Source: an uncultured Gammaproteobacteria bacterium (GTDB taxonomy: Bacteria; Patescibacteriota; Microgenomatia; Levybacterales; GWA1-39-11). From it: a stretch of 64,000 bases of DNA. Below, piece by piece: positions 1-64,000 of this stretch. Positions within the stretch are counted from its first letter, which is position 1; every line of letters starts with the position of its first letter. Where the stretch lies: assembly GCA_964409875.1 (NCBI GenBank), contig CAYPEN010000001.1, positions 134,637 to 198,636 on the forward strand. The letters are read 5' to 3'. The translations under genes and the position numbers were made by a program. Below the pieces are notes generated by a model, which worked only from the letters and a program-made list of their open reading frames with translations, made no database searches and was not told where the DNA came from.

Positions 1-657
1 GGAAGAAGGTAGAGTTTGAAGACTAAGCGCACTTTTAGTAAAGGTAATCGCTGCATTTGAATTACGGGTAAGAAATCCGGTATTTGGACCGAACACAATC
101 ATAGTAGGTTTGGTATTAAGCCGTACAAAGGAAAGCGTTGCAACTTTTCCTTTCCCTTTTTGCATTGGGATAGTGTCCGGGATATGGAGGGAAAGAGATA
201 CGAGTGAGCCCTTTTTATCATTATAGACTTCTCCCTTCTCAAAGGATGATGAGAGTGCAGATGTCGGGTCTTTAACTTGCGTCAGCCTAACATTTCCAAC
301 AGCCTTCGGATCGTAGAGCAGGGAGATAACGCCACTACTTACCTCCCGTCCTTGGGTGTCGATAATAATGTCAACTGATTGCGTTTGACCAACTCCTGCA
401 CCGATATTGGTACCTGGTAAAAACCCGATAGTTGCCTGTGGTAGACTGATGGTTGATGAAGTTGATGTATTGGTGTTTGGGGTCGACCTCATAAAGTAAA
501 CATATGGCGAGCCATATGCAAGAATCACGAGTATGAAAGCAATCGCACCAATAATAATGAGTGCTTTCTTGTTCTTTTTTAGAAAGGAAGCCTTATTCTC
601 AGACTTTACTGGTTGGTCTATAGCGTTCTCTTGTATTGGCACTTCTTTGTTTTCCAT
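1..657 (-). CDS. N-terminally membrane-anchored protein, 5' part only (the gene runs past the window start); last gene of the minus-strand surface locus
   Basis: The reverse-strand ATG at 657-655 opens a frame that reads without stops to position 1 (219 codons). Translation begins MENKEVPIQENAIDQPVKSENKASFLKKNKKALIIIGAIAFILVILAYG, a single TM helix, then a Ser/Thr-rich segment. It is absent from the ORF track because there is no stop inside the window. The frame was read by eye only. Confidence 0.4.
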   Translation of the reverse strand, partial: MENKEVPIQENAIDQPVKSENKASFLKKNKKALIIIGAIAFILVILAYGSPYVYFMRSTPNTNTSTSSTISLPQATIGFLPGTNIGAGVGQTQSVDIIIDTQGREVSSGVISLLYDPKAVGNVRLTQVKDPTSALSSSFEKGEVYNDKKGSLVSLSLHIPDTIPMQKGKGKVATLSFVRLNTKPTMIVFGPNTGFLTRNSNAAITFTKSALSLQTLPSS

Positions 658-669
658 ATCGTTACAATT

Positions 670-2370
670 TTATTTCTTACAGCAGTATGGTTTTGCTCCG
701 CTGGTAAATTCATTACATACTTGATTGCCTCTTTGGTATACAGAGTAGCCGGGTGTGCTATCACAAGAACTGTTGGTTGCGCAGATATGATTGCCATCAT
801 TCGGACACTCAACCTGATAGTTAAGTGTTGGGGTAGGAGTTCCTTGGCCTACAGGTGTTCCTCCATTGACGCACCATGCAGGTTGTTGACAGGTGTTGAC
901 TGAGGCGGGAATTATATCGGTTTGAGGGGTTCCATCAGCATTCTTATTGTTGCAAAGGTATTTGTCTGCATAAGTCTTGGTGCAGAAGTATCCGCTGTAC
1001 GCTTTTGTAGCATCAAACGCTTCGTTGCCACACAATGGCCCCCAATATGAAGCGACTCCGCCTTTAGTAGTGGCACATGGTCCTGTTGCCGGTCCTGTAT
1101 AGGAGCCTGAACCGCTTCCACCCGCACCGGGAGTTGTGGTCGTTGATGTTCCACCACCGGGGTTAGGTGTTCCGCTTGTGCAGTAAAAGAAGTATTGGGT
1201 TTGAGGATTTCGTGCATTACAGTACGGATTTGGCGTCTGTCCGTCCCATATTGCATTTGCAACATAGCAACCGGCGGGGGGAGTTCCGACTGCAGTTGGA
1301 TTTTCTCCATGTGGGCCGGCACAATAGCCAGGATTGGATGGGGGAGTCGGTGTCGGGCCTGCAACAACAGGTGAGCATGTGTAGCAGCTATTAGCAGCTG
1401 ACGCATTATTGTTCTTCCACATACACCATGCGTCTCCGGGCTGACTCCGTCCCCAATTGTTACCTGCGCATGTTGCTGTCGGATAACTAGCCTGAGAGCC
1501 ACAGACTTGCGATGCACCGTTACACTTCACAGAAGGCTCCGATGTGCCACCACCGCCACCGCTCGGAGTCTGTCCTCCACCTCCGGGAGTTTGCCCACCA
1601 CCACCTGGGGTTTGTCCTCCACCTCCGGGAGTCTGGCCACCACCCGGAGTCTGTCCTCCGCCAGTTCCTGACGCGCTTTTGTAGTAGCAGGATGTTCCGC
1701 TGGTACGACATTGATGGCTTGAGTCTGCTTTTGTCCATCCCGGTTCAGCGCCTCCGTCAACCCAGCATTTATATTCTGTTGTGCTTTCTGACGAAAAAGG
1801 CTTGCATGTATCAGCCTCTCCCTGATCTTCCGAAGAACAATACGAATTTCTTTGGCAGGTTTGAATTTTTCCATCTCGACCAGTTTTATAGCAATGGCCC
1901 ACACCACTTGATGGACACTGAGCTCCCATGTTGCCGTTATTTGATACACAACGAGGCGAATCATGTAACCCCCCTGCGTAAAAGAAGCACCTGCCGTCGC
2001 CGTTTTCGCATGCATCCTTTGACCTAGAGCTGCAATTTTCCGTGCATTGGTGATTTTCGCAAACTCCGCTGTTGCAATCTTCATCTTCTCCACATTTACC
2101 GCCAATATCATTCTTGCTTGCTTTGCAAGAGCCTTCTATGCAGTATGGCTCGTTTGCATTGCATGTTGGTTTCCAGCTAAAACAGGCTTGGCCCCATCCG
2201 GCATAGTCACATCCACAACTATCAAATGGATTGGGAAAGGCATATTGCTGTTTAACATTGTTAAATAGGAATATTAAACAAATAAATAAGAAGGAAAGCC
2301 CTAAAGAGAAGAAAAATGTACCAGAAAAAAATCTTCTATTGTCAAAAAGAATACTAAAATAACGCCTCAT
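670..2370 (-). CDS. Secreted cysteine-rich protein (about 60 Cys) with tandem GGGQTP/GGGGQTP repeats
   Basis: 566 aa with an N-terminal signal/TM segment (MRRYFSILFDNRRFFSGTFFFSLGLSFLFICLIFLF). Cys is very abundant throughout. The repeat GGGQTPGGGQTPGGGGQTPGGGGQTP is encoded by an 18-nt DNA repeat at about 1530-1670. The competing frames 912..1517 and 1527..2111 look spurious. Confidence 0.6.
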   Translation of the reverse strand: MRRYFSILFDNRRFFSGTFFFSLGLSFLFICLIFLFNNVKQQYAFPNPFDSCGCDYAGWGQACFSWKPTCNANEPYCIEGSCKASKNDIGGKCGEDEDCNSGVCENHQCTENCSSRSKDACENGDGRCFFYAGGLHDSPRCVSNNGNMGAQCPSSGVGHCYKTGRDGKIQTCQRNSYCSSEDQGEADTCKPFSSESTTEYKCWVDGGAEPGWTKADSSHQCRTSGTSCYYKSASGTGGGQTPGGGQTPGGGGQTPGGGGQTPGGGGQTPSGGGGGTSEPSVKCNGASQVCGSQASYPTATCAGNNWGRSQPGDAWCMWKNNNASAANSCYTCSPVVAGPTPTPPSNPGYCAGPHGENPTAVGTPPAGCYVANAIWDGQTPNPYCNARNPQTQYFFYCTSGTPNPGGGTSTTTTPGAGGSGSGSYTGPATGPCATTKGGVASYWGPLCGNEAFDATKAYSGYFCTKTYADKYLCNNKNADGTPQTDIIPASVNTCQQPAWCVNGGTPVGQGTPTPTLNYQVECPNDGNHICATNSSCDSTPGYSVYQRGNQVCNEFTSGAKPYCCKK

Positions 2371-2420
2371 ATGAATTTTGATGGTTCAACTTCAATTATT
2401 AATGTCTTATTTGTTAATTG

Positions 2421-3002
2421 TCAACACCCAGTTGCGGCTCCCTGATAATATACTTTCAAAGTGCCTCCTGACCATTTACCGCCTGTTTGGGATCCTCCGG
2501 AGAATAACCCGATTTTCCATTTTTTATTAGTAAATCCATCAGCTGATGAAAGATTAATTGTGTATCTAGTTGAGGGTGTTTTGAATTGATCTGTTGCAAT
2601 AACTTTTGTAGTAGAACCTTCTTCTATTTCTATTGTCATATAGCCATTTTCGTCTCCTATTGCCTGTATTTTTCCTTCCTGTTGCGGTACTGTTTCTTTC
2701 AGGCAAAATGTAGGCGTATAGTTTATAATCCAAGTAAAGGGAGTAGTGGTCGGAGAAGGAGTCGTGCCGGAACCGGATGAGGTAGGGCCAGGAGTTGTGG
2801 AAGTAGTTGCTGGTGTGTCGGCTACAGGGAAGGGGGTGTCACCCGACATAAGTGTCCCAAAGCCTCCAACAAGAGACACTGCGAGAAGTACAACCATTAT
2901 GCAAATTATAAAATACACTGAGGATTGTCCGCGCTCTGAAGCAACAGAAGTTGGGAGTTGGGAGTTAGCAGATAAAGGGTTTTGAATAAAAATTCTTCGC
3001 AT
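2421..3002 (-). CDS. Membrane-anchored protein with a Thr/Pro/Ser-rich linker and a C-terminal globular domain
   Basis: 193 aa. It has a TM helix (VYFIICIMVVLLAVSLVGGFG), then TPATTSTTPGPTSSGSGTTPSPTTTP, then a beta-rich C-terminus ending in Cys. Confidence 0.5.
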   Translation of the reverse strand: MRRIFIQNPLSANSQLPTSVASERGQSSVYFIICIMVVLLAVSLVGGFGTLMSGDTPFPVADTPATTSTTPGPTSSGSGTTPSPTTTPFTWIINYTPTFCLKETVPQQEGKIQAIGDENGYMTIEIEEGSTTKVIATDQFKTPSTRYTINLSSADGFTNKKWKIGLFSGGSQTGGKWSGGTLKVYYQGAATGC

Positions 3003-3041
3003 AATTTGAGTATAGAATTTTTTGCTGCAAGTGGCTAGTGG

Positions 3042-3407
3042 TTAGTTTTTTGATGTTTCGAGGGCTGTTATTCTTTTCTCATGGTCAGATAACTTTTTTC
3101 TGGTAAAACTATCAGTGCCTTCAATAGCGTCAAGGAGAGAATTTTGCATATCTTCAAGGTCTTTTTTTGTAGCAAACCGCTTCAGTTCTTCCTTTGTCGC
3201 AAATCGTTCAAGATCTTCTTTTGTAGCATAAGCCTTTAGTTCCTCCCTCAAGTCTTCTTTTGTAGCAAATCTTTCTAAATCCTCCTTGGTGGCAAATCTT
3301 TTCAGTTCATTTTTTAAGTCCTCTTTTGTGGCAAAGACCTCCCGTAGCTCTCTTATGGTTTGAATGAAAACTTTTTCTGTTAGGACTTTTTCTTCCTGTT
3401 TTTTCAT
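3042..3407 (-). CDS. Coiled-coil repeat protein with seven tandem (F/Y)ATKEDL(K/E)R units
   Basis: 121 aa, with FATKEDLKNELKRFATKEDLERFATKEDLREELKAYATKEDLERFATKEELKRFATKKDLED. It is highly charged and helical, with no TM segment. Confidence 0.55.
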   Translation of the reverse strand: MKKQEEKVLTEKVFIQTIRELREVFATKEDLKNELKRFATKEDLERFATKEDLREELKAYATKEDLERFATKEELKRFATKKDLEDMQNSLLDAIEGTDSFTRKKLSDHEKRITALETSKN

Positions 3408-3472
3408 AGTGATATCTAGAATATCATTTTGTAATTAATCTTCAATAAGACAAAGTACAGCAATTGGTGAAA

Positions 3473-4393
3473 TTATTGCCCCGCGTCGTTGCAGATTTTT
3501 TGGGAAATGTCTTTATAAATTTTTTTTAACTGGGTCGGGTCGGGGAGTTCATAATATGTTGAAAGGGTAGGTTCGGTTGCTATTTTTGACATCATATTCC
3601 TCATGTCGGGCAAAAAATATTCGTCTTCTGTGTTGCCCGGAACGTAGAGTGCAATCGTATATATCTTTATCCCTTTGTCTTTTATTTCTTTCGAAACGTC
3701 GGGGGATTGGGTCGGGTCTTGTGAATTTGCAAAACACCGGTTTCCCAATTGCCTACCACTTGCGCAGTCATGAGGGTTTGTTTCCGGAATACCGTCCGAA
3801 AGAAAAATAAGTGCAAATTTTTGGTCGGGGAATTTAGTTTGTGCAGCAAGGATTTTATCCCGCATAAATAGAAATGCAGTTCTTGTGTTTGTCGCACCTG
3901 CTGCACGAAGGTTTTGAATTGCTCCGGGCATTGTGCTTTTGACATCTTTGTAGCGGGAGAAGGGCACATCTTCTTCAACAACAACTGCCCCGTCGTCGTT
4001 ACTGCTAAAAGATGAAAGGCCGATGACCGACTGGTCGGAAAGAGTTTGGGAAAATGTTGTAAGTGCAGATTTGAGGTTCTCTATTTTTGCGCCTTTCATC
4101 GAGCCGGAGCGGTCAACCAAAAGTCCGACTGCAACTTTACTGCCGCATTCGCGGAATTTGATGGTTTTTAGTTGCAGGTTGTTGCGGTTGGGACCTGGAG
4201 TTTCTTGTACTAGCTCCAAGTCCCCTGTTTCACCCGGATCTGAGAGTGTCGAGCGGGGAGTGACTCCCCGGGATAGTAATACCCCCATACCTACTGCAAG
4301 ACCGATAAATGCAAGGGTAAATAGTGTCCCCGGCCCTGTAAGATTGACTCCAAAGCCGTTTCCACCTCGTCTCCTATTATTATTGTTTGCCAT
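3473..4393 (-). CDS. von Willebrand factor A (vWA) domain protein with an N-terminal membrane anchor
   Basis: 306 aa. It has a TM helix (TLFTLAFIGLAVGMGVLL), a MIDAS motif DRSGSM (DxSxS) in LLVDRSGSMKG, and a typical vWA alpha/beta layout. The N-terminal 70 aa are paralogous to the next gene. Confidence 0.7.
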   Translation of the reverse strand: MANNNNRRRGGNGFGVNLTGPGTLFTLAFIGLAVGMGVLLSRGVTPRSTLSDPGETGDLELVQETPGPNRNNLQLKTIKFRECGSKVAVGLLVDRSGSMKGAKIENLKSALTTFSQTLSDQSVIGLSSFSSNDDGAVVVEEDVPFSRYKDVKSTMPGAIQNLRAAGATNTRTAFLFMRDKILAAQTKFPDQKFALIFLSDGIPETNPHDCASGRQLGNRCFANSQDPTQSPDVSKEIKDKGIKIYTIALYVPGNTEDEYFLPDMRNMMSKIATEPTLSTYYELPDPTQLKKIYKDISQKICNDAGQ

Positions 4394-4395
4394 AT

Positions 4396-5259
4396 TTATA
4401 GTTGTATTGTTGTACAGCCTTCACTGATATCTCCCACCTGGTCTCCATCGTGAAGGATGAATTGCGCACGGTACGCATGCCCAGCCTCAAGACCGAGATT
4501 GTCAACCTTCCATATGATTTCAGCGCCAAAGAACGGTTCCTGACGTCTTTGAGAATTTGCAAATTTCACGTTTGAATTTGGAGGGTATGGGTCTGCCCCC
4601 GGCCCCAAATCCAAGTCATTGGGTGTTGACATTGATGTTGATGCCCCCAAGGGTTTCCACGCACCGAATACCTCATCGGGTTTGTGTGGGGTTCCCCCGT
4701 TTTGCGCGTCTCCTGACTTATTATTGGGGTCAGATGTTATGTCGCTTAAGAAAAGAGCAGGGTACCAAGGAAATCCATTGGCATCTTTTTGGGTCTCATC
4801 TCCCACATTGGGACTTACCACGTGATCTTTTGAGGATGTTGAAGGGGAAATATTCCCGGCTCCGAGCGTTATCGGCCATTCGTCTTGATAAAAAACCTTG
4901 ATAGCCCCGCCTTTGACAACAGGGGTCCCCGGGTCGGGGTTGATGGCCCACAGAATGTATGGCTCGGGGCTACCTTTAATAGCGTCATCCCCGCAGTCAA
5001 ATGTAGGGGGAATGACAACCTTCATTTTAATAGTTCTGAGTTGAAGGTTGGACCGTTGGGCCTCTTGTTGGCTTGTATCAACTTGATAGGTATATTTATC
5101 ATTTAACCCTGAGAGCGTTGATTTGGGAGTGACACCGCGAGTCATGAGTATTCCCATCCCGAAAGCAATTCCTATGAATGCTAGGGTAAAAACTGTTCCC
5201 GGACCTGTAAGGTTGAGACCAAAACCCATTCCCCCACCTTGCTTTTTCTCTTTTGCCAT
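4396..5259 (-). CDS. Membrane-anchored protein of unknown function that shares its N-terminal anchor module with the adjacent vWA gene
   Basis: 287 aa. The N-terminus MAKEKKQGGGMGFGLNLTGPGTVFTLAFIGIAFGMGILMTRGVTPKSTLS...RSNLQLRTIKM aligns with GFGVNLTGPGTLFTLAFIGLAVGMGVLLSRGVTPRSTLS...RNNLQLKTIKF of 3473..4393. The C-terminal domain is unrelated. Confidence 0.6.
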   Translation of the reverse strand: MAKEKKQGGGMGFGLNLTGPGTVFTLAFIGIAFGMGILMTRGVTPKSTLSGLNDKYTYQVDTSQQEAQRSNLQLRTIKMKVVIPPTFDCGDDAIKGSPEPYILWAINPDPGTPVVKGGAIKVFYQDEWPITLGAGNISPSTSSKDHVVSPNVGDETQKDANGFPWYPALFLSDITSDPNNKSGDAQNGGTPHKPDEVFGAWKPLGASTSMSTPNDLDLGPGADPYPPNSNVKFANSQRRQEPFFGAEIIWKVDNLGLEAGHAYRAQFILHDGDQVGDISEGCTTIQL

Positions 5260-5435
5260 ACAATTAAGTGTAGAATTTAGTTTTCATACTTGTCAACGTA
5301 TCTTGTTTTTGAATTCAACTTTTGTTATACTACTGTTCATTACATCATGTTCTTGATTACATCCTGGCTGAAAACGCCGCAAGAACAGAGGGAAAAAGGA
5401 TTATAAAACGCTTGCGTTTGATTCCTTATTAATAT

Positions 5436-6212
5436 ATGAGACAAATCACTTTAGAAGAATTATTGGAGGCCGGATGCCATTTTGGCCATCAGGTTAATAG
5501 ACGCAACCCGAAAGCCAACCGCTATATTTTTGAAGCGCGGCAGGGGGTTAATATCATCAATCTTGAGGCAACTCAGGAAGGACTCATTGCTGCTGCGGAA
5601 TACGTGAAGGAGCTTGCTTCGCGAGGTGGAAGTTTTGTTGTTGTCGGAACCAAAAGACAGGCGCAGCAGGTTGTAAAAGAAGAAGTTGAAAGAGCTCGGG
5701 AAATTACTCCTTCAACAATCCATTACATAACATCCCGTTGGATTGGCGGAATCTTTACTAATTTTGATGAAGTAAAAAAGAACTTTAAAAAACTGGTTGA
5801 TTTGGAAAAAATCGTCAATTCTGAAGACCGCGGTGGATACACTAAAAGAGAAGTTGGACTTTTTGAAAAAGAACTTGTGAAATTGAAGGATATCTATGGT
5901 GGGCTTTTTACCATCAAGGAGGCACCTGACGCAGTATTTATTATCGATACCCATGCTGAGAACACCGCAGTAAGGGAAGCGTCGAGGGTTGGTCTTACGA
6001 CAATCGGAATAACAGACACAAATGCCGACCCTTCAGAAGTGACATATTCAATTCCGGCAAATGATGACGCGGTAGGTTCTATAAAGCTTATCACTACGTA
6101 TCTTATCGATGCTTGGATTGAGGGGTCGAAAGAAAAAGTAAAATCCGATAACAAAGCTGCAGAAATAGCGGCAAAAGAAGCGGCAAAGAAATCGAAGCCG
6201 GCAGATAAATAG
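5436..6212 (+). CDS. rpsB: 30S ribosomal protein S2
   Basis: 258 aa. The N-terminus MRQITLEELLEAGCHFGHQVNRRNPK carries the S2 signature, and the C-terminal tail is lysine-rich. Confidence 0.95.
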   Translation: MRQITLEELLEAGCHFGHQVNRRNPKANRYIFEARQGVNIINLEATQEGLIAAAEYVKELASRGGSFVVVGTKRQAQQVVKEEVERAREITPSTIHYITSRWIGGIFTNFDEVKKNFKKLVDLEKIVNSEDRGGYTKREVGLFEKELVKLKDIYGGLFTIKEAPDAVFIIDTHAENTAVREASRVGLTTIGITDTNADPSEVTYSIPANDDAVGSIKLITTYLIDAWIEGSKEKVKSDNKAAEIAAKEAAKKSKPADK

Positions 6213-6241
6213 GTTAAAAGAATTAAGGTTAAGAAAAAAAT

Positions 6242-6694
6242 ATGGCAATAAGCGCACAACAAATAAAAGAATTACGGGAAAAGACTCAGGCGGGGTTTTC
6301 TGATTGTAAAATGGCTTTGGAAGAGGCCGGAGGGGATATGAAAAAGGCAGAGGAGATCCTTAAGAAAAAAGGTTTTGAGAAGGCAGCAAAAAAGAGTGAT
6401 CGCGAAACCGGTCAGGGCCTTGTCGAATCGTACGTTCATCAAACAGGAAAAGTGGGTGTTCTTGTTTCTCTTCTTTGTGAGACCGATTTTGTGGCAAGAA
6501 CTGACGAATTCAAACACTTGGCTCATGAAATTGCGATGCAGGTTGCGGCAATGAATCCGAAGGATATGGATGCCCTTTTGAAACAAGAGTACATCCGTGA
6601 CGGCTCAAAAACAATAGACGACCTTATTAAAGAAACAATTGCCAAGCTTGGAGAGAACATCAAACTCTCAGATTTCAAACGCTCGGAGATTTGA
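6242..6694 (+). CDS. tsf: Elongation factor Ts, short form
   Basis: 150 aa. It has a UBA-like N-terminus (ISAQQIKELREKTQAGFSDCKMALEE) and the EF-Ts core LVSLLCETDFVARTDEF. It sits directly downstream of rpsB, the conserved rpsB-tsf pair. Confidence 0.9.
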   Translation: MAISAQQIKELREKTQAGFSDCKMALEEAGGDMKKAEEILKKKGFEKAAKKSDRETGQGLVESYVHQTGKVGVLVSLLCETDFVARTDEFKHLAHEIAMQVAAMNPKDMDALLKQEYIRDGSKTIDDLIKETIAKLGENIKLSDFKRSEI

Positions 6695-6841
6695 TTTCGT
6701 TGGATTCGGGTCCTGTCAAACCCCAGTTGCAGTACTTATTCAGCGTTCAAATCACATTCAAATTAACAAGAGTTCGCTTCGGTATAAATTTTGCAACCTT
6801 TTTTCATAGTTTTTTAAGTTTTCTTATAGTAAAATAATTGG

Positions 6842-7951
6842 ATGCTGGTAACTATTATCGCCTTCATTCTTATTCTCTCCGTTCTTGTTCTTATCCACGA
6901 GTTGGGACATTTTTTGGTGGCGAAAAAATTGGGAATTAAGGTTGAAGAATTCGGAGTAGGATTTCCGCCGAGAGCATGGGGAAAAAAGATAGGGGAAACT
7001 ACCTATTCTATCAACTGGCTTCCTGTCGGTGGATTTGTAAAGCTTTACGGGGAAGACGACGCAGGAGGAGGAAAAATGGGTTCAAAATCGGTGAGTGGGT
7101 TGGGAGAAAAAGTTGATGAGAAACGTGCTTTTTATGCCCGTCCTCTTTGGCAGCGGATGAGCGTTGTGACGGCTGGGGTTATCATGAATTTTATTCTTGC
7201 CGTTGTTGTTATATCTTTCCTCTTCGCAACACAGGGAGTGCCTCTTCCGACAGAGCATGTAAAAGTGACAGAAATATCGCACCAATCACCCGCAGAAATT
7301 GCAGGGCTTAGAGTCGGAGACCAGGTGATATCGATGAATGGTATTGTCCTTAAGGACTCAAACCAATTTATCGCAGAAACGCAAAAACATAAAGGGAATG
7401 AGGTAACGTTGGTAGTATTGCGAAATGGTCAGGAATTTAGTACAAAAGTGACCCCCCGGCTCAATCCTCCGAAAGGGCAAGGGGCAATAGGAGTAGCGAT
7501 CACAAACATTGAAGTAAAGAAATATTCATGGATAGAGGCTCCCTTTTATGGAACGATGGAAGCCGTAAAATTTTCTCTTATGATAGTGCAAGGCTTAGTG
7601 GGTATGGTCGGTGATTTTGTTTTACACGGCATAAAACCGCAAGGAGTAGCAGGGCCAATTGGTGTTGCTCAACTGACAGGAGAAGCTGTTAGGGCAGGAT
7701 GGTTTGCGGTGTTGTGGTTCCTCTCGCTTTTGTCTCTCAATTTGGCTGTTCTTAACATCTTGCCAATTCCTGCTCTTGATGGAGGACGCTTTTTCTTCAT
7801 GATAATTGAGATGGTAACCGGCAAAAAAGTAAGCCCAAAATATGAGGCGTATGCACATGGCGCGGGACTCGTTGTTCTGCTTGGACTTATGGCACTTATT
7901 ACCGTTTTTGATGTGGCACGGCTTATTCAAGGGAAAGGAATATTACCATAA
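6842..7951 (+). CDS. rseP: Site-2 / RIP zinc metalloprotease RseP family (M50) with a PDZ domain
   Basis: 369 aa. It has the HEXXH motif in LIHELGHFLVAKKLG, multiple TM helices, a central PDZ-like segment (GLRVGDQVISMNG) and the C-terminal LDGG motif (ALDGGRFFFM). Confidence 0.85.
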   Translation: MLVTIIAFILILSVLVLIHELGHFLVAKKLGIKVEEFGVGFPPRAWGKKIGETTYSINWLPVGGFVKLYGEDDAGGGKMGSKSVSGLGEKVDEKRAFYARPLWQRMSVVTAGVIMNFILAVVVISFLFATQGVPLPTEHVKVTEISHQSPAEIAGLRVGDQVISMNGIVLKDSNQFIAETQKHKGNEVTLVVLRNGQEFSTKVTPRLNPPKGQGAIGVAITNIEVKKYSWIEAPFYGTMEAVKFSLMIVQGLVGMVGDFVLHGIKPQGVAGPIGVAQLTGEAVRAGWFAVLWFLSLLSLNLAVLNILPIPALDGGRFFFMIIEMVTGKKVSPKYEAYAHGAGLVVLLGLMALITVFDVARLIQGKGILP

Positions 7952-8034
7952 AATTTTTAAGTTCAAATTTTTAATTTTTAATAAATTTTTTAAAATTGTA
8001 AATTTAAAATTATTTTGCTATTCTAAGTCATAAA

Positions 8035-8598
8035 ATGGATGGACAAATAACCCAACAGACAAAACAACGCATGGAAAAGGCCTTTATAGTCCTAAAAGAA
8101 GATTTCGGCACTATTAAGACAGGCAAGGCAAATCCTCAACTTGTTGAGAATATTGTTATTTCTGCATATGGTGGTAGTGCCAGGCTTAAGATTATGGAGC
8201 TTGCGACGATACATGTTTCTGACCATCAAACATTACTATTGACTCCCTTCGATTCCTCAGTATTAAGGGATATTGAGAAAGGAATTTCAGACAGCCAAAT
8301 GGGTCTTGGCATTGCTGTTGATGGAATCAATATCCGTGTAAGTATCCCTCCTTTAACCCAGGAAAGACGGGAAGAATTCGTAAAGTTAATTCATAAAAAG
8401 GCCGAAAACGGAAAAATTATGATCCGTCAAGCGCGGCAAGAGTCGAAAGATGAGATAGAAAAGCTAAAAAAGGACGGGCATATTTCTGAAGACGACGTTG
8501 CAAGACTCGAGAAAGAAGTACAAAAAATAACCGATGAATATATTGAAAAGATAGATGAGACTTGCAAAATGAAAGAGCAGGAGCTCATGACAGTATAG
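8035..8598 (+). CDS. frr: Ribosome recycling factor
   Basis: 187 aa with a typical RRF sequence (TIKTGKANPQLVENIVISAYG ... IRVSIPPLTQERREE). Confidence 0.95.
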   Translation: MDGQITQQTKQRMEKAFIVLKEDFGTIKTGKANPQLVENIVISAYGGSARLKIMELATIHVSDHQTLLLTPFDSSVLRDIEKGISDSQMGLGIAVDGINIRVSIPPLTQERREEFVKLIHKKAENGKIMIRQARQESKDEIEKLKKDGHISEDDVARLEKEVQKITDEYIEKIDETCKMKEQELMTV

Positions 8599-8616
8599 GA
8601 AAGCGTTTAGAAAATT

Positions 8617-8650
8617 AGCGTTTAGGATTTTTTTATTATAGCTAAACGCT
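8617..8650 (+). terminator. Hairpin downstream of frr (AGCGTTTAG ... CTAAACGCT) with a T-run in the loop; possible terminator
   Basis: Inverted repeat agcgtttag / ctaaacgct flanks gatttttttattata. A second direct copy of agcgtttag lies at 8602-8610. Confidence 0.3.
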
Positions 8651-8680
8651 ATCCCCTAACTATCTAAACCCTAATTTTAT

Positions 8681-9286
8681 ATGCGGATTCCAAAAGCTTT
8701 AGAGCGTGTAATAGAAAATTTTGAGTCTCTTCCAGGCATTGGCCCAAAAAGTGCACAACGTCTTTCCTTTTACCTGTTGCACGTACCGCAAGACGTTCTT
8801 GACGAATTTGCCCAGAATTTAACCCAGCTTAAGAAGAACACAAAAATGTGCTCTATCTGTTTTAATATCGGGACCACAGAAATTTGCGATGTGTGCAATG
8901 ATAGCGAGCGGGATAAAACGATTATATGTGTAGTAGAGGATGCACTGGATGTTCTGGCTTTTGAAAAGTCCGACAAATTTAAGGGTGTGTATCACGTGTT
9001 GCATGGCGTTGTCGACCCGCTTAATTCCATAGGGCCCGATGACATTTATATTCCTCAACTTATGAATCGCCTCTCATCTGACCATGAAGTTAAAGAACTT
9101 ATTATCGCGACCAATCCGACCATGGAAGGTGAAGCAACGGCTATGTATATCGTCAAACAAATAAAACAGCATCATCCCGAACTTGTTATTTCCCGGATAG
9201 GCCGTGGATTGCCGGTCGGTGCAGACATAGAATATGCGGATGAAGTTACACTATCCCGCGCTTTGGAAGGACGTTCTCAATATTAA
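8681..9286 (+). CDS. recR: Recombination protein RecR
   Basis: 201 aa. It has an HhH N-terminus (LPGIGPKSAQRLSFYLL), a C4 zinc finger (CSICFNIGTTEICDVCND) and a Toprim domain. Confidence 0.95.
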   Translation: MRIPKALERVIENFESLPGIGPKSAQRLSFYLLHVPQDVLDEFAQNLTQLKKNTKMCSICFNIGTTEICDVCNDSERDKTIICVVEDALDVLAFEKSDKFKGVYHVLHGVVDPLNSIGPDDIYIPQLMNRLSSDHEVKELIIATNPTMEGEATAMYIVKQIKQHHPELVISRIGRGLPVGADIEYADEVTLSRALEGRSQY

Positions 9287-9296
9287 AAATTGCTAA

Positions 9297-11177
9297 TTAA
9301 GAAGTTGCGAGTGGAGGAGTGTTGGTTCCGCTTCCTGTTGGTGTTTCGGCTGTATCAGTTGTGGCACCTACTCCGGAAAGTGTTGGTTCGGGAGCAGCCG
9401 AAGTTTCTGTTGGCGTTGCTCCAAGAGTTGATGCGCCTGCAGATTCTGCAACCGCCGCAGCCTGTTCAAGTACATTTCCAGATGGCGTTGCTGAGCCTTC
9501 CGCAGTCGATGTCATTGCAGAAGACGGATTTTCGATAGCAGGAGCCACGGCGCCGTCGGTTGGAAGCGCTCCATCGGAAACCTCAACTGATGCAGCTACT
9601 TGACCTGCTTGTCCCAAAACGTCCATATTTGAGACTTCAGAACTACCGGTAGCAGCTACCGAGCTCATTGCTGGGTCTACTGCCGGTTCGGGAGCAGTTG
9701 GTGTAGGAGCAGCTTCCGGTTCCACGGGGGCGCCGACTATTGAAGGAGCATCTTCTGCTACTGGTGGCATTCCTGTTCCAAATGGAGGTGGGGTTTCAGT
9801 TGAGGCGCCCGGTAGTGGGGTAGGACTTGTTTCCAAATTGAGAGCATTGGGTTCAGATGAAGCAAGGGGGGAAGTTGCTACAGGTGGTGCTTCAGGGGCA
9901 GAGGGCGCAACTCCAACAACGGGCGCATCAGGATGTGCCGCTGAAGCGTCAATTGACCAGCTTGCAGGTGTAGAGGGTGCAGCGGCTTCACCGGCCGGTG
10001 CCATATCGGTTGACGGTTGATATTCGGGAACTGAAGGCGTTGCTGCAGGCTCTGCTACTGCGGATGGGCCAGATGTGGTCGGTTCTGCCGCAGGGGAGGC
10101 TGGCCATTGAGAAGTTGCCTCGGATGCAGGAGGAGCGGAGGGTGTACCGTCTTGGGTTGCCGCTGGTGTTGTGTCTACTGCGCTTGAAGTGGTTGCGGCT
10201 TCGGTTGGAGTTCCATAACTTGGGAAAGGTTCTGATGATGAGCCGGCTGTGTTTGTAGCTGCTTCAGACGATTGCTGTTCGGAAGGTGTTTCCATTGCCG
10301 TAGTTGCGGTTTTGTCTATTTCATCCAATGCGGCATTGGTGCCTGCTGCATTTGAGACTATAGACTCGGCTTCTGAAACTGCCGCAGTGGCAGCCATGTG
10401 GGATGCTTCGGCAGCTGGAGCGGGTGAGTTATCAACAGGAGCTGCATCTGGAATGGAAGAAATGGGCTCAGTTGTTGCCGTTTCTGCAGGTGAACTGACA
10501 GATTCTAGAGCAGGGGCTGCAGGTGTTTCACTACCTATTGGGGATAGACTATCAGAGGAGGTAACTACAGGTGTTTCTGGGTTGGGAGGCGTTTGCGTCT
10601 CATTTGATGCAGTAGCAGCACTTGAAGTTATTTCTGATGAAGTATCCTGAGGCGGCTTAACACCAGCAGTCCACGTCGTTTCAATTGTGCCTTGAGCTGT
10701 TGTCGCTAAATTTTCGGGCATATTGTTTTGGGGCTGAGGTTGGGCATTTTCCATCTTTGCGCTTCCACGAAGTCCGATAATACCAAGTAGCCTATTTCCA
10801 AGTCCCGGCTTTGGAGGCGTGGCTTGTGCTGCAGCCTTTTCGGCGACCATAGAATTATGGGTGGCGTTTAAGTTAGCCATTTCTGGAGTGCCCAATGGTT
10901 TTAAAGGGTCTAGAGGTTTAATTTCAGGTGCAGGTTGTGTTTGAGCTGCGGCATCTGGGCCAGCAGGCATCGTTGAAGCAGCAGGTTGCTCGGTCCCTGC
11001 CAATGCTTTTGCAGCCACATCTTCAGCTTGCGAGATGACACCAGCCGCTTCGGGAGCTGATGCGCCCGGAGTTGGAAGTAAACCGTTACCTGTTTCTGTT
11101 GCAGCGGGAACTGCTGCTTGTGGTGCTTCAAGCGTGGTAACACCACCGCCCTGATTTTCGCCGTTGTTTGGTCCCAT
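9297..11177 (-). CDS. Large low-complexity Ala/Pro/Thr/Ser/Glu-rich protein, predicted intrinsically disordered
   Basis: 626-aa ORF with no stop for 1.9 kb, co-oriented and 46 bp downstream of 11224..12015. There is no recognisable domain, signal peptide or TM helix. The bias toward GC-rich codons leaves open frames on both strands, so the coding status is uncertain. Confidence 0.4.
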   Translation of the reverse strand: MGPNNGENQGGGVTTLEAPQAAVPAATETGNGLLPTPGASAPEAAGVISQAEDVAAKALAGTEQPAASTMPAGPDAAAQTQPAPEIKPLDPLKPLGTPEMANLNATHNSMVAEKAAAQATPPKPGLGNRLLGIIGLRGSAKMENAQPQPQNNMPENLATTAQGTIETTWTAGVKPPQDTSSEITSSAATASNETQTPPNPETPVVTSSDSLSPIGSETPAAPALESVSSPAETATTEPISSIPDAAPVDNSPAPAAEASHMAATAAVSEAESIVSNAAGTNAALDEIDKTATTAMETPSEQQSSEAATNTAGSSSEPFPSYGTPTEAATTSSAVDTTPAATQDGTPSAPPASEATSQWPASPAAEPTTSGPSAVAEPAATPSVPEYQPSTDMAPAGEAAAPSTPASWSIDASAAHPDAPVVGVAPSAPEAPPVATSPLASSEPNALNLETSPTPLPGASTETPPPFGTGMPPVAEDAPSIVGAPVEPEAAPTPTAPEPAVDPAMSSVAATGSSEVSNMDVLGQAGQVAASVEVSDGALPTDGAVAPAIENPSSAMTSTAEGSATPSGNVLEQAAAVAESAGASTLGATPTETSAAPEPTLSGVGATTDTAETPTGSGTNTPPLATS

Positions 11178-11223
11178 TACACTAAGTTACAAGAAGAGGG
11201 AATAGTTTGTCAAGAGTGGTCGA

Positions 11224-12015
11224 CTATTTCTGTCCTTTTTGCCAAGGGGCGCGTTTCAGAATAGGAGCATACACGTCGTCATTCATGTCGATTCGAAGCT
11301 CCTTGATTTCATTCTCGGTAGTATCACGGTTGGTAAACTCAATGTTTGAAAGTTCTGAAATTATTGCCAGTGGGGTTTGCTCCTGGCCCTCTCCCATAGC
11401 GGTAACAGCTCCTGCTGCCAGTCCGTCTGCAACATTTGCTTTTGTGACGCGCATTATCCTGTCGAATAAATCAGGTTTTCCCATGTAATCGTTGAGCGCA
11501 TTAAAACCCGAATGAGCTATGCTAACCCCTGTTGTTCCCCAGCGAAGAGGAGTGGTTTTGCTGTCGGTTATGATAACGCCTATATTTTGCACGCCGAATT
11601 TTTCAACAAGATGTTGCCTTATTTCATTTGCCGTCTCATAAGGGTTTTTGGGCCACAGAATATAGTAGCCATTCCCATTCGACTCGTCGATTCCTGCCGT
11701 TGGAATGAGTAAGTTTTGCGTGATGGTCAAGTAAAACCCATATTGATTTTCATTCTTATCCAAAAACATTTCACTTTCTTCTTTGACCAATTTTTCTTTA
11801 TCCTCAATTTCAGTCGTGTGATTTATCTTTTTTATCCTTCCTTCAGCTATCGAAACAATTTTTGAAGTGACAACAAGAATGGAGTTTTCCTCCATCTTAT
11901 TTATATAGGTGTCTAAAATATTAAAAAGGTTAGTGTCCTTTTCCGTTATCTTGTGGGTCTTTAGTGGTGTAATTGTCATAGAGGCAATTGTACTATAATT
12001 TAGCCTCATTGACAA
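11224..12015 (-). CDS. F420-0:gamma-glutamyl ligase (CofE)-like fold protein
   Basis: 263 aa. The motifs LLIPTAGIDESNG and GVIITDSKTTPLRWGTTGVSIAHSGF resemble the CofE/F420_ligase family. This rests on recalled similarity and was not aligned. Confidence 0.5.
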   Translation of the reverse strand: MSMRLNYSTIASMTITPLKTHKITEKDTNLFNILDTYINKMEENSILVVTSKIVSIAEGRIKKINHTTEIEDKEKLVKEESEMFLDKNENQYGFYLTITQNLLIPTAGIDESNGNGYYILWPKNPYETANEIRQHLVEKFGVQNIGVIITDSKTTPLRWGTTGVSIAHSGFNALNDYMGKPDLFDRIMRVTKANVADGLAAGAVTAMGEGQEQTPLAIISELSNIEFTNRDTTENEIKELRIDMNDDVYAPILKRAPWQKGQK

Positions 12016-12042
12016 AAATAAAACTCTATTTATAATCGGATT

Positions 12043-13515
12043 ATGTCAGCTGAATTGTTATCTCTTCCGGATACGCCTCAAGGTCCTGATATTAATTACG
12101 ACACCTACCACACAGTTTACGAGTATCGCTATGCAGGTCAAAGCATGCGAAATATTTGGTCAGAAAACCATAAAACAGCTTTGATGCGTGAGGTATGGGT
12201 TGCTGTAGCGACTGCTCAAAACAGAGCGGGAATTGTAACAGATGCTGAGCTTGGTGATTTGATATTGCAGGAATATAATTTCGATTTCCCAACCATTTTA
12301 GACCGGGAGACAAACCCTGATAATCCACAATACCAGGGCCATGATATTTTGGCAGCAATTTCAGAATATGAAGATAGGGCGCAAACAGGTGGAGGAAAAA
12401 TTCATCAAGGAATGACTTCGGAAGACGTGTTGTCGAACGTTGAAGTGATGCAGATGAAAGAAGCTCTTGATCTTGTTGAGAACAGATTAGTGCAAGTACT
12501 TGAAGGATTCGGCATAAGAATTGAAGAATTTAAATCAACTCCGGTTACCGGTTTTACGCACATACAGGCAGGTGAGCCAATTACTTTAGGGTTAAGGCTT
12601 AGTAACTACGGACAGAATTTTCTGCCGGACTTAATGCATATCAGACGTCTAAAAGAAACGTTGCGGGCAAAAGGAATTAAGGGCCCTGTTGGGACATCGG
12701 CAGGTGTGAAGGAGTTGCTTGAGGGGACTAACATGAGCGTTGATGAGCACGAACAAATTGTTATGAATAAGCTTGGCCTAAAAGCGTATACGATAACCAA
12801 TCAAACATATCCAAGAAAACAATTTGCGGAAGTCATGAAAGTGCTGGCAGGGATCGGGACATCAGCCTTCCAATTTGCAAATAATATGCGATTATTACAG
12901 TCGTCACCATTCGATGAGATTTCAGAGCCGAGAAACAAATTAGATAAAGGCTCATCCGCAATGCCGCATAAAAGGAATCCGAGACATTCAGAAAACATCA
13001 TGTCGCTTGCGCGTGGATTGAAATATAAAGCTGCCGAAGCTGAAGAAATAGCTCAAGATGTACCACTCGAGCGGGGAATTGATGATTCAGGAGGCAAGCG
13101 TTCATTGTTACCAGAAGCTTTCCTGGCGGTCGATGAAATACTGAGCCGATGTAACCGGATTGTTAGAGGTTTTGATGCACATGAAGACTCACAGTGGAGT
13201 AATCTGGAAAAGTTCTCGCCCTATTTAGCAACGGAGCCGATTATGTTAACTGCGGCGGCACGTGGGGCAAATAGACAGGAGATGCATGAAATATTATTTG
13301 TTGTTTCGGGTGATGCCATAAAAGCAGTGAGAAGAGGAGAGCCGAATCCGATGAAGGAACTTGTTGCAGGAAAAGATGAAATTACGAAATACATTGCACC
13401 AGATGAGATGGATATTATTTTTAGAGATACATATCAAAAGACAGGAGAGTCACGCCAGTTCTGCGAAACGTTCCTTCAAGAAGAATTATACCCGGCAATA
13501 GGCAAAGTAGCCTAA
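12043..13515 (+). CDS. purB: Adenylosuccinate lyase / fumarate-lyase superfamily enzyme
   Basis: 490 aa. It carries the fumarate-lyase signature GSSAMPHKRNP, and its length and layout are consistent with PurB. Confidence 0.8.
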   Translation: MSAELLSLPDTPQGPDINYDTYHTVYEYRYAGQSMRNIWSENHKTALMREVWVAVATAQNRAGIVTDAELGDLILQEYNFDFPTILDRETNPDNPQYQGHDILAAISEYEDRAQTGGGKIHQGMTSEDVLSNVEVMQMKEALDLVENRLVQVLEGFGIRIEEFKSTPVTGFTHIQAGEPITLGLRLSNYGQNFLPDLMHIRRLKETLRAKGIKGPVGTSAGVKELLEGTNMSVDEHEQIVMNKLGLKAYTITNQTYPRKQFAEVMKVLAGIGTSAFQFANNMRLLQSSPFDEISEPRNKLDKGSSAMPHKRNPRHSENIMSLARGLKYKAAEAEEIAQDVPLERGIDDSGGKRSLLPEAFLAVDEILSRCNRIVRGFDAHEDSQWSNLEKFSPYLATEPIMLTAAARGANRQEMHEILFVVSGDAIKAVRRGEPNPMKELVAGKDEITKYIAPDEMDIIFRDTYQKTGESRQFCETFLQEELYPAIGKVA

Positions 13516-13519
13516 TTCT

Positions 13520-14692
13520 TTACCTCTGGAATTTTGGGGTTAGTACATTCTCCGTATCAAGCAGTCCGTATTTTGAGAGAAGACGGGACAAAATAGGGGA
13601 GCGTGTAGCATACAAAAGTTTTTTTGGGAATTTCTCAGTCATGAGATTTTCAATTTCATGAAATCCCAGAAGATATGCTGCGTCTTTTGGAAAACCACCG
13701 GGATGAGAAGTGTCTGAAAGACCGCGCTTGACTCGGTACGTCATCACAAACGCACGTTGCGGAGTAAGCGTTTCACAAAGTGTATCAAATATTTCGCGGA
13801 AACTTTTATGCAAGAGTCGTACCGCTTTAATTCTCGAGTAGTACATTTCAAATGCGCTTGGTGTAATTTTTCTTGTAGTTACTTCATTATAGACAGCAAG
13901 ACCTTCTCCATACAGATTTTGGTTACCATATTTTGAAAACTCTACGAGTGGAGTATTCGAACTTTTAGAATTTTGGGCTTGCAGAACATGGCTTTCGATT
14001 TCATGCACTACAAGCCTATCAACATTGCACTCAAAACGCCGAATTTCACTTCCGATATTGATGGTGTGTTGCCCGACATTTATGATGTGTGGCGAGAAAG
14101 TATCAATCTTTACTTCAAATCCTGAAATGTTGTAACGGGAAAGTGCTTTCTCAAAGCGTTCTTTAATTTTTTCAGCATCCTGCATTTTGTGTTTGATATG
14201 CATAGTAAATTCAACTTTAGGAGTGTTGGAAAGAAGTAGGTCGAGCCTATCACTTCCCCAGTCAAAGAGCTTATGTGCGTATTCTGAAAAATCTTGGCTT
14301 CCGATAGATTTTTTTGTCAGAAAAAGTGTGTTCTGGTCATCAAGAAAGTCTAAGAAGTGTTCCTTTAATTCGTCAGGTATTTCTAGCGCATCAATTTGTT
14401 TTTTAAACTCATTAATAGTCCTTGTGATGTTGGGAAGGTCCTTCTTGTTGTAGGTATACATCGGGTTATAGTTTTTGGAGGAAAAAAATTTTGCCATCTC
14501 CTCTCCATAATTAAGAGGAGTAAGGGAAGCGGTTCCTATGTGGAGAGTCCTTTTAAGTCTAATTATTTGTTCTGCTACTTCTTCCAGCTGTTTTTTAATA
14601 TGAGCCGGAATGTGACTTTCTTCTTTTGCCATCGGGGTTATTATGGTACCACGAAGATGCCTTCTTGTCGAATTACCGCAAAAATTTTGCAT
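13520..14692 (-). CDS. DUF1704-like (QEGLA-motif family) putative metallopeptidase-like protein
   Basis: 390 aa. It has an HEXXH-like motif (VVHEIESHV) and a downstream YGEGLAVYNE that resembles the QEGLA motif of DUF1704. Recall-based. Confidence 0.4.
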   Translation of the reverse strand: MQNFCGNSTRRHLRGTIITPMAKEESHIPAHIKKQLEEVAEQIIRLKRTLHIGTASLTPLNYGEEMAKFFSSKNYNPMYTYNKKDLPNITRTINEFKKQIDALEIPDELKEHFLDFLDDQNTLFLTKKSIGSQDFSEYAHKLFDWGSDRLDLLLSNTPKVEFTMHIKHKMQDAEKIKERFEKALSRYNISGFEVKIDTFSPHIINVGQHTINIGSEIRRFECNVDRLVVHEIESHVLQAQNSKSSNTPLVEFSKYGNQNLYGEGLAVYNEVTTRKITPSAFEMYYSRIKAVRLLHKSFREIFDTLCETLTPQRAFVMTYRVKRGLSDTSHPGGFPKDAAYLLGFHEIENLMTEKFPKKLLYATRSPILSRLLSKYGLLDTENVLTPKFQR

Positions 14693-14981
14693 AGTAAAAT
14701 TCAGAGTTTAGCGCTTAGCGCCTAGGGTGTAGCTGATGAATAACTAAATATATCGAAACCACTTTCTAAACTAATTATGATTTGATAATATTGTACGCAT
14801 TTTTGATATGTAAAATTTATTTTTTCAATGCGTTGCCCATTACAAATGGGATGATTCAACTTTTTAGTTGCGGTAATAAAGTGGACTATTCTGTGCAAAA
14901 AACTGACTATGTCATACCATATCACGATTTTTTATTCTTCAAAGCATTGATAAGTGAAAACACAAAGCATACAATATCAGA

Positions 14982-16538
14982 ATGATTCTCAATAAATACT
15001 CGGAAAGCCTCATTCATCTTTTTGAAAAGGCAAAAGAAAAGCCAATTGAAACTGCTAACGCTGTCAATCCGCTTGTCTCAGAGCTTGCATCCTGGTACGA
15101 GAAATTCCGGAATTCCATTGAATACAGAGACGAAGAAGTAATCCTGCGGGCATCAATTGAGAGGATATTGAAAAGAAGATTGGCCCTTGGGGGAACAGGA
15201 GCAACTGCTGCAAAGCCCTTATTGAAAGAACTGGTGTGGGCGCGCTATTTTCCAGAGTCGTTATATACCGAAGAGACGATAAAAAAAATAGAGCAGATAA
15301 TAGATTTTTACCTGAAGCTTAAAAGTGAGTCGGTAAAAAGGGGAATGAAAGACGGACATATGCGGGAGTTGATGTTCCAACTCATGTCCTCCGATGTTGA
15401 GCAGACCTTACATCCGAATAAAGTAGAGGAAGCAGTCGGAAATTATATCTTCCACGTCCTGCAAAAAAGCATTGCTGTTGAAGAGGAGATGGAGGAGGAG
15501 AGGGATCTGCAGCTTTTTATAGCAATTCGGCGTGCGTACTCAAAAGACGATATTGCTTTTTTGCGATTCAAATTATTCACGCAATATTTTGGCAAAATGA
15601 ATAATCAGGAAGTTGAAGTTGTTGCCGAAAGATTTAGGGATGCATACCAAAAAATTGAGAAGCAGCTAACGCATTCTGCCCGGTTTAAAATACTCTCTTA
15701 CGTCAAAAGGCAAATCCCGGCCTTTCTTATCATGGAAGATGTTTTTGCGACACAGGACAATATGAACGAGTTGGTGCAAAACGAGGAGGAGTTAGATGCC
15801 GTTATTCTTGCCGCCTGCAAGAAAAAATATAATACCATTTCGGAGAAGGTGCGGCGTGCAATCATACGAAGTGTCATCTTTATTCTCCTTTCAAAGACAG
15901 TTATCGCATTCGGTGTTGAAGGGACGTATGAGCGAATATTTTTGGGGCACGTGCAGTGGCTAACTCTGGCTCTGAATGTTATTATCCCTACGCTTTTTAT
16001 GATCGTAGTAGGATTTTCTATCCGTACTCCCGGAGACAAAAATTCACGCCTCATCTTGTCACGAATTCATGCGTTGCTTTTTGACGAAGAGCCAAAAATC
16101 GGACGGGTAATTGATTTTCCTGTGCCTGATAAAAAACCTCGAAGCACTATGGATTGGGTATTCTGGGTTTTGTGGGTTACCGCATTTTTGTTAAGTTTTG
16201 GTGCCGTGTCGCTGGGACTTTCGCTTTTGCATTTCAGTATGGTGTCTCAAGGGATATTTATTTTCTTTTTGGCAATTGTCAGTTTCCTTGCGTACCGCAT
16301 CAATATCACCGCGCATGAATATAGTGTTGAGAATAGGCAAGGTCTTTTGACACCAATAATCGATTTTTTCTTTATGCCGATAGCCCGGGTCGGGCAATAT
16401 CTGACTGCAGGCATTTCTCAAATAAATATTTTCTTGTTCATTCTGGATTTTATTATCGAGGCGCCCTACAAAGGGATTGTCGGATTTTTCGACCAGTGGT
16501 TTTTCTTCCTGCACTCGAAAAGGGAAGAGATAGGTTAA
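14982..16538 (+). CDS. Membrane protein of unknown function: soluble N-terminal half, multi-TM C-terminal half
   Basis: 518 aa. The N-terminal 300 aa are hydrophilic and helical, and the C-terminus has at least 4 TM helices. Confidence 0.5.
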   Translation: MILNKYSESLIHLFEKAKEKPIETANAVNPLVSELASWYEKFRNSIEYRDEEVILRASIERILKRRLALGGTGATAAKPLLKELVWARYFPESLYTEETIKKIEQIIDFYLKLKSESVKRGMKDGHMRELMFQLMSSDVEQTLHPNKVEEAVGNYIFHVLQKSIAVEEEMEEERDLQLFIAIRRAYSKDDIAFLRFKLFTQYFGKMNNQEVEVVAERFRDAYQKIEKQLTHSARFKILSYVKRQIPAFLIMEDVFATQDNMNELVQNEEELDAVILAACKKKYNTISEKVRRAIIRSVIFILLSKTVIAFGVEGTYERIFLGHVQWLTLALNVIIPTLFMIVVGFSIRTPGDKNSRLILSRIHALLFDEEPKIGRVIDFPVPDKKPRSTMDWVFWVLWVTAFLLSFGAVSLGLSLLHFSMVSQGIFIFFLAIVSFLAYRINITAHEYSVENRQGLLTPIIDFFFMPIARVGQYLTAGISQINIFLFILDFIIEAPYKGIVGFFDQWFFFLHSKREEIG

Positions 16539-16670
16539 TGGCGCATGGGTCCTGTCACTCCTCACCCCAATTTGCGCTGCTTTCCGCCCGCTCTATTTAT
16601 TTGGATGATGTTATGTTCGCTTGCAAAAAGTTCTCAATTGCGGTCCCCAGTCGTGCCACCCATTAGAAAA

Positions 16671-17009
16671 CTATTTAATATCTAGGAGTTCAACCTCGAA
16701 AATGAGGTCGGCAAGGGGTGGAATAACATCTCCTGCGCCTTCTTCTCCATAGGCCATAGTGTAGGGGATATATAACTTTCTTTTTCCTCCGACTTTCATG
16801 CCGGGAACGCCCTCGTCCCACCCTTTGATGACGTGTCCCACACCGATAAGAGTTTCAAAAGGAATGCCGCGGTCAACAGAGGAGTCGAACTTTTCACCAT
16901 CTTCGAATGTGCCGGTATAATGCATGACAACACGGTCTCCGGATTTTGCTTCCAGACCATTTCCTACCACAATGTCTTCAATAACAAGTTTTGTAATGGG
17001 AGTTTTCAT
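16671..17009 (-). CDS. FKBP-type peptidyl-prolyl cis-trans isomerase
   Basis: 112 aa. VVMHYTGTFEDGEKFDSSVDRGIPFETLIG ... LIFEVELLDI is a canonical FKBP domain. Confidence 0.9.
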   Translation of the reverse strand: MKTPITKLVIEDIVVGNGLEAKSGDRVVMHYTGTFEDGEKFDSSVDRGIPFETLIGVGHVIKGWDEGVPGMKVGGKRKLYIPYTMAYGEEGAGDVIPPLADLIFEVELLDIK

Positions 17010-17013
17010 ATAT

Positions 17014-17304
17014 TCATTTTACACCAACGAAATCTATTCGTGGAAGGAATGCACGGATTTGGTCCCAGAATTTATCGGCAAGTCCTGAAGAGTATTTGGA
17101 AAACTGCCCGCTATTTTGGTGGGCGGTCAATTTCATTTCGTATTCACGTATAACATCAACCACTTTTTTCCCTTTTTCATTGAATTCATTTTTGTATTTC
17201 TCCTCATCTTGGAGGAATTTGTCGTGAATATCCTTAAAATCCAGCATCAAATCACGGTGCCGTTCCATCATTTCCAAAAATAACTGGCGGTATTTAGCGG
17301 ACAT
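17014..17304 (-). CDS. Hypothetical helical protein
   Basis: 96-aa ORF co-oriented with the FKBP gene 4 nt downstream. No motif was recognised. Confidence 0.4.
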   Translation of the reverse strand: MSAKYRQLFLEMMERHRDLMLDFKDIHDKFLQDEEKYKNEFNEKGKKVVDVIREYEMKLTAHQNSGQFSKYSSGLADKFWDQIRAFLPRIDFVGVK

Positions 17305-17400
17305 AGTTTAGAAATAATAAATAGCTAATAGTTAATAGTCAATAGTTAATATAGATTGTTGATTGAGGATGTGTGTTTACGCTTTGGTATAATCATTAAC

Positions 17401-18318
17401 ATGAACCATCAAATTTTGCTTTATTATAAGTACACTCCAATCGAAAACCCCGTTCATGAAATGCGGGAGCAGAAAAGGCTGTGCGAGCGTCTTGGCCTTA
17501 CGGGTCGCATAATTATTGCAGCTGAGGGGATAAATGGTACGGTTGAGGGGACTATCGAGAACACCGAAGAATATATAAAAATTATGACAAAAGACCCACG
17601 ATTCTCAGATATCAATTGGAAAAAATCAGAAGGCACCGGTAATGCGTTCCCAAAACTCAAAGTGAAAGTAAGAGAGGAAATAGTCAGTCTTCACCTTCAC
17701 GACAAAGATATAAAGCCCTGGCAAATAACAGGAAAATATTTAGAGGCGGAAGAATTGCATAAGTGGTTTGAGGAAGGAAAGGAGTTTTATATCGTTGATA
17801 TGAGAAATGATTATGAACACAAGTCCGGGTATTTCGAAGGGTCGATTTTGCCGCCATTCAGCAATTTCAGAGACCTTTCAGAATTATTGCCGCAACTTGA
17901 GGGCTTGAAAAACAAAACGGTTGTGACTGTTTGTACCGGTGGAGTCAGGTGTGAGAAAGCATCAGGGTTTCTCGTAAAAAATGGTTTTGCAGATGTTTAC
18001 CAGCTAAAAAATGGCATCGTAACATATATGGAAAAGTACCCCAATGAGCATTTCAAAGGGAAGTTGTATGTTTTTGATGGACGAATTCTCATGGGATTTA
18101 ATACCAATGACCCACAACATGAGATCGTGGGGAAATGCGAAAAGTGCTTGAAGGCTTCAGAAAATTATATAAATTGTGATACAGTTGGGTGTCATAGGCA
18201 TTTTATTTTATGTCAAAATTGTATTGAAAAATTCGGCAAGATTTGTCCTGAAGGATGCACCTACCTACGGCAAAAACAAAGGGAGAACCCGGTTCACTCA
18301 GAAAATAACTCTTCTTAG
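17401..18318 (+). CDS. trhO: Rhodanese-domain tRNA U34 hydroxylase TrhO / YceA (UPF0176) family
   Basis: MNHQILLYYKYTPIENP ... the UPF0176 N-terminus is followed by a rhodanese domain with an active-site Cys (VCTGGVRCEKASGFL) and a C-terminal Cys-rich tail. The ATG at 17401 is preferred over the track's TTG at 17356. Confidence 0.8.
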   Translation: MNHQILLYYKYTPIENPVHEMREQKRLCERLGLTGRIIIAAEGINGTVEGTIENTEEYIKIMTKDPRFSDINWKKSEGTGNAFPKLKVKVREEIVSLHLHDKDIKPWQITGKYLEAEELHKWFEEGKEFYIVDMRNDYEHKSGYFEGSILPPFSNFRDLSELLPQLEGLKNKTVVTVCTGGVRCEKASGFLVKNGFADVYQLKNGIVTYMEKYPNEHFKGKLYVFDGRILMGFNTNDPQHEIVGKCEKCLKASENYINCDTVGCHRHFILCQNCIEKFGKICPEGCTYLRQKQRENPVHSENNSS

Positions 18319-18322
18319 AAGC

Positions 18323-18500
18323 TTAAACGCAGTCAAGAATTCACCGAATTCTTAAACGCAGTCAAGAATTCACCGAATTCTTAAACATAGTCAAGAATTC
18401 ACCGAATTCTTAAACGCAGTCAAGAATTCACCGAATTCTTAAACATAGTCAAGAATTCACCGAATTCTTAAACGCAGTCAAGAATTCACCGAATTCTTAC
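18323..18500. repeat. Six tandem copies of a 29-bp direct repeat (TTAAACGCAGTCAAGAATTCACCGAATTC)
   Basis: Unit starts were counted at 18323, 18352, 18381, 18410, 18439 and 18468, with a degenerate partial copy at 18497. Units alternate ...AAACGCAG... and ...AAACATAG.... Each unit has two GAATTC sites. No unique spacers separate the copies. Confidence 0.85.
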
Positions 18501-18626
18501 AAACTTTTCACGGCCTTTTTGATTTAGAACTATATAGTATGAGCATGGAAGTAATAGTAAAAAGATCTCTATTCGTTGTACTTTCAACCATAATTTTTTT
18601 GAGTGCCTACCTCGTTTCGCTAAGAT

Positions 18627-18653
18627 AAAAAGGCGTTGTGGGCGGCCTTTTTT
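18627..18653 (+). terminator. Hairpin AAAAGGC-N10-GCCTTTTTT; terminator-like
   Basis: aaaaggcgttgtgggcggccttttttc is a 7-bp stem followed by a T-run. It lies downstream of trhO and the repeat array, upstream of the MFS gene. Confidence 0.35.
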
Positions 18654-18697
18654 CATAGTAAAATGAAATCCCCTAAGAAAACAACCGAGGGCGTTTT

Positions 18698-19996
18698 ATG
18701 GAAAAAACTCAAAATAAATTGCTTGCATTATTTCCTGCATTCGGAGTGAGAAATTACCAATATTACTTTGTAGGACAGCTCATTTCGCAAATTGGGACAT
18801 GGTTGCAGATAGTATCTGAAGGGTGGCTTGTTTTGCAGCTCACCAATTCGGCTTTTCTTATCGGAGTTGTTGCTGCCTGCGCGACAGTTCCGTCGCTCCT
18901 TTTTTCACTCTTTGGAGGGGTAATTGTCGATAGGTTTAACAGAAAATACTTAATAATTGCTACTCAGGCAAGCTCAATGGTTTTGGCGCTTACTCTTGGT
19001 TTTTTGACCCTATTTCATCTGATTAATGTTTGGGAAATTGCGTTATTTGCATTTCTTTTAGGTGTTGTCAATTCGGTGGACATGCCAGCCAGACAAGCAT
19101 TTGTTTATGAGATGGTCGGTAAGGAAAAAATGGCGTCAGCAATTGCTCTGAATGCAGGAATATTCAATTCTGCACGTGTAATCGGCCCCTCAGTCGCAGG
19201 AATTTTGATAGCAATTGTAGGACCAGCCGGTGCATATCTTCTGAACGGTTTTTCTTATATTGCTGCAATTATTGTCCAATTCCTGATTGTTCCTATTGCA
19301 ACACGAAAGCACGAGGAGCATTCCCATCCAATTCAGGCTATCAAAGACGGAGTCTCATATACAATTTCGCATCCCATCATCAGGTCGTTGATTTTGCTTA
19401 CAGGTATTATAAGTATATTTGGATGGTCGTATGCAACAATCATGCCTTTCATCGCAAAAAACACATTCCATCAAGGAGCAGCGGGTCTTGGGTATCTATA
19501 CGCGGCGGCCGGAGTAGGCGCTCTTGTAGCGACCTTTCTTGTCAGCTCTATTGGTAATAAAATTAGTCCTTATACTTTTATTTTAGGTGGGAATCTATTA
19601 TTTGCATTGTCAATGATTGGTTTTTCTTCCGTCACCCATATTATTCCCGCTTACTTTTTCTTGTGCCTCGGAGGATTTGGATTGCTTTCTGCATTTGCCG
19701 TCATCAATGCACGTATCCAGCATATGGTTGAAGGGAAATTCCGCGGGCGTGTGTTAAGCCTTTATCTTTTGATGTTTGTCGGCCTATTTCCTGTCGGAAA
19801 TTTCCAAATAGGTTTTATGTCCGAACATTTTGGCCCTCAATTTGCAATACGGCTTGGAGCCTTTGTCGTTTTAGTGGCAGTTGTGGTAGGTTTTTTTGCC
19901 AGGGAAAAAATAGCAAAACAGCACGAAGAGTACGAATCCAAAAAAGAACTGGAGAGAGGAGCACGCGAAGTAGTAATGGACAGCATCAGATCATAG
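18698..19996 (+). CDS. MFS transporter (EntS/YbdA-like, 12 TM)
   Basis: 432 aa. It has an MFS N-terminus with the DRFNRK motif (GGVIVDRFNRKYL) and 12 predicted TM helices. Confidence 0.85.
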   Translation: MEKTQNKLLALFPAFGVRNYQYYFVGQLISQIGTWLQIVSEGWLVLQLTNSAFLIGVVAACATVPSLLFSLFGGVIVDRFNRKYLIIATQASSMVLALTLGFLTLFHLINVWEIALFAFLLGVVNSVDMPARQAFVYEMVGKEKMASAIALNAGIFNSARVIGPSVAGILIAIVGPAGAYLLNGFSYIAAIIVQFLIVPIATRKHEEHSHPIQAIKDGVSYTISHPIIRSLILLTGIISIFGWSYATIMPFIAKNTFHQGAAGLGYLYAAAGVGALVATFLVSSIGNKISPYTFILGGNLLFALSMIGFSSVTHIIPAYFFLCLGGFGLLSAFAVINARIQHMVEGKFRGRVLSLYLLMFVGLFPVGNFQIGFMSEHFGPQFAIRLGAFVVLVAVVVGFFAREKIAKQHEEYESKKELERGAREVVMDSIRS

Positions 19997-20035
19997 CGCC
20001 CATCAGCGCTCTACGTTATTGTAAATTTTCTCCAT

Positions 20036-20242
20036 TTGTCAGATAGTAATAATAGGGAAGGAGGTGTAATTATGAACTCAAAAATGAAATCCTGTTTTAC
20101 TCCGCATGTTCTGATGCATAGTCTATTTGGACTTGGTCTTGGAATTTTGCTCGCAGCGGTTATTCCGGCGCTTGCGATGTGGTGGCTTGGAGTAGTTGTT
20201 ATAGTTGTTGCTTTTGCTCTTGATGCAATGAGAAAAGAGTAA
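20036..20242 (+). CDS. Small membrane protein (2 TM), hypothetical
   Basis: 68 aa with hydrophobic LFGLGLGILLAAVIPALAMWWLGVVVIVVAFAL. It is preceded by the RBS-like gggaaggagg. Confidence 0.3.
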   Translation: MSDSNNREGGVIMNSKMKSCFTPHVLMHSLFGLGLGILLAAVIPALAMWWLGVVVIVVAFALDAMRKE

Positions 20243-20271
20243 TAACTAAAAATTGTGGTACTATATCGCTT

Positions 20272-21669
20272 ATGGCCGAACAGATTGCCGGTGTTTCTTC
20301 AATTCCACGCCCTGTTGATAATCTTTTTGGTAACCGTGAGCGGTGGGGTTCCCGTGCAACGCCCCCCGATAGGGAGCATTATCCTCATGTTTTTTTGTGG
20401 GATAGCGCATTTCACACTATCGTTTATGCGCATTTTGGGTATCCTGACGCTGCTGCCAATGAATTGACCGCGGTTTTGGAAGGTCAGAATAAAGATACCG
20501 GTTTTATCCCCAATATGAAATTCGGGCCGGGAAGAAGGCTTGACCCTGAAAGGGTCACATTTAAAAATCCAGAGGACTCCTCAGATTATTCACAGCCACC
20601 CCTCCTAGCGCATTCGGCCCTCGCAACATTGAAAGGGTATGAGGTTGATGATAGATATGACCAAGGCGTTGAGTTCGTAGAACAAACATATGAAGGATTG
20701 GATGCATTCTATGAATACTTCAACGCTTACCGCAAAGATGAAAAAACCGGTCTTGTGGGTGTTATCCATCCGCACGAAACAGGAAGGGATTCGGACCCTA
20801 CTTTTGATTTTGCAAAAATTAGGCTTCCGCAACCACGTCAGGGAGCACCAATTGTAAGAGGGGTTGTTGATAAATTGAATACGGGAGCTGACTATATAAG
20901 CGCTTTGGGCATTAATATGAAGCATCGGCTTTCGGGGTGGGATATATCGAAGGCAAAAGATATTTTTTGGGCGGAAGACGTGATGTTCAATTCTATTTAT
21001 GCCCAAAACCTCAAATACATGAGTTCTCTTGCCGCTATTGTGGGAGATAAGAGAAGAGCACAAGAATATTCACAAAGGCATATGGATGCGGAAAGCGCAA
21101 TTATGTCCCACATGTGGGATGGTGCGGAACGGGCGTTTTATGGGATTTCAAAAGGAAAAAGTCTTAGAACTCTTAGTGTTTCAAATCTTTTTCCGATAAT
21201 CCTTGACACAATTGATGAGGATAAGGTTGAGTCCATTTTGGCGCTCCTTGATGACCCGAAAAAGTTCAACGCGCCATATCCCATTCCCAGTGTTTCTCAG
21301 GACAATGTGTCGTATGACCCCCAGGCAACAGAAGGAAGACTCTGGAGAGGGCCTGTTTGGATGAATACGAATTGGTATATTGCAATGGGTCTTCTCAACC
21401 AGCGTGACCGTTTTAGAACTGGCAACCCTGACCTAGCAAGCCGCCTAAACGCCAGAGCATTAACAATTGCAAGAAAAAGCGCAGAGCTGGTTGATAGGGA
21501 AGGGTACCGCGAGTACTACAGCCCACGGAATGGACGTGGCATGAGAGTCAAGAATTTCGGTTGGTCTACATTAGGAGACGTCATAAAAGATACCATCCCC
21601 AACATGGAAGCATATACCATTGAAAACGGAGCGCAAGAAACCGTACAATCTAACGAACACGTTGCATGA
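20272..21669 (+). CDS. (alpha/alpha)6-barrel glycoside hydrolase, GH63 / GDE_C / trehalase-like
   Basis: 465 aa. The motifs are LWDSAFH near the N-terminus, WRGPVWMNTNWY, and the C-terminal YREYYSPRNGRGMRVKNFGWSTLG, which resembles the trehalase/GH63 GFGW-type signature. It is paralogous to 24974..26236. Confidence 0.65.
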   Translation: MAEQIAGVSSIPRPVDNLFGNRERWGSRATPPDREHYPHVFLWDSAFHTIVYAHFGYPDAAANELTAVLEGQNKDTGFIPNMKFGPGRRLDPERVTFKNPEDSSDYSQPPLLAHSALATLKGYEVDDRYDQGVEFVEQTYEGLDAFYEYFNAYRKDEKTGLVGVIHPHETGRDSDPTFDFAKIRLPQPRQGAPIVRGVVDKLNTGADYISALGINMKHRLSGWDISKAKDIFWAEDVMFNSIYAQNLKYMSSLAAIVGDKRRAQEYSQRHMDAESAIMSHMWDGAERAFYGISKGKSLRTLSVSNLFPIILDTIDEDKVESILALLDDPKKFNAPYPIPSVSQDNVSYDPQATEGRLWRGPVWMNTNWYIAMGLLNQRDRFRTGNPDLASRLNARALTIARKSAELVDREGYREYYSPRNGRGMRVKNFGWSTLGDVIKDTIPNMEAYTIENGAQETVQSNEHVA

Positions 21670-22154
21670 AGAAAAAATATGGCATAGGCCTTGTCATCGG
21701 CCGCTTTCAACCCTTCCACAACGGACATAAATTCCTCATCGAGGAAGCGTTGAAATTGTGTGACCAAATTATTATCGGTATTGGCAGCTCAAATAAATCA
21801 GACGAAAAAAATCCATATAGCGCAAAAGAGAGAGCCAAACACATCAAAAAATTCCTTAAAGAAGAACATTTGGAAGAGAAGGTCATTGCCGTTCTAAAGC
21901 TTTACGACAATCCCGATGACGATGTATGGTTTGAGAATTTATATAAAAAAACCGGACCATTTGATGTGACGATAGGGAATAATCCTTGGAACAATGGCAT
22001 TATTGAGCGGCATGGAATCCCTGCAGTCTATATAGGGTTTCATAAAAGAAGGACGTTGGAGGGAATTAAAATCAGGGCGCTCATGAAGCAAAATAAAAAA
22101 TGGGAAGAACGGGTGCCACAGTATTTAGTAGAAGCAATCAGAAAGACCTCTTAA
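21666..22154 (+). CDS. Archaeal-type nicotinamide-nucleotide adenylyltransferase-like cytidylyltransferase (NadM family)
   Basis: 162 aa. GLVIGRFQPFHNGHKFLIEEA matches the GRFQPFHxGH motif of the NadM / nucleotidyltransferase superfamily. Its start overlaps the upstream stop (ATGA). Confidence 0.7.
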   Translation: MKKKYGIGLVIGRFQPFHNGHKFLIEEALKLCDQIIIGIGSSNKSDEKNPYSAKERAKHIKKFLKEEHLEEKVIAVLKLYDNPDDDVWFENLYKKTGPFDVTIGNNPWNNGIIERHGIPAVYIGFHKRRTLEGIKIRALMKQNKKWEERVPQYLVEAIRKTS

Positions 22155-22234
22155 GATATTCTTGTTTTCTTTCCTCGTAGGGACTAGTCTTAAAAAGACT
22201 ATGTATTTGGCAGAAATTATAGTTTTTGTTTTTT

Positions 22235-22261
22235 AAAGCCGGCCTTGTTGCCGGTTTTTTT
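22235..22261 (+). terminator. Rho-independent terminator after the nadM-like gene
   Basis: aaaGCCGGCcttgttGCCGGttttttt is a GC stem followed by a 7-T run. Confidence 0.55.
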
Positions 22262-22290
22262 CTGTCAAAAAAGAAAGGAGGTGAAAAAAC

Positions 22291-23835
22291 ATGAATTGTA
22301 AGAAAATTTTAGTTTCGACTTTTGCTGCGGGTCTTGTTTTTGCTGCAACTGCGCTGCCTACATTTGCAGATACTACAGTGGTTGTCACCTCACCGGCCTT
22401 GGCAGTTAATGTCGCCGACGTAATAGCACACCCAACAAAGTGGTTTTTCTATAATGATGAAACAGATACTATCGACAACACATTGGGATCGTTTGTTTCA
22501 GGACCTTCTACTGCTCCATTCGGTGCGGGAAGTGCCCAGATTTCAGTAGCCGGAACGCAACGGAGAAATTTGGCAACATATCAGTTTTCTGGTACAAAAC
22601 TTTCAGATATAATGGTTTTAAAGTTTAGTACATACAATCCGTCTGCCGGAAATGGTGGAGGAGCGAACAGATCAGGATATTTAAACTTCAACGTGGATTT
22701 TAATGGTTCGGATACCTGGCAAAGAAGGCTCGTGTATGTTCCGTCGCAAAATGGTTCAGTTGTACAAGATTCTTGGAAGGAGTGGGATGCTATAAATGGT
22801 GGTAATGCAATGTGGACATGGTCTGGGTTTGCAGGCAACGGAAACAAATGGCCTGATAATAATACCAACGAATATCGAACATGGAGCGATATAGTATCTG
22901 CATTTCCAAACATTCGAGTTCGGGTAACTGATTCTTGGTTAGGTATTAGAGTTGGAGAACCATATGCCGATGGTTATACCGAGAATATTGATGGATTTAA
23001 ATTCGGAACAGCTGCTGGTACCACAACATACGATTTCGATCCTTATGTTGCGCCTTCTGTTCCGACTATTACTGTACCTGCCAATGGAGCTCATGTAACT
23101 TCAGCGGCACTTGTAAAAGTTGATTGGTCGAATTCGACAGGAACGAATCCGCCTTTTGAGTATCAGTACGAGGCCTATGGGGATAGTGGATATTCAAGCC
23201 TCATTTATTCCAGCGGGTGGCTCTCAAGTTCTGAAATTCCGACTCCCGGAACACCGGTTGGCGATTATTGGATAAGAGTTAGAGCAAAAGATGCTACGGG
23301 AACGATGAGCACTTGGAGTAATGACACTGGTAATCCTTATCACTTCACAGTTGACCCGCTCATTGGCCCGCCGACCTTGGTAAGTCAATGCAAAAATAAC
23401 GGATGGCAGACATTCAACAATCCATCGTTTAAAGACCAGGGAACATGCGTGTCCTACGTGAGAGCACATTCTCATAGCGTCCTTGGTAATGTCAAGTACA
23501 CGGTGTATGGCCTCGCACGAACTGCGCAATTTGCAGCTGACACTGCAGATGGCGGAGGAGCATTCCAATACTCCGATGCAAATCATGCTTGGTACAGAGT
23601 GCTTATCACCTCACTAAAGGTTGACGGACATAATGCCTGGTTTGCCGGACGAGTCTGGCAGGCAAGCAACCCTTCATGGGTTGGACAATGGCTATTTGCC
23701 AAAGTAAATGACAGTAGCCCAAAGCGGATTTGGGGAAGTTTTACGACCCAATCAGCTGCTGAAAACGGTGTCGCTACAATGGCAACGCCGGCAGACGGAC
23801 CATTCAACACAATTGGTGCACTCGTCGTGCATTGA
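22291..23835 (+). CDS. Secreted / cell-surface protein of unknown function
   Basis: 514 aa. It has a Sec signal peptide (MNCKKILVSTFAAGLVFAATALPTFADTT), a strong RBS (aaaggaggtg) and a Trp/Gly/Asn-rich beta-type composition. Confidence 0.6.
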   Translation: MNCKKILVSTFAAGLVFAATALPTFADTTVVVTSPALAVNVADVIAHPTKWFFYNDETDTIDNTLGSFVSGPSTAPFGAGSAQISVAGTQRRNLATYQFSGTKLSDIMVLKFSTYNPSAGNGGGANRSGYLNFNVDFNGSDTWQRRLVYVPSQNGSVVQDSWKEWDAINGGNAMWTWSGFAGNGNKWPDNNTNEYRTWSDIVSAFPNIRVRVTDSWLGIRVGEPYADGYTENIDGFKFGTAAGTTTYDFDPYVAPSVPTITVPANGAHVTSAALVKVDWSNSTGTNPPFEYQYEAYGDSGYSSLIYSSGWLSSSEIPTPGTPVGDYWIRVRAKDATGTMSTWSNDTGNPYHFTVDPLIGPPTLVSQCKNNGWQTFNNPSFKDQGTCVSYVRAHSHSVLGNVKYTVYGLARTAQFAADTADGGGAFQYSDANHAWYRVLITSLKVDGHNAWFAGRVWQASNPSWVGQWLFAKVNDSSPKRIWGSFTTQSAAENGVATMATPADGPFNTIGALVVH

Positions 23836-23852
23836 GTGTTGATGCAAAAATG

Positions 23853-23886
23853 ACCCACTCTTGCCCGTGGGTTGTTTTTGTTTGAT
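23853..23886 (+). terminator. Terminator hairpin after the surface-protein gene
   Basis: ACCCACtcttgcccGTGGGTtgtttttgttt. Confidence 0.45.
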
Positions 23887-23916
23887 TTGAAGCTATCCGA
23901 GGTGTAAAATTTACCG

Positions 23917-24483
23917 ATGAGTAATGAGCATGATCTTCCGCAAGGACAGGATTGGATACCTGATGTGTTACCTTCTGACCTTCTCACCCGTGAAACCGAA
24001 TACCATTTCGGAAACGGCTTTCAAATGGCACTCCTTCGGATTGCTGAGGCCGAATGTGATATCCCATGGCAAGACCTGGTAAGAAAATATATGTTTTTAG
24101 GAGTAGGAAGTTATTTGGGTAGGGTTAACGGTGAGTATCAGTTTATACGTCGTGTTGGAGAAGATGAGAGGGCAATAAGCCTTGAAGATGGGGTTGAATG
24201 GGAAGGGACACATTGGAAAGAGATAGCCCGGCCAAACCCTTTAGAAAATGAGATTATATTTAAAGCAAGGGACAAAGCGCCTTACAAGTTGTTGGAAATT
24301 GCCGATAACTTTGGTGTTTCGATTCCCAATATGCTAGAAAGGGCATTGGATTTGGGATTAAGGATGAGTTATGAATTGCGCTACAGAGATGATATTGCAT
24401 ATTATCTTAAGACGCATCAAGGAGGAGTAACAAGAATTGATGAGCGGAAGTTGGGGAATATTTCTTCTGACACCAATGCTTGA
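23917..24483 (+). CDS. Hypothetical protein
   Basis: 188-aa ORF. No motif was recognised. Confidence 0.4.
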   Translation: MSNEHDLPQGQDWIPDVLPSDLLTRETEYHFGNGFQMALLRIAEAECDIPWQDLVRKYMFLGVGSYLGRVNGEYQFIRRVGEDERAISLEDGVEWEGTHWKEIARPNPLENEIIFKARDKAPYKLLEIADNFGVSIPNMLERALDLGLRMSYELRYRDDIAYYLKTHQGGVTRIDERKLGNISSDTNA

Positions 24484-24908
24484 CGTATACAAAAAAGAGT
24501 TTAAAATTTCCAACCATGACAATTGAAGCAGAATATTACCGGTGGGGAAGACATAAATGTGAATGGGTTTACCGTGGAGTTGAAGAAGTTGCCGAAAATG
24601 ATGTAGTAAACCATTATTTTTTGCCGGCTACGGTTGAGATGATGACAGATGAAGATGCAAGAGGAAATTTAGCAAACATCGTGGTTAAAAATGACAGTTT
24701 GATGAGAATAAGGGCGACGTTATGGAGAAATGGGGCTGGCGAGGAAATAAGTACTGCATTTCCAATCCTTCTTGTTGCAGGTGAGATATTGACACTGAAT
24801 AATAACAATCTCAAGATGGACTTGAGTTTTTCAAACGAGCCAATTGTTCAACGGTTTGGGCAAGTTCCTCAAGGCGCCTCCTTACAGCAAATCCAAGATC
24901 AGGGTTGA
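24480..24908 (+). CDS. Hypothetical protein
   Basis: 142 aa, overlapping the previous stop by 4 nt (operon-like). Confidence 0.4.
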   Translation: MTYTKKSLKFPTMTIEAEYYRWGRHKCEWVYRGVEEVAENDVVNHYFLPATVEMMTDEDARGNLANIVVKNDSLMRIRATLWRNGAGEEISTAFPILLVAGEILTLNNNNLKMDLSFSNEPIVQRFGQVPQGASLQQIQDQG

Positions 24909-24953
24909 CCAACCGAAGTTTTGTCTCCTGTATCCCTCACCGGTTTCAGGATT
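24904..24953 (-). pseudogene. Duplicated fragment of the 3' end of glycosidase gene 24974..26236; it would encode ...GEGYRRQNFGWSTL
   Basis: 50 bp (gttgaccaaccgaagttttgtctcctgtatccctcaccggtttcaggatt) are 47/50 identical to 25002..25051 inside the gene. The copy is followed by a perfect hairpin, TTTCAGGATT-atcgctc-AATCCTGAAA (24944-24971). Confidence 0.5.
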
Positions 24954-24973
24954 ATCGCTCAATCCTGAAACGA

Positions 24974-26236
24974 TTACTGTTCAAGTAAATCTAAAATAAG
25001 AGTTGACCAACCGAAGTTTTGTCTCCTATATCCCTCCCCAGTTTCAGGATTGTAGTACTCGCGAAAGCCGTGAGCCTCAATCATCTTTTCCATTTTTGAA
25101 ATTACCTCTTTTGCAACTGTATTATATCCGTGTTTTTGCAGTCCCTTTATGACAAACCAATTTGTCGCAAGCCATGTCGGCCCTCGCCATAGAAGTTTTA
25201 CTTGATGGAATGGCGTATCGTGAGGCACATAATATTTTTCGTCCTTTGCAACTGAAGGGAAGGGGTAGGGTGTAAAAAACTCATTGGGATTAAGTACATG
25301 CTCTTCAACAAGAGTTTTTAATTTCTCACCTTTTAGTCCATCTAAAAATAAAGGGATAAGGGAGGCAACAGTTTTGACTCGCGCGAATTTTTCATCCTTT
25401 TTATACAGTGAATAAAATATCTTGTCATGCCCGTCCCAACATTTTGAAAGCAGTGCTTTTTCACTTTTATCAGCAACCTTTTTAAAGAACACCGACTCAT
25501 TTTTGTCTCCGATTTCTAAGAAGAGTCTTGAGAGACTTCTTGCACTTTCTATAAATACAGTATTAAAAAGCAATTCTTCTACATTGAAATAGTCTTTTTC
25601 CAAAATTTTTATATTGTTAAAACGGTACCGGTGGTTGAGAAAATCCCCTTTCCGAAAAGTATAGTGCATGCGGGTTGTCTCAAGCCCGGTGTAGCCTGCG
25701 GCGTATTGGAAGACCGGGAGCTCGTCCATTCCCGACTCGTTGGGGGAAATTATTGAGACTAAATAATCGTTATCAATATCCCGGTTTTCCAAAAGCCAGC
25801 GGTGATGGGCAGCAAGCTTTGGCAAAACCTCACGAAGGAAATCTTTGTCCTTGTCTTTTTTGTAAATATATTCAACTGAAATTGGGAAAACAGGAGGCTG
25901 CGTGATTGAAGTTGTTTTGGGTCTTATAGAGAGCGCACTTTCTATATATGCCCAGTGGGGGAGCCTCTTTTTCTTTCCCCAAAAAATGATGTGTGGCAAA
26001 AATCCATTGTCCCACTGGCCTATCAAAAAATTCCTGATTTCATTTTTTGCCCACTTTGTATCAAAATGTGAAAGAACGATTGCATGAAACCCGGTGTCCC
26101 ACAGCCATTGATATACATATTCTTTGTTGGCAGGGGCGATGAATTTATAGTTGGTATTTTTCCACGAGGAGTATCCTTGAAACGTATTGCCTTCAAAAAT
26201 TGATTTTGCACGCAAAATGATATCGGTTTTTTTCAT
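24974..26236 (-). CDS. (alpha/alpha)6-barrel glycoside hydrolase, GH63 / trehalase-like; paralog of 20272..21669
   Basis: 420 aa. The motifs are WLWDTGFHAIV, WRGPTWLATNWF and the C-terminal FREYYNPETGEGYRRQNFGWSTL. Confidence 0.65.
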   Translation of the reverse strand: MKKTDIILRAKSIFEGNTFQGYSSWKNTNYKFIAPANKEYVYQWLWDTGFHAIVLSHFDTKWAKNEIRNFLIGQWDNGFLPHIIFWGKKKRLPHWAYIESALSIRPKTTSITQPPVFPISVEYIYKKDKDKDFLREVLPKLAAHHRWLLENRDIDNDYLVSIISPNESGMDELPVFQYAAGYTGLETTRMHYTFRKGDFLNHRYRFNNIKILEKDYFNVEELLFNTVFIESARSLSRLFLEIGDKNESVFFKKVADKSEKALLSKCWDGHDKIFYSLYKKDEKFARVKTVASLIPLFLDGLKGEKLKTLVEEHVLNPNEFFTPYPFPSVAKDEKYYVPHDTPFHQVKLLWRGPTWLATNWFVIKGLQKHGYNTVAKEVISKMEKMIEAHGFREYYNPETGEGYRRQNFGWSTLILDLLEQ

Positions 26237-26262
26237 TGTAAATTAATAATAACACCCAAGAA

Positions 26263-26802
26263 CTATTCGTTTGGGTCGGGGGGGAGGAATTCTTCGCCGC
26301 CGTGGTCTTCATTCTTCACGTATTCTCCGGGCTTAAGCCACTCAACATAAGGGCAACCGGTTGCTTTTCTTGCTTTACTGTCCCAACCGGCCGTGGAGCA
26401 TTTTTTCATTTTCTTTCCTTTCGCGGTTGTGTAAAGCACCAATTTGTTGCCGCAGGTAGGACACTCTTCATCAAGTTCTTCGGTAGTACCATTTACCCAT
26501 TCTACAAAGTCACATCCTTCAGCTTTTTTTGTCTCTGCGTTCCATACATTTGTAGAGCACTTTTTCATCTTTTTCCCAAAACGGGTAAAGGCAATGACTA
26601 ACGGTGAGCCGCATTTTGGGCATTTTTCATCTATCGTTTCGGGTGGAGTCTCCAACCATTTTACGTAGTCACAGCCGATATTTTTCTTTGTCTCTTTATC
26701 CCAATATCCTTGAGAACATCTTTGCAGTTTGCGGCCTGATGGCGTTGTTGTTGGTTCTTGGAGGGGAGCTCCGCATTTGGGGCATCGTTGGTCTTCAGAC
26801 AT
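26263..26802 (-). CDS. Standalone protein of three tandem topoisomerase-type C4 zinc-ribbon repeats
   Basis: 179 aa with three repeats of CP(K/T)CG...(KK)C(S)...W......GC(D/P)(F/Y)VEW (4 Cys each). These resemble zf-C4_Topoisom modules. Confidence 0.6.
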   Translation of the reverse strand: MSEDQRCPKCGAPLQEPTTTPSGRKLQRCSQGYWDKETKKNIGCDYVKWLETPPETIDEKCPKCGSPLVIAFTRFGKKMKKCSTNVWNAETKKAEGCDFVEWVNGTTEELDEECPTCGNKLVLYTTAKGKKMKKCSTAGWDSKARKATGCPYVEWLKPGEYVKNEDHGGEEFLPPDPNE

Positions 26803-26843
26803 AGAAGATAATGGTAGGGGTTTTAGAAAACTATGTCAAGAGT

Positions 26844-27461
26844 CTAAAATCCGAGTTGTTCTTTGACAAAAATGACTGTGATTCTGCCTGGTTTTATTTC
26901 TGAGTTTACGATAAGAAGTTTTCGTACTTCGCTATGTACCTGAGGTCCATATTGCCCCTTTAGCCTTTTGTCCTCTTGAGGGAGTATGTAGTCGTAAATT
27001 CTTGAAAATCCCTCATCAAGATTTTTTACAATTTTTTTAGTACTTACAACCCACACCACATGCGATGACCCATAGGCATAGGTGGGTAGCTGGCTTCCGG
27101 TATTTGAGGCAACCATAACCTTGCCATCTTCGGTCACTGCGTGAACACTTCCTAATACGTATTCGGAAGCGGCCCCTAATTTTTGCATTTCAAGATGGTC
27201 TTTCTCTCTGTCCAACTTGTTCAGTTTTGATTTTACTGAATCATAGTTTCCGCTCTCATTTATCTCTTGAGTAAGACCAAGAGTATCGAGTGTACGAGAG
27301 GTTGCAGTCATAACCTCTGCTCCTTTTGGGATTAGGTTTAAAACTGCCTCTTTTGCGTCCGTTCCATTTTCTGTGATGAGTACGTGAAACCCATTTTTTT
27401 CTAGAGACACTTTGGTCTGCTGTAGTGTTTCGTCGTCTGCAAGTTGACTAAAATCTTTCAT
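26844..27461 (-). CDS. LUD-domain (LutC/YkgG-like) protein
   Basis: 205 aa. The layout and motifs (GSVHAVTEDGKVMVASNTGSQ ...) resemble the LUD/DUF162 family. Recall-based. Confidence 0.5.
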   Translation of the reverse strand: MKDFSQLADDETLQQTKVSLEKNGFHVLITENGTDAKEAVLNLIPKGAEVMTATSRTLDTLGLTQEINESGNYDSVKSKLNKLDREKDHLEMQKLGAASEYVLGSVHAVTEDGKVMVASNTGSQLPTYAYGSSHVVWVVSTKKIVKNLDEGFSRIYDYILPQEDKRLKGQYGPQVHSEVRKLLIVNSEIKPGRITVIFVKEQLGF

Positions 27462-27583
27462 ACGGTATAATTTATCCTAAAGCTATCATTCCAGCAAGTA
27501 CCCACAAAAAAGTAGGGTACATACTATGATGATACTAAGTCACCATTCAGCTAATATTAAGAATAGGTAAGTAACATACAAAT

Positions 27584-27910
27584 ATGCAGCAGCAAAAAAC
27601 ACTCGGATGCTCGTCAGTGAAGACAACACTCGATGTGATAGGTGGAAAGTGGAAGCCTCTTATTATGTTTCTTCTGGTTAAGCGCACCATGCGCTTTTCC
27701 GAGCTCCAAAAGAGTATTGCGGGTATCACTCAGAAAATGCTTACTCAGCAGTTGCGTGAGCTTGAAAGTGACGGTCTTGTCTCCCGCAAAGTATTTCCAC
27801 AAGTTCCTCCCAGGGTGGAGTATTCAATAACTACCCATGGCAAAACTTTGCTTCCTGTTCTTGATACGATGCACAAATGGGGAGAGAACCACAAAAGGCT
27901 AGCTGTTTAG
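27584..27910 (+). CDS. HxlR-family winged-helix transcriptional regulator
   Basis: 108 aa. LDVIGGKWKPLIMFLL ... RFSELQKSIAGITQKMLTQQLRELESDGLVSRKVF is a canonical HxlR sequence. Confidence 0.85.
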   Translation: MQQQKTLGCSSVKTTLDVIGGKWKPLIMFLLVKRTMRFSELQKSIAGITQKMLTQQLRELESDGLVSRKVFPQVPPRVEYSITTHGKTLLPVLDTMHKWGENHKRLAV

Positions 27911-27913
27911 CCA

Positions 27914-28168
27914 CTATTTCATCTTCACTTTGATTTGTTGAAAGGGTACGGTTATTTGAGGATTTTCCGGGATAGTATACCTGACCTGTTTTGGGTTGTA
28001 GCCTACAAGAATTACTAAAGCGATAAAGAGTATGATGCCGACACAAAGTAATAGCTGCAGAAGAGAGAATTTCATACCAATATGATACCATGTTCTCGCT
28101 TTTTGAGGATGATATGAGAGTATTGTATACTGAATAAATGGAAGTGAGGGAAAAGAAAATAAGTGCAA
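27914..28168 (-). CDS. Possible small membrane protein (antisense to the HxlR/CDF intergenic region)
   Basis: 84-aa ORF with a TM helix (LLQLLLCVGIILFIALVILVGY). It overlaps the CDF start by 30 nt. Weak. Confidence 0.2.
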   Translation of the reverse strand: MHLFSFPSLPFIQYTILSYHPQKARTWYHIGMKFSLLQLLLCVGIILFIALVILVGYNPKQVRYTIPENPQITVPFQQIKVKMK

Positions 28169-29064
28169 GAACCGTTATCGTTGCATCATTTCTCGTCGAT
28201 GTCCTAGATATTGTTCTTTCAGTTACAGTTGCTGTTATAACCGGAAGTATCATTATGCTTACCGAGGCATTGGAAGGGGTTTCTGACCTTACATCTTCAG
28301 GATTGCTTCTTATTGGGCTCAAACGGTCGACGCAAAAAGCCGACAAAACACACCCTTTTGGGTATGGCAGGGAGATATATTTCTGGACGCTTCTGGCCGC
28401 GCTTATCATGTTCGGTGTCACCTCAACAGTTTCTATATATTTTGGATGGCAGCGCATCATCCATCCTCACCCGGTAGATAACCTGATAATTGCACAAGTT
28501 GTGCTGCTTATTGCCTTTTTCTCTAATGGATATGCTTTTTTCTTAAGTTACAAAAGGCTTTTAAGAAAAAGGGGTGTCAGGCAAATTGTCAAGATTTTTT
28601 ATAAGTCATCCCTGGTCGAAACAAAAACGACCTTTATTCTCGACCTCATGGGGACAATAGCGGCATTTCTGGGAATGGTTGCACTTCTTATTTATAGGAT
28701 TACCGGGGACGTCCGGTTTGATGGAATAGGTGCGGTAGTTATCGGGATTTCACTGGCATTTTTAGCGCTCTTTCTGGTTATGGGGATACGGGACCTTCTA
28801 GTAGGGCGTAGTGCATCACCGGAAACCGAGACAAAGATAAAAAAGGCGGCTCTATTGGTTGAAGAGGTTAATGATGTACTTGATCTAAAGACGTTGCATG
28901 TGGGGTCCGAAAAATTACTGGTCAATTTGGAAGTGCATATGAAAAACAATTTGGACACTGACGAAATAGAAAAATTGATGGATGAGATAAAGGAGAATAT
29001 CCAACAAGAAGTTCCTTCTGTAAAATACATACAAGTAGAGCTCGAAACCCCCGATAAGAAGTAG
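28138..29064 (+). CDS. Cation diffusion facilitator (CDF) family metal efflux transporter
   Basis: 308 aa. It has a CDF N-terminus (ITGSIIMLTEALEGVSDL), six TM helices and a C-terminal cytoplasmic domain. Confidence 0.85.
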   Translation: MEVREKKISARTVIVASFLVDVLDIVLSVTVAVITGSIIMLTEALEGVSDLTSSGLLLIGLKRSTQKADKTHPFGYGREIYFWTLLAALIMFGVTSTVSIYFGWQRIIHPHPVDNLIIAQVVLLIAFFSNGYAFFLSYKRLLRKRGVRQIVKIFYKSSLVETKTTFILDLMGTIAAFLGMVALLIYRITGDVRFDGIGAVVIGISLAFLALFLVMGIRDLLVGRSASPETETKIKKAALLVEEVNDVLDLKTLHVGSEKLLVNLEVHMKNNLDTDEIEKLMDEIKENIQQEVPSVKYIQVELETPDKK

Positions 29065-29360
29065 TTCTTTTGAGGCTAAATCATTATTTTTGTCAACACT
29101 TGATACCCTTTTAAAAGTTGTCAAAGTATGCTATACTACGAAGTTGTTTTTAAGCCCATAGTCTAAGCTTTTGGCTCAGACTAACAATGTTTTGCACGGC
29201 TTTGTCCGTTCGTAAGTGTTCGTTATGCATGAGCACTTTTTTTGCGGCCAAAAAACAATTTTTGTGCTTTTTAAGCTTTGGAGATTTGCTTTTCAAATGA
29301 CTTGGAAAGCCAGCACTTTGAAAATTGGTTTTCGTATATTAGTTAGTTTTTTTACACACA

Positions 29361-29423
29361 ATTGATTGTGGGATAACGAGTTTAATTTTAAATTTAAATT
29401 GAAAGCGGTGTCCCACAATCAAG
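29361..29423. repeat. 13-bp inverted repeat (ATTGATTGTGGGA ... TCCCACAATCAAG) at the AT-rich edge of the GC-rich island
   Basis: Arms at 29361-29373 and 29411-29423 match 12/13, with a 37-bp AT-rich spacer (taatttta aatttaaatt). Confidence 0.5.
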
Positions 29424-29466
29424 AGTCACGATACTTTAGTCTTGTGTGGGAGAAAGGAGTCCGTCT

Positions 29467-29610
29467 ATGACGGATAAAGACGAAGGGCCTATCAGGCCCG
29501 TCAAGCGAGGATATCACAAGGAGGTAACCGTTGCGGATGTCGAGAAAGCGAAAGCTGATCGCATGAAAGCGGCAATCGCCAAGGTCCAACCGACCGTCAA
29601 GCCGGCGTAA
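29467..29610 (+). CDS. Small hypothetical protein (47 aa) inside the GC-rich island
   Basis: MTDKDEGPIRPVKRGYHKEVTVADVEKAKADRMKAAIAKVQPTVKPA, preceded by an RBS (gagaaaggag). GC-rich codon usage matches ppsA. Confidence 0.25.
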   Translation: MTDKDEGPIRPVKRGYHKEVTVADVEKAKADRMKAAIAKVQPTVKPA

Positions 29611-29654
29611 GCCGGCACCAACCCAACCCCGCACAACAAGACACGAGGTAGAAC

Positions 29655-32150
29655 ATGACGCAGTCGCCTATATCCACGGTTCCCAGCATGGGATTCGTGG
29701 GTAACTTCACGGAATTCCGGAAGCACGACATCAGCATCGTCGGTGGTAAGATCGCCAATCTTGGTGAGCTCGCCGCAGCCGGTGCTCCTGGCTCACCCGG
29801 GTTCGCCGTGAAGGTGAACGCCTGGAAGCGCTTCATCGAACTCCATCCCGAAATCGCCTCACTGGTCCGCCAGGAGCTTGATGGGATGGACGTCAACAAC
29901 GATGCAGATGTGGATCTCCGCGCAGAGCGGATCCGCACTGCCATCAAGTCGGCTCCGATGCCGGATGAGATCGCCCGCGAGATTGCTGAGGCATACTCGC
30001 AGACTTTCCCCGCCGGCACGATATGCGCGGTACGATCTTCGGCCACTGCCGAGGACCTTCCCGACGCTGCATTCGCCGGCCAGCAGGACACCCTCTTGGG
30101 AGTCCATGGCGCTTCCGACATCATCGCTGCGGTCCTGGCCTGTTGGTCTTCGATCTTCACGGCGAGGGCCATCATCTATCGCGAAGAACACGACATCTCC
30201 CACTTTGAAGTGGGGATCGCCGTAGCCGTTCAGAAGATGGTGAGGTCGACACGCTCCGGCGTGATCTTCACCCTCAACCCGATGAACAATGACCGCAAGG
30301 TCATCGTCATCGAGACGATCTACGGGCTCGGCGAGAAGTTCGTGTCCGGCAGTTCCAACGCCGACCTCTACGTTGTCGCAAAGGAAAGCCTGGAGATCGT
30401 CTCCCGGCGCCATTCCGAGCAACGCACCATGACGATCCTTGCCGAGTCAGGCATGGGGACCGTCGATGCCGAGGTCGAGGAGTACAAGCAGCAAGCCCAG
30501 AAGCTTACGGACGACCAGGTCCGGGAAGCTGCGAGCCGCGCTCTTGCCATCGAAGCCCACTACGGAGTCCCTCAAGACATCGAGTACGGCATCGATGAGG
30601 AAGGGAACTTCGTAACGCTGCAGGCGCGGCCTGTAACGACCAACAAGATCCAGATCGAGGAGGAAGCGCCACCGACTGAAACGGCGGTCATCCTCTCCGA
30701 TGGTGCGAATGACGATGGTCTCGGTGCTAGTCCTGGCGTTGCCATGGGCCCAGTACGGATCATCAACAGCCACAGCGAATGCGACCAGGTGCGTGAGGGC
30801 GACATTCTCGTCACAGAGATGACGACCCCCGACTACCTGCCCGCAATGCGCAGGGCTGCAGCCATCATCACCGAGATCGGTGGCATGAACTGCCACTCGG
30901 CCATCGTCGGCCGCGAACTCGGTATTCCGGTTATCGTTGCCGTCAAGGACGCGACGACCGGGCGTTTTACCAACGACCAACTCGTTACCGTAGACGGCTC
31001 GCACGAGCGCATCTACGAGGGCGAAGCCAAGCAGGCCTTGGCATGGGGGGCACGCCGCAAGGACCGGCTCACCAAGCTCAAGGCACAGACCGCCAACGTC
31101 CGAACCCGGACGAAAATCGGCATCATCGCCGGAGACGCCAACGGTGGCCCTGAAAAGGTAGCCGAAAGCAACGCCGACATCCTTAGCCTGGTTAGGGCTG
31201 AGCTCGGCCTGGCAAACATCGGTGTGCATCCGATGCTCTCCATTCGTGAGGGTAATTCGGAGTGGCACATCCAGCAGATGGTCGACAACATCATTCCGTT
31301 TGCTCGGGCTATGAAGCCTAAGTTCGACGCAGACCCGGAGACGGTGCTTGCGAAGAAGAAGGGTCTCACGACCTACCGGCTGACGGACTTTAAGACCAAT
31401 GAGTACGCCAACATCAACGGCTCTTCCGAATTCGAACCCACGGAAGAGAATCCCATGATGGGAGAGCGGGGCGCCCTCAAGTTCCTGCTTCAGGAACCTG
31501 CATTCAGGCTCGAATGTGAAGCGGTCCGCCGCGTCATCTTCGACCTCGGGTTCGACAACGTCATTCCGATGCTTCCGGTGGTCCGGACACCCGAGGAGCT
31601 CGAAGCGGTGCTAGTCATCGCGGAAAAGTGCGGGCTCCCGAGGGAGCGGTTCTTGATGATGTGCGAGGTTCCCTCAAACGTCATCGAGCTGCACCGGTTC
31701 CTTGCGTGCGGCATCATGGGCATCTCGGATGGCACCAACGACATGACCCAGTTCGCCTACGCTGCTGACCGTGACGGTGGCCAAAACACCAGCCGGTACG
31801 TGGCAAAGGGCAAGACTGTCCAGATCCTGTTTTCGGTGGCCCTCGTGATCACCCGGGAGCTGGGCAAGTACCATGGCCTGTGCGGCCAGATGGTTTCGGA
31901 CTTCCCGGAGACGATCCCTACGCTCGTTGCGCTGGGTATCGATTCCTTCGGCGTCGACATTGACAAGGTTGATGTGACCCGCAACCTCACCGCCCAGGCA
32001 GAAGCGGCCTTCGTTGGCCTCACCCTCGAAGAGTACCAGGAGCGTTTCGACGATCTGAATGAAATCTTCGAAGAGAAGAGGCGGCAGGTTCTGGTCGAAT
32101 CGCCTGCCTACTTGATTGCGTCCGGTCTTCGGGCGTACGCTACCGCTTAG
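29655..32150 (+). CDS. ppsA: Phosphoenolpyruvate synthase (pyruvate, water dikinase)
   Basis: 831 aa with all three PEP-utilising-enzyme domains. These are an N-terminal ATP-grasp PPDK_N domain, the phosphohistidine domain GGMNCHSAIVGRELGIPVIVAV, and a C-terminal TIM barrel with MMCEVPSNVIEL ... GISDGTNDMTQFAYAADRDGG. That segment aligns with E. coli PpsA MMCEIPSNALL ... GSNDMTQLALGLDRDSG. Confidence 0.85.
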   Translation: MTQSPISTVPSMGFVGNFTEFRKHDISIVGGKIANLGELAAAGAPGSPGFAVKVNAWKRFIELHPEIASLVRQELDGMDVNNDADVDLRAERIRTAIKSAPMPDEIAREIAEAYSQTFPAGTICAVRSSATAEDLPDAAFAGQQDTLLGVHGASDIIAAVLACWSSIFTARAIIYREEHDISHFEVGIAVAVQKMVRSTRSGVIFTLNPMNNDRKVIVIETIYGLGEKFVSGSSNADLYVVAKESLEIVSRRHSEQRTMTILAESGMGTVDAEVEEYKQQAQKLTDDQVREAASRALAIEAHYGVPQDIEYGIDEEGNFVTLQARPVTTNKIQIEEEAPPTETAVILSDGANDDGLGASPGVAMGPVRIINSHSECDQVREGDILVTEMTTPDYLPAMRRAAAIITEIGGMNCHSAIVGRELGIPVIVAVKDATTGRFTNDQLVTVDGSHERIYEGEAKQALAWGARRKDRLTKLKAQTANVRTRTKIGIIAGDANGGPEKVAESNADILSLVRAELGLANIGVHPMLSIREGNSEWHIQQMVDNIIPFARAMKPKFDADPETVLAKKKGLTTYRLTDFKTNEYANINGSSEFEPTEENPMMGERGALKFLLQEPAFRLECEAVRRVIFDLGFDNVIPMLPVVRTPEELEAVLVIAEKCGLPRERFLMMCEVPSNVIELHRFLACGIMGISDGTNDMTQFAYAADRDGGQNTSRYVAKGKTVQILFSVALVITRELGKYHGLCGQMVSDFPETIPTLVALGIDSFGVDIDKVDVTRNLTAQAEAAFVGLTLEEYQERFDDLNEIFEEKRRQVLVESPAYLIASGLRAYATA

Positions 32151-32404
32151 TCCGGAGCTTCATCCGTGAAGATCCGGCTCATCGTTACGAAAACCAATAG
32201 CCGTCCGACCGCGAGGTCGGACACCGGGGACGGGCCGTACGGTCCATCCCCACCCCTCCGCCGTTTTGGCGGGAATCCCAATTGGGTTCCCCCGCCTTCA
32301 CGGCGGGGGGACCTACAATAAATTTCCTCAAATTACTCTTACTCTGTTTTGTGCTGTCTCCCAGATACAAGAACTATCATAAATTTCCTAAGGAGGTGAA
32401 ATAA

Positions 32405-32593
32405 ATGGCAAAATACGGAAAAAAAGCACAGGAAAAAATATCCGATGTCATGCATGAATATGGGAAAGGAAAGCTTAAAATGGGAAGAAGCGGAAAAAAG
32501 GTAACCAATAGAAGACAAGCGGTAGCAATAGGCATATCCGAAGCTAGAAAAGAAGGGGACAAGGTTCCAACCCCGAAGAGACATTACGCTTGA
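32405..32593 (+). CDS. Small basic conserved-looking protein (62 aa)
   Basis: MAKYGKKAQEKISDVMHEYGKGKLKMGRSGKKVTNRRQAVAIGISEARKEG, with a strong RBS (ctaaggaggtgaaataa ATG). Confidence 0.45.
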   Translation: MAKYGKKAQEKISDVMHEYGKGKLKMGRSGKKVTNRRQAVAIGISEARKEGDKVPTPKRHYA

Positions 32594-32616
32594 TTAGAAA
32601 TTAGAAGAAAGGAGTA

Positions 32617-32901
32617 ATGGGAATGAAAAAGGTTAATGCAGAGAAAATTGAACCAAATGTTGCGCTTTGGGAACTTGAGATAGAGCAAGTTGAGGGAAGG
32701 TCACTAGAGAGAAAAGGAAGGGATGAGATAAACGAGATGTTGTCTGAAGGATGGATACTGCTCTCGATTTATACGCTAAGGTATAAGGACGCAGAGGACA
32801 CGTGGTTTGAGCGCCCAATGGCTATTTTGGGGTTACCCAAAAACCCGGTTAAAAGCAAAAAGGAAAAAAAGAAAAATTATCCGGAGTCTGTTATTTTGTG
32901 A
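32617..32901 (+). CDS. Hypothetical protein (94 aa)
   Basis: RBS aaaggag 7 nt upstream. No motif was recognised. Confidence 0.35.
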   Translation: MGMKKVNAEKIEPNVALWELEIEQVEGRSLERKGRDEINEMLSEGWILLSIYTLRYKDAEDTWFERPMAILGLPKNPVKSKKEKKKNYPESVIL

Positions 32902-32906
32902 GGACT

Positions 32907-33209
32907 TTATAAGTTGGGTAATTTATTTTTATCAAACTCAAAGGTCTCATAAATACGTGATTCTATAAGTATCTGGCTATAATCGGGAATTGGTGAAGAA
33001 GTAGAACTGTTTCCAACTTCCCATTTTTTGAGATTAACAACTCTATTTCCGAACAAGTAATAGTAGTCTACTAATGTATCGTCCCGATTGTTTATCTTCA
33101 GTGCCTCATCGGCGTCATACCGTATGGGTAAGTCTTCAATCAAAACAGTATCTTTATTTTCTGAACGAAGATAATCTATTAAGTTTGCATTATCGGTTTT
33201 TGTAACCAC
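32907..33209 (-). CDS. Hypothetical protein (100 aa)
   Basis: ORF only. Confidence 0.3.
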   Translation of the reverse strand: MVTKTDNANLIDYLRSENKDTVLIEDLPIRYDADEALKINNRDDTLVDYYYLFGNRVVNLKKWEVGNSSTSSPIPDYSQILIESRIYETFEFDKNKLPNL

Positions 33210-33682
33210 AATATTAAATTGCGTTGTGTAGATGTGAGGAACAGAATTTTTCTCAGGTTTTTTTCTAGAGCATTTTTAAAAGAGATAGTGTAGTTTAGGT
33301 ATTTTTTATCATTCAAAGAAAGTTGGTTGTCATCTTCCTGCACGATAAATAATGAAGGGTACCTGAAGCTAAAAAAACCACTTTTACTTTTGTATATTTT
33401 CCAATTTGTCCTATCTATTGTAGGAGTAGCTGTTACAGCCCGTGTTGCTTTTGTAGTCGGTTTGCCAGAGATAAGTACCATTTTTTCAGCGTATTTGTTT
33501 TGGAAACTCCTTGCAAGTGGCACCTCTTGGAATGTATCAAAAGTTATTGCAGTAAGAAGGATAATAATGATAAAAAAAATTAGACAAATCAATATTTTAA
33601 ACTTTACATTGAAATTATTGATGCCATTAAATTTAATTCCTGAGGTTTCTGGCCCTGCTAAACTATTCTTTTTTTTCTCCAT
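33179..33682 (-). CDS. Membrane-anchored hypothetical protein
   Basis: 167 aa with an N-terminal TM helix (KILICLIFFIIIILLTAITF). Confidence 0.4.
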   Translation of the reverse strand: MEKKKNSLAGPETSGIKFNGINNFNVKFKILICLIFFIIIILLTAITFDTFQEVPLARSFQNKYAEKMVLISGKPTTKATRAVTATPTIDRTNWKIYKSKSGFFSFRYPSLFIVQEDDNQLSLNDKKYLNYTISFKNALEKNLRKILFLTSTQRNLILWLQKPIMQT

Positions 33683-33722
33683 AACATAAGCTTACAGAGC
33701 AGTAATGATAGAAAACAAGTGG

Positions 33723-34349
33723 TTATTTACCGAGGATTGGTGCGGATATTGAAGTTGCGTGGGTATATGCGTCATGCATTGAAGTATACATTTTGGGATA
33801 GTCTTTATTTATATAAGCATCCAGTATTGCCTTCTCATTCAATACGTGCCGTGCAAAATAATTCTGGGCATTCATATACGTATCCGCATTTTTACCTTGG
33901 GAGAGAAGGGAAGAGAAATCATCGGTAAATCTTTGGAGGCTCTGTAATGAAAGCGTTATTTTTGCATTATCATTTGCCCTTCTTGCATCGGCATAATCAA
34001 GGAATGCATTGATGTGGTTGGTCCAAATGGTGAGGAATTTGTCTTTTGTGTCAACGCCGTATAGATTTTCCATTTGTGCTGCCAAAAGCTTAGTGTTGTT
34101 GTCTACAGCTTGTTTTGCAGCAAGAAAATCAGCACGTTTTTCATAGCGTGCAATCATCATTTCTCCTCCGACGAGCGCATGTTCACCCATGAGCGTGTCA
34201 AGTGCTTCTTGTTGTTGCTGTGCAGTGGGGGTGGGGGTTGGAGATTGTTGCTGTGCAAAGACATGCTCAAAAGCCGGAGCGCGAACTATGACAGGAGCCG
34301 TCATCATAACAAAAATGAGCGCTAGGAGAAAAAATTGATTTTTTAACAT
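33723..34349 (-). CDS. Secreted helical protein of unknown function
   Basis: 208 aa with a signal peptide (MLKNQFFLLALIFVMMTAPVIVRAPA) and a Gln-rich linker. Confidence 0.5.
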   Translation of the reverse strand: MLKNQFFLLALIFVMMTAPVIVRAPAFEHVFAQQQSPTPTPTAQQQQEALDTLMGEHALVGGEMMIARYEKRADFLAAKQAVDNNTKLLAAQMENLYGVDTKDKFLTIWTNHINAFLDYADARRANDNAKITLSLQSLQRFTDDFSSLLSQGKNADTYMNAQNYFARHVLNEKAILDAYINKDYPKMYTSMHDAYTHATSISAPILGK

Positions 34350-34522
34350 GAGGACAGTTTAGTATTTCGGGACGAAGAGTATGTGAATACTCCGTTAGAG
34401 TTTTACAAGAGCTTACTACTCGAATTTGAAGAGGAAGAACTCATCATAGAGCTAATATTCTCGGCGTTCAAGAGAAAAATGCCACTTTTCAAAATGACTT
34501 TCTCCATTTAATATATTTCAAA

Positions 34523-34945
34523 ATGCCAAGAAGAGAATACGGTGGAACCCAGATAAGAGGGCCGGAAGATTTAATATATATAAAAAGTAGTGACGATGGA
34601 GCAAAAGTAGATAATCCTGCGGAGCGGGAGTTCGCCCGGCTGCTTCTTGATAAGACTTCTCTTGAAATTACACACGAGCCAACGTTTTTTTATTATCATG
34701 ACGACGAAGGGATACTGAGAGGCACGCTTCCTGATTTTCGTGTGGTTAATCCCGATACTGGGGTCCAGACTTATATCGAAATAACGACCTCGAGTAATGG
34801 GAAAGGGAGACAGCAGTCAATTATGCAACGCTTAGCACCCGATGTGCACTACGTGGTTTTCAGAAGAGAAAAATTGGAAGCAATACAGCAAAAATTTCCC
34901 GAATATCATTTTTTCAATGGAAACGGAAACGGGGGCTCGAAATAA
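34523..34945 (+). CDS. Hypothetical protein (possible nuclease-like fold)
   Basis: 140 aa. The segment LPDFRVVN...TYIEITTS is weakly reminiscent of PD-(D/E)xK, but this is unverified. Confidence 0.35.
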   Translation: MPRREYGGTQIRGPEDLIYIKSSDDGAKVDNPAEREFARLLLDKTSLEITHEPTFFYYHDDEGILRGTLPDFRVVNPDTGVQTYIEITTSSNGKGRQQSIMQRLAPDVHYVVFRREKLEAIQQKFPEYHFFNGNGNGGSK

Positions 34946-34997
34946 TATTGCATTTTGCCTCTTGTTTGTTAACATGTAGTATTCTTGCCCCAACCAA

Positions 34998-35720
34998 ATG
35001 GCTGAACGCTTAATCTCTCTTATATCAGGCGGTGGAACCACCATGGAGCAAATTGGCATGGCGATACGCGACGGTGGAATTCTGGGACTTGAGTTTGCGG
35101 GGGTTATCGCAAGTGAGCCTGGCTTGAGGGGAATATCCCGTGCGCGTGAGCTCAAAATGGGCGTTCCGGTGGCAGTAATAAATCCCCTGGATTTTACCGG
35201 CGATGACGGACTACCCGATGGGTATGGGTTCGGTAAAGCAATTCTTAAATTTGCAAAGCAGCAAGGAGCAACCGTTCTGACACAGAATGGATGGCTTCCC
35301 TGGACACCACATAATGTAATTGAGGCATATAAAGATGCGATATTTAACCAACATCCGGGTCCGCTTCCAGAAACTCGAAACCTCCATGGGATGCAGCCCC
35401 ATGCAGCAATGCATAGATTTGCCCGGCTTACGCACCGTTATGAAGGGACAGAGGTCGTGACGCATAGGGTTGTAGCTGGCATGGATGAAGGAGTTTTGGT
35501 GGGAATGCGAAAAGTTCCTCAGTATTTTCATGACTGGCCGAAAAAAATACAGCAGCGTGCATTGCCAGTAGAACACCAACTGCAAATTGATATACTCAAT
35601 CAATTTGTAAAAGGTGAGATACAAGAAACCCCACAAGAGCCGCATTTTATGAGGCCGGGTGAGGAAAAAATACTGAGGGAAGCAAGAAAATATGCCCGTA
35701 AAATGTATCCAAACGGTTAA
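34998..35720 (+). CDS. purN: Phosphoribosylglycinamide formyltransferase (PurN-like)
   Basis: 240 aa. LISLISGGGTTMEQI aligns with PurN's VLISGNGSNLQAI, and NQHPGPLPETRNLHG with NIHPSLLPKYPGLH. The folate-binding C-terminus is EVVTHRVVAGMDEGVLVG. Confidence 0.7.
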   Translation: MAERLISLISGGGTTMEQIGMAIRDGGILGLEFAGVIASEPGLRGISRARELKMGVPVAVINPLDFTGDDGLPDGYGFGKAILKFAKQQGATVLTQNGWLPWTPHNVIEAYKDAIFNQHPGPLPETRNLHGMQPHAAMHRFARLTHRYEGTEVVTHRVVAGMDEGVLVGMRKVPQYFHDWPKKIQQRALPVEHQLQIDILNQFVKGEIQETPQEPHFMRPGEEKILREARKYARKMYPNG

Positions 35721-35723
35721 TAT

Positions 35724-37064
35724 ATGCCTGTAATTGCGGAAGGAAATATAGTCGGAATTGTTGACGGTGGAGGCCGGGGGGCCGCTCTGGCACGCGCGTA
35801 TGAAAGAAGTCCTCATGTTAACAGAATAGTTGTCATCCCGGGTAACGATCTTACCGCTGAGATGGCAACGAAGCCTACTTTTGTTTTTCCGAACATCAAA
35901 AATATAAGTGCGGATGCTATTGCCGATAAATTTGAAGAGCTAGGTGTAACTCTTGCCGATGTTGCCCAGGATAACGCCATTGAGGCAGGGGTAACAGACA
36001 CTTTAAGAAACAGGGGAATTGCGACCATCGGACCATCGAAAGATGCAGGGCAAATTGAGTGGAGCAAGGCGTACGCGCGGGGGCTTGGGAAAAAAGCAGG
36101 CTTGCAACAACCCCGTTTTGAAACATTTACCAGAGTTGAGCCTGCAGATTGGTACATAGACCATAGCGGAGAGGAAAACTTTGTTGTAAAAGCCAACGGG
36201 CTTGCCGAAGGGAAAGGTGTAAAGCTTGCGCACAGCTCGGAGGAGGCAAAAAGAATGGTTCGACAGCTTCGTGAGCAGCATGAAAGGGCTTCGGAAATTT
36301 TTCTCATTGAGGAAATGGTTGCGGGTGAAGAATTCTCGACTTTTTTTGCCTCAGACGGGGAGCATATAAAACTACTCGGGCACGCCCAGGACCACAAAAG
36401 AGAGGGAAATTACGACACCGGGGAAAATACGGGAGGAATGGGAGCAAGTACACCCCCAAGACTGATGACACGCACTGTCGAGATGGTAGTTGAGCAAGAA
36501 ATTAAGAAAATGATGGGGGCACTTTCAGAGGAAGGTAGGCCATATGAGGGAGTTGGATATTATGGGGGGATGCTTAATGAGGTTTTGAAACGGGTAAACA
36601 ACATTGAGTGGAATGCAAGGTGGGGGGATCCTGAGGTCGAGATAGTTGCTCCCGGAATAACGTCTGATATGTTCGAGCTTGCGGTTGCAATTGTTGAAAA
36701 AAGTTTGGATAAGTACAATTTGACAACAGACAGCCTTACGCGGGTGGTTGTTGCAGGGGCATCGAGGGGTTATCCAAGAGACTATAGCGCAGTAAAAGGT
36801 AAAGAAATATTTGGACTTGATTATGTCATGCATATGGACGGCGTGGAATTGTATGGCGCAGGGGTAAAAGTAGATGAAGAAAGAAAGCATTGGGCAAAGG
36901 GAGGAAGACTTTTTTATATAGTAGGACAAGGGGAAAACGTGGTAGAGGCGCGGGAGAAAGCATATGGAGCAATGGCTAGAGTGCATGTTGACGGGAATAA
37001 TTTGATGTACAGGACAGATATCGGATGGAAAGACGTTCAGAGACTGAGGGATGAGGGCTATTAA
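35724..37064 (+). CDS. purD: Phosphoribosylamine--glycine ligase
   Basis: 446 aa with the ATP-grasp architecture and PurD N-terminal and C-terminal domains. It lies immediately downstream of purN. Confidence 0.85.
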   Translation: MPVIAEGNIVGIVDGGGRGAALARAYERSPHVNRIVVIPGNDLTAEMATKPTFVFPNIKNISADAIADKFEELGVTLADVAQDNAIEAGVTDTLRNRGIATIGPSKDAGQIEWSKAYARGLGKKAGLQQPRFETFTRVEPADWYIDHSGEENFVVKANGLAEGKGVKLAHSSEEAKRMVRQLREQHERASEIFLIEEMVAGEEFSTFFASDGEHIKLLGHAQDHKREGNYDTGENTGGMGASTPPRLMTRTVEMVVEQEIKKMMGALSEEGRPYEGVGYYGGMLNEVLKRVNNIEWNARWGDPEVEIVAPGITSDMFELAVAIVEKSLDKYNLTTDSLTRVVVAGASRGYPRDYSAVKGKEIFGLDYVMHMDGVELYGAGVKVDEERKHWAKGGRLFYIVGQGENVVEAREKAYGAMARVHVDGNNLMYRTDIGWKDVQRLRDEGY

Positions 37065-37717
37065 ATTACTTCTTTTGTAAAAAGACTTGAGAGAATTTCA
37101 AATGCACGGTTGACATTTTTATCCTCAAAAAAAAGGGTGAATTCACTTTTAGTAGGTGAGGCGCCTATTATATTAATTCCTTCCCAAGCAAGCGATTTTA
37201 AGAAAAAATAATAAACACCGGGAGTTTTAATTGCTTCCTCAGGAACAAAGACCGTTATTTGGGAAACACTCTCCATATTTAAAATAACCGAGTCGGGAGA
37301 GATTTTTTTCAAAAGTTTTTCTCTCAACGCAAAAGTACCTGCAATTTGAATTTCCGTTGCACCGATTGTAATTGATGAAAATGTCCCTTTCACTCTGTTC
37401 AAAAACAAATTCCCCACAATCCCCTCGGTTTCATTCGTTCTGGCAAGAGTGACAAAGAAAAGTCCTGAACGGACCGTCATCTCCGGAGGGTGTTTGAAAA
37501 TTTCTTCACTTTTATACTGAGATTTTGTTGTTTTTTGCAATCTTTTAAGTGCCATTATGATGGAGCCTGAGCTTATGTCTTTGATGAGCATTTGCTCAAG
37601 TTCGGGCTTTATGTAGCGCGCGAGAGAGGAAAGGTTGATGATGTCTTTTGCCAAAGCCTCCGAAAGATATCGCGAGCGCTCGACTATCTTTTTTGTTGCT
37701 TCGGGAACAGTAATCAT
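37061..37717 (-). CDS. Hypothetical protein with ACT-like tandem regulatory domains
   Basis: 218 aa. GINIIGASPTKSEFTLFFEDKNVNRAFEIL is an ACT-like pattern. Weak. Confidence 0.4.
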   Translation of the reverse strand: MITVPEATKKIVERSRYLSEALAKDIINLSSLARYIKPELEQMLIKDISSGSIIMALKRLQKTTKSQYKSEEIFKHPPEMTVRSGLFFVTLARTNETEGIVGNLFLNRVKGTFSSITIGATEIQIAGTFALREKLLKKISPDSVILNMESVSQITVFVPEEAIKTPGVYYFFLKSLAWEGINIIGASPTKSEFTLFFEDKNVNRAFEILSSLFTKEVI

Positions 37718-37831
37718 GAAGATGTTAATATTTTAACAAAATATATGGTTTTGTAAATTTTATTTCAAAAATTGACCTCAAACGAGTTTTCCTCTACGCT
37801 TTTTATGGCAGAAAGAAAGGAGGTGATAAAA

Positions 37832-38014
37832 ATGGAAAGAATACACACAAAACCTACAGGAACCGATTATAGAGTAGCAATCAATCAGCCTCAACGTGAC
37901 GAAATGGCGGAGCTTGCAAGACAACTTTCGGTTGCGGATAATGATGGGATGTATGACAGACGGGAAAATGCCCCTGTTGAAATGAAAGCAGGAGTTGTGG
38001 GTACAGTTTCGTAG
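37832..38014 (+). CDS. Small hypothetical protein (60 aa)
   Basis: Strong RBS (aaaggaggtgataaaa ATG). MERIHTKPTGTDYRVAINQPQRDEMAELARQ.... Confidence 0.35.
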   Translation: MERIHTKPTGTDYRVAINQPQRDEMAELARQLSVADNDGMYDRRENAPVEMKAGVVGTVS

Positions 38015-38105
38015 CTATCAACTTCTGCTTGACTTAACTTTTCACGGGTGCGTACAATAAAGGAGGAAGTAAAAAATTCCCATTTATGTTCTATAAAAAC
38101 CAAGC

Positions 38106-39323
38106 ATGTATTATTTCTCCGAACTTGTCAACAAAAAAGTCGTCAATGAAAATAAGAAGACGATAGGTCATCTGAAAGACTTCCTTTTTCTTGCTGAGGA
38201 ATCCCCGAAAATTACAAAAATATTCGTCAAAAAAGGAAAGCGGAAAAACATCGCAATCCAGATAAAAGACATAAAGACAATCAACGGGCAGATAGTTGTT
38301 GACCGTGATTTTGTTGAAAAGGAAGTAGCCGAGCGCGAATTTTCGATGGCTAACAACCTGCTGAACAGACAGATAATAGATGTTAGGGGTGGAAAAGTCG
38401 TTAGGGTGAATGACATTGCAATTCAAGATAAAGAGGATAAGTCCGAATATTACATCGCTGGAGTAGACGTTGGATTTCGAGCTATTCTTCGGTGGTTCAA
38501 ATTAGAAAAGGCCGCAACTCCAATCTATAAAGCGTTGAAGCTGTATTCTCATCCTCATTTTTTGTCATGGGGAGATATCGAGCCTCTAGAACTTGCCAAC
38601 GGAACAGTCCAATTGAAAAAAGATATCGGGGATTTGGAAAGAATGCGACCTGAGGATCTGGCCGATTACTTGGAAAAGACTAACATCAAAAACGTCAACA
38701 AGATTATCACCGACCTTTCGGATGAATACGCTGCTGACGTTATTGAGGACTTGAATGTTAATTACCAGACTGCACTTTTTAAGCGATTTGCTCCGGAAAA
38801 AGCGACAAAAATTATAGATTTACTTGAGCCCGACGAGGCGGTTGATATCCTTTTGACATTGCCTCGGGAGAAACGGGTTGAGATTTTAGAAGGGCTCGAA
38901 AAAACAAAACACGAAGAATTAAGAGAGCTCATGAAGTATTCAAAAACATCGGTCGGAAAACTCATAAATCCAGATTTTATCTCTATAGAATCCGAAATTA
39001 CAGCTTCTGAGGCGCTTTCACAGGTAAAAGAAGCATTACCTGATGAACCATTTTCCAAGTATATATACACAGTCAACAAAGAAGGCATCTTAGTTGGAGT
39101 TTTCGAGCTCCATAATTTACTTATCCAACAATCTGATACTCCTGTATATAAATTCATGGAACAAGATGTTGTTGTTGCTCATCTAACAACACCACAAGAG
39201 ATTGCTCTCAAACGGATGCTGAAATATAAACTATATGCGCTGCCTGTGGTGGGGGATAACAAAAAAATGATAGGAGTAGTGACTTTTGACGACATGATAG
39301 AGGACATTGAAGAAAAGTTGTAA
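38106..39323 (+). CDS. Cytoplasmic PRC-barrel + MgtE-N + tandem-CBS regulatory protein with no pore domain
   Basis: 405 aa. It has N-terminal PRC-barrel-like segments, an MgtE_N helical domain (DLADYLEKTNIKNV...EAVDILLTLPREKRVEILEGL) and a CBS pair (LYALPVVGDNKKMIGVVTFDDMIEDI). No TM helices. The stop/start overlap with the NRAMP gene reads ATGA. Confidence 0.7.
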   Translation: MYYFSELVNKKVVNENKKTIGHLKDFLFLAEESPKITKIFVKKGKRKNIAIQIKDIKTINGQIVVDRDFVEKEVAEREFSMANNLLNRQIIDVRGGKVVRVNDIAIQDKEDKSEYYIAGVDVGFRAILRWFKLEKAATPIYKALKLYSHPHFLSWGDIEPLELANGTVQLKKDIGDLERMRPEDLADYLEKTNIKNVNKIITDLSDEYAADVIEDLNVNYQTALFKRFAPEKATKIIDLLEPDEAVDILLTLPREKRVEILEGLEKTKHEELRELMKYSKTSVGKLINPDFISIESEITASEALSQVKEALPDEPFSKYIYTVNKEGILVGVFELHNLLIQQSDTPVYKFMEQDVVVAHLTTPQEIALKRMLKYKLYALPVVGDNKKMIGVVTFDDMIEDIEEKL

Positions 39324-40567
39324 TGAAAAAATTCATCAGAGGGATTAGGATCAAACTTCTTATACTTGTTGCTGTGGTTGGTCCGGGATTAATCACGGCT
39401 TTTGCAGATAACGATGCAGGCGGAGTTGCCACGTATTCTGTTGCAGCGTCAAAATTCGGGTACTCCATGCTCACAACTCTTATTCCAATAACCATAGTTC
39501 TTATGACAACTCAGGAAATCGGGTCAAGGCTTGCAGTTGTCAGCGGGAAAGGTCTTGGGGATTTAATACGTGAGAAATTCGGCATACGGGTGTCTGTTTT
39601 GATTTTTGCGCTCCTTTTCTTTGTCAATTTCGGTGTCATCATCCAGGATGTTGGAGGTCTTAAAGATGGACTTGCGCTTTTTCATCTCAATTTATGGATT
39701 TTTCTTCCTGTAGTGATAGCATTTTTGTTTTTCTTTATTACTAAGGCCTCATATGCGAAAGTTGAAAAGTTTTTCCTTTTCTTAATATTTTTCTACGTTG
39801 CTTATTTTGTTAGCGCCATCCTTTCAAAACCTGATTGGGGACTTGTCGGAAAATCACTCATCATGCCGACAGGAAAAATATCGTTCGATTATCTCTATAC
39901 ATCAATTGCAGTGCTTGGAACAACTGTTACAGCCTGGGGGCAATTCTTCATAAATAGCTATGTGAAAGATAAAAAATTGACGGTCGATAGAATCGGATAT
40001 AACAGGCTTGAGATTTATGTCGGGGCATTTTTGACTGATATTGTCAGTCTTTTCATGATGGTAGCTGTTGCGGCGACGGTATTTGCTCATAACGTTCATA
40101 TTCAGGGTGCTGCTGACGCGGCGCTTGCTATTAAGCCTTTCGCGGGAGACCTTGCCGGTGTAATGTTTGGTGCGGGACTTATTGTTGCAGGTTTTATCGG
40201 AGCTGCAATAGTGCCATTGGCAACGGCGTACGCTTTTTCGGAATTTTTTGGATATGAAGGGAGTTTAGACGTTAGTTTCTCAAGAAGCAGACTTTTTTAT
40301 GGCTTTTTTATCGTACAAGTACTTTTGGGAGTTGCTGCAATAAGTTTTCCCAACTTTGCTCTTTTCAAATTCACACTTTATGCGGATTTCGTAAATGGTT
40401 TGTTCTTGCCAGTGATATTTTTCTTCTTGTATAAATTTGCAAATGATCGGGAAATTATGGGTAAGTATAGGAACAGCAGGCTTCAGAATGTTCTTCTTGT
40501 CGGCTCTGGAATTGTAATAACAATTGCAGCCCTGGTTGGTGGCATCGGTAGTTTTATCGGCCGGTAA
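39323..40567 (+). CDS. NRAMP-family divalent metal transporter (MntH-like, or NRMT-like)
   Basis: 414 aa. GPGLITAFADNDAGGVATYSVAASKFGY carries the NRAMP signature DPGN-like region, and there are 11-12 TM helices. Confidence 0.85.
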   Translation: MKKFIRGIRIKLLILVAVVGPGLITAFADNDAGGVATYSVAASKFGYSMLTTLIPITIVLMTTQEIGSRLAVVSGKGLGDLIREKFGIRVSVLIFALLFFVNFGVIIQDVGGLKDGLALFHLNLWIFLPVVIAFLFFFITKASYAKVEKFFLFLIFFYVAYFVSAILSKPDWGLVGKSLIMPTGKISFDYLYTSIAVLGTTVTAWGQFFINSYVKDKKLTVDRIGYNRLEIYVGAFLTDIVSLFMMVAVAATVFAHNVHIQGAADAALAIKPFAGDLAGVMFGAGLIVAGFIGAAIVPLATAYAFSEFFGYEGSLDVSFSRSRLFYGFFIVQVLLGVAAISFPNFALFKFTLYADFVNGLFLPVIFFFLYKFANDREIMGKYRNSRLQNVLLVGSGIVITIAALVGGIGSFIGR

Positions 40568-40584
40568 GTCCCGAAAATTATCTA

Positions 40585-43125
40585 ATGGAAAAAGAAACAG
40601 CCCTTAATTTTTTTGTTGAGGAAAAAGTAGATATTGTACTTCAAAAAATTTCAACTTCTAAAAACGGGCTTTCTCAGAAGGAGGCAGCCAGACGACAAGC
40701 CATTTATGGCAAGAACACTCTTATTGAAGAAAAAGAATACAATCCTCTTACCGAATTTCTCAAAAATTTTAAAAATCCCCTTATTCTTATTCTCCTTTTT
40801 GCGGCAAGTATCTCTTATTTTTTGGGAGAGATTACGAACGGGATTATCATTTCAGTTGTAATTTTTGCTAGCGCAATACTAAACTTTCTCCAGGAATATC
40901 AAGCGAATAATGCTTCGGGAAAACTCAAAGACAGACTCTCTTCAAAAGCTGTTGCCATTCGTGACGATGTAAAAATCGAAATTAAGACCGAACAACTCAC
41001 AATTGGGGATGTTGTCGAGTTGAGTGCGGGAGATTTAATTCCTGCAGACTTGCGGTTAATAGCAGTCAATGATTTGTTCATTAATGAGTCAGCACTCACA
41101 GGAGAGTCATTTCCTATAAGAAAAACAAATCACTCTATATCAGGTAAAAATATTACTATTTCCGAAATGGGGAATATGGCTTTTTCAGGGAGTAGCGTTG
41201 TAACAGGAACAGGTACTGGTGTTGTTGTAAAAATCGGAAAAGCAACTGAGATAGGCAAAATTGCACACCTATTGAATGAACGGCTCCCTGAAACAAACTT
41301 CATGAGAGGGATAAAAAGTTTTAGTGTGTTGATATTACGGATTACTATTCTATTTGTCTTGGGCATATTTTTTATTAGTTCAGTCTTGAGGCACTATAAC
41401 CTGATTGATTCGTTTACATTCGCTATAGCAATTGCTGTTGGATTAACACCAGACCTTCTACCAATGATTATGTCCGTAACGATGAGTAAGGGTGCGTTGA
41501 GAATGGCAAAACGAGGAGTAATCGTTAAACGGCTTCAGGCAATGCCTAACTTTGGGAGTATGGATGTTATATGTACTGATAAGACGGGAACACTAACCGA
41601 GGGCATGATTAAACTTGTTAAGTATATAAATTGGGAAGGAGAACATTCTGAACGGGTTTTTTTGCATGCTTATTTAAATAGCATATTCCAATCCGGTATA
41701 AAAAATCCGCTCGACAATGCTGTAATTTCATTTAAAAAGGTGTTTATTGATGCCTACACGAAAGTTGATGAAATTCCTTTCGATTTTGTGAGACGGAAAA
41801 TGAGTATTGTAATGGAACATGAGAATGACAGATTTATTATTACCAAAGGTGCGCCGGAGGAAATTTTCAAATCATGCAAGTATTTTCAAAAAGGAAAAGA
41901 ACATCATCCCCTTACGCAAGAAGTGGTAAATGATATCAAAAAACTTTATGAAAAGCTGAGTGGTGACGGATATAGGGTTGTTGCGGTAGCCACAAAGAAA
42001 GTTGTCAAAAAAAGCAATTCTTATTCAAAGAAAGATGAATCCGAGCTAACATTTGAAGGCTTTGTTGCCTTCTTTGACCCACCAAGAAAGGATATAGCCG
42101 AAATCTTGCGGAAAATAAAGCGACTTAATGTGGATATAAAAGTCATTACAGGTGACAACGAACTTGTGACAAAAAAGATATGCGTTGAGGCAGACCTACC
42201 AATTGATGGAGTTCTTCTTGGAGGAGAAATCTTTGGCATGACGGATGACGCGTTGGCGAGAAAAGTTGAGGCAACAACTGTTTTTGCGCGATTTTCCCCG
42301 GACCAAAAAAATCGTGTTATACAAGCGCTAAAAGCTAATGGCCATGTGGTTGGATATGTTGGGGACGGGATAAACGATGCGCCATCTTTGAAGAATAGTG
42401 ACGTGGGAATTTCTGTCGAGAATGCGGTTGATGTGGCGAAAGAAGCTGCCGACATGATACTAACCAACAAAAGTCTTCGGGTTCTTCATGATGGAATAGT
42501 CGAGGGGAGAGTAACTTTTGCAAACACACTAAAATACATTCAAATGGGTATCAGTTCCAATTTTGGAAACATCTTGAGCGTTTTATTTGCTGTATTCTAT
42601 GTCCCCTTTTTGCCTATGTTGCCGATTCAAATACTTCTAAATAATTTATTGTATGAATTTTCTCAGCTCGCTATTCCAAATGATGGAGTTGATGAAGAAT
42701 TAATTAGGAAGCCAAGAAGTTGGGATTTGAGTTATATTAAAAAATTTATGTTTGTTTTCGGTCCGGTAAGTTCAATCTATGACATTATCACATTTGTATT
42801 ACTTTTTTCTGTTTTCCATGCTTCCGTATCGTTGTTCCAAACCGGCTGGTTCTTAGAATCTCTTGCGACACAAACGTTGGTTATTTTTGTCATTAGAACG
42901 AAAAAAATACCGATAATCCAAAGTCTTCCGAGTAAATCACTGGCATTTCTCTGTATCTTGGTAGTTATTGTTGGGTTTATTCTGCCCTTTACATTCTTGG
43001 GTCCGATATTTTCCTTCACTAAAGTACCATTTTTTATTCTTCTCAGCATCATAGGAATAGTTATTTTGAATTTGGCTACAGCTGAAATTGCAAAGACATT
43101 TTTCTTTAAAAGGTATGAAGCATAA
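40585..43125 (+). CDS. mgtA: P-type ATPase, MgtA-like magnesium-importing (P3B) type
   Basis: 846 aa. It has a cation-ATPase N-terminal domain, the phosphorylation motif ICTDKTGTLTEG, the hinge VGDGINDAPSLKNSDVGISV and 10 TM helices. Its length and N-terminus match MgtA/MgtB. Confidence 0.8.
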   Translation: MEKETALNFFVEEKVDIVLQKISTSKNGLSQKEAARRQAIYGKNTLIEEKEYNPLTEFLKNFKNPLILILLFAASISYFLGEITNGIIISVVIFASAILNFLQEYQANNASGKLKDRLSSKAVAIRDDVKIEIKTEQLTIGDVVELSAGDLIPADLRLIAVNDLFINESALTGESFPIRKTNHSISGKNITISEMGNMAFSGSSVVTGTGTGVVVKIGKATEIGKIAHLLNERLPETNFMRGIKSFSVLILRITILFVLGIFFISSVLRHYNLIDSFTFAIAIAVGLTPDLLPMIMSVTMSKGALRMAKRGVIVKRLQAMPNFGSMDVICTDKTGTLTEGMIKLVKYINWEGEHSERVFLHAYLNSIFQSGIKNPLDNAVISFKKVFIDAYTKVDEIPFDFVRRKMSIVMEHENDRFIITKGAPEEIFKSCKYFQKGKEHHPLTQEVVNDIKKLYEKLSGDGYRVVAVATKKVVKKSNSYSKKDESELTFEGFVAFFDPPRKDIAEILRKIKRLNVDIKVITGDNELVTKKICVEADLPIDGVLLGGEIFGMTDDALARKVEATTVFARFSPDQKNRVIQALKANGHVVGYVGDGINDAPSLKNSDVGISVENAVDVAKEAADMILTNKSLRVLHDGIVEGRVTFANTLKYIQMGISSNFGNILSVLFAVFYVPFLPMLPIQILLNNLLYEFSQLAIPNDGVDEELIRKPRSWDLSYIKKFMFVFGPVSSIYDIITFVLLFSVFHASVSLFQTGWFLESLATQTLVIFVIRTKKIPIIQSLPSKSLAFLCILVVIVGFILPFTFLGPIFSFTKVPFFILLSIIGIVILNLATAEIAKTFFFKRYEA

Positions 43126-43194
43126 ATTAAGGTTTGAAGTAATGATCATTGCATAGAATGGAAGGATTCTAGTATGCTATCAAAATAACAAAAT

Positions 43195-44268
43195 ATGGCG
43201 CGTCTTACCTATCAACAACTCATCGACAAACATCTCGAGATATTAAAAGGCCTTCAATATGAGTCCGGGCTTTTTGCTGCTGCAGACAAAAATGTCGGTA
43301 CAGGATATGACAAAAGTTGGCTGCGGGACAATTTTTATGAAACAATTGCTTTTGAAGTAATTGGGGACTGGGATACAGTTGAAAAAACATACCGGGCAAT
43401 TTTGAATGTGCTTCTCAAACATGAAGAAAAAATAGATTGGGCAATTGAAAATAAACCTACCGAATCCTTTCAATATATCCATGCGCGGTTTCATCCTGAA
43501 ACGTTTGACGAGTTCTGGGAGTCTTGGGGCAACAAGCAAAATGATGCGGTAGGCTGTATTCTTTTCCGGATAGGTGAATTGGAACATCATCACAATAGAG
43601 CAATACTGACCGATGAGTCGCACGTTAGAATCATCAATAAATTAGTTAAATACCTGGAAGCAATCGAATATTGGAAGGACAGAGACAGTGGAATGTGGGA
43701 AGAAGACGAGGAGTTGCATGCCTCATCGGTGGGGGCATGCGTTGCAGGTCTAAAGTCAATTAAAAGACTTCCCCAAATACACGTTCCCGGATATATCATC
43801 GAAAGAGGGCAGGAGACACTTGATAGTTTACTTCCCAGAGAATCTGAACGCAAGTTCGTAGACCTTGCACTTCTGTCGCTCATTTGGCCATATCGAGTTG
43901 TAACTGACGAGCAGAGAGACCGAATCCTTGAAAATGTTGAGTACCATCTTCTGCGGGAGCGCGGAGTTATCCGCTATAAAGGGGATAAGTATTACAACAA
44001 GAATCAAGACGAGGTTAGTGAGGAAGCAGAGTGGACATTTGGGCTTGCTTGGCTTGCGATAATCTATGGCAAAATGGGGCAGACGGAGAAGGCCTTTTCC
44101 TACATAAAAGACCTTATTGCTGACGATACGCCTCAAGGAGTACCAGAACTGTATTTCTCAAATTCGCCTGAATACAATGATAATACACCTCTTGGATGGT
44201 CCGAATCACTTTTTATCGTCGCTCTTTTTGAAATGCAGGAGAGATGGGAAAAGGAAGCGGAAAAATGA
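43195..44268 (+). CDS. GH15-like (glucoamylase/glucodextranase-related) (alpha/alpha)6 glycoside hydrolase, small form
   Basis: 357 aa. SWLRDNFYE is a WxRD motif of the GH15-like six-hairpin fold. Recall-based. Confidence 0.55.
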   Translation: MARLTYQQLIDKHLEILKGLQYESGLFAAADKNVGTGYDKSWLRDNFYETIAFEVIGDWDTVEKTYRAILNVLLKHEEKIDWAIENKPTESFQYIHARFHPETFDEFWESWGNKQNDAVGCILFRIGELEHHHNRAILTDESHVRIINKLVKYLEAIEYWKDRDSGMWEEDEELHASSVGACVAGLKSIKRLPQIHVPGYIIERGQETLDSLLPRESERKFVDLALLSLIWPYRVVTDEQRDRILENVEYHLLRERGVIRYKGDKYYNKNQDEVSEEAEWTFGLAWLAIIYGKMGQTEKAFSYIKDLIADDTPQGVPELYFSNSPEYNDNTPLGWSESLFIVALFEMQERWEKEAEK

Positions 44269-44823
44269 TTATTTCTTAAACAATTTCCCTTTTTTCCAGG
44301 GTGTACCAAGAAGCGGAAGAAGGTATCTATCAACACCTATCCATCCGGCGGTTCTCCATGCTAGAATAAGGAATAGCTCTATAACAAAGAGAATTGGATT
44401 TGTACTTACAGTCCCGGCAAAAAGGTAATTCATGTTCATAAATGCACCAAAAAAAGCCGAGATTCCCGTAAAAATGCCCAGTATAAGCCCAATGCCGACC
44501 AACAATTCTCCAAAGGCTACAAGGAAGGAGAATGTGGCGGCATTGGGAAGGGCTACATTCTGAATAAATGCTCCGTAAAATCCTGAAACATCAGGATGTT
44601 GACCACCTGTCTTTTCTAATGCTCCGTTCAAAAATCCCGATACTGCGACACCTGCTTTCGGGCCAACCCACATGGGGTTGTTGACTTTGGCCCACCCTGC
44701 GATGAGCCACTCGTATCCGACGTACACACGCAACACAAGCCATATCCACCCCATTTTTGTATTAGAGAAAATAAAGCGGGATAAGGCCGGTTCAGGAATT
44801 TCTTCGGACAGGTTTTTGGCCAT
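44269..44823 (-). CDS. DoxX-family membrane protein
   Basis: 184 aa. RVYVGYEWLIAGWAK is typical of DoxX, and there are 4 TM helices. Confidence 0.7.
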   Translation of the reverse strand: MAKNLSEEIPEPALSRFIFSNTKMGWIWLVLRVYVGYEWLIAGWAKVNNPMWVGPKAGVAVSGFLNGALEKTGGQHPDVSGFYGAFIQNVALPNAATFSFLVAFGELLVGIGLILGIFTGISAFFGAFMNMNYLFAGTVSTNPILFVIELFLILAWRTAGWIGVDRYLLPLLGTPWKKGKLFKK

Positions 44824-44954
44824 ACATTACGTTACCAGTTGTGTTTGACTAGTGTCAAGTGATTTGTATCACATACAAATTTTTAATATTTTGAGAGCTG
44901 CATACCACTTGACGAACGCAAAAAATTTCTTCATCATGAGAAAGAGAGGTTTTT

Positions 44955-46625
44955 TTGTTGTCTATGGATACTAACATGCTCGCGCAGTTATCAAAATTAA
45001 TCGAGGGAGACATTGCTACAGACTCTTCGACCCTTACAGAGCACAGTCATGATGCTTCACTTTTTGAAATGCGGCCTGAAGCGGTAGTTTTCCCAAAGAA
45101 CGAAAAGGATGTTGTAACGCTCGTTAAATTTGTGGCTGAGAACAAAAAAGAACATCCCCATTTGTCTCTTACTGGAAGAGCTGCCGGAACCGATATGGGA
45201 GGAGGCTCCATTAATGATTCCATCATTGTCGCATTTTCAAAATACTTCAACGCAAAACCTCAAATAGATACTGACAAAAGAACTGCGGTGGTTGAGCCAG
45301 GCGTCTTTTACCGCGATTTTGAAAAGGAAACGATTCGTGAAGGGCTTTTGTTCCCCTCATACCCAGCATCCCGTGGTTTATGCGCAATGGGTGGAATTGT
45401 GAACAACAATTCCGGTGGCGAAAAGTCCTTGCAATACGGAAAGACTGAACGGTATGTAAAAAGTGTAAAGGTAGTACTTCGCGATGGGAGTATTTGCGTC
45501 TTCAGAAAACTCACGATGGCAAGCCTTGAAAAGAAAATGGAACAGAAAGATTTGGAAGGGGAGATATACCGGAAAATGTTCAAGCTTATTAATGATAACT
45601 ATGATGAGATAATGGATGCAAAGCCGCAGGTAAGCAAAAATTCGGCAGGATATTTTTTGTGGAATGTTTATAACAAAGAAGAGGGAACCTTTGATTTGAC
45701 CCAATTGTGGGTGGGTGCGCAAGGAACATTGGGGTTACTTCTTGAGGCAGAAGTTTCACTTGTCCCAATTCATATGCATAGGGAAATGATGGTTATTTTT
45801 CTTCATGACTTGAAGCATTTGGGTGAAATCATCAACGCAGCACTCCCCTTAAAGCCTGAAAGCTTTGAGTCATACGATGATAATACGTTGAAATTAGCGC
45901 TTAAATATTTCCCCGAATTTGCAAAACAACTGGGAGCAAAGGGATTTGTCGGTGCAGGAATTGCATTTATGCCTGAATTTTTGATGGTAATGCGCGGTGG
46001 GCTTCCAAAATTAGTGTTACAGATAGACTTTACCGGGAATGACCCAGAAGAGTTGAAAGAGAAAATCGCAACACTTAAGGCAAAATTGGCGCCCCTTCAC
46101 CCACAAGCAAAAGTAGCCATTGAGTCACAAGAAGAGAAATACTGGCTCATACGGCGTGAAAGTTTTAACCTCCTTAGAAAAAAAATTAAAAACAAACACA
46201 CGGCTCCCTTTATCGACGATTTTGTCATAAAGCCCGAATATATAGCGGAAATTATTCCACAAGTGAACAAAATATTTGAAAAATACAGAAAGGACTTTAC
46301 CTACACTGTCGCAGGACACATTGGAGATGGTAATTTCCACATTATTCCGCTTGTTGATATCACAAAAAAGTCCGTCAGGAATGCAATCCCTGAAATTTCA
46401 AAACTCATATACGACCTTGTTCTGAAATATGGCGGTTCAATCACAGGGGAGCACAACGACGGGCTCATAAGAACTCCGTACTTGAGACAAATGTACGGAA
46501 GCCGTATTTATGAACTTTTTGAAGAGACGAAAAAGATATTCGACCCTGAGAACATTTTCAACCCCCGCAAGAAAGTCGGAGCGACAATGGACTATGCTAT
46601 GAAACACCTCCGGATGACTTGGTGA
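44955..46625 (+). CDS. FAD-linked oxidase (GlcD / D-lactate dehydrogenase family)
   Basis: 556 aa. It has a PCMH-type FAD-binding domain (LSLTGRAAGTDMGGGSINDSIIV) and a C-terminal FAD-oxidase domain. Confidence 0.75.
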   Translation: MLSMDTNMLAQLSKLIEGDIATDSSTLTEHSHDASLFEMRPEAVVFPKNEKDVVTLVKFVAENKKEHPHLSLTGRAAGTDMGGGSINDSIIVAFSKYFNAKPQIDTDKRTAVVEPGVFYRDFEKETIREGLLFPSYPASRGLCAMGGIVNNNSGGEKSLQYGKTERYVKSVKVVLRDGSICVFRKLTMASLEKKMEQKDLEGEIYRKMFKLINDNYDEIMDAKPQVSKNSAGYFLWNVYNKEEGTFDLTQLWVGAQGTLGLLLEAEVSLVPIHMHREMMVIFLHDLKHLGEIINAALPLKPESFESYDDNTLKLALKYFPEFAKQLGAKGFVGAGIAFMPEFLMVMRGGLPKLVLQIDFTGNDPEELKEKIATLKAKLAPLHPQAKVAIESQEEKYWLIRRESFNLLRKKIKNKHTAPFIDDFVIKPEYIAEIIPQVNKIFEKYRKDFTYTVAGHIGDGNFHIIPLVDITKKSVRNAIPEISKLIYDLVLKYGGSITGEHNDGLIRTPYLRQMYGSRIYELFEETKKIFDPENIFNPRKKVGATMDYAMKHLRMTW

Positions 46626-46636
46626 CCCCTTTTTTT

Positions 46637-47410
46637 CTACGAGAGGATGAATTTTTCAATAACGTCGGCAACTCCGTCGTCAACGACGGTTGGAGCTATA
46701 TAGTCGGCTATTTCCTTCAGGTCGGATATTGCATTTCCCATAGCAACTTTGAGTCCTGATGCCATAAGAAGCGGGAAGTCATTGTATCCGTCGCCGACCC
46801 CGACTATTTCTTCCCGCAGGAGATTAAGTTTTTCTGCAATAACTTCTATTCCGTGAAGTTTTGTGGCATTGACATGCGTAATATTGAGTCCATATTTTTC
46901 CGGATCTTTATGTCTTGTGCGGAACACATTAAGGTGTGGTCTAGCAAGCTCCCTCATGAGAATATGGGTTTGTTCAAGTGTAAAATCTTCATCTGTAAAA
47001 AACATCGAAACATTCTCAATATCTTGATCTTTCCGATAGGGTGGAAAGTAGTCACGCGTTTGGGATATGTTCTTCTCGTCTTTAAGATAAAATGTTATGT
47101 TATTTTTTCCGAGGACATGTATGACATGTTGTATGTCTGTCTTTTCCATTGTTTGCTTGTAAACAATCTCGTTACTGGAAATATCTATAACAAATGCGCC
47201 TGTATCGACAACTGCATACCCTTCGGTAAGACCGAGTTCTTTTAAGATGCTTTTTGAGGAGTAGTAGGACCTACCGGTGACAAGGCATACATGGACTTTT
47301 TCTTTTGCTTTGGTTATCGCTTCTTTGACTTTTTTAGACGGCATTGCATCATATTGATAGGGAATAAGAGTTCCATCGACATCAAGCATCAGCGCTTTGT
47401 ATTGCATCAT
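46637..47410 (-). CDS. HAD-IIB Cof-type phosphatase
   Basis: 257 aa with LMLDVDGTL (DxDGT) and the C-terminal GVGDGYNDFPLL motif. Confidence 0.85.
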   Translation of the reverse strand: MMQYKALMLDVDGTLIPYQYDAMPSKKVKEAITKAKEKVHVCLVTGRSYYSSKSILKELGLTEGYAVVDTGAFVIDISSNEIVYKQTMEKTDIQHVIHVLGKNNITFYLKDEKNISQTRDYFPPYRKDQDIENVSMFFTDEDFTLEQTHILMRELARPHLNVFRTRHKDPEKYGLNITHVNATKLHGIEVIAEKLNLLREEIVGVGDGYNDFPLLMASGLKVAMGNAISDLKEIADYIAPTVVDDGVADVIEKFILS

Positions 47411-47434
47411 GCTATTGTAACAAAGAAAGACGTG

Positions 47435-48799
47435 TTAGAAAGAAATGAATTCGAGGATTTTGTCCCAGGTTCCTTGTTGGGTCTTAAGTACTTTTCCGTC
47501 TTCAGCTGAAACGTATACGGTTTTAGTAAAGGCGACAGGGAAGAGCCCTATCACTTTTTTGTCCTTTACTCCGTGGATTTCGAATGCCGGTTTGTTATCG
47601 ACTTCGGTAAGTCCTACAACGTTATTAGTGTCACTTACGCTCCCCGATGTTGGAGTTCCAGTAGATACAACATTTGTAAGTACCTTTTTATCAAGAAGGT
47701 TTTGTACCGCCTTATCAGGCAGCACTGTAACATCATGTGTTCCGCTTTCTGTTGTGACTGATAATTGTTTGGTGGTGGGATCAACAGTGAGAGGAAAATC
47801 AGTATGTGCTTCAATCTTTCCTTTTTTGAATGCAAATTTCTTCGCCGACCCGGTTCCTATCTCAATTCCTTTATCTTCAAGCTCGGCATTCAATTTTTCT
47901 ATCGTATCTTTCTCCTCAAGCTCTACTTCCGTGCCGTCTTCGTTTTTCTCTTTCACCTTAACTCTCCCATCGTCTTCTCTTTTTATTTCAATGTGGCTTC
48001 CCGGCTTTTCCAATTTGATTTCGGTTTTGCTGCCTTCTTTTCTCACTTCAAGCTTGGAAGGTGTTTGTTGACCCGTAAGAGTTTGGGGAATAATAGTTTT
48101 TTGTTTGTCTTCTGTTTTCTTTGACTCCGAAGAAGCACCGACTTTTGTGAATTCAAAATTTTTTCTTCCCCACTTTGCATTCAGTTCCTGACAGTCATGG
48201 AAGCTTGTGACAAAGTGTTTGCCGTCTGGCCCCACACAATCAACTTTTGTGTCGGATGAAGGAGACGGTTGAGTGTCGGTTGGGGAAGTAGTATTTGATG
48301 ATTGACCATTTCCTCCCGAGTTTTGACCACCCGAACCCGAATTCGATTCTTGATGGGGAGGCTCCGGCTGCTCCTGTCCGTTTTGATGTTCGGTTTCTGT
48401 TTCATCTTCTCCGCCTCGTGCAAGAAGAACAGGGCCGGTGGATGCTCCCAGAACATGGACGTTGGATGATGCAGCAACGAGAAATTTAAATGCTACGGCA
48501 GCAACGAGAAGGGCAAAAGCTACCGAAGTGTATCTTACAAAGAGAATTGATTGGGGATTACGCTTCGTCCTTTTTGTTGGTGAGCTTTTCTTGCGGGTTA
48601 TTTTTTTCACAATATATACATTAGCGCAAATGCATACGGGTTTGTCAACTCTTACAATTGTTTTTAATAGGAATTTTGGTACTATTTCACAATATGGGAG
48701 AACGGCAAAGACCGGTTGTGCAAGAAATTGTAACGGAAAGTGGACCGGGTATAACGTGCATGACAATTGAGAACGGGGAATGGTCTTTTGGTTCGCCAA
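47435..48799 (-). CDS. Membrane-anchored secreted protein with a Ser/Gly/Gln-rich low-complexity linker
   Basis: 454 aa. It has a basic N-terminus, a TM helix (AFALLVAAVAFKFLVAASS), an SGSGGQNSGGNGQSS linker and a C-terminal beta-rich domain with two Cys. Its annotated start overlaps the MBL gene start. Confidence 0.5.
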   Translation of the reverse strand: MANQKTIPRSQLSCTLYPVHFPLQFLAQPVFAVLPYCEIVPKFLLKTIVRVDKPVCICANVYIVKKITRKKSSPTKRTKRNPQSILFVRYTSVAFALLVAAVAFKFLVAASSNVHVLGASTGPVLLARGGEDETETEHQNGQEQPEPPHQESNSGSGGQNSGGNGQSSNTTSPTDTQPSPSSDTKVDCVGPDGKHFVTSFHDCQELNAKWGRKNFEFTKVGASSESKKTEDKQKTIIPQTLTGQQTPSKLEVRKEGSKTEIKLEKPGSHIEIKREDDGRVKVKEKNEDGTEVELEEKDTIEKLNAELEDKGIEIGTGSAKKFAFKKGKIEAHTDFPLTVDPTTKQLSVTTESGTHDVTVLPDKAVQNLLDKKVLTNVVSTGTPTSGSVSDTNNVVGLTEVDNKPAFEIHGVKDKKVIGLFPVAFTKTVYVSAEDGKVLKTQQGTWDKILEFISF

Positions 48800-49479
48800 A
48801 CTATTATCTTGTCAGAGGTCTTAACGGGGCGGTGGTTGTTGATAGTGGAACCGGGACGGATGAAGAGTATGCGCTTTTTGAGAAAACGTGGCTTTCAAAG
48901 GGTAAGCCACCTGTTGCTGCAGTTATCGTAACGCACGAGCATTTTGACCATGACGGGGGCAGTTTTGATTTTTCAGATCTTACCGGTGCACCAATTATTG
49001 GAGGATTGGGAAAAAGGGAATCGGAGCGGGCAATGGATTTGGGAGAGCGGGAAATAACTATTCTACCTACCCCAGGGCACACGGAAGACAGTCTTTGTGT
49101 ATACGATAGAAAAACGAACAGCATTTTTACGGGAGATACGGTAATTGAAGACAAGTCAGTTGTAGTAAATGATATGTCTTCCTATCTAACATCTCTTAAA
49201 AGGCTGCAAAGAATAGCGCCTCTTCTTATTCTGCCAGGACACGGCAGTGTTATAGAAAACGCAACAGATAAAATTGCAGAATACATTGCGCACACCAACC
49301 GGCGTGAGCGGATGATAAAGCGCTTCATTCATCATGGTTTAACCTCTATAGATGCTTTAACCAAAAGGATTTACCCCCATAAGCCTGAGGTTGGAAAACG
49401 GCAAATAGAATCACACATACAAAAACTCATTGAAGAAGGGTATCTTGCAGAAATACATGGGGAGTTGACATTGATATAA
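48763..49479 (+). CDS. MBL-fold metallo-hydrolase
   Basis: The HxHxDH motif lies in THEHFDHDGG. The start at MTIENGEWSFGSPNYYLV (ATG 48763) was chosen over the track's TTG at 48658, and it still overlaps the divergent gene's 5' end by 36 nt. Confidence 0.7.
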   Translation, partial: TIENGEWSFGSPNYYLVRGLNGAVVVDSGTGTDEEYALFEKTWLSKGKPPVAAVIVTHEHFDHDGGSFDFSDLTGAPIIGGLGKRESERAMDLGEREITILPTPGHTEDSLCVYDRKTNSIFTGDTVIEDKSVVVNDMSSYLTSLKRLQRIAPLLILPGHGSVIENATDKIAEYIAHTNRRERMIKRFIHHGLTSIDALTKRIYPHKPEVGKRQIESHIQKLIEEGYLAEIHGELTLI

Positions 49480-49518
49480 ATCAAGGAAAACTTCAGGAAA
49501 AGTAATTAGAATACATAT

Positions 49519-49860
49519 ATGTTTGGATTTGATATGCCTGATGTTCCGGAAATATCCGCTGAAGAAGCATGGAATGGTATTCAAAAAAAGGAGAAAATAA
49601 TTTTTCTTGACGTCAGAACGCCACATGAGTATTCGCGTGGCAATATAAAAGGAAGTGCAAATATTCCCCTCGACACAATTACTGAAGGGTTTGAAAAAAA
49701 GTATCCCAATAAAAACAAGACCTATTACGTATATTGCCTCAGTGGTTCACGAAGTGTTGTGGCAGTAGACGCAATGATAAAGATGGGGTATAAAAATGTC
49801 TTTAGTATGACAAGTGGATTACTTTCCTGGAGGTCAAAGGGTTATCCGCTTACTTCCTAG
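49519..49860 (+). CDS. Single-domain rhodanese sulfurtransferase
   Basis: 113 aa with the active-site Cys loop YCLSGSRS and a rhodanese fold. Confidence 0.8.
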   Translation: MFGFDMPDVPEISAEEAWNGIQKKEKIIFLDVRTPHEYSRGNIKGSANIPLDTITEGFEKKYPNKNKTYYVYCLSGSRSVVAVDAMIKMGYKNVFSMTSGLLSWRSKGYPLTS

Positions 49861-50099
49861 ACTGTTGTCCTTCTTACGCATATCTTCTGAAAAACTTGCA
49901 TTATTGTTGTATCTTTGCTTCATGGATGATGGGGAGTACCAAGAAGAAAATCTCATTTCAAAGGCAGTACCCGTAGGTGTTTTTGTTATCCTCACAGCAG
50001 TTCTTCTGGCAAGCATTTATTATCTCTTTTTCAGGTAGAAGGGTAGGTTGAGTTTGTGATTAATTCATAGTACGCTTAATACTACGGTCTAAAAATTCC

Positions 50100-50663
50100 A
50101 TGATTTTTTTATTCGACAATTTGCATTGGATGCTTTTCAACTTGGTTTTGGCTTTTGTCCCTCTCTTTTTTGTTGTGCTTTTAAGACGCAAGTTAAGACC
50201 CTTTTTACGGTGGACTTTGCTGTTCTTGTGGCTTCTCTTTCTTCCGAATACTATATATCTTTTGACAGATATCCAGTACCTTCCTTACGAGTTATTTAGG
50301 GCCGCGCCTCTAGAGCAGGCTATGTTGTTTGTGGAATTTGGTCTTCTCATTTCAATTGGAGTTTTTACTTATCTTTATTCCCTTGAGCCTATTGAGCGAA
50401 TTTTGCAAAAAAAGAAAATAAAAATGAGGCTATCTGTCTATATTTTTCTTAACTGTCTTATATCCTTTGGGGTCGTTATGGGAAAGGTGCAAAGAACCCA
50501 TTCGTTATACCTTCTGACATCCCCTGGACGCGTACTGATTGATGCGTATAACACGCTTACTACAAGAGAGCTTATGCTGTGGGTTTTTGTGTTTGCCGCA
50601 ATAATTACCTTCATTTTCCTTCTTTTCAAAAGATATTTTCCGGCGTTTTCAGGTAAAAAGTGA
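50100..50663 (+). CDS. Integral membrane protein, hypothetical
   Basis: 187 aa with 5-6 TM helices. Confidence 0.45.
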   Translation: MIFLFDNLHWMLFNLVLAFVPLFFVVLLRRKLRPFLRWTLLFLWLLFLPNTIYLLTDIQYLPYELFRAAPLEQAMLFVEFGLLISIGVFTYLYSLEPIERILQKKKIKMRLSVYIFLNCLISFGVVMGKVQRTHSLYLLTSPGRVLIDAYNTLTTRELMLWVFVFAAIITFIFLLFKRYFPAFSGKK

Positions 50664-50719
50664 GGGTGTGATGCAATTACTTGCATTCTTACAAATCGGG
50701 AGTATACTAACCGTAAAGT

Positions 50720-51319
50720 ATGAATAAAAAGCTTTTGGTTGCAGTTCTTATCGTAATCCTTCTTATTGCAGGAATTATCGGTTACTTTGTGACTCAAAAT
50801 AAAAAAGCGGTTACAACATCCTCAACGCAAAATGCTGCCCCCACTCAAGCAGCACCTACCGCAGCAACTCCCGATTTTGTAAAAGCATTGCAGGGGGCAG
50901 GCTCAGTTAAATGCACATATACCTATTCGGACGTAACAACAACCAGTTACATAAAAGATGGAAAGATCCGGACAGAAATGGCAGCAAGGGGGACCACCAA
51001 CAATTCAATAATGATGAATAAAGTAGTATATTCATGGGTTACAGGTCAAAAAACGGGAATTATGATAGATACAGCTGTTATGACAGCATCCGTTACACCT
51101 GGAGCAAACGGTGCACAGAGCTATAAGGACGCCGAATCACTCAAAAACGACCTTACAAATTACAAGCCGCAATGCAGTAATGAGCCGATTGCCGATTCAA
51201 TGTTTGAAAAACCTACTGGTGTTACTTTTACCGATTACAGCAAGATGATGCAGGACATAAAAAGTAAAATCCCAGCAAACGTTACTATCCCTCAAGGATA
51301 TAAAGTTCCAACGGAATAA
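50720..51319 (+). CDS. Membrane-anchored or secreted hypothetical protein
   Basis: 199 aa with an N-terminal TM/signal anchor (LLVAVLIVILLIAGIIGYFV) and a Thr/Ala-rich linker. Confidence 0.45.
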   Translation: MNKKLLVAVLIVILLIAGIIGYFVTQNKKAVTTSSTQNAAPTQAAPTAATPDFVKALQGAGSVKCTYTYSDVTTTSYIKDGKIRTEMAARGTTNNSIMMNKVVYSWVTGQKTGIMIDTAVMTASVTPGANGAQSYKDAESLKNDLTNYKPQCSNEPIADSMFEKPTGVTFTDYSKMMQDIKSKIPANVTIPQGYKVPTE

Positions 51320-51386
51320 TTCCCTTAACCGGTAAATGTTAATTTTCTCATTGACTTTGTCCTTTTTGCCACCGTACGATAAATAG

Positions 51387-54300
51387 GTGCAAGAAGAAAA
51401 TCTATCTTCTCAACCAAACGTGCAGCCTTCCCCGGTTGTTTTAAGAGGTGTAAGTGTAGTGCAACGGATATTCTCCCGCATACCAAGGCCGGTTATTATT
51501 CTTGCAGCCATTGCTATCGGTATTCCTGCCCTTTTGTACGTTTTGAAAGGACCCTCAGGAGGTACCCCGACAAGAACAAAAAGTGAATTTGAACTCGTTG
51601 AAAGTGCGCCTTCCGATCAGCAGAATGCAACTCCGGTAATAGCCCGGCCAACATTTGTTTTTTCAAAAAAGATAGGCGTAAGCGAGAGGGAGCTGGAGAA
51701 GTATTTCACGATGGTGCCAAAAGTAGAAGGGAGTTGGCACATTGAGAAGAACGGACAGGTTGTGTACTTTACATCGGGTAAGAAAAAAGCAGGTAAATTT
51801 CCTCAGACATTTGACTATCAAACAGCATATTCTGTAACAATTGACAAACGGTTTCATTCCGAAAATGGAAAAGAGCTGGCCGGGGAAGAAAATATCACTT
51901 TTAGAACGCAGCAAAACCCCGAATTTTCACTGAAGGCTAATAAAAGCATACTTCCTGTTCCTGTTGGAGATACGATTGATATCGAAATTCAGGATTATGG
52001 ACTTCTTGACAAAAAGTACGCTAAGTCCATTCAGCAACAGACGGCAGAGCCCTACAAAGTCACACTTCAGAAAGCAACGAAAGACGAGTTACTCTCTTAT
52101 TTTATATACAAAAAGAATTCATATCTTGCGGTAAATATAATACCTGATACGCTTGTGCGACGGGCAGCGATAACAACAACCGGTCAATATATGGCCAAAG
52201 GACAGAACGGTTATTCAAAAGTGATACGTGTATCAAATCCTGCCTTTAAGGCACCAGGAATCTATTTTGTGACCTTCTCCAATAAATACGGACGCGATAG
52301 TCTTTTTGTAGTAATTTCAAAGCACGTTGCACAGGTTATCCATGATAACAAGCAAACGTTTGTTATGACAACTGACAGTAATACCAACAAAGCGGTAGGT
52401 GGGATAAAAGTCGAGTACTACAAAACACAAAATAAAGTTGCCTTGCTTGGAGTTAAATCGACAAGTGCAGAAGGAATTGCCCAGCAAGACAATTTCTCAG
52501 ACGACACAGATTTTGTTGTGACAAGCCGAGGGAATGATATTGCAGTAACATCTACGCGTGGATACAGAATGGGGTTAGCATCGGATAAGGAAAGTGAAGT
52601 TTTTTCGTACACCGATAGACCGGTTTACCGCCCTGGGGATACTGTTCATTATAAAGCGGTCATTCGGGTGAGAGACGGAAATGGAGATTTCAAAATTGAG
52701 AGAAAGAAGTATTACGTGAAGTATCAGAGCAGTTATGATGCATCGAAGGGGGATTACAAAGAGGTTGCAGTTGATGAGAACGGAACGCTGTCATTTGATA
52801 CGGTGGTGCCATTTTCTGAGAACAAGCCATATCCCGGTATATATTTAGCTTCAAAAAATACAAAAGGCGAATATCTGTCATTGGATACTTTGCAGCTTGC
52901 TGTCGAGTACTACAAAAAACCCGACATGGATATAAGTGTTAGTGCAAATGAAAAGGAATATATAAGCGGGGACACATCGCATATGACAGTTACAGGTAAA
53001 ACAAATTATGGTAAACCTTTGTCCGGCGTAAAATTTAGCTATCGGGTAATGTTAGTTGACTACCAGGAAGAAAAAGACAGGAATGACGAGAGAATAGAAA
53101 AAGATATTTATAGTAATTATTATGGAGGCGGGAAAGAACTGGCGAATGGTTCCTCAGAATTTGATAAGAACGGAAAAGCTAGCATAGAGTTTTCCACCAA
53201 ATTGCCTGACAGCTTTATACAAAGCCAGGTGGCACTCCTTGAAGTAACGCCTACTATCGGTGCAATTCCTTCTTTTGGAAAAATAGTACGCCTGATACAT
53301 CGCGGAGAGTTTGCGCTCTTTTTTGACGGTATTGAGGCAAATACTTCTACCGGGCTGAGCGGCTATACTGTTGCACTTGACCACAATAATCCGAGGAAGG
53401 CTGTCGGAAACATGAAGGGTAAGTTGACACTGACAAAAAAGGAATACTATTCCGATAATGGGCAAGTCATAGAGACAAGAGATATAGAGCTTGATGGAAA
53501 AGGACGGGCCGGTTTTGCATTCCGCAACCTGAAAGAGGGGAGCTATGAGGTAAAGTCGGAATTCTTGGACGCAAGAGGCAATAGGGTGACGGGGACACTG
53601 ATGACTTACGTAGGAGCTCCGGTTCAATTGAGCGGCACTACAAACGTTATAGGCGTTTCTTTTGATAAACCAAAATACAACGCAGGGGAAACGGCGCGGG
53701 CTACTGTCGTATCAAATTTTTTACTGGATGATGTGTATGTTGTGATAGCAGAGAACAAAGGAGGTGCGACACGGATTGTTTCTGTAGAGAAAAGAAGTGA
53801 AGAGGAGAGAACCAGCTCATTTACCATTTCAATTCCTGTTAGAAAGGAAACCGTTGGTAGTGTAGGAGTTTTGTTATATACGGTGGCAAAAGGTGAGGTA
53901 ATGATAGGCCAAAATTCATTCATTGTTGAAAGGAAAAATGATAAGCTGACGACAAATATAAGTTTTGATAAAAAGCGGTATACGCCGGGCGAAAAAGTAA
54001 CGGTGAAAATTACTACAAAAGACGCGTCGGGGAAAGGAGTCTCCGCTGATAATTCTCTATCGCTAATAGATGCGGCTCTCTTGCAACTTGGAAAACTCAA
54101 GACCGGGATTGTCGAGCAATTTACCACAAAAGACACTTATATTGCCCTCAGCCACTATGACTCGTTAACCGGCATATATGCTGAAGAAGTCGGTGGAGGC
54201 GGAGGCTGCTTTTTGGAAGGGACCCAAATACTGATGGGGGACGGAACGGCAAAGAATATTGAGGACATAAGAATAGGCGATATGATATCTACCAAGTTGT

Positions 54301-56840
54301 CTGAAACATCAAAGGAAATGATACGAAATACGGTGGAGAAGACATTTGCCCACACGGTTACCGAATACCTCCTTATAAATAACAGATTAAAAGTTACCCC
54401 CATTCACAGGATTTATCTGAATGGGCACTGGGCGGAAGCATCAGAGGCAAAAGTGGGGGATATGCTTCTGGATGTCTCTGGCGCCCAGGTTGAAATTACT
54501 TCCATAACGAAAAATATTGGAATTTTCAGGGTCTATAACCTGACGACAAATCCCTCACACACTTTCTTTGCCGATGGAATGTATGTGCATAACGAAAAGG
54601 GTCTTGACCCCAGGCAAAATTTTGTCGATACGTTGTACTGGAATCCTCACATAAAAACAGACAGTAATGGAGAGGCAACCGTTAGTTTTAAGCTTGCAGA
54701 CAATGTGACTACATTTACAGCTCAAGCATTCTCTAATACAAAAGATTCACTTTTCGGGGAAGGGACCGCAAGCATCGTAAGCTACAAAGACCTGACAATT
54801 ATCCCGTCACTCTCTGCCTTTTACTATGAGCACGACAAACCCGTAATTTCGGTTATCGCACAAAATTCTACAGGAAGTGATATGGATTTGACCATTGTTA
54901 GCGGAATAAAAGAGCTAAGTGGTGAGAACAAACAGGACATTCATGTGAAGGGAAATGACCTTGAGGTGATTGATGTGCCATTTGATTTGAGGGATTTGAC
55001 AAAGAATGCCACCTTCATTGTTGAGGCAAGAGATAGAAGCGGGAAGGTTGTTGATAGTGTTCTTATGAAAATTCCAATTTTACCTCAAGGGAATATCTCG
55101 GCACGCTGGGAATCTTTCGAGAATTCATATGACCATGTGTTCCAACCCGAATTTCCTTCGCTTGATGCAAACCGCATGGAGGTGTCAATAGTTCCCAATG
55201 CCGCAGCAAAGCTTGCACAGCCATATTATGGTATAAGTACCTATCTTTCTACTCAAACAGGGCAACAACTTTTTGCATACTCGTATATTTTGGCAAGGAC
55301 GAGGGACGGATTTATTGATCCTGCTTCATATAATTACGCCCAAGATGTGAATGAGTTCCGGGATGCAATCGAGACGCTATCCGAAGGAAGAGTTGAAAAT
55401 ACGTGGACGCAGTCTGAGTATAATAATTTTTATGGTGGTGATTCTTTCGAATCCGCCAACCTGTGGGTTGCCATGGGATTTGAAAAGGCTATTGAGAACA
55501 AAATGCTTGACGAAGTTACAAACGCACGGGAAATGGTGGATAAAACCAAAGTGTATTTTAAGGATTACGGCGGCATCAAACCTCCGCCTCCACCGCCATT
55601 TTACCCAATGAGCCCGACACCCGCTTTTTACCCGACACCGGTAGTATCACTAACGCCGACACCGGTAGCATCACTGACTCCGACACCTTCAACTACTTCT
55701 TCAGGTATTGTTTTTGCGCCACCGCCTCCGCCGCCCGTAGTATCCTTTCCACCTGCGCCTACGGTTCAACCATATTATCAACCATATCCTATGCCCCCGG
55801 TGACCCGGTACTATACCGATAATGAAAAATTGGTACGGACATTGTTGTACGGGCAGTCGTTTCCTGACGAGTTAGGAAGTAAATTTAATGAAACGCCGGA
55901 AGGTTTGGCCTCACAAATACTTTTAGGGAAAGAGAATTTGATGCAAAAGCTTCTGAGTCTTCGTATCACATCGGCATCAGACCGTTATATATGGAGCGGA
56001 TACACTACTGCATCGGAGGAATTGCCGGTTCTGGCAATTGTTGAAAAAGGAACGCTTGAGGATGCCGAAAAAGCCATACGTGGAATATCATTTACAGAGG
56101 AGAGTGCCCAGCCGTTAACCCTGTACGCGGCGGTCAAATATGCAGAAAGGAAAAATATTACCATTTCAAAGCCAACTTTTAAGGTGTTAGTTAACGGTGA
56201 AAATGCTTTTGAATTCCCATCGAAGGAGAATGATAATAATGCCTATCAAAATTTTACACAAGCTCTCTCAACCAGAAGCAGCAAAGACGGGAAATTACAT
56301 CTTGAAGTAAAGTCGAGTGGAGGACTTCCCATTTACGGAACGGTAAGTGAATTTATCTATACTGGAGCCGGACACACTGTTGACAGCGACGATTCTTACA
56401 AAGCAGACATACAGCTTGTTAGGAGTTTTCGTGATATTGAGAGCGGCCAGACAGTCAGTTCTATCGGGAAAGGAAAGACCGGTGTGGTAGTGTTCTCATC
56501 TGAACCCCAACGTCTTCTGAAGACCGGTGATGCGTCTTATGCCCTCACGTATCTTATGGAAGACATGATAGCCCCCAACAATTTTTACCTGGATCAAAGC
56601 CAATCATATTACGACCCGCAATTTCAAAGTGTTTTGAAGAAGCTTTTTCCATCAAATGACAACTCCCAACCCGCTTATGAACTCCCCGGAGAATTTACTG
56701 ACCAGACCGTATTTTATAATAGAACCCGTTCAAGGGTAAATCTTCCCTACGTTGTTTTTAGCACGTCAGATGGGACTTATTACCGGCCTAAGACGAGCAT
56801 AGTGTTCCCCATTTTAGGTGTTGTTGCAAACGAAAAGTAG
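51387..56840 (+). CDS. Giant membrane-anchored alpha-2-macroglobulin-like protein (MG-domain array) with a Hint/mini-intein domain at the bait-region position and a Pro-rich segment
   Basis: 1817 aa with a GTG start and an N-terminal TM helix (PVIILAAIAIGIPALLYVL). It has repeated A2M_N/MG-type domain starts (VFSYTDRPVYRPGDTVHYKAVIR; VSFDKPKYNAGETARATVVS; ISFDKKRYTPGEKVTVKIT). The A2M post-bait domain signature RQNFVDTLYWNPHIKTDSNGEATVSFKLADNVTTFTAQAFS is present. A TED-like segment LAQPYYGISTY stands where the A2M family has MPYGCGEQ, so the thioester Cys is absent. There is a proline-rich block (PPPPPPFYPMSPTPAFYPTPVVSLTPTP...APPPPPPVV). Confidence 0.75.
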   Translation: MQEENLSSQPNVQPSPVVLRGVSVVQRIFSRIPRPVIILAAIAIGIPALLYVLKGPSGGTPTRTKSEFELVESAPSDQQNATPVIARPTFVFSKKIGVSERELEKYFTMVPKVEGSWHIEKNGQVVYFTSGKKKAGKFPQTFDYQTAYSVTIDKRFHSENGKELAGEENITFRTQQNPEFSLKANKSILPVPVGDTIDIEIQDYGLLDKKYAKSIQQQTAEPYKVTLQKATKDELLSYFIYKKNSYLAVNIIPDTLVRRAAITTTGQYMAKGQNGYSKVIRVSNPAFKAPGIYFVTFSNKYGRDSLFVVISKHVAQVIHDNKQTFVMTTDSNTNKAVGGIKVEYYKTQNKVALLGVKSTSAEGIAQQDNFSDDTDFVVTSRGNDIAVTSTRGYRMGLASDKESEVFSYTDRPVYRPGDTVHYKAVIRVRDGNGDFKIERKKYYVKYQSSYDASKGDYKEVAVDENGTLSFDTVVPFSENKPYPGIYLASKNTKGEYLSLDTLQLAVEYYKKPDMDISVSANEKEYISGDTSHMTVTGKTNYGKPLSGVKFSYRVMLVDYQEEKDRNDERIEKDIYSNYYGGGKELANGSSEFDKNGKASIEFSTKLPDSFIQSQVALLEVTPTIGAIPSFGKIVRLIHRGEFALFFDGIEANTSTGLSGYTVALDHNNPRKAVGNMKGKLTLTKKEYYSDNGQVIETRDIELDGKGRAGFAFRNLKEGSYEVKSEFLDARGNRVTGTLMTYVGAPVQLSGTTNVIGVSFDKPKYNAGETARATVVSNFLLDDVYVVIAENKGGATRIVSVEKRSEEERTSSFTISIPVRKETVGSVGVLLYTVAKGEVMIGQNSFIVERKNDKLTTNISFDKKRYTPGEKVTVKITTKDASGKGVSADNSLSLIDAALLQLGKLKTGIVEQFTTKDTYIALSHYDSLTGIYAEEVGGGGGCFLEGTQILMGDGTAKNIEDIRIGDMISTKLSETSKEMIRNTVEKTFAHTVTEYLLINNRLKVTPIHRIYLNGHWAEASEAKVGDMLLDVSGAQVEITSITKNIGIFRVYNLTTNPSHTFFADGMYVHNEKGLDPRQNFVDTLYWNPHIKTDSNGEATVSFKLADNVTTFTAQAFSNTKDSLFGEGTASIVSYKDLTIIPSLSAFYYEHDKPVISVIAQNSTGSDMDLTIVSGIKELSGENKQDIHVKGNDLEVIDVPFDLRDLTKNATFIVEARDRSGKVVDSVLMKIPILPQGNISARWESFENSYDHVFQPEFPSLDANRMEVSIVPNAAAKLAQPYYGISTYLSTQTGQQLFAYSYILARTRDGFIDPASYNYAQDVNEFRDAIETLSEGRVENTWTQSEYNNFYGGDSFESANLWVAMGFEKAIENKMLDEVTNAREMVDKTKVYFKDYGGIKPPPPPPFYPMSPTPAFYPTPVVSLTPTPVASLTPTPSTTSSGIVFAPPPPPPVVSFPPAPTVQPYYQPYPMPPVTRYYTDNEKLVRTLLYGQSFPDELGSKFNETPEGLASQILLGKENLMQKLLSLRITSASDRYIWSGYTTASEELPVLAIVEKGTLEDAEKAIRGISFTEESAQPLTLYAAVKYAERKNITISKPTFKVLVNGENAFEFPSKENDNNAYQNFTQALSTRSSKDGKLHLEVKSSGGLPIYGTVSEFIYTGAGHTVDSDDSYKADIQLVRSFRDIESGQTVSSIGKGKTGVVVFSSEPQRLLKTGDASYALTYLMEDMIAPNNFYLDQSQSYYDPQFQSVLKKLFPSNDNSQPAYELPGEFTDQTVFYNRTRSRVNLPYVVFSTSDGTYYRPKTSIVFPILGVVANEK
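54207..54593 (+). other. Hint (intein-like / BIL-type) domain embedded in the A2M-like protein
   Basis: 129 aa run from CFLEGTQILMGDG (block A, Cys1) through TPIHRIY (block B, TxxH) to VYNLTTNPSHTFFADGMYVHN (blocks F/G, terminal His-Asn). The following residue is Glu, not Cys/Ser/Thr, so this is not a canonical splicing intein. It is preceded by a GGGGG linker. Confidence 0.8.
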
Positions 56841-56879
56841 TTGTTTTCAAAGCACCAATTTACCTGTATAATACGTCAT

Positions 56880-57002
56880 ATGGCAAAAAGACCTACGGGA
56901 GTCGGAAAACGGGGACGTGTCCACTCACCGAAAACAAAAAAAAGACTTGCTGCAAAACGCGAAATGCTTGCAGCACTTAAAATAAAAAGAAGACACCAAT
57001 AA
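56880..57002 (+). CDS. Small, highly basic 40-aa protein, apparently leaderless
   Basis: MAKRPTGVGKRGRVHSPKTKKRLAAKREMLAALKIKRRHQ. The extended -10 TGTATAAT at 56865-56872 lies 7 nt before the ATG, with no RBS. It is below the ORF-track size cut-off. Confidence 0.3.
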   Translation: MAKRPTGVGKRGRVHSPKTKKRLAAKREMLAALKIKRRHQ

Positions 57003-57060
57003 CTCCGTTTTCTTTTCAATTTCTTACAGATTACAAATATTCCGGCACTAGAATAGCTAT

Positions 57061-57396
57061 ATGGTAAGTGAGTTGGAGATATGTGACGTCATGTCGGAGC
57101 AATGGAACTGCTTGGGTTTTGCGCAGCCGGGCGGGATTGGTACATTTGCTCAAAATCTTCCGAGTGGGGAGCGCGAGATCTATCATTTTTATTGTGACAA
57201 GAACGATGAGATAACAACTATCTATAAACGGCCTGACGGGAACACATTTGATATGAATTCTTCCGAAATGTTTTTTGAAACATCATTATCTATATGCGAG
57301 AAAATTGCAGTGCTTACACAAGGCCAAGTATATTACTTGTCGTTTCTTCCTGATGGAGGGGATATCCGCAAACTTGCACGCATCAGTCATGTGTAG
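57061..57396 (+). CDS. Hypothetical protein (111 aa)
   Basis: ORF only. Confidence 0.35.
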   Translation: MVSELEICDVMSEQWNCLGFAQPGGIGTFAQNLPSGEREIYHFYCDKNDEITTIYKRPDGNTFDMNSSEMFFETSLSICEKIAVLTQGQVYYLSFLPDGGDIRKLARISHV

Positions 57397-57454
57397 ATGA
57401 AGGTTATTGCTTTAAATCACACAGTAACAGTATCAAAAGTAGTATTATTGTTGT

Positions 57455-58180
57455 ATGTCTGTTGCAACTCAGGAAGCATTTGCTACTACCGAGCCGCACG
57501 CGCAAAGCACCGTCGCAAAGCTCAATTGGTTGAGGGCATCGGTATTGGGTGCCAATGATGGAATTGTTTCAATTGCCGGTCTTGTTTTGGGGGTAGCGGG
57601 AGCAACAAGCTCTTCAACGGTGATTTTAACGGCAGGAGTAGCCGGCATTATTGCAGGTGCAATTTCTATGGCAGCAGGCGAATATGTTTCGGTAAGTTCC
57701 TCCAGAGACACTGAGCATGCGTTACTCAAAAAAGAGCGGGATGAGTTAAAAAACTTTCCGGACGCGGAATTATTGGAACTGATTTCATTGTACGAGAGAA
57801 AGGGCTTGAGCAAAAAAACCGCAACAACGGTTGCTAGAGAGCTTACAAAAAAAGATGCGTTTGCTGCTCATGCGGATATAGAGCTTGGCATTGACCCCGA
57901 CAACCTTACCAATCCCTGGCATGCGGCTTTTGCATCAGCTGCGGCTTTTTTGGCCGGAGCATTCATACCACTTGTTGCGATATTACTTCCCCCACAGGCA
58001 ATGAAAGTCCCATTTGCTTTTGGTGCAGTCGTTGTTGCGCTTGGAGCAACCGGTTTTGTCAGCGCAAAAATAGGCGGAGCCAATACACTGAAGGCTATGA
58101 CTAGGGTCGTTCTCGGCGGGGTTTTGGCAATGATAGTTACATATTCAATAGGAAGATTGTTCCATGTGAGTGGAGTGTAG
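57455..58180 (+). CDS. VIT1/CCC1-family iron/manganese transporter
   Basis: 241 aa. LNWLRASVLGANDGIVSIAGLVLGVAGA is the VIT-family signature, and the layout is 5 TM with a cytoplasmic helical loop. Confidence 0.8.
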   Translation: MSVATQEAFATTEPHAQSTVAKLNWLRASVLGANDGIVSIAGLVLGVAGATSSSTVILTAGVAGIIAGAISMAAGEYVSVSSSRDTEHALLKKERDELKNFPDAELLELISLYERKGLSKKTATTVARELTKKDAFAAHADIELGIDPDNLTNPWHAAFASAAAFLAGAFIPLVAILLPPQAMKVPFAFGAVVVALGATGFVSAKIGGANTLKAMTRVVLGGVLAMIVTYSIGRLFHVSGV

Positions 58181-58259
58181 CTTTTTGAATTCTTACCCTG
58201 CCCATTCTCCCGTCTTACGGTTACAGTTTACATTGAAAGCAAGAGAGGAGGTGGAGAAA

Positions 58260-58385
58260 ATGCCTGATAAAAATTTTGCAGAGAACATGCTGGAATCAAT
58301 TGGAATAGGAGATAATGACCATGAAAAAAAGAAAGGAAGAAAAGGGGGAAGGTCGAGTGCATCCAAAACCAAAAAGAAAAAATAA
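58260..58385 (+). CDS. Small lysine-rich protein (41 aa)
   Basis: RBS gagaggaggtggagaaa ATG. MPDKNFAENMLESIGIGDNDHEKKKGRKGGRSSASKTKKKK. Confidence 0.3.
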   Translation: MPDKNFAENMLESIGIGDNDHEKKKGRKGGRSSASKTKKKK

Positions 58386-58427
58386 ATTTAATGCCTTGCA
58401 ATAGTCATATTTCTTTGTTTTAATAAA

Positions 58428-58562
58428 TACTGCATCAAGAGAGTTTCAAGAAATTGAAACCGGCAACCGTAAATTTTTCGGTGCCAAAGCGAGAGCAGAT
58501 GCGTCCTGAGCAAGTCGAAGGAAAAAATGTCTATAAGACCTCTCGCTTTCGGGAGGTTTTTT
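58428..58562 (+). ncRNA. Putative SAM riboswitch (SAM-I-clan-like core, minimal P2 and no P4) with an intrinsic terminator, in the metK leader
   Basis: The P1 5' arm is GCATC, followed by J1/2 AAGAGAG (58437-58443). A short P2 hairpin is GTTTCAAgaaatTGAAAC. P3 is GGCAACC...GGTGCCAA (58462-58488), matching the SAM-I P3/J3-4 core. The P1 3' arm is GATGC (58499-58503). A terminator, CCTCTCGctttCGGGAGG+TTTTTT (58538-58562), ends 1 nt before the metK ATG. AGCGAGAG (58489-58496) is complementary to CTCTCGCT in the terminator 5' arm, so it can act as an antiterminator. Recall-based with no covariance model. Confidence 0.45.
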
Positions 58563-58563
58563 A

Positions 58564-59679
58564 ATGGCAAAAAAGAGTCTTTTTACATCAGAATCAGTAT
58601 GTTCAGGGCATCCTGACAAAATTTGCGACAGGATAAGTGATTCTATTGTGGATGCTGCTATGTCAGAGGACCCGCATTCGAGGTGTGGCATCGAAACAGT
58701 CGCCGGGGCAAACCAGGTCTGCCTTTTCGGAGAGATAAAAACTTCGGCTAAAATCGATTACGAAAAAGTGGTAAGAGATACGATTCTGGAGTTAGGCTAC
58801 ACAGAGCCATCATGGGGTTTTTCAACAGAATCCGCTTTTTCAAATGATATCCATGAGCAGTCGCCTGAGATTGCAATGGGAGTAGACAATGACGGCGCAG
58901 GTGACCAGGGGATGATGTTCGGGTACGCGTGCACGGAAACGCCAGAGCTTATGCCTATCCCAATACGCATGGCACACGCGTTAACCCAACGGATAGATGA
59001 AGTTAGAGCCGGAAAAAAACTTAAATGGTTGCGGCCTGATGGGAAAGCACAAGTAACTGTCAGATATGAGAATGGAAAGCCGGTTGCTGTAGAAAAATTG
59101 GTCGCGGCTGTTGCACATGATGAGAAAGTTGATGCTATTGATGTCAGGACTGGAGTTATAAGAGAAATTTTTGAGCCCGTATTAAAAAGGTATAAGTTGG
59201 ATTTGCCAAAAGAGGGAAACATAACAGTTAACGGGACCGGCCTTTGGCATATTCCCGGTCCCGAGTCTGACGCCGGACTAACAGGCAGAAAAATTGTTGT
59301 TGATACATACGGAGGGTATGCTCGGGTTGGGGGCGGCGCATTTTCAGGAAAAGACCCGACAAAGGTCGATAGAAGCGGCGCGTATGCTGCCCGTTTTATC
59401 GCAAAAAACATTGTGGCTTCAGGCCTTGCTACAAAATGCGAAGTGGGACTTGCCTATGTTATAGGAAAAGCCCGTCCCTTAATGCAAACAATTGAAACAT
59501 TCGGGACGGAGGCGGTAAGCGAGAAAGCGTTACACGCATTTAAAGACAAGTTGATTGATACGTCTGTCAGGGGAATTATCGAGCGGTTGAGTTTGGCAAG
59601 ACCAATATACAAAGCTACCTCCTCATATGGCCACTTTGGACGCGAAGAATTCCCGTGGGAGAAGATAGTAGAGGGGTAA
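58564..59679 (+). CDS. metK: S-adenosylmethionine synthetase
   Basis: 371 aa. The N-terminus FTSESVCSGHPDKICDRISDSIVDA carries the MetK signature, and GGGAFSGKDPTKVDRSGAYAARFIAKNIVASGLA is the MetK signature 2 region. Confidence 0.9.
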   Translation: MAKKSLFTSESVCSGHPDKICDRISDSIVDAAMSEDPHSRCGIETVAGANQVCLFGEIKTSAKIDYEKVVRDTILELGYTEPSWGFSTESAFSNDIHEQSPEIAMGVDNDGAGDQGMMFGYACTETPELMPIPIRMAHALTQRIDEVRAGKKLKWLRPDGKAQVTVRYENGKPVAVEKLVAAVAHDEKVDAIDVRTGVIREIFEPVLKRYKLDLPKEGNITVNGTGLWHIPGPESDAGLTGRKIVVDTYGGYARVGGGAFSGKDPTKVDRSGAYAARFIAKNIVASGLATKCEVGLAYVIGKARPLMQTIETFGTEAVSEKALHAFKDKLIDTSVRGIIERLSLARPIYKATSSYGHFGREEFPWEKIVEG

Positions 59680-59964
59680 TGCTACATTTCTACCTGTGAA
59701 TATATCCAAAGCCTTTGCCAATATGATATTTTCTTCTCTTCTGCCAAGAAGAGAAGCAGAAGCTCTCACCGAATGGCACTTTGAACTTTCAAAACCTTAC
59801 TCACTGCACTAAAATGCCTCCCTGCAAAAGCAGGGACCTCTCACCATTCGCATTTTTTAACGTTTGTTCGTTTCGGTTTTTCATGTACAAACTGCCAAAC
59901 CGGTGAATTCAAGAAATATTTAAAAAATGGCAATTTTTAAAGGGAAGTAGTAAAATTCCTCACT

Positions 59965-60681
59965 ATGCATGAACGCTACTTTGAAGGTGTTGAATTTAGG
60001 GACGAACTGCCGTCCAGAGACTTCAGTGAGGAGGAGTTGGAAAAGATCCGGCAACTTTTCCATGAACTTGATATCGAATCAATAGAAGATATCAAAGCGC
60101 CCATTGGGGAATGGAATACACGGTCGGTTTCACTGGAATTTGTCCGTATTTTAAGACAACTGGAGAAAAAAACTGGCCAACTTTTGCCTTTGGATGGCAT
60201 GAATATTTCTTATGTAGAACCAAAGGAGATGCGGCCCCGCTCAATAAACGAGCGTAGGTACCTTGTCGAACAATACGGGGATTACATGAGAGACGGAGGA
60301 GCGGGAGATTGTGAGCGCCTCCCTGGTGGTAGATTTAACATACGCATTGCAGCCGCCGGACGGGAAAATGAGTTGTCACGCACGACTGTTTTGGGGCTTT
60401 TGGGACACGAGTATGGGCATACTTTGGGGGAGCGCATGGAAGAACAGGTACTAGAGGAATTGAAAGCAAACGCCTTTTCCGCTATTGTTTTGTCCGAAGC
60501 GCATATGCTCGATATATCATTGGGCTATGAATTGAGCGAAACACATGACCAATCACGGTATATGCTGGATTACCTTACCGGATTGGGAATTTCAGAGCCT
60601 GCCATCATTTCCCACCTCATCCAAACTCCTTTCATGGGAGTATATCCCGACTCGTATAAAAGGATGATGAAGCAGGCTTAA
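59965..60681 (+). CDS. Hypothetical protein with an HEXXH zinc-metallopeptidase-like motif
   Basis: 238 aa with LLGHEYGHTLGE. No other motif was recognised. Confidence 0.45.
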   Translation: MHERYFEGVEFRDELPSRDFSEEELEKIRQLFHELDIESIEDIKAPIGEWNTRSVSLEFVRILRQLEKKTGQLLPLDGMNISYVEPKEMRPRSINERRYLVEQYGDYMRDGGAGDCERLPGGRFNIRIAAAGRENELSRTTVLGLLGHEYGHTLGERMEEQVLEELKANAFSAIVLSEAHMLDISLGYELSETHDQSRYMLDYLTGLGISEPAIISHLIQTPFMGVYPDSYKRMMKQA

Positions 60682-60715
60682 TATGTATATATAGAAGTGG
60701 TGATACAATAATGGT

Positions 60716-61036
60716 GTGGAGTTTGAGAAAATATACCAGAAATATATAGCAAAACTTGGCATAAAGACGCCCCAAACATTCAAGGAGGTGGAAGCGGTTT
60801 TTCTTTTGGCCAGAAAAGACTTTTTAAACTACAAAATTTCCGTCGACCAGTTCTCAGCCATTTGCGATGAACTTCATATCTCAATGAGAAACAAAATTGA
60901 CCTTTTGACTACGCATCTTGAGTCAGTTCTCATTTCTGGTGCGGAATTATCCTGGTATATCCGCCAACGCCCGAAGGAAGATGCCATGCAATTGAATTAT
61001 TTTCTTCAATACATCCACGATTATAAAAAGAAATAG
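60716..61036 (+). CDS. Hypothetical protein (106 aa)
   Basis: ORF only. Confidence 0.35.
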   Translation: MEFEKIYQKYIAKLGIKTPQTFKEVEAVFLLARKDFLNYKISVDQFSAICDELHISMRNKIDLLTTHLESVLISGAELSWYIRQRPKEDAMQLNYFLQYIHDYKKK

Positions 61037-61085
61037 CCCAGGCTCAAAAAGGCTTGAAAAGTATCCTATATTCGGTTACAATCCG
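61037..61085 (+). promoter_or_regulatory. Consensus sigma70-like promoter cassette, copy A (TTGAAA-17-TACAAT), 6 nt upstream of the racemase ATG
   Basis: ccaggctcaaaaaggcTTGAAAagtatcctatattcggtTACAATccg, with -35 at 61054-59 and -10 at 61077-82. The ATG is at 61089, so the transcript is leaderless. Confidence 0.6.
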
Positions 61086-61088
61086 AGT

Positions 61089-61784
61089 ATGGAACGGGAG
61101 AAAACTCTTGGTGTCCTGGGAGGATTGGGACCGGAGACAACGAGCCATTTTAATTTGGAGGTTACTAATAAGTATAAAGCGTATGATGCGTCAAAACGCC
61201 CACAGATACTGTCTTGGTATACCGGAATGGACCATCAATTAGAGGAAGATTTTGTCGAACGGGGTCTGCGTGGTGAAGAGTATATTCCATACCTTGTTGA
61301 CGGAGCCAGAAGGCTTGAAGCGGGAGGAGCAGATTTTATCGCTATTCCATGTAATACGGTTCATGTTTTCATCGATGACATCAGGAGTTCTGTATCTATT
61401 CCGGTACTTAGCATTATTGAAGAATCGGAAAAATATTTACAAGAACACAATATTAATGCAGTAGGAATTCTTGCAACTCCAGTTACCGTTTCAAGTAGAC
61501 TTTATCATGAGCGATTAGAAGAAAATGGAATAGAGGTAGTGAATCCTACCAATCAAGAGCAAGAGGTGCTTGGACAGATAATATCACGGTTGGTAAACTC
61601 GAAAGCAACGGAGAGTGACAGAGAGTTTGTCGAAGGTGTTATTAATAATTTGTTAAAAACACAAGTAAGTGATATATTGCTCGCTTGTACGGATTTCCAA
61701 TTAATAATAAAAAAGCGGGAAAATATACATGATACCATGGATATTCTTGCGCAAAGTGCAGCACAAAAACTAGCGGAGAAATAA
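61089..61784 (+). CDS. Asp/Glu/hydantoin racemase family protein (aspartate racemase-like)
   Basis: 231 aa. GVLGGLGPETTSHF is the N-terminal racemase motif and IAIPCNTVHVF the second catalytic Cys region. Confidence 0.7.
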   Translation: MEREKTLGVLGGLGPETTSHFNLEVTNKYKAYDASKRPQILSWYTGMDHQLEEDFVERGLRGEEYIPYLVDGARRLEAGGADFIAIPCNTVHVFIDDIRSSVSIPVLSIIEESEKYLQEHNINAVGILATPVTVSSRLYHERLEENGIEVVNPTNQEQEVLGQIISRLVNSKATESDREFVEGVINNLLKTQVSDILLACTDFQLIIKKRENIHDTMDILAQSAAQKLAEK

Positions 61785-61788
61785 GCCA

Positions 61789-61838
61789 CCAGGCTAAAAA
61801 AGGTTTGAAAAGTATCCTATATTCGGTTACAATCCGGC
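61789..61838 (+). promoter_or_regulatory. Promoter cassette copy B (46/48 identical to copy A)
   Basis: ccaggctaaaaaaggtTTGAAAagtatcctatattcggtTACAATccg, with -35 at 61805-10 and -10 at 61828-33. The ATG is at 61842. Confidence 0.6.
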
Positions 61839-61841
61839 GGT

Positions 61842-62555
61842 ATGGAAAATAGACCGTACAACGAACATCTTTCAGTAATTCCATTTAAGGATGCTGTTGT
61901 TCCGCTTGAAGTAGGTTTGGATCTTCTTGCTAAAAAATCAGTTACAGCTATTTCTCAAAATCTTGATCTTTGCAAGCCGTATTTTTATCCCGACTATGAT
62001 CAGGAGAGTTTTGATGCAATAATTTCGGAGGCGAAGGGCGAATATTCTACATTTAGAGGTGGTTTTGGTTTTACAGAGGAGAATATTGCCTATATTTACT
62101 CACATATGGGCGATGTGCAGTATGAATCTGTTATTGACAATATTTTGGAAAATTACGTAGCACCTACTATTTGGAAGACCTTTCCCAATGTTAACCCAAA
62201 TAGCATAGGGTTAGGAATGATACTTGACGTTGTGCGGCTGATAAATCCGGAAATTGCATCATTTAGAGAAGGAATAGGAGTTTTAGCAAAGAGCATGAAA
62301 AAGAGGAACGGTTACTTACTCAATAATATGGAGCTGGGTATCATGGTAGGAGAGGTGGTAAGGAAAGAGAATACGGATTCTCTACCATTCGATATTTTTG
62401 CAGATTCGATGGGAGCAGCTCAGTTGGCAGCAAACTATATATCGCATTTAAATGAAGCAGAGCTAAGAGACTTTAGAATCGGTACCCGTTTTGATGGGGT
62501 AGAATGGCAGAAAATGATTCAGGGATTCTCTCCTGACACATACCATTCTCAATAA
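61842..62555 (+). CDS. Hypothetical protein, paralog 1 of a duplicated pair
   Basis: 237 aa. LDVVRLINPEIASFREGIGVLAKSMKKRNGYLL...DIFADSMGAAQLAANYISH is shared with 62663..63367. Confidence 0.55.
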   Translation: MENRPYNEHLSVIPFKDAVVPLEVGLDLLAKKSVTAISQNLDLCKPYFYPDYDQESFDAIISEAKGEYSTFRGGFGFTEENIAYIYSHMGDVQYESVIDNILENYVAPTIWKTFPNVNPNSIGLGMILDVVRLINPEIASFREGIGVLAKSMKKRNGYLLNNMELGIMVGEVVRKENTDSLPFDIFADSMGAAQLAANYISHLNEAELRDFRIGTRFDGVEWQKMIQGFSPDTYHSQ

Positions 62556-62625
62556 TTGGTTTTGTGAAGAGCTTGCCATTTTTGCTAAATAATATGTAAC
62601 ATGTATGTCTCAGCCTCAAGTGGAG

Positions 62626-62656
62626 TTGAAAAGTATCCTATATTGTGGTAAAATCC
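62626..62656 (+). promoter_or_regulatory. Promoter cassette copy C (core TTGAAA-17-TAAAAT)
   Basis: gTTGAAAagtatcctatattgtggTAAAATcc, with -35 at 62626-31 and -10 at 62649-54. The ATG is at 62663. Confidence 0.5.
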
Positions 62657-62662
62657 AGTTTT

Positions 62663-63367
62663 ATGGAAAGCTTGCGAGGCTACGAAGCATTAACCACACT
62701 TCCTTTTAGAGAGATTGCAATACCTGAGGAGGAAGCATTGCCGAAATTGAACGGAAAATTTCAGGAAGTTGTTTCTCAGAGCGTTGACATTTTTATCCCC
62801 ATGATTGGTCCCGAAACTCCTCATTATGAGGCTGTCGTTGAGCATTATAAGCAATTCGTTGAAAAGGCAAAGGAAGTTACGACCGTAGGTCTTGGTATGG
62901 GGGACGTTGATGTCGAAAAAATATATCAGGAATGGGGTAATAATACTTATCTTGATAACATGATAAGAGTTGTACGCCATGTCGGCATGGAGTCGAGAAC
63001 GAAAACTCCCGAAGGAGCAGATAATCCCGCATCGGGAAGAATTGGATTTTTTCTTGATATGCTGCGGCTTATATCCCCAGATGTTGCAACTTTTGACAAT
63101 GGGGTAAAAGTATTTGCAAGTGCCATGAGAAGAACCGGTTATATACTGGAGCCCTTTGCATTGGGAGCAATGGTAGATGATGTAATTCTCAGAAAGGGGA
63201 CAGCTGATTTTCCGTATGATTTTTATTCAGACAGCAAGGGTGCGGCAATATTTGCTGCGAGCTACATCCATCACGCAACGACCGCCGAAAGAATGGCATT
63301 TCAGCAGGGTCTTGATATAACCTTGGAAGAATTACAAAGGCTTACGACCGGCCAATCTACGAATTAG
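62663..63367 (+). CDS. Hypothetical protein, paralog 2 of a duplicated pair
   Basis: LDMLRLISPDVATFDNGVKVFASAMRRTGYIL...DFYSDSKGAAIFAASYIHH is the shared segment. The ATG at 62663, 8 nt after the -10, is preferred over the track's GTG at 62645. Confidence 0.5.
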   Translation: MESLRGYEALTTLPFREIAIPEEEALPKLNGKFQEVVSQSVDIFIPMIGPETPHYEAVVEHYKQFVEKAKEVTTVGLGMGDVDVEKIYQEWGNNTYLDNMIRVVRHVGMESRTKTPEGADNPASGRIGFFLDMLRLISPDVATFDNGVKVFASAMRRTGYILEPFALGAMVDDVILRKGTADFPYDFYSDSKGAAIFAASYIHHATTAERMAFQQGLDITLEELQRLTTGQSTN

Positions 63368-63394
63368 AATTTTTGTTACTTTTAAAAACCGCTT

Positions 63395-63895
63395 ATGGAA
63401 CCAAGACGAGAGCGAGAGTTATCACAAATTCATATAGAGCAATTGGTACGCGACCAATGGAAAGTTTATGAAGGGTTGAGGCATGAGATGCTCCAAACCG
63501 ACCCTAACGCATTTCCCCCTCAGGCATTTGCCGATCTTCAAGCTCCCGAGGAGAAATGGAGAAAAAATATAGAACGTGGAATTATTTTGGTGGCATTTGA
63601 CCTCAATCGCCCGGCCGGCATGGTAAGAGGTGTTATTGAGGGGGATAAGGCCATAGCGCGCAATATGTACACCAGGCTTACCCATAGAGGCCAAGGAGTT
63701 GGAAGAAGGCTGATGGAAGAGCTTATTGTTAGGTGTAGTGGCATGGGAGTAGGACTCATGGAACTTGAGGTTGAGAATACGCAAACAGCAGCGTTATCCA
63801 TGTACCAAAGTTTTGGATTTGTCGAGACAGGACGGTTAACTGAAGCGGACCACTTCATGATAACAATGCAAAAGCCTCTCAAGCTTGAAAAATAG
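63395..63895 (+). CDS. GNAT-family N-acetyltransferase
   Basis: 166 aa. RGQGVGRRLMEEL is motif A (Q/RxxGxG/A), and the C-terminus is MYQSFGFVETGR. Confidence 0.8.
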   Translation: MEPRRERELSQIHIEQLVRDQWKVYEGLRHEMLQTDPNAFPPQAFADLQAPEEKWRKNIERGIILVAFDLNRPAGMVRGVIEGDKAIARNMYTRLTHRGQGVGRRLMEELIVRCSGMGVGLMELEVENTQTAALSMYQSFGFVETGRLTEADHFMITMQKPLKLEK

Positions 63896-64000
63896 ATTTC
63901 AGGCACAAAAAATAGTACAATACTTCGCATGACAATAGGAAAGGAGACACACTATTTTGGCGGGCTTATTCACGGTGCGTGGGAAGACCTTCCGTCAGGA

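What the first reader, a model, noticed from the sequence alone, without database searches (positions are those of the whole stretch)
51387..56840. Alpha-2-macroglobulin-like giant protein with a Hint (intein-like) domain at the bait-region position and no CGEQ thioester
Seen in the sequence: an N-terminal TM anchor, several MG-domain starts of the A2M_N type (TDRPVYRPGDTVHYK; FDKPKYNAGE; FDKKRYTPGEKV), and the A2M post-bait motif (RQNFVDTLYWNPHIKTDSNGEATVSF...DNVTTFTAQAFS). Immediately before that post-bait motif, where A2Ms carry the protease bait region, sits a 129-aa Hint domain. It has intein blocks A (CFLEGTQILMGDG), B (TPIH) and F/G (VYNLTT..HTFFADGMYVHN), followed by Glu rather than a +1 nucleophile. 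At the expected thioester site the protein reads PYYGISTY, where the family has PYGCGEQ. Inference: a protein-trapping scaffold that has lost its own thioester but gained an autoprocessing module capable of N-S acyl shift. That shift would make a reactive thioester at Gly-Cys1, and Asn cyclisation could cleave the C-terminus, so the domain could provide self-cleavage or covalent transfer at the position where proteases normally cut. I am not aware of this architecture being described. The tentative label is a BIL-type Hint domain, not a splicing intein. In a putative episymbiont it might mediate covalent attachment to a host or protease defence.
Basis: partly seen in the sequence, partly recalled or inferred. 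Interest (0 to 1): 0.85.

Follow-up and report, generated by a model that had tools for sequence, protein, structure and literature searches.

The report
Self-processing Hint domain in A2M bait
A giant membrane-anchored surface protein of a tiny candidate-phyla-radiation (CPR) bacterium is a relative of the alpha-2-macroglobulin protease traps, and in the loop that attacking proteases normally cut it carries a strictly conserved self-cutting (intein-like) domain, an arrangement that turns out to be common in these bacteria but that I could not find described.

Summary
Window 51387-56840 (+) encodes an 1817-aa protein with an N-terminal TM anchor. It is collinear with bacterial alpha-2-macroglobulins (hhalign E 8e-106; Foldseek to ECAM E 6e-30). 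A 129-aa Hint domain (C941-N1069) sits in the bait loop, and no CxEQ thioester exists. The Hint is a type A bacterial intein-like (BIL) domain: Cys1, TxxH, C-terminal His-Asn and no +1 nucleophile. Its closest folds are the two solved BILs. It is not a curiosity of this genome. An exhaustive profile search found 607 cluster representatives at E<=1e-30, almost all from Patescibacteria. The catalytic residues and the flanks GG|C...HN|xKG are essentially invariant. The Hint is more conserved than its host and diverges together with it. The Hint is therefore not a substitute for a lost thioester, and the window's clade is a derived thioester-less branch. Most likely the Hint cuts itself out of the bait loop, so this A2M processes its own bait. 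Whether the two halves are rejoined, stay as two chains or are transferred to another molecule is unknown. I found no description of this architecture.

The parts
51387..56840 (+). Whole gene: 1817-aa membrane-anchored A2M-superfamily protein with a Hint insertion
   Evidence: ORF listing. Pfam domains. hhalign against 50 canonical A2Ms gives probability 100%, E 8e-106 and 1395 collinear columns. The same gene is present in an independent assembly.
51492..51545 (+). N-terminal transmembrane anchor (about aa 36-53), preceded by a ~35-aa cytoplasmic tail. There is no lipobox cysteine.
   Evidence: It is the only Kyte-Doolittle window above 1.6 in the protein, and the only Cys is at 941.
51585..51908 (+). 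Ig-like domain (weak Big_5 match), aa 67-174
   Evidence: Pfam PF13205 at E 0.004, below the curated cut-off. The same domain is significant in relatives L015, L021 and L024.
51924..53654 (+). Array of MG domains (aa ~180-756), including the MG2 signature TDRPVYRPGDTVHYK at aa 409-423
   Evidence: Pfam MG2 E 2e-13 and a weak bMG3 hit. Collinear hhalign alignment to canonical A2M MG domains.
53655..54089 (+). A2M_BRD (bait-region domain, two MG-like beta domains), aa 757-901
   Evidence: Pfam PF07703 E 1.6e-15, matching profile positions 3-140 of 140. The AF2 model has beta domains here with pLDDT 77-94.
54072..54206 (+). Disordered pre-Hint linker (aa 896-940) ending in the invariant Gly run GGGGG. 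It is the N-terminal half of the bait loop.
   Evidence: AF2 pLDDT is 37-64 here. The sequence is variable except for G939 and G940, which are Gly in 67 and 68 of 69 proteins. It aligns to the ECAM bait region.
54207..54593 (+). Type A BIL (Hint) domain, aa 941-1069 (129 aa). Key residues are Cys1 = C941, block B T1004-x-x-H1007 and terminal H1068-N1069.
   Evidence: Pfam PT-HINT E 1.4e-12. PDB profile hits are BIL2 6Y75/6TMM at E 1.6e-12 and 2LWY at 1.2e-11. The Hint-only AF2 model has pLDDT 86. Foldseek top hits are BIL2 (TM 0.80) and the C. thermocellum BIL (TM 0.76/0.84). The catalytic residues are present in 69 of 69 proteins.
54594..54629 (+). C-terminal junction and post-Hint bait segment, aa 1070-1081 (E-K-G-L-D-P-R-Q-N-F-V-D). 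The +1 residue is acidic, +2 is an invariant Lys and +3 is Gly.
   Evidence: +1 is D or E in 69 of 69, K1071 in 69 of 69, G1072 in 66 of 69 and R1076 in 67 of 69. In 133 wider representatives +1 is D/Q/E/G/S and +2 is almost always K. The segment aligns to ECAM 951-965, which rebinds the C-terminal MG domain after bait cleavage.
54630..54893 (+). A2M domain (MG7 of eukaryotic numbering), aa 1082-1169, beginning with the YWNPH motif
   Evidence: Pfam PF00207 E 7e-10. AF2 pLDDT is about 90.
54894..55199 (+). Further beta domains (the CUB/MG-like region that precedes the TED), aa 1170-1271
   Evidence: AF2 strands with pLDDT 89-96. Collinear with canonical A2Ms.
55200..56156 (+). Helical TED-like domain without a thioester, aa 1272-1590. 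The degenerate thioester site PYYG/ISTY is at aa 1279-1286 (nt 55221-55244). A disordered Pro-rich insert lies at aa 1396-1472 (nt 55572-55802).
   Evidence: AF2 helices with pLDDT mostly above 85, and below 50 in the insert. hhalign places canonical YPYGCtEQT opposite a gap after 'AQPYYG'. There is no C.EQ in any of the 16 family members. The insert is 38% Pro and is variable or absent in relatives.
56175..56831 (+). C-terminal beta domains (second half of CUB plus a bMG10/CTMG-like domain), aa 1597-1815
   Evidence: AF2 strands. hhalign collinearity runs to the canonical C-terminus. The whole 745-1817 model hits ECAM, SaA2M, A2ML1, CD109, TEP1, C3 and C5 at E 1e-30 to 1e-20.

Best explanation
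What it is. The protein is a surface-exposed, TM-anchored A2M-superfamily protein of a Patescibacteria (probably Levyibacteria-like) bacterium. Its bait loop permanently houses a catalytically competent type A bacterial intein-like (BIL/Hint) domain.

How it most likely works (inferred). After export and folding, Cys941 performs an N-S acyl shift on the Gly940-Cys941 bond, which produces a thioester. Asn1069 then cyclises and breaks the Asn1069-Glu1070 bond. Together these reactions remove the 129-aa Hint from the bait loop. The A2M scaffold therefore processes its own bait instead of, or before, being cut by a foreign protease.

Possible outcomes. For type A BILs cleavage products dominate, and bait-cleaved A2Ms stay together as two associated chains. 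The simplest outcome is therefore a two-chain molecule. It would consist of a membrane-anchored MG1-BRD chain ending in ...GGGGG, and an MG7/TED-like/CTMG chain starting with EKGLDPR. Alternatively, the freed alpha-amine of Glu1070 or the epsilon-amine of the invariant Lys1071 attacks the thioester. That would re-ligate the two halves through a peptide or an isopeptide bond.

The wider family. Most members retain the TED thioester. In those, release of the post-Hint segment is predicted to mimic protease cleavage of the bait. The window's clade has lost the thioester, so it would act non-covalently (like type II A2Ms) or through the Hint-derived thioester.

Shown: the architecture, the insertion site, the BIL identity, the invariance of catalytic and flanking residues, the wide vertical distribution, and the coexistence with the thioester in relatives. 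Inferred: that processing occurs, what its products are, and its biological purpose.
For: Architecture and insertion site.

BIL identity. Profile hits to the solved BILs 6Y75/6TMM and 2LWY. The fold search ranks the two BILs first, ahead of all inteins and Hedgehog. The published type A BIL criteria are Cys1, C-terminal His-Asn, no +1 nucleophile, and cleavage predominating over splicing (PMC4031507; PMC7664689). All are met in the sequence.

Selection on both junction chemistries. C1, T946, T1004-x-x-H1007, H1068-N1069 and K1071 are present in 69 of 69 proteins, and G940 in 68 of 69. The same GG|C...HN|xKG flanks occur in 133 further representatives.

Conservation and inheritance. Mean pairwise identity is 44% in the Hint against 26% in the flanking MG domains over 181 proteins. 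The two distance sets are positively correlated (Mantel r 0.37, 0 of 999 permutations reach it). No near-identical Hints occur in divergent hosts.

The catalytic cysteine. Cys941 is the sole Cys in 1817 residues, where about 16 would be expected (naive P 1.6e-6).

Family size. 607 representatives at E<=1e-30.

Supporting biochemistry from the literature. The post-Hint segment aligns to ECAM F947-N963, which rebinds the CTMG domain after bait cleavage and so releases the TED (PMC4498604; alignment). Bait-cleaved MagD fragments remain associated (PMC5764988).
Against: No experiment or proteomic datum shows that processing occurs.

The AF2 models give no information on reactivity.

A constitutively self-cleaving bait would seem to waste the thioester in the 74% of relatives that keep it. 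Some form of control or re-ligation must therefore exist, and it is unknown.

Invariance of both junctions and of Lys+2 is more than a simple 'cut the loop' function needs. This hints at ligation or transfer chemistry that I cannot resolve.

The Lys/Gly flank also occurs in tandem multi-Hint proteins. It may therefore be a property of this BIL subtype and not of the A2M context.

GC3 of the Hint segment (0.49) is at the top of the within-gene range (mean 0.40, sd 0.04). Total GC is the same as in the rest of the gene.
Confidence: 0.6

Rival explanations
1. Maturation by splicing. The Hint behaves as a resident, immobile intein-like element. It excises itself and re-ligates Gly940 to Glu1070 by type A BIL aminolysis, or to Lys1071 as an isopeptide. 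The result is an ordinary single-chain A2M with a normal-length bait of about 20 residues that then waits for a protease. The Hint would serve only as a folding or export lock, or as a timer.
For: Type A BILs can splice without a +1 nucleophile, through attack of the freed amine on the thioester (PMC4031507). The closest solved homologue, BIL2, forms Lys isopeptides (PMC8616854). Both junction chemistries and Lys+2/Gly+3 are invariant, which pure cleavage does not require. After excision the remaining loop would be about as long as the shortest canonical baits. Most relatives keep a thioester that would be wasted by constitutive bait cleavage.
Against: For BILs, cleavage products dominate over spliced products. 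Lys sits at +1 rather than +2 in tandem multi-Hint proteins, so its register is not fixed. There is no direct evidence.
Confidence: 0.25
2. The Hint-generated Gly940 thioester substitutes for the lost TED thioester. It covalently transfers the membrane-anchored N-terminal chain onto an external nucleophile such as a protease lysine, a host surface or the cell wall.
For: This clade has no CxEQ and has a single Cys, at Hint position 1. BIL2 conjugates its upstream Gly-Gly-terminated domain to lysines of other proteins. Hedgehog Hint domains transfer their N-terminal fragment to cholesterol (PMC7664689).
Against: The Hint is equally conserved in the 74% of relatives that still carry a canonical thioester. 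It did not evolve as a replacement. A transfer-only function would not need the invariant C-terminal His-Asn. A GG|CF junction is common to Hint domains generally; this last point is my own knowledge of Hedgehog sequences.
Confidence: 0.1
3. A selfish canonical intein, or a recently acquired or degenerate one, with no role for the host protein. A variant of this explanation is an assembly chimera.
For: It has the Hint fold with all splicing-type motifs. The Hint's GC3 is slightly elevated.
Against: No +1 Cys, Ser or Thr occurs in 69 of 69 loci. In 133 further representatives +1 is mostly D, Q, E or G, with Ser in only 3. At 129 aa there is no room for a homing endonuclease. It sits in the most variable loop of the host, not in a conserved active site. 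It occupies the same site in hundreds of proteins, is more conserved than the host, and diverges together with it. The same gene is found in independent assemblies and at least 69 genomes.
Confidence: 0.03
4. A pre-toxin HINT of a polymorphic toxin. The Hint would release the C-terminal part as a toxin or effector.
For: The best Pfam match is PT-HINT.
Against: Everything C-terminal of the Hint is collinear A2M scaffold (MG7, CUB, TED-like and CTMG). There is no toxin domain. There is no adjacent immunity-like gene, and no neighbour is conserved in this clade.
Confidence: 0.02

Closest known systems
Type A bacterial intein-like (BIL) domains: Clostridium thermocellum BIL (PDB 2LWY) and Tetrahymena thermophila BUBL BIL2 (PDB 6Y75/6TMM)
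   Same: The Hint fold matches (TM 0.76-0.84, rmsd 1.9-2.4 A, 27-31% identity). It also shares Cys1, block B TxxH, the C-terminal His-Asn, the lack of a +1 nucleophile, and a small size with no endonuclease. BIL2 too is preceded by Gly-Gly.
   Different: The host context differs. Known BILs lie in variable regions of secreted or cellulosomal proteins, in FhaB-like proteins, or between ubiquitin-like domains. Here the BIL occupies one fixed, homologous site, the A2M bait loop, in hundreds of orthologues. It also has invariant flanks (GG|C...HN|xKG). Activity is untested.
Type II (thioester-less) bacterial A2Ms: Pseudomonas MagD and E. coli YfaS
   Same: It has the A2M scaffold with a bait loop but no CxEQ. 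MagD traps a protease non-covalently after bait cleavage, and its two fragments stay associated (PMC5764988).
   Different: There is no six-gene mag/yfa operon and no conserved partner genes in this clade. It is anchored by a TM helix on a CPR bacterium rather than located in a Gram-negative periplasm. The bait is occupied by a Hint. Thioester loss here is an independent, recent event inside a thioester-bearing, Hint-bearing family.
Type I bacterial A2Ms: E. coli ECAM/YfhM and Salmonella SaA2M
   Same: It is collinear from end to end, with the same multidomain fold. The Hint site maps into the ECAM bait region. Most Hint-bearing relatives keep the YPYGCxEQT thioester together with TED and bMG10.
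   Different: The window protein lacks the thioester, a lipoprotein signal and a pbpC neighbour. ECAM's bait is a plain disordered loop cut by foreign proteases.
Complement C3/C4/C5 maturation (own knowledge: furin-type cleavage at the beta/alpha-chain junction, in the loop homologous to the A2M bait region, gives a two-chain protein without activating it)
   Same: Built-in processing at the bait-equivalent loop of an A2M-fold protein would give a multi-chain mature molecule.
   Different: In complement the cut is made by a separate protease at a basic linker, and an anaphylatoxin domain occupies the loop. Here the cutter would be an embedded Hint domain. The analogy is an inference and was not tested.
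A2M-domain giant surface proteins of predatory or epibiotic Patescibacteria (Cand. Vampirococcus lugosii Vamp_6_203 and Vamp_19_245)
   Same: These are large membrane-localised A2M-domain proteins in CPR bacteria, interpreted as defence against host proteases (PMC8080830; PMC9793634).
   Different: Those papers mention no Hint or intein-like domain. I did not examine whether those particular proteins carry one.

Membership tests
Alpha-2-macroglobulin / TEP / complement superfamily | Collinear array of MG domains, a bait-region domain and the A2M (MG7) domain | tested here: met
   Pfam MG2, A2M_BRD and A2M all score above their curated cut-offs. hhalign against 50 canonical A2Ms gives probability 100% and E 8e-106 over 1395 columns.
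Alpha-2-macroglobulin / TEP / complement superfamily | C-terminal CUB / helical TED / C-terminal MG fold | tested here: met
   AF2 model of aa 745-1817 has pLDDT 82 and pTM 0.67, with beta domains, a helical domain and further beta domains. Foldseek hits include ECAM 4RTD at E 5.8e-30, A2ML1, SaA2M, CD109, TEP1, C3 and C5. There is no Pfam TED or bMG10 hit in this protein.
Alpha-2-macroglobulin / TEP / complement superfamily | Internal CxEQ thioester in the TED | tested here: not met
   There is no C.EQ in the protein or in any of the 16 clade members, and the only Cys is 941. The canonical YPYGCtEQT block aligns to a gap. The superfamily includes thioester-less members such as C5 and MagD, so this does not exclude membership.
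Alpha-2-macroglobulin / TEP / complement superfamily | Protease trapping after bait cleavage | not testable with these tools
   This requires biochemistry.
Type I bacterial A2M (ECAM/SaA2M) | Thioester, lipoprotein anchor and a pbpC (PBP1c) neighbour | tested here: not met
   There is no CxEQ and no N-terminal Cys. The neighbours are DUF1361, an unknown 199-aa protein, an unknown 111-aa protein and VIT1. E. coli yfhM lies next to pbpC.
Type II bacterial A2M (MagD/YfaS) | No CxEQ but a bait region retained | tested here: met
   The bait loop is present but is occupied by the Hint.
Type II bacterial A2M (MagD/YfaS) | Encoded in the six-gene mag/yfa operon with partner proteins | tested here: not met
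   There are no such neighbours. Only the nearest relatives L001 and L002 share synteny, and there is no clade-wide partner gene.
Type A bacterial intein-like (BIL) domain | Hint fold | tested here: met
   The Hint-only AF2 model has pLDDT 86. Foldseek top hits are BIL2 6Y75 (E 4e-12, TM 0.80) and 2LWY (E 2e-10).
Type A bacterial intein-like (BIL) domain | N-terminal Cys/Ser nucleophile and block B TxxH | tested here: met
   C941 and T1004-P-I-H1007 are invariant in 69 of 69 proteins.
Type A bacterial intein-like (BIL) domain | C-terminal His-Asn, as in inteins (type B BILs lack it) | tested here: met
   H1068-N1069 is present in 69 of 69 proteins. The criterion comes from PMC4031507.
Type A bacterial intein-like (BIL) domain | No nucleophilic +1 residue | tested here: met
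   +1 is E here and D or E in 69 of 69 loci. In 133 representatives it is D/Q/E/G, with S in 3.
Type A bacterial intein-like (BIL) domain | Autocatalytic N- and C-terminal cleavage, with or without splicing | not testable with these tools
   This is inferred only from the invariance of the catalytic residues.
Canonical (class 1) intein | +1 Cys, Ser or Thr for trans-esterification | tested here: not met
   E1070.
Canonical (class 1) intein | Sporadic, mobile distribution and insertion in conserved host sites | tested here: not met
   The site is fixed and lies in the host's variable loop. The Hint diverges together with the host (Mantel r 0.37, 0 of 999 permutations). At 129 aa there is no room for an endonuclease.
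Pre-toxin HINT of polymorphic toxins (Pfam PF07591) | A Hint immediately upstream of a C-terminal toxin domain, with an adjacent immunity gene | tested here: not met
   The Pfam model matches, but the downstream part is A2M scaffold. There is no conserved downstream gene in this clade.
Hedgehog-type Hint (Hog) domain | Only the N-terminal reaction is used, with a C-terminal sterol-recognition region and no terminal His-Asn | tested here: not met
   The terminal His-Asn is invariant. Hedgehog structures rank well below the BILs and inteins (1AT0 at E 3e-6).

The most novel reading that the evidence does not exclude
CPR bacteria have turned the A2M protease trap into a self-firing device. Excision of the embedded BIL domain replaces cleavage by a foreign protease as the trigger for the A2M conformational change. 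This exposes the TED thioester in most family members. In thioester-less clades such as this one it instead provides a Gly-thioester or Lys-isopeptide chemistry. The cell-anchored protein could then attach itself covalently to a host cell surface or to a target protein. In the clades where the gene is fused to an anti-sigma-like tail and paired with an ECF sigma factor, it could report the event to the cytoplasm.
Probability: 0.15. Interest if true: 0.9.

Novelty: new variant of a known kind. Interest (0 to 1): 0.7.

Why it matters
A2M/TEP/complement proteins are the textbook case of a machine triggered by proteolysis. In every described member the trigger is a foreign or dedicated protease that cuts an exposed loop. 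Here a large lineage-wide family carries an autoprocessing domain in exactly that loop. The family has hundreds of 50%-identity clusters across Patescibacteria, the ultra-small episymbiotic bacteria whose surface biology is largely unknown. The domain is under stronger constraint than the scaffold.

If it is active, this would be the first A2M with a built-in trigger or maturation step. It would also be the first BIL domain with a fixed, orthologous and evidently selected position in a defined host machine. BIL function has been an open question since 2003.

The question is directly testable with one recombinant fragment and four point mutants. The work also corrects a tempting but wrong reading, that the Hint replaces a lost thioester. 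It flags a possible link to ECF sigma signalling in sister clades.

Tried and rejected
1. The search for homologous proteins with the BRD-Hint-MG7 segment alone returned only 2 hits, because the word filter was swamped. With the family profile it did not reach the distant Hint-bearing members. The exhaustive HMMER search and the genome-contig scan did reach them.

2. My first regex survey of the junctions was too strict and missed most loci. I replaced it with a Hint HMM of my own.

3. An exact look-up of the 1817-aa product found nothing. The 1806-aa alternative-start form did.

4. Literature searches combining macroglobulin with 'bacterial intein-like', 'Hint domain', 'intein' or 'Patescibacteria' found no description of the architecture. 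The library lacks most subscription journals and all database annotations, so absence is not proof.

5. NCBIfam gave nothing useful.

6. Assembly chimera, selfish intein, PT-HINT toxin and Hedgehog-like readings were considered and rejected; see the rival explanations and the membership tests.

7. The 69 of 72 figure is biased, because one of the two scan patterns was the Hint C-terminus itself. It is a lower bound on the number of species and not a frequency among CPR A2Ms. Hint-less CPR A2Ms exist (L070 and L071).

8. The 'Nanoarchaeia' locus L021 was considered as evidence for spread to DPANN archaea. I rejected this because it is syntenic with, and 68% identical to, a Falkowbacteria locus.

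9. I could not inspect model coordinates. The geometry of Lys1071 relative to Cys941 is therefore unknown.


Full report
1. THE OBSERVATION

The ORF at window 51387-56840 (+) is real and encodes 1817 aa.
- MG2 at aa 405-436, E 2e-13
- A2M_BRD at aa 757-901, E 1.6e-15
- a Hint domain at aa 940-1069 (PT-HINT E 1.4e-12, with weaker Vint, Hom_end_hint, Hint_2 and Intein_splicing hits)
- A2M at aa 1082-1169, E 7e-10

There is no TED or bMG10 hit. The only strongly hydrophobic segment is at aa ~36-53, which makes it a single N-terminal anchor. All quoted motifs are present. These are GGGGG|C941-FLEGT, T1004-P-I-H1007 and H1068-N1069, followed by Glu1070.

No C-x-E-Q occurs anywhere. Cys941 is the only cysteine in the whole protein. 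The window's other ORFs contain 0.89% Cys, so about 16 would be expected (naive binomial P = 1.6e-6).

The gene with its neighbours is also found in an independent Logan assembly of run SRR11845633. This excludes an assembly chimera.

2. IT IS A FULL-LENGTH A2M SCAFFOLD

A profile of the 16-member family (alignment A1) aligns collinearly to a profile of 50 canonical thioester A2Ms. The probability is 100%, E is 8e-106, and 1395 columns align from aa ~100 to the C-terminus.

An AlphaFold2 model of aa 745-1817 has mean pLDDT 82 and pTM 0.67. In order it shows:
- MG/BRD beta domains
- a disordered linker at aa 896-940 (pLDDT 37-64)
- a compact, confident Hint at aa 941-1069
- more beta domains
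- a helical TED-like domain at aa ~1272-1590, interrupted by a disordered Pro-rich insert (aa 1396-1472, 38% Pro)
- C-terminal beta domains

Foldseek against the PDB returns the following hits:
- E. coli ECAM (4RTD), E 5.8e-30
- human A2ML1
- Salmonella A2M
- CD109
- TEP1
- C3 and C5

The canonical YPYGCtEQT thioester block aligns to a gap just after 'AQPYYG'. It is not conserved within the family.

3. THE HINT IS IN THE BAIT LOOP

In the profile alignment the Hint is a clean insertion where Hint-less A2Ms have a short variable segment. That segment lies between the end of the BRD and the conserved R-x-x-F-x-D-T-A-Y-W start of the next MG domain.

ECAM was taken from E. coli K-12 and aligned with canonical, Hint-plus-thioester and Hint-only proteins. 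This alignment puts the Hint between ECAM D950 and G951.

Fyfe et al. 2015 mapped the ECAM bait experimentally (PMC4498604). R923-L942 is the disordered segment lost after elastase cleavage. F947-N963 is the part that binds the C-terminal MG domain after cleavage and displaces the TED. C1187-Q1190 is the thioester.

The Hint therefore sits inside the functional bait region. Its C-terminal junction lies at the start of the segment homologous to the CTMG-binding stretch of ECAM.

4. THE HINT IS A TYPE A BACTERIAL INTEIN-LIKE (BIL) DOMAIN

The best solved relatives by sequence are Tetrahymena BIL2 (6Y75/6TMM, E 1.6e-12) and the Clostridium thermocellum BIL (2LWY, E 1.2e-11).

A Hint-only AF2 model has pLDDT 86 and pTM 0.80. 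By Foldseek it matches these same two structures best. BIL2 scores TM 0.80 with rmsd 2.3 A. 2LWY scores TM 0.76/0.84 with rmsd 1.9 A. Both rank ahead of every canonical intein and of Hedgehog.

Published criteria for type A BILs are Cys1, a C-terminal His-Asn, no +1 nucleophile, and cleavage products dominating over splicing. When splicing does occur, it goes through thioester formation, Asn cyclisation and aminolysis (PMC4031507; PMC7664689). The sequence meets all the sequence-level criteria. Activity itself cannot be tested with these tools.

5. IT IS A LARGE, OLD FAMILY UNDER STRONG SELECTION

- Sixteen 90%-identity clusters share the exact architecture, down to 37% identity.
- A scan of one genome per GTDB species gave 72 loci, and 69 of them carry the Hint. 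Where the records are named they are almost all Patescibacteria. The groups include Levyi-, Roizman-, Shapiro-, Collier-, Peregrini-, Peri-, Gracili-, Magasanik- and Falkowbacteria. This count is a lower bound and not a frequency, because one scan pattern was the Hint C-terminus itself.
- An exhaustive HMMER search of 1.84 billion representatives used a profile of aa 896-1172. It found 607 proteins at E<=1e-30. Of the best 150, 133 are single-Hint proteins, mostly 1650-1850 aa long and matched across linker, Hint and MG7 in one stretch.
- Across the 69 loci, C941, F942, T946, T1004, H1007, H1068, N1069 and K1071 are invariant. G940 is present in 68 of 69, and +1 is always D or E. In the wider set the flanks are GG|C and HN|[D/Q/E/G/S]-K-G.
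- Over 181 proteins the Hint is more conserved than the flanking MG domains, with mean pairwise identity of 44% against 26%. Its divergence correlates with theirs (Mantel r 0.37, 0 of 999 permutations). No near-identical Hints occur in divergent hosts.

This is the signature of a resident, vertically inherited, functional domain. It is not the signature of a mobile intein.

6. THE KEY CORRECTION

The wider family contradicts this.

- Of 122 Hint-bearing representatives with a complete C-terminal half, 90 (74%) have a canonical YPYGC[V/T/M]EQT motif 215-232 residues after the Hint.
- L014, L015 and L036 have the full set of MG2, A2M_BRD, Hint, A2M, TED_complement and bMG10.

The Hint insertion therefore coexists with the thioester and is independent of it. 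The window's clade (the window plus L001-L013) is a derived branch. That branch lost the thioester block and acquired a Pro-rich insert in the TED-like domain.

7. THE MOST LIKELY MECHANISM

Shown: a catalytically complete type A BIL sits in the bait loop, and both its N-terminal and C-terminal reaction centres are under selection.

Inferred: it forms a Gly940-Cys941 thioester and cleaves after Asn1069. It thereby removes itself from the loop.

Selection on both junctions argues for complete excision. A Hedgehog-like N-only reaction or a C-only cut would not need both. Three outcomes are possible.

(a) Two associated chains. BILs mostly cleave, and bait-cleaved MagD fragments stay together.

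(b) Re-ligation through the alpha-amine of residue +1 or the epsilon-amine of the invariant Lys+2. BIL2 forms Lys isopeptides.

(c) Transfer to an external nucleophile.

In thioester-bearing relatives, releasing the post-Hint segment should mimic bait cleavage, because that segment is homologous to ECAM's CTMG-binding stretch. This creates a timing problem that favours either regulation or outcome (b). I put about 0.6 on 'active self-excision that processes the bait'. Within that, the odds between (a) and (b) are roughly even, and (c) is the least likely.

8. GENE CONTEXT

The window's neighbours are as follows:
- an MBL-fold hydrolase
- a rhodanese
- a DUF1361 protein
- an unknown 199-aa protein
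- an unknown 111-aa protein
- VIT1
- a SAM riboswitch followed by metK

They are shared only with the nearest relatives L001 and L002. No partner gene is conserved across the clade.

In more distant Hint-A2M clades the picture differs. A membrane-anchored Memo-like gene abuts the 3' end in 40 loci. An ECF-type sigma-70 gene overlaps the 5' end in 23 loci. The sigma-linked proteins have a 50-87-aa cytoplasmic N-terminus with a shared motif. Unlinked ones, including this clade, have only 12-35 aa. This suggests that some family members work as anti-sigma-like sensors. It does not apply to the window protein.

9. COMPARISON WITH WHAT IS KNOWN, AND NOVELTY

A2M-domain giant surface proteins have been noted in Patescibacteria and interpreted as defence against host proteases. 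Those papers do not mention a Hint (PMC8080830; PMC9793634).

Thioester-less (type II) bacterial A2Ms are known, but they are defined by a six-gene operon that is absent here.

BIL domains have been known since 2003, and their biological role is largely open.

Searches that combined macroglobulin with BIL, Hint or intein terms found nothing relevant. Within the limits of the library I could search, a BIL fixed in the A2M bait loop is undescribed.

I classify it as a new variant of known kinds. Both modules are known. The architecture and the implied self-processing of the bait are new. The function is unproven.

Noticed in passing
L014-L069 (e.g. L054:4546-5112 sigma factor; L014:12496-13263 Memo-like): In distant Hint-A2M clades the gene is flanked by two conserved neighbours. 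An ECF-type sigma-70 gene overlaps its start in 23 loci. A membrane-anchored Memo-like gene abuts its stop in 40 loci, and in some loci that protein is 550-640 aa long. Sigma-linked proteins have a 50-87-aa cytoplasmic N-terminus with the motif P..S..F[KR]..L[KR]..[IL]L before the TM helix. This suggests an anti-sigma-like sensor role. Both features are absent from the window's clade.
   Followed up: partly
P0124, P0128, P0125, P0229, P0123 (proteins): 17 of the 150 best hits are proteins made of 2-12 head-to-tail copies of the same Hint subtype, with junctions of the form ...VHNK|GGCF.... For example, P0124 is 1285 aa and shows 11 Hint matches, several of which cover only part of the domain model, and P0128 has 5 directly abutting Hints after a signal peptide. 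I know of no described function for tandem BIL arrays.
   Followed up: partly
window 51387-56840 (aa 941): Cys941, the catalytic Cys1 of the Hint, is the only cysteine in the 1817-aa protein. It is also the sole Cys in 10 of the 16 family members. About 16 would be expected from the window's other ORFs.
   Followed up: yes
window 29400-32400 (gene 29655-32150, +): A PEP-utilising enzyme gene (PPDK_N, PEP-utilizers and PEP-utilizers_C domains; 831 aa) has about 60% GC, with sharp boundaries, in a genome of about 42% GC. It is probably a recent horizontal acquisition.
   Followed up: partly
window 58427-58537 (+), upstream of metK 58564-59679: A SAM-I/IV riboswitch (Rfam RF01725, 47.1 bits against a gathering score of 41.1) lies directly upstream of the S-adenosylmethionine synthetase gene.
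   Followed up: no
L021 (DATJQC010000017.1, labelled 'Candidatus Nanoarchaeia archaeon'): This Hint-A2M locus is 68% identical to a Falkowbacteria locus (L023) over the whole protein, and its flanking genes are syntenic with it. The archaeal label is most likely a binning or classification error and not evidence of transfer to DPANN archaea. Many other loci are titled 'uncultured Gammaproteobacteria/Pseudomonadales' in TPA assemblies even though they encode the same CPR-type protein.
   Followed up: partly
window 55572-55802 (aa 1396-1472): A 77-aa Pro-rich (38% Pro), predicted-disordered insert with PTP/PPPPPP repeats interrupts the TED-like helical domain. It is variable in length and is absent from about half of the clade members.
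   Followed up: no
window 9297-11177 (-): A 625-aa ORF with no Pfam match and no cysteine. Its function is unknown.
   Followed up: no

Follow-up and report, generated by a model that had tools for sequence, protein, structure and literature searches.

In the window analysed, a 64,000-nucleotide stretch of the contig CAYPEN010000001.1, a large macroglobulin-like surface protein carries a Hint domain in its bait (activation) loop. This predicted autoprocessing domain most likely excises itself through a Gly-Cys thioester and Asn cyclisation, with an amine re-joining the flanks, a reading that is held with moderate confidence from the residues conserved in the family. The Hint-in-macroglobulin architecture is common to about 139 of the best 150 library matches. 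The preliminary description of the domain, made from the window sequence, proposed intein-like autoprocessing; the host, the bait/activation-loop site, the family size, the relatives with an empty site and a conserved lysine at position +2 change what the Hint domain is probably for.

The macroglobulin host and its family

The host gene (51387..56840, + strand) is a single uninterrupted ORF encoding an alpha-2-macroglobulin (A2M)/thioester-protein-like surface protein of 1817 aa. An exact look-up of the full 1817-aa product gave no database match; the database gene call starts 11 codons downstream of 51387, and the protein from that call (P0174) is 100% identical. An MG-domain array with A2M_BRD and A2M domains is present in the host, as found by Pfam (MG2, A2M_BRD, PT-HINT and A2M), by a profile of the host flanks searched against the PDB (matches to C5, CD109, A2M, ECAM, TEP1 and C3) and by Foldseek with the AF2 model (A2ML1, A2M, CD109, C5, C4 and ECAM at E 1e-14 to 1e-12). 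The bait-region domain A2M_BRD (MG5/MG6 part; PF07703, E 1.6e-15) covers aa 757-901 (53655..54089, + strand) and the A2M domain (PF00207, E 7e-10) covers aa 1082-1169 (54630..54893, + strand). An N-terminal hydrophobic signal-anchor at aa 35-53 (PVIILAAIAIGIPALLYVL; 51489..51545, + strand), with a Kyte-Doolittle value of 2.55 over a 19-aa window, is the sole segment of such hydrophobicity in the protein and is predicted to put the remaining protein, Hint included, outside the cytoplasm; a comparable N-terminal segment occurs in 100 of 120 full-length family members. The host is an alpha-2-macroglobulin/thioester-protein homologue of a CPR (Levybacteria-like) bacterium, membrane-anchored and extracytoplasmic by its predicted topology. 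It shares with the bacterial A2Ms (E. coli ECAM/YfhM, Salmonella A2M, YfaS/MagD type) and the eukaryotic TEPs the MG2, A2M_BRD, A2M and TED-like regions, a Gly-rich bait loop before a conserved R..F.DTxxW motif and, in about half of the family, CxEQ. Unlike known A2Ms, it has an N-terminal transmembrane anchor rather than a lipobox and is almost free of cysteine, and it differs from A2M and C3/C5 by an autoprocessing domain in place of the protease bait or the anaphylatoxin domain.

The thioester site of the window protein is degenerate (Ser1288-Thr-Gln-Thr; 55248..55259, + strand; aligned to the C-x-E-Q thioester motif of relatives) and no CxEQ motif occurs anywhere in its 1817 aa. With S-T-Q-T in place of C-x-E-Q, the window protein is unable to form the classical TED thioester. 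The thioester column of the A3 alignment has Cys in 23 of 43 members and Ser in the subclade of the window protein, and because 56 of 116 full-length relatives keep the motif, mostly as YPYGCVEQ, its absence represents a loss in that subclade. The idea that the Hint thioester replaces a lost TED thioester as a general rule was rejected, about half of the family having both. The gene neighbourhood is housekeeping, with a 111-aa ORF without Pfam match, VIT1 and metK downstream of the host gene; a functional gene partner was sought and none was found.

The family was seen through an exhaustive representative search of a library of 1.8 billion proteins, word-indexed searches being insensitive (18 matches for the window segment and 2 for a Hint-deleted profile). 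It comprises at least 139 clusters at 50% identity, with 360 library matches at E ≤ 1e-30, and in about 139 cluster representatives the Hint domain lies at one and the same host site. Family members come from ultra-small (CPR/Patescibacteria) bacteria, as assigned from seven named records. Gly-1, Cys1, the block-B His and the terminal His-Asn are invariant across 143 members, and 17 of the 36 invariant columns of a 43-member full-length alignment fall in G939-G1072. Mean identity is 0.44 in the Hint domain versus 0.30 in the flanks, and the host flanks have diverged to about 22% identity while the Hint catalytic residues stay invariant. Additionally, pN between the window protein and its relatives L001 and L002 is 0.135 in the Hint domain versus 0.16-0.19 in the flanks, synonymous sites being saturated. 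The Hint catalytic set appears to be under selection.

The Hint domain has been precisely lost in some lineages. Six family members (L018, L021, L025, L032, L069 and L060) lack it and are colinear through the junction, and in more distant bacterial A2Ms the '...GGGGG-E/Q...R.NF' sequence runs uninterrupted. Because close relatives without the domain exist, one of them (L060) being 84% identical to the Hint-bearing L071, it behaves genetically like an intein; the host appears to function as a continuous chain at the insertion site. The Pearson correlation between Hint and host distances is 0.20, a value reached by none of 999 Mantel permutations, and the nearest neighbour by Hint domain is among the top five neighbours by flanks in 48 of 131 cases. 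Hint clustering does not mirror host clades (ARI about 0), and Hint identity is equal within and between host clades. The trees are neighbour-joining trees on BLOSUM distances, which carry no support values. Neither strict vertical descent nor lateral exchange is claimed, because the co-phylogeny of Hint and host is indecisive.

The Hint domain and its junctions

A Hint domain at 54207-54593 (+ strand) whose terminal HN is followed by E-K-G had been recognised in the preliminary description; it is read directly in the sequence, PT-HINT, PDB and Foldseek results agree with it and the assignment is far above chance. The domain comprises 129 aa from Cys941 to Asn1069 (GGGGG-C941…TPIH…VYN…VHN1069-EKG), a length kept in 109 of 143 relatives. 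In block A, Cys941 (54207..54209, TGC, + strand) at position 1 is predicted to act as nucleophile in the N-S acyl shift; the position is Cys in 143/143, and Cys941 is the only cysteine of the 1817-aa protein. Block B contains the TxxH motif Thr1004-Pro-Ile-His1007 (54396..54407, + strand), with Thr in 142 and His in all of the 143 members. Block F (VYNLTTNPSHTFFADG; 54531..54578, + strand) has Asn1051 where class-1 inteins usually have Asp (Asn in 142/143), and the PDB sequence alignment shows its 'VYN' in 2LWY, the C. thermocellum BIL domain, as well. In block G, His1068-Asn1069 (54588..54593, CAT-AAC, + strand), both present in 143/143, form the predicted succinimide-forming C-terminal cleavage site.

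PT-HINT (PF07591) is the best Pfam model, scoring 53.4 bits on the isolated domain (E 4e-14) and 48.5 bits on the whole protein (cut-off 27.7), versus 24 bits for the Intein_splicing model on the domain. The top match of the domain in a PDB sequence search is 2LWY, a 'bacterial intein-like domain' (E 3.5e-7), and BIL2 (about 1e-4) and the umbrella-toxin-type protein 8W20 were also matched. The AF2 model of the domain (pLDDT 86.8) was compared to the PDB with Foldseek; BIL2 is the best match (E 2e-11, TM 0.78, 25-27% identity) and 2LWY the second (E 5e-10, 31% identity, TM 0.76/0.84), followed by many inteins at E 4e-8 to 1e-5 and Hedgehog 1AT0 at E 7e-6.

Placement by PDB, Pfam and fold scores, rather than by the original BIL-A block alignments, supports a predicted domain of the type-A BIL or PT-HINT kind, type-A BIL domains reportedly having been described by Amitai et al. 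in 2003. They are defined by Cys1, the block-B TxxH, a C-terminal His-Asn and no Cys/Ser/Thr at +1 (PMC4031507). Every one of these features is present and conserved in the Hint domain across 143 members, and BIL domains are its closest structures by sequence and by fold, so that the earlier proposal of a BIL-like domain rather than a canonical intein is supported. It shares with 2LWY the Hint fold, Cys1, TxxH, the terminal His-Asn, 'VYN' and the lack of a +1 nucleophile, as well as the secreted or surface-located protein context and the expected chemistry, in which a thioester forms, Asn cyclises and an amine may capture the thioester directly (PMC4031507). Described BILs occupy hypervariable stretches of bacterial proteins that are not conserved and are often secreted (PMC7765530), whereas here an intein-like pattern is observed, with a single conserved site, a conserved and widespread host family and empty-site relatives. 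A near-invariant Lys at +2 is, to our knowledge, not a described BIL feature. Two other classes were rejected. A type-B BIL does not agree with the present and invariant block G His-Asn nor with the Hint_2 model (24.9 bits, below the cut-off of 28.4). The Hedgehog/Hog domain shares Gly-Cys-Phe at the N-terminal junction and the fold (1AT0), and its thioester is resolved by a non-protein or external nucleophile, but Hog domains have a sterol-recognition region and no terminal His-Asn, which is present here, and PF01079 scores below its cut-off of 29.7 (E 0.047, 13.7 bits).

On the N-extein side, a flexible bait-like linker of 45 aa (aa 896-940; 54072..54206, + strand; AF2 pLDDT <50) ends in Gly936-Gly940, encoded by five Gly codons at 54192-54206 directly before Cys941. 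Gly940 at -1 is conserved in 143/143 and Gly at -2 in 135/143, and Gly-Gly precedes Cys1 in 132 of 140 members. The GGGGG linker, which had been taken beforehand as a sign of a flexible, exposed junction, is an old feature of bacterial A2M bait regions rather than a Hint property, a poly-Gly run being found also at the same site of Hint-less A2Ms.

The C-extein starts with Glu1070-Lys1071-Gly1072 (GAA-AAG-GGT; 54594..54602, + strand), and the first Ser/Thr/Cys after Asn1069 is Thr1082 (+13). In the 143 members, +1 is D in 58, Q in 41, E in 24, G in 6, S in 5, K in 3, A in 2 and T in 1, and never Cys; D/Q/E account for 123 (86%) and Ser/Thr for 6. The lack of a +1 nucleophile, noticed beforehand in the window, is common to 137 of the 143 (96%), the next Cys/Ser/Thr being typically 5-13 positions away. 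A sequencing error or frameshift, the escape considered in the preliminary description, fails as an explanation: the segment is in frame and the ORF runs 748 codons further into the A2M domain, so no frameshift hides a downstream nucleophile, and the ...GGG-C...VHN-EKG junction is repeated in the independent contigs L001, L002, P0001 and L003 (81%, 80%, 54% and 39% identity). The following residues are also conserved, with Lys at +2 in 138/143 and Gly at +3 in 130/143, and Lys is found within +1 to +3 in 139 of 140 Hint-bearing proteins, the one exception having Cys at +2. Lys near the C-extein start is also common in the wider Hint clade. Within the family, conservation of Lys +2 and Gly +3 is confined to Hint-bearing members, and none of the six Hint-less members has a Lys at the corresponding place. 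This absence could partly reflect a deletion between flanking Gly-codon runs and not function.

The insertion site can be located by comparison to known macroglobulins. The MG6b/MG7 'A2M' region begins with the conserved sequence RQNFVDTLYWNP (54612..54647, + strand), which aligns with 'RKYFPETWIWD' at R732 of human A2M and whose Arg1076 is kept in 142/143 members; the family motif 'RKIFEDTAYWNP' of member P0045 was likewise aligned to R732, just past the bait region (6TAV residue 732). The host profile splits around the C5a/processing region of C5 in the PDB profile search, and the R..F.(D/E)T..W motif lies after the Hint domain, as the low-confidence linker lies before it. By these alignments, the domain appears to occupy the C-terminal edge of the bait region, where C3/C5 carry the anaphylatoxin domain. 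In both AF2 models the flanks have pLDDT <50, which gives no confident junction geometry.

Predicted processing and competing readings

After export and folding, Cys941, aided by Thr1004 and His1007, would turn the Gly940-Cys941 peptide bond into a thioester, and Asn1069, aided by His1068, would cyclise to a succinimide with cutting of the Asn1069-Glu1070 bond. Because +1 is Glu, a branched (trans-esterified) intermediate is impossible and class-1 intein splicing is excluded; the activated Gly940 carbonyl would be captured directly by an amine. Two amines are candidates: the alpha-amine newly freed on Glu1070, as has been proposed for C. thermocellum BIL domains, and the epsilon-amine of Lys1071, a conserved residue, as has been reported for Tetrahymena BIL2. 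The 14-kDa Hint domain would be released and the macroglobulin halves would remain joined via a short Gly-rich bait loop, as in the Hint-less relatives. Given the invariant catalytic residues, both cleavage reactions would be active, and the two ends are predicted to be ligated rather than left apart. Both Hint ends seem to be needed, because Cys1 and Asn are each kept in 143/143 though one cut would break the chain, and the pair is probably what a thioester-plus-free-amine ligation requires, a route that has been described (PMC4031507). Heterologous tests showed that type-A BIL domains mostly cleave, ligation being minor (PMC4031507, PMC7664689), and one review denies them any ability to ligate (PMC7765530). 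Cleavage that leaves the ends apart would make biological sense too, because every thioester protein studied is activated by a break at the bait site.

This last possibility is the main rival, a doubtful one beside self-excision with re-joining: the Hint domain would cut one or both ends and the thioester would be hydrolysed, leading to self-activation or two-chain maturation with no external protease. The macroglobulin would consist of two non-covalently associated chains, with its conformational change triggered or primed. Furin cuts C3/C4/C5, a protease cuts the A2M bait, and cleavage at the bait/anaphylatoxin site is the activating event in A2M, C3 and TEP1; the Hint domain lies exactly at this site, and where CxEQ is kept, as in about half of the family, a cut there would arm the TED thioester. 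BIL domains are also known to 'produce predominantly cleaved products' (PMC7664689; also PMC4031507). On the other hand, this reading calls for no more than one cut, whereas Cys1 and the terminal Asn are each invariant; a bait that constantly cleaves itself would spring the protease trap with no protease at hand; in close relatives without a Hint domain the chain runs on through the site; and the conserved +2 Lys is left unexplained. A quite unlikely alternative, drawn purely by analogy, is that the Gly940 thioester is handed to a Lys or another amine of a different molecule (a trapped protease, a host-cell surface protein, the cell wall), which would covalently couple the membrane-anchored N-terminal half and make the Hint domain a second warhead, the sole one in the thioester-less subclade. 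In its favour, the protein has a predicted surface location and, having lost the TED thioester, retains Cys941 as its single cysteine, and CPR bacteria live attached to host cells. Large surface proteins have been discussed as host-interaction candidates (PMC13059738), and BIL2, the nearest fold relative, conjugates a Gly-Gly-ended N-extein to Lys of several substrates (PMC8616854), in line with the Gly-Gly before Cys1 in the macroglobulin family. However, transfer to another molecule would not depend on the invariant C-terminal Asn or on a conserved Lys two positions further on, and the housekeeping neighbourhood suggests no partner or target.

Readings that assign the domain to another class fare worse. 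An ordinary (class 1-3) intein with canonical splicing, its +1 nucleophile missing by artefact or supplied nearby, is scarcely credible and is already contradicted by the sequence, although the domain shares with class-1 mini-inteins (such as the Ssp/Npu DnaB and Mtu RecA splicing domains) the fold and blocks A, B, F and G, a size of about 130 aa without homing endonuclease, an in-frame position at one conserved site of a conserved host, intein-less alleles and flanks colinear with uninterrupted homologues, and although five members have Ser at +1 and one has Thr. Against it, Glu at +1 is read directly in the window and recurs in the independent contigs L001, L002, P0001 and L003, Ser/Thr/Cys is missing there in nearly all members, the block-F Asp is replaced by Asn, and the host is extracytoplasmic, unlike the cytoplasmic replication or repair enzymes that house class-1 mini-inteins. 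The domain does not place among the splicing mini-inteins, the other way in which the preliminary description could have failed; they score weaker than BILs, which rank ahead in both sequence and fold searches. A pre-toxin HINT that releases the C-terminal toxin of a polymorphic toxin is very improbable. PT-HINT is the best Pfam family, one relative bears the NCBI name 'polymorphic toxin-type HINT domain-containing protein', 8W20 (UmbC-type umbrella toxin) was matched in the PDB, and PT-HINT domains are likewise autoproteolytic and belong to exported proteins. Unlike in these toxins, the domain lies within a conserved multidomain protein, and its two termini are conserved alike, not just the one needed for release; the 748 aa that follow it are conserved rather than polymorphic and, instead of a short variable toxin module, contain the A2M domain, a TED-like region that aligns with CxEQ relatives and MG-like parts at the C-terminus. 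No immunity-like partner is evident near the gene. An inactive relic, with the Hint fold kept as a structural spacer of the bait loop, deserves hardly any credence, since relics lose catalytic residues and here all are invariant between strongly diverged flanks, and the domain has been precisely lost in some lineages.

Implications for the family and for CPR surface proteins

Literature that pairs Hint or intein with macroglobulin, bait region or Patescibacteria was searched and nothing relevant was found; an A2M/TEP host and a bait-loop site for a BIL domain are not reported in the literature searched. The BIL domains known so far come from a handful of scattered, variable proteins, and what they produce in nature is uncertain, whereas the macroglobulin family offers a large set with one BIL-type domain at one conserved site of a well-understood host. 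Because of this conserved site, the 'minus' alleles and a candidate nucleophile (Lys +2), natural ligation by a Hint domain without a +1 nucleophile becomes directly testable. If the Hint domain ligates efficiently without a nucleophilic +1 side chain, it may also provide a traceless, sequence-tolerant ligation tool.

BIL2, from the Tetrahymena thermophila BUBL polyubiquitin-like locus (6Y75/6TMM), shares with the Hint domain Gly-Gly before Cys1 and the terminal Asn, and differs in being eukaryotic, cytoplasmic and flanked by ubiquitin-like domains; a Zn-dependent switch has reportedly been described for it. It is reported to resolve its thioester with the epsilon-amine of a Lys in the C-extein or in another protein, and the resulting isopeptide joins Lys to the C-terminal Gly of the N-extein, several substrates being conjugated without ATP (PMC8616854). 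Conservation of the lysine suggests that the macroglobulin Hint family may use it too. By this analogy, it is conceivable though unlikely that the Hint domain is an ATP-free conjugation device whose Gly-Gly-end thioester would be captured by Lys1071 (an isopeptide 'splice' with a branched bait loop) or by a Lys of a foreign protein. If so, it would constitute a second warhead, independent of the classical TED thioester and replacing it in the subclade of the window protein, and with a foreign Lys the CPR cell would covalently trap a protease or tether itself to a host cell.

An autoprocessing module at the activation site of A2M, TEP1 and C3/C4/C5 suggests a protease-independent arming or a self-repairing bait, neither of which is described in the literature searched. 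Large surface proteins of CPR/Patescibacteria are the main candidates for host attachment, and the family points to a widespread, nearly cysteine-free CPR surface protein whose one or two cysteines are both predicted to form thioesters.

A Hint domain at the predicted bait position of a macroglobulin homologue

The Hint domain assigned in the preliminary description runs from Cys941 to His1068-Asn1069 (54207-54593, + strand), in frame within a single ORF of 1817 aa (51387-56840, + strand) and directly after five Gly codons (54192-54206, + strand). Its 129 residues contain the canonical Hint blocks, namely A (CFLEGTQILMGDG), B (VTPIH), F (VYNLTTNPSHTFFADG) and G (MYVHN). In Pfam the highest score goes to PT-HINT (E 4e-14, 53.4 bits; cut-off 27.7), followed in descending order by Vint, Hom_end_hint, Hint_2, Intein_splicing and Hedgehog Hint; the NCBIfam matches are to short intein N- and C-terminal motifs only. 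A sequence search of the PDB returned the bacterial intein-like (BIL) domain of C. thermocellum as best match (2LWY, E 3.5e-7), then 8W20 and the Tetrahymena BIL2 domain. AF2, given an alignment of 17 sequences, models the domain with confidence (pLDDT 86.8, pTM 0.81), and Foldseek against the PDB placed BIL2 first (E 2e-11, TM 0.78) and 2LWY second (E 5e-10, 31% identity), with splicing inteins (from 4e-8) and next Hedgehog (7e-6) at lower ranks. The assignment is borne out by direct reading, by Pfam and by PDB matches in both sequence and fold, and the proposed BIL-like rather than canonical intein character holds.

Asn1069 is followed by Glu-Lys-Gly. The claim that a +1 nucleophile is missing proved correct: Glu1070 is read directly, and the nearest Ser, Thr or Cys after Asn1069 lies at +13. 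A sequencing error does not account for this, because an identical ...GGG/C...VHN/EKG junction is found in four independent contigs, those of the metagenome loci L001 and L002 (~80% identity), of the partial protein P0001 (54%) and of a Collierbacteria protein (L003, 39%). The L001 record (CAZMSF010000039.1) is entitled 'uncultured Gammaproteobacteria bacterium', and its protein, 81% identical to that of the window, is also 80%-class to a Levyibacteriota MAG; the contig probably belongs to a CPR bacterium and was mis-binned.

Judged by sequence, the ORF product is an alpha-2-macroglobulin (A2M)/thioester-protein homologue in which the Hint (aa 941-1069) follows Pfam MG2 (aa 405-436) and A2M_BRD (aa 757-901) and precedes Pfam A2M (aa 1082-1169). 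A profile of the flanks with the Hint deleted matches complement C5, CD109, human A2M, E. coli ECAM/YfhM, TEP1, Salmonella A2M and C3/C4 in the PDB, and the C5 match is split around the region holding the chain-processing site and C5a. The segment 'RKIFEDTAYWNP' of one family member aligns to human A2M 'RKYFPETWIWD' at R732; the equivalent Arg1076 of the window protein is seven residues past the Hint end. In human A2M the bait region ends directly ahead of this motif, and in C3/C5 that place is occupied by the anaphylatoxin domain. In an AF2 model of 546 aa, the Hint is predicted with confidence (pLDDT 83-92) between MG-type domains, with low-confidence linkers on both sides (aa 896-939 and 1071-1082); the flanks in this model match A2ML1, A2M, CD109, C5, C4 and ECAM by Foldseek (E 1e-14 to 1e-12). 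With a single N-terminal hydrophobic anchor (aa 35-53) in the window protein and a comparable segment in 100 of 120 relatives, an extracytoplasmic site of action is predicted for the Hint. Cys941 is the sole cysteine of the protein; the classical thioester site is degenerate in the window protein and its subclade, with S1288-T-Q-T (aa 1288-1291; 55248-55259, + strand) in place of C-x-E-Q.

Other features of the locus were also recorded. The TED-like part carries a proline-rich insertion of 75 aa (~36% Pro; KPPPPPPFYPMSPTP...PPPPPPVVSFPP...; aa 1398-1472, 55578-55802, + strand), similar in the close relatives P0177-P0179 and absent from P0020. The gene start is GTG 51387 in the ORF listing and, in the database entry for the same protein (P0174, 1806 aa), 51420, 11 codons downstream; either start leaves the Hint finding unchanged. 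On the opposite strand, three mechanically listed ORFs of 82-170 aa (53154-53627, 53624-54136 and 54155-54403, - strand) lie across part of the gene and were taken as spurious. A SAM-I/IV riboswitch aptamer (RF01725; 58427-58537, + strand; 47.1 bits, gathering score 41.1) lies directly upstream of an S-adenosylmethionine synthetase gene (58564-59679).

Conservation, empty sites and origin of the Hint

When 1.84 billion cluster representatives were searched exhaustively, 14,781 matched at E ≤ 1e-3, and 360 of these reached E ≤ 1e-30. Among the 150 best matches, about 139 are proteins of 1.6-1.9 kaa with one continuous alignment to the query that spans BRD, Hint and A2M. The members with a named source belong to Candidatus Levybacteria, Collierbacteria, Woesebacteria, Parcubacteria and the 'Patescibacteria group', under annotations ranging from 'hypothetical' through 'alpha-2-macroglobulin family' to 'polymorphic toxin-type HINT domain-containing'. 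In an alignment of 143 members, Gly at -1, Cys1, the block-B His and the His-Asn terminus are invariant (143/143), the block-B Thr and block-F Asn are each kept in 142, and Gly occupies -2 in 135. Position +1 is variable (D58, Q41, E24, G6, S5, K3, A2, T1), followed by Lys at +2 (138/143) and Gly at +3 (130/143); the 129-aa length recurs in 109 members. The Hint is better conserved than its host (mean identity 0.44 vs 0.30) and has the GC content of the whole gene. When 43 diverse members are aligned over their full length, 36 columns are invariant, and 17 of these lie in the stretch from G939 to G1072. Compared with 80% relatives, pN is 0.135 in the Hint and 0.16-0.19 in the flanks, synonymous sites being saturated.

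The hosts form three subclades. The majority one bears the thioester: 84 of its 90 proteins have CxEQ, and many have exactly two cysteines (Hint and thioester). The other two are thioester-less, and the window protein belongs to one of them. Across the wider family 'YPYGCVEQ' is kept in about half, often with the sole cysteine besides that of the Hint.

Scanning metagenomes with a C-extein profile from which the Hint is absent yielded 80 loci, 29 of them with the Hint. The site is uninterrupted in six low-GC, family-like proteins (L025, L069, L032, L018, L021 and L060), reading for example AEGGGGGGG/EARNVFKDTAYWNP in L025, AEKGGGG/DDNVR in L069 and AEMGGGG/DDGPR in L032, and these are scattered among Hint bearers in a tree of Hint-deleted flanks. 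One pair, Hint-less L060 and Hint-bearing L071, is 84% identical across 1773 residues, with junctions AKGGSGGGGGGGGFDTSR and AKGGSGGG[C...HN-EK]GGFDTSR respectively. From these sequences the poly-Gly run is read as a host feature that the Hint splits, because Hint-less A2Ms also have it uninterrupted, including more distant bacterial ones ('...GGGGG-E/Q...R.NF').

In a tree with 42 related Hint domains of other proteins, the 131 A2M Hints all group together as one clade, which points to a single capture. At depth, Hint similarity does not follow host clades, which may reflect saturation or exchange. A macroglobulin-like group of ~2.2 kaa (L071, L060; P0097, P0163) has this Hint at the usual site and sits with Hint-less, non-CPR-like A2Ms in the flank tree; the Hint may have spread laterally, or the placement may be an artefact of the tree.

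Processing outcome and alternative explanations

Every residue that thioester formation and Asn cyclisation call for is in place and strongly selected, and the one that trans-esterification needs is missing. Type-A BILs are defined by this same pattern; ligation is proposed to occur when the alpha-amine, once set free, attacks the thioester, with cleavage dominating in vitro (PMC4031507, PMC7664689). For BIL2, an isopeptide between the C-terminal Gly of the N-extein and a Lys has been reported, as has ATP-free conjugation to other proteins (PMC8616854).

Mechanistic steps beyond sequence conservation are put forward here as proposals. The most likely outcome, and one we consider somewhat probable, is that the Hint would excise and that an amine, either the alpha-amine of Glu1070 or the epsilon-amine of Lys1071, would re-join the flanks. 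This is favored because both Hint ends are invariant though one cut would break the chain, Hint-less relatives are continuous at the site, Gly-Gly precedes Cys1, and a Hint-linked Lys is found at +1 to +3, absent in Hint-less relatives and recurrent in the wider Hint clade. Of 140 Hint-bearing proteins, 139 have such a Lys, and the remaining one has Cys at +2. The main rival, cleavage only, would let the protein activate itself or mature into two chains at the classical activation site; it agrees with the cleavage seen in type-A BILs and is regarded as rather unlikely, a single cut leaving the invariance of both ends to be explained. Thioester transfer to a foreign nucleophile, as in the BIL2 conjugates, seems improbable. 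A canonical intein is contradicted by the residue at +1 and a toxin-releasing PT-HINT by the missing toxin and immunity context; the tested features also contradict an inactive relic. Other BILs have been found to harbour a latent intein, which splices efficiently once +1 is Cys or Ser.

The sister members P0073 and L040 (~aa 1073 of the L040 ORF) have Cys for Lys at +2 (VHN-E/Q-C-GGKG) and are the only Hint bearers found without Lys within +1 to +3; this Cys may mark +2 as the nucleophile position. Lys after His-Asn recurs in most of the wider Hint clade. The nearest non-macroglobulin relatives (P0002, P0003, P0089, P0042, P0113, P0164 and P0152) contain tandem arrays of 2-5 Hint domains with no more than 'KG', 'KGG' or 'KGGGG' between neighbours (...VHN-KG-CFL...), and in some the array is followed by a tail rich in Ser and Gly and by a hydrophobic segment at the C-terminus.

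Relation to known Hint systems

By its chemistry-defining features the domain classifies as a type-A BIL/PT-HINT member. It differs from inteins in lacking a +1 nucleophile and from the PT-HINT of polymorphic toxins in lacking toxin and immunity context, and it does not share the habit of described BILs of residing in a 'variable region of a non-conserved protein'. A full-text literature search of incomplete coverage, and hence absence of evidence only, gave no description of a Hint, intein or BIL in a macroglobulin, a bait region or Patescibacteria. Apparently new are the A2M/TEP host, the bait/anaphylatoxin position as Hint site, the scale and conservation of the Hint-bearing family in CPR bacteria, the Hint presence/absence polymorphism and the Hint-linked Lys. 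The Hint finding is correct, and in its host context it is of more interest than as first stated.

Follow-up and report, generated by a model that had tools for sequence, protein, structure and literature searches.

A predicted SAM-I/IV-class riboswitch in the leader of a metK gene

The leader of the metK gene described here (approximately positions 58429-58563) is very probably an OFF switch of the SAM-I/IV class. It lies in a window of 64,000 nucleotides, which is the whole stretch of DNA that was analyzed, and all features are on the plus strand unless indicated otherwise. As modelled, the switch most likely acts mainly through transcription termination, with masking of the ribosome site as a second layer. 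Family membership, helix covariation, the antiterminator pairing as a conserved and covarying feature and the energies of the competing folds were computed, whereas we infer that SAM is bound, which way it regulates the gene and how control is divided between transcription and translation. The gene itself (58564-59679; ORF list and Pfam) encodes an S-adenosylmethionine synthetase of 371 amino acids with all three S-AdoMet synthetase Pfam domains (N, M and C; E-values of 1e-34 to 1e-59). Its homologs are named methionine adenosyltransferase, and homologs are named Candidatus Saccharimonadales. The leader immediately precedes metK, in sense orientation and on the same strand. A SAM-clan riboswitch with a terminator and antiterminator upstream of metK had been proposed in a first-pass annotation of the sequence, and this is borne out by the Rfam match, a 10-nt antiterminator complement and the Pfam domains of MetK.

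When the whole window was compared with 4227 Rfam families, RF01725 (SAM-I/IV) matched positions 58427-58537 over model positions 1-99 of 99, with an E-value of 1.5e-4 and a score of 47.1 bits, only 6 bits above the gathering score of 41.1. This was the sole match above the gathering score in the 64-kb window. Among the SAM-clan families, RF01725 alone is listed for the leader region, where one lower-scoring overlapping clan match, of a family not shown, was suppressed; no separate match of RF00162 (SAM-I, also known as S-box) is listed for the window. The first-pass annotation had named SAM-I/IV among several alternatives and suggested a covariance-model search, in which this is the family that scores above the Rfam curated threshold. 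A search with the composite core pattern gave one match in the window and none in 100 dinucleotide shuffles, and the leader fold is more stable than its shuffles (z = -3.0).

In the model of the aptamer, P1, P2, P3 and a minimal P4 meet in a four-way junction, and P5 comes after it. P1 is formed by (U)GCAUC at 58431-58436 and GAUGC(G) at 58498-58503, as seen in the Rfam alignment and the minimum free energy (MFE) fold, and is followed by J1/2 (AAGA, 58437-58440). P3 (58462-58485) consists of GGC-AA-CCG, the loop UAAAUUUUU and CGG-U-GCC, with 100% of the cells paired in relatives. For SAM-I, the residues lying no more than 5 Å from the bound SAM have been listed (PMC6890682), and the nucleotides at all 13 of the 13 SAM-proximal positions are kept: AUC at 58434-58436 in P1 (SAM-I residues 6-8), GA at 58439-58440 in J1/2 (11-12), CAAC at 58464-58467 and UGC at 58482-58484 in P3 (44-47 and 57-59) and A58499 in the 3' strand of P1 (87). 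These columns are invariant in 68-69 relatives, and by homology the leader is predicted to bind SAM. The motifs listed earlier, namely the P1 arms GCATC and GATGC (58432-58436 and 58498-58502), AAGAGAG (58437-58443), GGCAACC (58462-58468) and GGTGCCAA (58480-58487), are all present in the window sequence where they had been placed.

P2 (58441-58461) is a plain hairpin in which G58441 pairs with C58461, A58442 is bulged and GUUUCAA (58443-58449) pairs with UUGAAAC (58454-58460) below a GAAA loop. The 7-bp stem is perfect (inverted repeat I3, 7 nt, 100% complementary) and has no internal loop and no kink-turn, and for PK-1 no complement of the GAAA loop is found in the AAA junction 3' of P3. A plain P2 without kink-turn or P2 pseudoknot defines SAM-I/IV (PMC2864571; Zhang 2019, PMC6890682), which was described as the 'SAM-I/SAM-IV variant' (Weinberg 2010, PMC2864571). 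The plain P2 that had been noted earlier as unusual is a defining trait of the class.

The junction between P3 and P1 (58486-58497) contains a minimal P4 in the MFE fold, consisting of G58489-C58496 and C58490-G58495 closed by a GAGA tetraloop, so that the earlier reading of the leader as lacking P4 is probably wrong (58489-58496). P4 belongs to the published SAM-I/IV structure (PMC6890682; original family alignment). The flanking A58488 and A58497 are mismatched, where relatives have a U-A pair; the closest relatives have 3 bp, and counterparts are UGC-GAGA-GCA in L081 and L084 and UCC-GAGA-GGA in L087 and L194. Across 69 sequences the P4 pairs covary and are 88.6% paired. Taken alone, the 2-bp P4 of the window is not significant (shuffle p = 0.15) and is the weakest P4 of all relatives. 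In 10 family members a 5-nt junction without P4 is found, and the three of these that were scanned score 38.7-45.8 bits as SAM-I/IV. Downstream of P1, the Rfam model and the MFE fold place P5 at 58504-58522, with UCCU (58504-58507) paired to AGGA (58519-58522) around an 11-nt loop; its 4 modelled pairs all covary, with 94.3% paired, and L081 has CCUC/GGGG at the same place.

Fourteen distinct sequences of the same leader type precede metK; nine come from low-GC metagenome contigs, and five from close relatives together with the patescibacterial metagenome-assembled genome (MAG) L001. Their RF01725 scores range from 32.5 to 57 bits, mostly near the gathering score; the L001 leader has no RF01725 match, and the L159 leader scores best as SAM-I, at 31.6 bits, far below the threshold of 44.4. 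When 70 related sequences were placed on the P1-P5 model, 95.9% of the cells paired; the figure was 71.6% for shuffles and 31-48% when the partners were slid. Of the 27 modelled pairs, 20 change on both sides, and all five of the five helices covary, which answers the earlier suggestion to look for covariation in related leaders. The alignment used (A3) was fitted to the covariance model, which biases pair counts towards the model, and the slid-partner control addresses this bias. A MAFFT alignment of the 14 leaders (A1) placed P2, P4 and P5 out of register and was set aside in favor of A3. In P1, the A-U, U-A and C-G pairs are invariant in 68 related sequences and the outer pairs covary, and in P2 all 8 of the 8 modelled pairs covary, with a compensatory change to GCUUC/GAAGC in L084. 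In the closest relatives, whose MetK proteins are 85-86% identical, the leader is retained and P2, P5 and the antiterminator show compensatory changes, indicating purifying selection on the structure.

In the window RNA, the P3 loop probably pairs with the A-rich tail in a candidate pseudoknot (PK-2), as suggested by complementarity. The candidate 3' strand, AAAAAU at 58523-58528, would pair with AUUUUU (58473-58478) in the P3 loop (inverted repeat I4, 6 nt, 100% complementary), which runs against the earlier statement that a pseudoknot partner is missing. This strand starts right after P5, at the site of the family pseudoknot in the original family alignment. Complementarity of at least 5 bp between the P3 loop and the tail is found family-wide in 46% of the sequences versus 12-14% in controls (Mann-Whitney p = 2.4e-4). 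The six A-U pairs of the window form a duplex of -0.7 kcal/mol that is not significant alone (shuffle p = 0.08), and the comparison of self with cross energies in the patescibacterial subgroup alone is also not significant (p = 0.15). A first parse of P5 and PK-2 was discarded, as it chose long-range stems running into the terminator. The minimal P4 (GC-GAGA-GC), P5 3' of P1 and the candidate PK-2 (AUUUUU:AAAAAU) are elements that the first-pass annotation had overlooked.

Judged from its sequence, the metK leader is an ordinary member of the known class SAM-I/IV, and the new reduced variant of a small-genome lineage that had been considered for it is unnecessary. It resembles RF01725 in the SAM-clan core, in the plain P2, which has neither an internal loop nor a pseudoknot at its tip, in the P5 after P1 and, as far as the candidate elements go, in a junction P4 and in the potential pairing of the P3 loop with the 3' tail (original family alignment), and it is likewise tied to a SAM metabolism gene. 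It differs in its P4 of only 2 bp with a GAGA loop, in a pseudoknot that would consist of six A-U pairs and in its platform, an intrinsic terminator that is merged with ribosome site and start codon. In the env87 crystal structure of Trausch et al. from 2014, the pseudoknot itself is reportedly part of the switch in the crystallized SAM-I/IV member. SAM-I/IV was first described from 'several phyla, marine', whereas the host here is a Saccharimonadia-like patescibacterium, as inferred only from the names of MetK homologs. With SAM-I (RF00162) the leader shares identical ligand-contact nucleotides, a four-way junction in which P4, here a candidate of 2 bp, lies between P3 and P1, a predicted termination mechanism whose antiterminator takes in the 3' portion of the aptamer, and metK as a typical target. 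Unlike in SAM-I, its P2 lacks a kink-turn and the P2 loop forms no PK-1 with J3/4, while P5 and the candidate PK-2 are additional. With SAM-IV (RF00634) it shares the SAM-clan core and, on the 3' side, a P5 with the candidate PK-2 (PMC6890682); SAM-IV has a split P2a/P2b with PK-1 and no P4 (PMC6890682), whereas P2 of the window RNA is undivided and has no partner for PK-1, and a small candidate P4 is present.

Upstream of the aptamer, a promoter-like element is present at 58396-58424 in the sequence, with TTGCAA (58396-58401), a 17-nt spacer and TTTAAT (58419-58424). CTTGCAA and TTTAATA are kept at equal spacing in L081, L084, L088 and L089. From this element, transcription would begin near 58429-58432, at the 5' border of P1. 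A consensus promoter scan does not list the element at 58396-58424; its rule demands an A at position 2 of the -10 motif, so this is not evidence of absence. Downstream, the MFE fold contains an intrinsic terminator at 58537-58562, with CCUCUCG (58539-58545) paired to CGGGAGG (58550-58556), the loop CUUU (58546-58549) and U6 (58557-58562). The hairpin alone has -11.8 kcal/mol and 7 core pairs, five of which are G-C. A terminator scan does not list the hairpin at 58537-58562, which is not evidence of absence either; our guess is that it was probably missed owing to A-U pairs that prolong the stem into the U tract. A role of the hairpin as the terminator of an upstream small ORF is unlikely, as the conserved promoter-like element lies between them. 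The minus-strand ORFs at 58388-58570 and 58446-58691 run antisense to the leader, a conserved structured element, and by position alone were taken as coding noise.

The sequence AGCGAGAG (58488-58495) is complementary to CTCTCGCT (58540-58547), and the perfect complement extends to 10 nt (I2), in which AAAGCGAGAG (58486-58495), overlapping P4 and the junction, matches CTCTCGCTTT (58540-58549) in the 5' arm and loop of the terminator. At most 1 of 301 junction shuffles reached such a 10-nt match (p of about 0.003). Designs of this kind with compensatory changes recur in patescibacterial metK leaders of other samples, and are found in L081/L084, L105/L151, L113, L159, L194 and L087. In L081/L084 the pairing is UGCGAGAG:CUCUCGCA, in which an A-to-U change is matched by a U-to-A change; it is ACUUAAGAGG:CCUCUUAAGU in L105/L151, UUGAGAGG:CCUCUCAA in L113 and CGAGAGG:CCUCUCG in L159/L194. 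The 3' arm of the terminator wholly contains an SD-like GGGAGG (58551-58556), 7 nt before the AUG, and the U6 is followed by A58563 and the metK ATG at 58564, so that the U tract ends 1 nt before the start codon. An SD-like motif precedes only 8 of the 49 long ORFs in the window (background 12%), so GGGAGG stands out. It would function as an SD; as most genes of this genome appear leaderless and SD-less, it may not act as one. A purine-rich 3' arm, a U tract and an AUG within 3 nt are found in the leaders of 13 relatives.

In the proposed mechanism, bound SAM would lock P1 and the junction, and AAAGCGAGAG would be unable to invade downstream; the terminator (58539-58556 with U6) would then form, and RNA polymerase would stop just before the AUG, with GGGAGG buried in the hairpin of any read-through RNA. 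At low SAM, 58486-58495 would pair with the 5' arm and loop of the terminator (58540-58549), a pairing that is topologically incompatible with P1 and would block the terminator, leaving the ribosome site and AUG free for MetK to be made. When the transcript ends at 58551, the MFE structure is the antiterminator fold (-33.1 kcal/mol versus -30.4 kcal/mol with P1 enforced), so that a few kcal/mol gained by ligand binding could decide the outcome. At equilibrium without ligand, the aptamer plus terminator fold (-40.4 to -40.7 kcal/mol) beats the antiterminator fold (-33.9 kcal/mol), indicating that the ON state needs kinetic, co-transcriptional control. Read-through mRNA may also refold and mask the ribosome site.

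These energies bear on an improbable alternative, in which the same SAM-I/IV aptamer acts purely on translation: the hairpin at 58539-58556 would hide GGGAGG, and the U tract would serve as an A/U-rich spacer in front of the AUG, without any termination. The SD-like motif, wholly within the 3' arm and at an ideal 7-nt spacing, agrees with this, as do L109, L196 and L201, which have no terminator and in which the PK-2 3' strand directly adjoins the AUG in a translational layout. L089-L092, which lack the aptamer, retain a similar hairpin-U7-AUG leader; the hairpin may, on this comparison, have a SAM-independent role. However, the hairpin with U6-U7 is a canonical intrinsic terminator in most relatives, and it is favored at equilibrium with or without aptamer stabilization, so that an equilibrium translational switch would be stuck OFF and the antiterminator would be useful only kinetically, during transcription. 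Moreover, in L087 and L001 a distance of 55-110 nt separates the terminator from the start codon downstream of it, which it therefore cannot mask.

A decaying aptamer that has lost ligand binding, with the leader left as a constitutive attenuator or stability element, would fit the weakness of the 2-bp P4 and of the all-A-U PK-2, as well as the loss of the aptamer altogether before some Saccharimonadia metK genes (L089-L094). It is nevertheless very unlikely, since the SAM-proximal nucleotides and helices are all intact, the closest relatives maintain the leader by compensatory changes and the three scanned members without P4 still score as SAM-I/IV. That the aptamer senses a ligand other than SAM, for example S-adenosylhomocysteine or a further SAM analogue, is hardly credible. 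Nothing specific favors it beyond the reduced metabolism of the lineage, an epibiont; the nucleotides of the binding site match those of SAM-I and SAM-I/IV exactly, P1 contains the invariant A-U and U-A pairs that read the sulfonium charge in the SAM-I structure, and metK is a classic SAM-repressed gene.

The class, its structure and its association with metK have been known since 2010-2014, and the standard Rfam model detects this copy, so the SAM-I/IV switch has little consequence for riboswitch biology. In the collection of papers searched, no mention of SAM-I/IV riboswitches in Saccharimonadia or Patescibacteria was found, and the leaders described here document such predicted riboswitches in an under-described lineage. 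The platform is unusually compact, with the antiterminator in P4, the SD-like site within the terminator hairpin and only 1 nt between the U tract and the AUG, and across the group this layout is conserved and shows covariation. It is conceivable, though rather doubtful, that the patescibacterial metK leaders form a distinct SAM-I/IV sub-lineage, characterized by the P4/junction antiterminator, the terminator 3' arm as SD and the U tract as the spacer between SD and AUG. If so, one very compact element would control transcription and translation together, and the SD in the terminator 3' arm would be among the few SD sites of a mostly leaderless genome. About half of the patescibacterial metK leaders score below the Rfam gathering score, so such a sub-lineage, if real, would be under-annotated. 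Inducible gene-control tools are being sought for the phylum (PMC11665869), and the leader is a candidate native SAM-responsive control element for it.

In the contig scan for MetK, the matches listed had at most 60% identity and were mostly from Firmicutes with SAM-I-like cores, with L001 as the useful exception. A second design, in which the P1-5'/J1/2 strand AUCAAGAG would serve as the antiterminator, is found in L126, L178 and L210.

The element upstream of metK is a member of the SAM-I/IV riboswitch class. The whole window was scanned against Rfam 15 with gathering scores as the threshold, and SAM-I/IV (RF01725) was the sole match above it, at 58427-58537 (+) (47.1 bits vs a threshold of 41.1, model positions 1-99); the standard Rfam model suffices to detect the element. 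The cmsearch check proposed in the first-pass annotation thus singles out one of its candidate classes, and the published traits of this class fit point by point. The SAM-I/SAM-IV variant has been described as having the core common to SAM-I and SAM-IV and a P2 without an internal loop or P2-tip pseudoknot (PK-1) (Weinberg et al. 2010, PMC2864571, Additional file 1), and the accompanying alignment annotates P1, P2 and P3, with one hairpin separating P3 from the 3' strand of P1 and another past P1, and has the P3 loop pair with the 3' tail in a pseudoknot (PK-2). The SAM-I/IV crystal structure likewise has an undivided P2, no PK-1 and a P4 helix (Zhang et al. 2019, PMC6890682). Since the RNA matches these definitions, the points called unusual in the first-pass annotation, such as the plain P2 without a kink-turn, are instead hallmarks of the class. 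A SAM-I identity was rejected, as SAM-I has a kink-turn and PK-1 and this RNA has neither, and a SAM-IV identity was rejected because, unlike SAM-IV, the RNA has an undivided P2 and a P4. Compared with typical SAM-I/IV members, P4 is minimal, the candidate PK-2 is all A-U and the terminator is fused to the Shine-Dalgarno (SD) sequence and the AUG. The element is already known in kind, a routine riboswitch with clean support and an expression platform that is neat and compact; no mention of SAM riboswitches in Patescibacteria or Saccharibacteria was found in the literature searched, a limited search that is no proof of novelty.

Each motif listed for 58428-58566 in the first-pass annotation was found in its place on the forward strand: the P1 arms GCATC (58432-58436) and GATGC (58498-58502), AAGAGAG (58437-58443), GGCAACC (58462-58468), GGTGCCAA (58480-58487), a G+C-rich hairpin (58539-58545/58550-58556) and a T6 tract (58557-58562) followed by a single A. 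The metK ORF (+, 371 aa, ATG at 58564) encodes S-adenosylmethionine synthetase, with the Pfam N, M and C domains of this enzyme (E 1e-34 to 1e-59). The window has a single occurrence of the composite core pattern, and 100 shuffles have none, the leader folds more stably than its own shuffles (z = -3.0), and its 10-nt antiterminator match is reached by at most 1 of 301 junction shuffles; on these pattern, folding and junction statistics, a chance origin of the leader motifs is excluded.

Together with the following U6, the hairpin at 58539-58556 makes a canonical intrinsic terminator, which folds at -11.8 kcal/mol in isolation. The junction tract is complementary to the 5' arm of the terminator as proposed, but over a longer stretch than had been given, since AAAGCGAGAG (58486-58495) matches CTCTCGCTTT (58540-58549) over 10 nt at 100%. 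This antiterminator pairing, which includes the terminator loop, crosses P1 (58432-58436/58498-58502), and the two are therefore mutually exclusive. The proposed terminator/antiterminator switch is supported, as the alternative pairing is perfect and is kept in related metK loci by differing sequences (antiterminator:terminator 5' arm): UGCGAGAG:CUCUCGCA in L081/L084 (8 nt; relative to the window, A-to-U is matched by U-to-A), ACUUAAGAGG:CCUCUUAAGU in L105/L151 (10 nt), UUGAGAGG:CCUCUCAA in L113 (8 nt), CGAGAGG:CCUCUCG in L159 and L194 (7 nt) and GAGAGG:CCUCUC in L087 (6 nt). A second antiterminator design is found in L126, L178 and L210, where the complement (6-8 nt) of the 5' arm and loop of the terminator lies in the P1-5'/J1/2 strand, AUCAAGAG(AG); L178 and L210 have a 5-nt junction without P4, and L126 has a 15-nt junction with P4.

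For a transcript that ends at 58551, the minimum free energy (MFE) structure is the antiterminator fold (-33.1 vs -30.4 kcal/mol with P1 enforced); with the 3' arm included, aptamer plus terminator reaches -40.4 vs -33.9 kcal/mol for the antiterminator. These computed energies fit a kinetic switch: because the antiterminator lead at 58551 is small and is reversed once the 3' arm is made, a ligand stabilising P1, P4 and PK-2 by a few kcal/mol during transcription could decide the outcome, and high SAM would lead to repression of metK. The terminator 3' arm, GGGAGG, is SD-like and 7 nt upstream of the AUG, and a single nt separates the U tract from the AUG; a purine-rich 3' arm, U tract and AUG within 3 nt recur in the leaders of 13 relatives. 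Owing to this position of GGGAGG close to the AUG, the terminator hairpin would also mask the ribosome site in read-through RNA, and we infer that control is split between transcription and translation. A purely translational switch using the same aptamer is unlikely, as at equilibrium its energies would keep it OFF at all times, and the distance from terminator to start codon is 55-110 nt in L087 and L001 (a patescibacterial MAG).

The closest MetK proteins are 77-87% identical, and several are named Candidatus Saccharimonadales, which makes a Saccharimonadia (Patescibacteria) genome the most likely origin of the window. Loci L081-L086 (MetK identity 85-86%) have the same leader as the window, with compensatory changes in P2 (GUUUC/GAAAC to GCUUC/GAAGC), P5 (UCCU/AGGA to CCUC/GGGG) and P4 (three pairs, UGC-GAGA-GCA). 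That the aptamer has decayed is unlikely in view of these changes and of the intact core. Among other Saccharimonadia relatives, the aptamer is present in L087 and L088 and absent in L089-L094. In the metagenome contigs that were scanned, the core pattern was found at 120 loci, and 15 of them (9 distinct leaders) are on low-GC contigs with metK directly downstream. Most relatives score 37.8-57 bits with RF01725, on both sides of the 41.1 threshold, and L088 scores 32.5; no relative among those scored reaches the threshold of the SAM-I or SAM-IV model. Seventy sequences were aligned with a covariance model of the window, L081 and L084, with the P1-P5 structure specified by hand, and 95.9% of cells are standard pairs; shuffles give 71.6%, and slid partners 31-48%. 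Being fitted to the model, the alignment favours the modelled structure; the comparison with slid partners speaks for a real signal. Both sides change in 20 of the 27 pairs, and covariation extends to every one of the five helices, with 88.6% of P4 cells and 94.3% of P5 cells paired. In the aptamer-less metK loci L089-L092 (about 1150-1203), a short leader with a promoter-like TTGCAA...TTTAAT continues into a hairpin UCUCC-UACUAA-GGAGA (5 bp), U7 and the AUG, a riboswitch-free module that may be a vestige or have a SAM-independent role.

P4 had been reported as missing; a reduced form, GC-GAGA-GC, is present at 58489-58496 (+) in the MFE fold. This 2-bp stem alone is not significant (shuffle p = 0.15); of the 82 distinct junctions with 8 nt or more, half give a hairpin with p ≤ 0.05. 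P5 (UCCU/AGGA, 58504-58522, +) is found in both the Rfam alignment and the MFE fold. Of the supposed lack of a pseudoknot partner, only the absence of PK-1 stands, as the class definition has it; directly after P5, AAAAAU (58523-58528, +) is complementary to AUUUUU (58473-58478, +), a candidate PK-2. Across the family, 46% of 90 sequences vs 12-14% in controls have a P3 loop and a 20-nt tail that can form at least five Watson-Crick pairs, using 30 different sequences, and by duplex energy a loop and tail from one sequence pair better than a loop and tail from different sequences (p = 2.4e-4). For the patescibacterial subgroup alone, the energy signal does not reach significance (p = 0.15), and the window helix is weak (-0.7 kcal/mol); PK-2 in this RNA is therefore only probable by homology. 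The A6 tail (58522-58527), the would-be PK-2 3' strand, forms an inverted repeat with the perfectly complementary terminator U6 (58557-58562) and could in principle pair with it when PK-2 is unformed.

In SAM-I, 13 nucleotides lie within 5 Å of SAM: residues 6-8, 11-12, 44-47, 57-59 and 87 (PMC6890682). All 13 positions are kept in the window RNA (AUC, GA, CAAC, UGC and A), which is expected from its sequence to bind SAM. The residues were mapped through the SAM-I sequence of the T. tengcongensis metF aptamer. A ligand other than SAM is unlikely, the contact nucleotides being identical.

Most mRNAs of the host genome seem, judged from upstream motifs, to be leaderless. Of the 49 long ORFs in the window, 30 have a TANNNT hexamer ending 4-13 nt upstream of the ATG (background 14%) and only 8 an SD-like motif (background 12%). 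Since most ORFs look leaderless and few have SD-like motifs, the long structured metK leader with its strong SD-like motif is an exception in this genome. In leaderless-type genes, the -10-like hexamer is often TGnTAnAAT with TTGACA ~17 nt upstream; examples are at 12043, 17401, 20272, 48694, 61089, 61842 and 62663 (+) and at 3002, 5259, 11177 and 26802 (-). Three of these (61089, 61842 and 62663) are tandem ORFs of 231-237 aa at 61050-63367 (+), each preceded by the near-identical GAAAAGTATCCTATATT(C/G)(G/T)GGT(T/A)A(C/A)AATCC; they have the look of a paralogous array in which the promoters are duplicated too.

At 44925-44966 (+), GAGAGG and then T7 occur 8 nt upstream of the ATG (44964) of a FAD-linked oxidase, resembling the metK terminator/SD module in its 3' half, and no convincing hairpin or Rfam match was found there; in L087, the riboswitch-metK unit is closely preceded by a FAD-linked oxidase gene sharing both Pfam domains. 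L113 is a low-GC contig with a SAM-I/IV-metK leader much like that of the window; its T-box-leader-like match at 11942-12142 (-) (71.6 bits, E 1.5e-13, below the gathering score of 93) may be a divergent T-box. Between a VIT1-family gene (57455-58180) and the metK promoter lies a small lysine-rich ORF (58261-58385, +; 41 aa from the ATG at 58261, ending in KKKGRKGGRSSASKTKKKK), and a 40-aa gene is called at this position in L081 and L084. Further upstream, 51387-56840 (+) encodes a 1817-aa alpha-2-macroglobulin-like protein with MG2, A2M_BRD and A2M domains, in which a HINT/intein-like domain (residues ~940-1069; PT-HINT, Vint, Hom_end_hint) sits between the bait-region and A2M domains.
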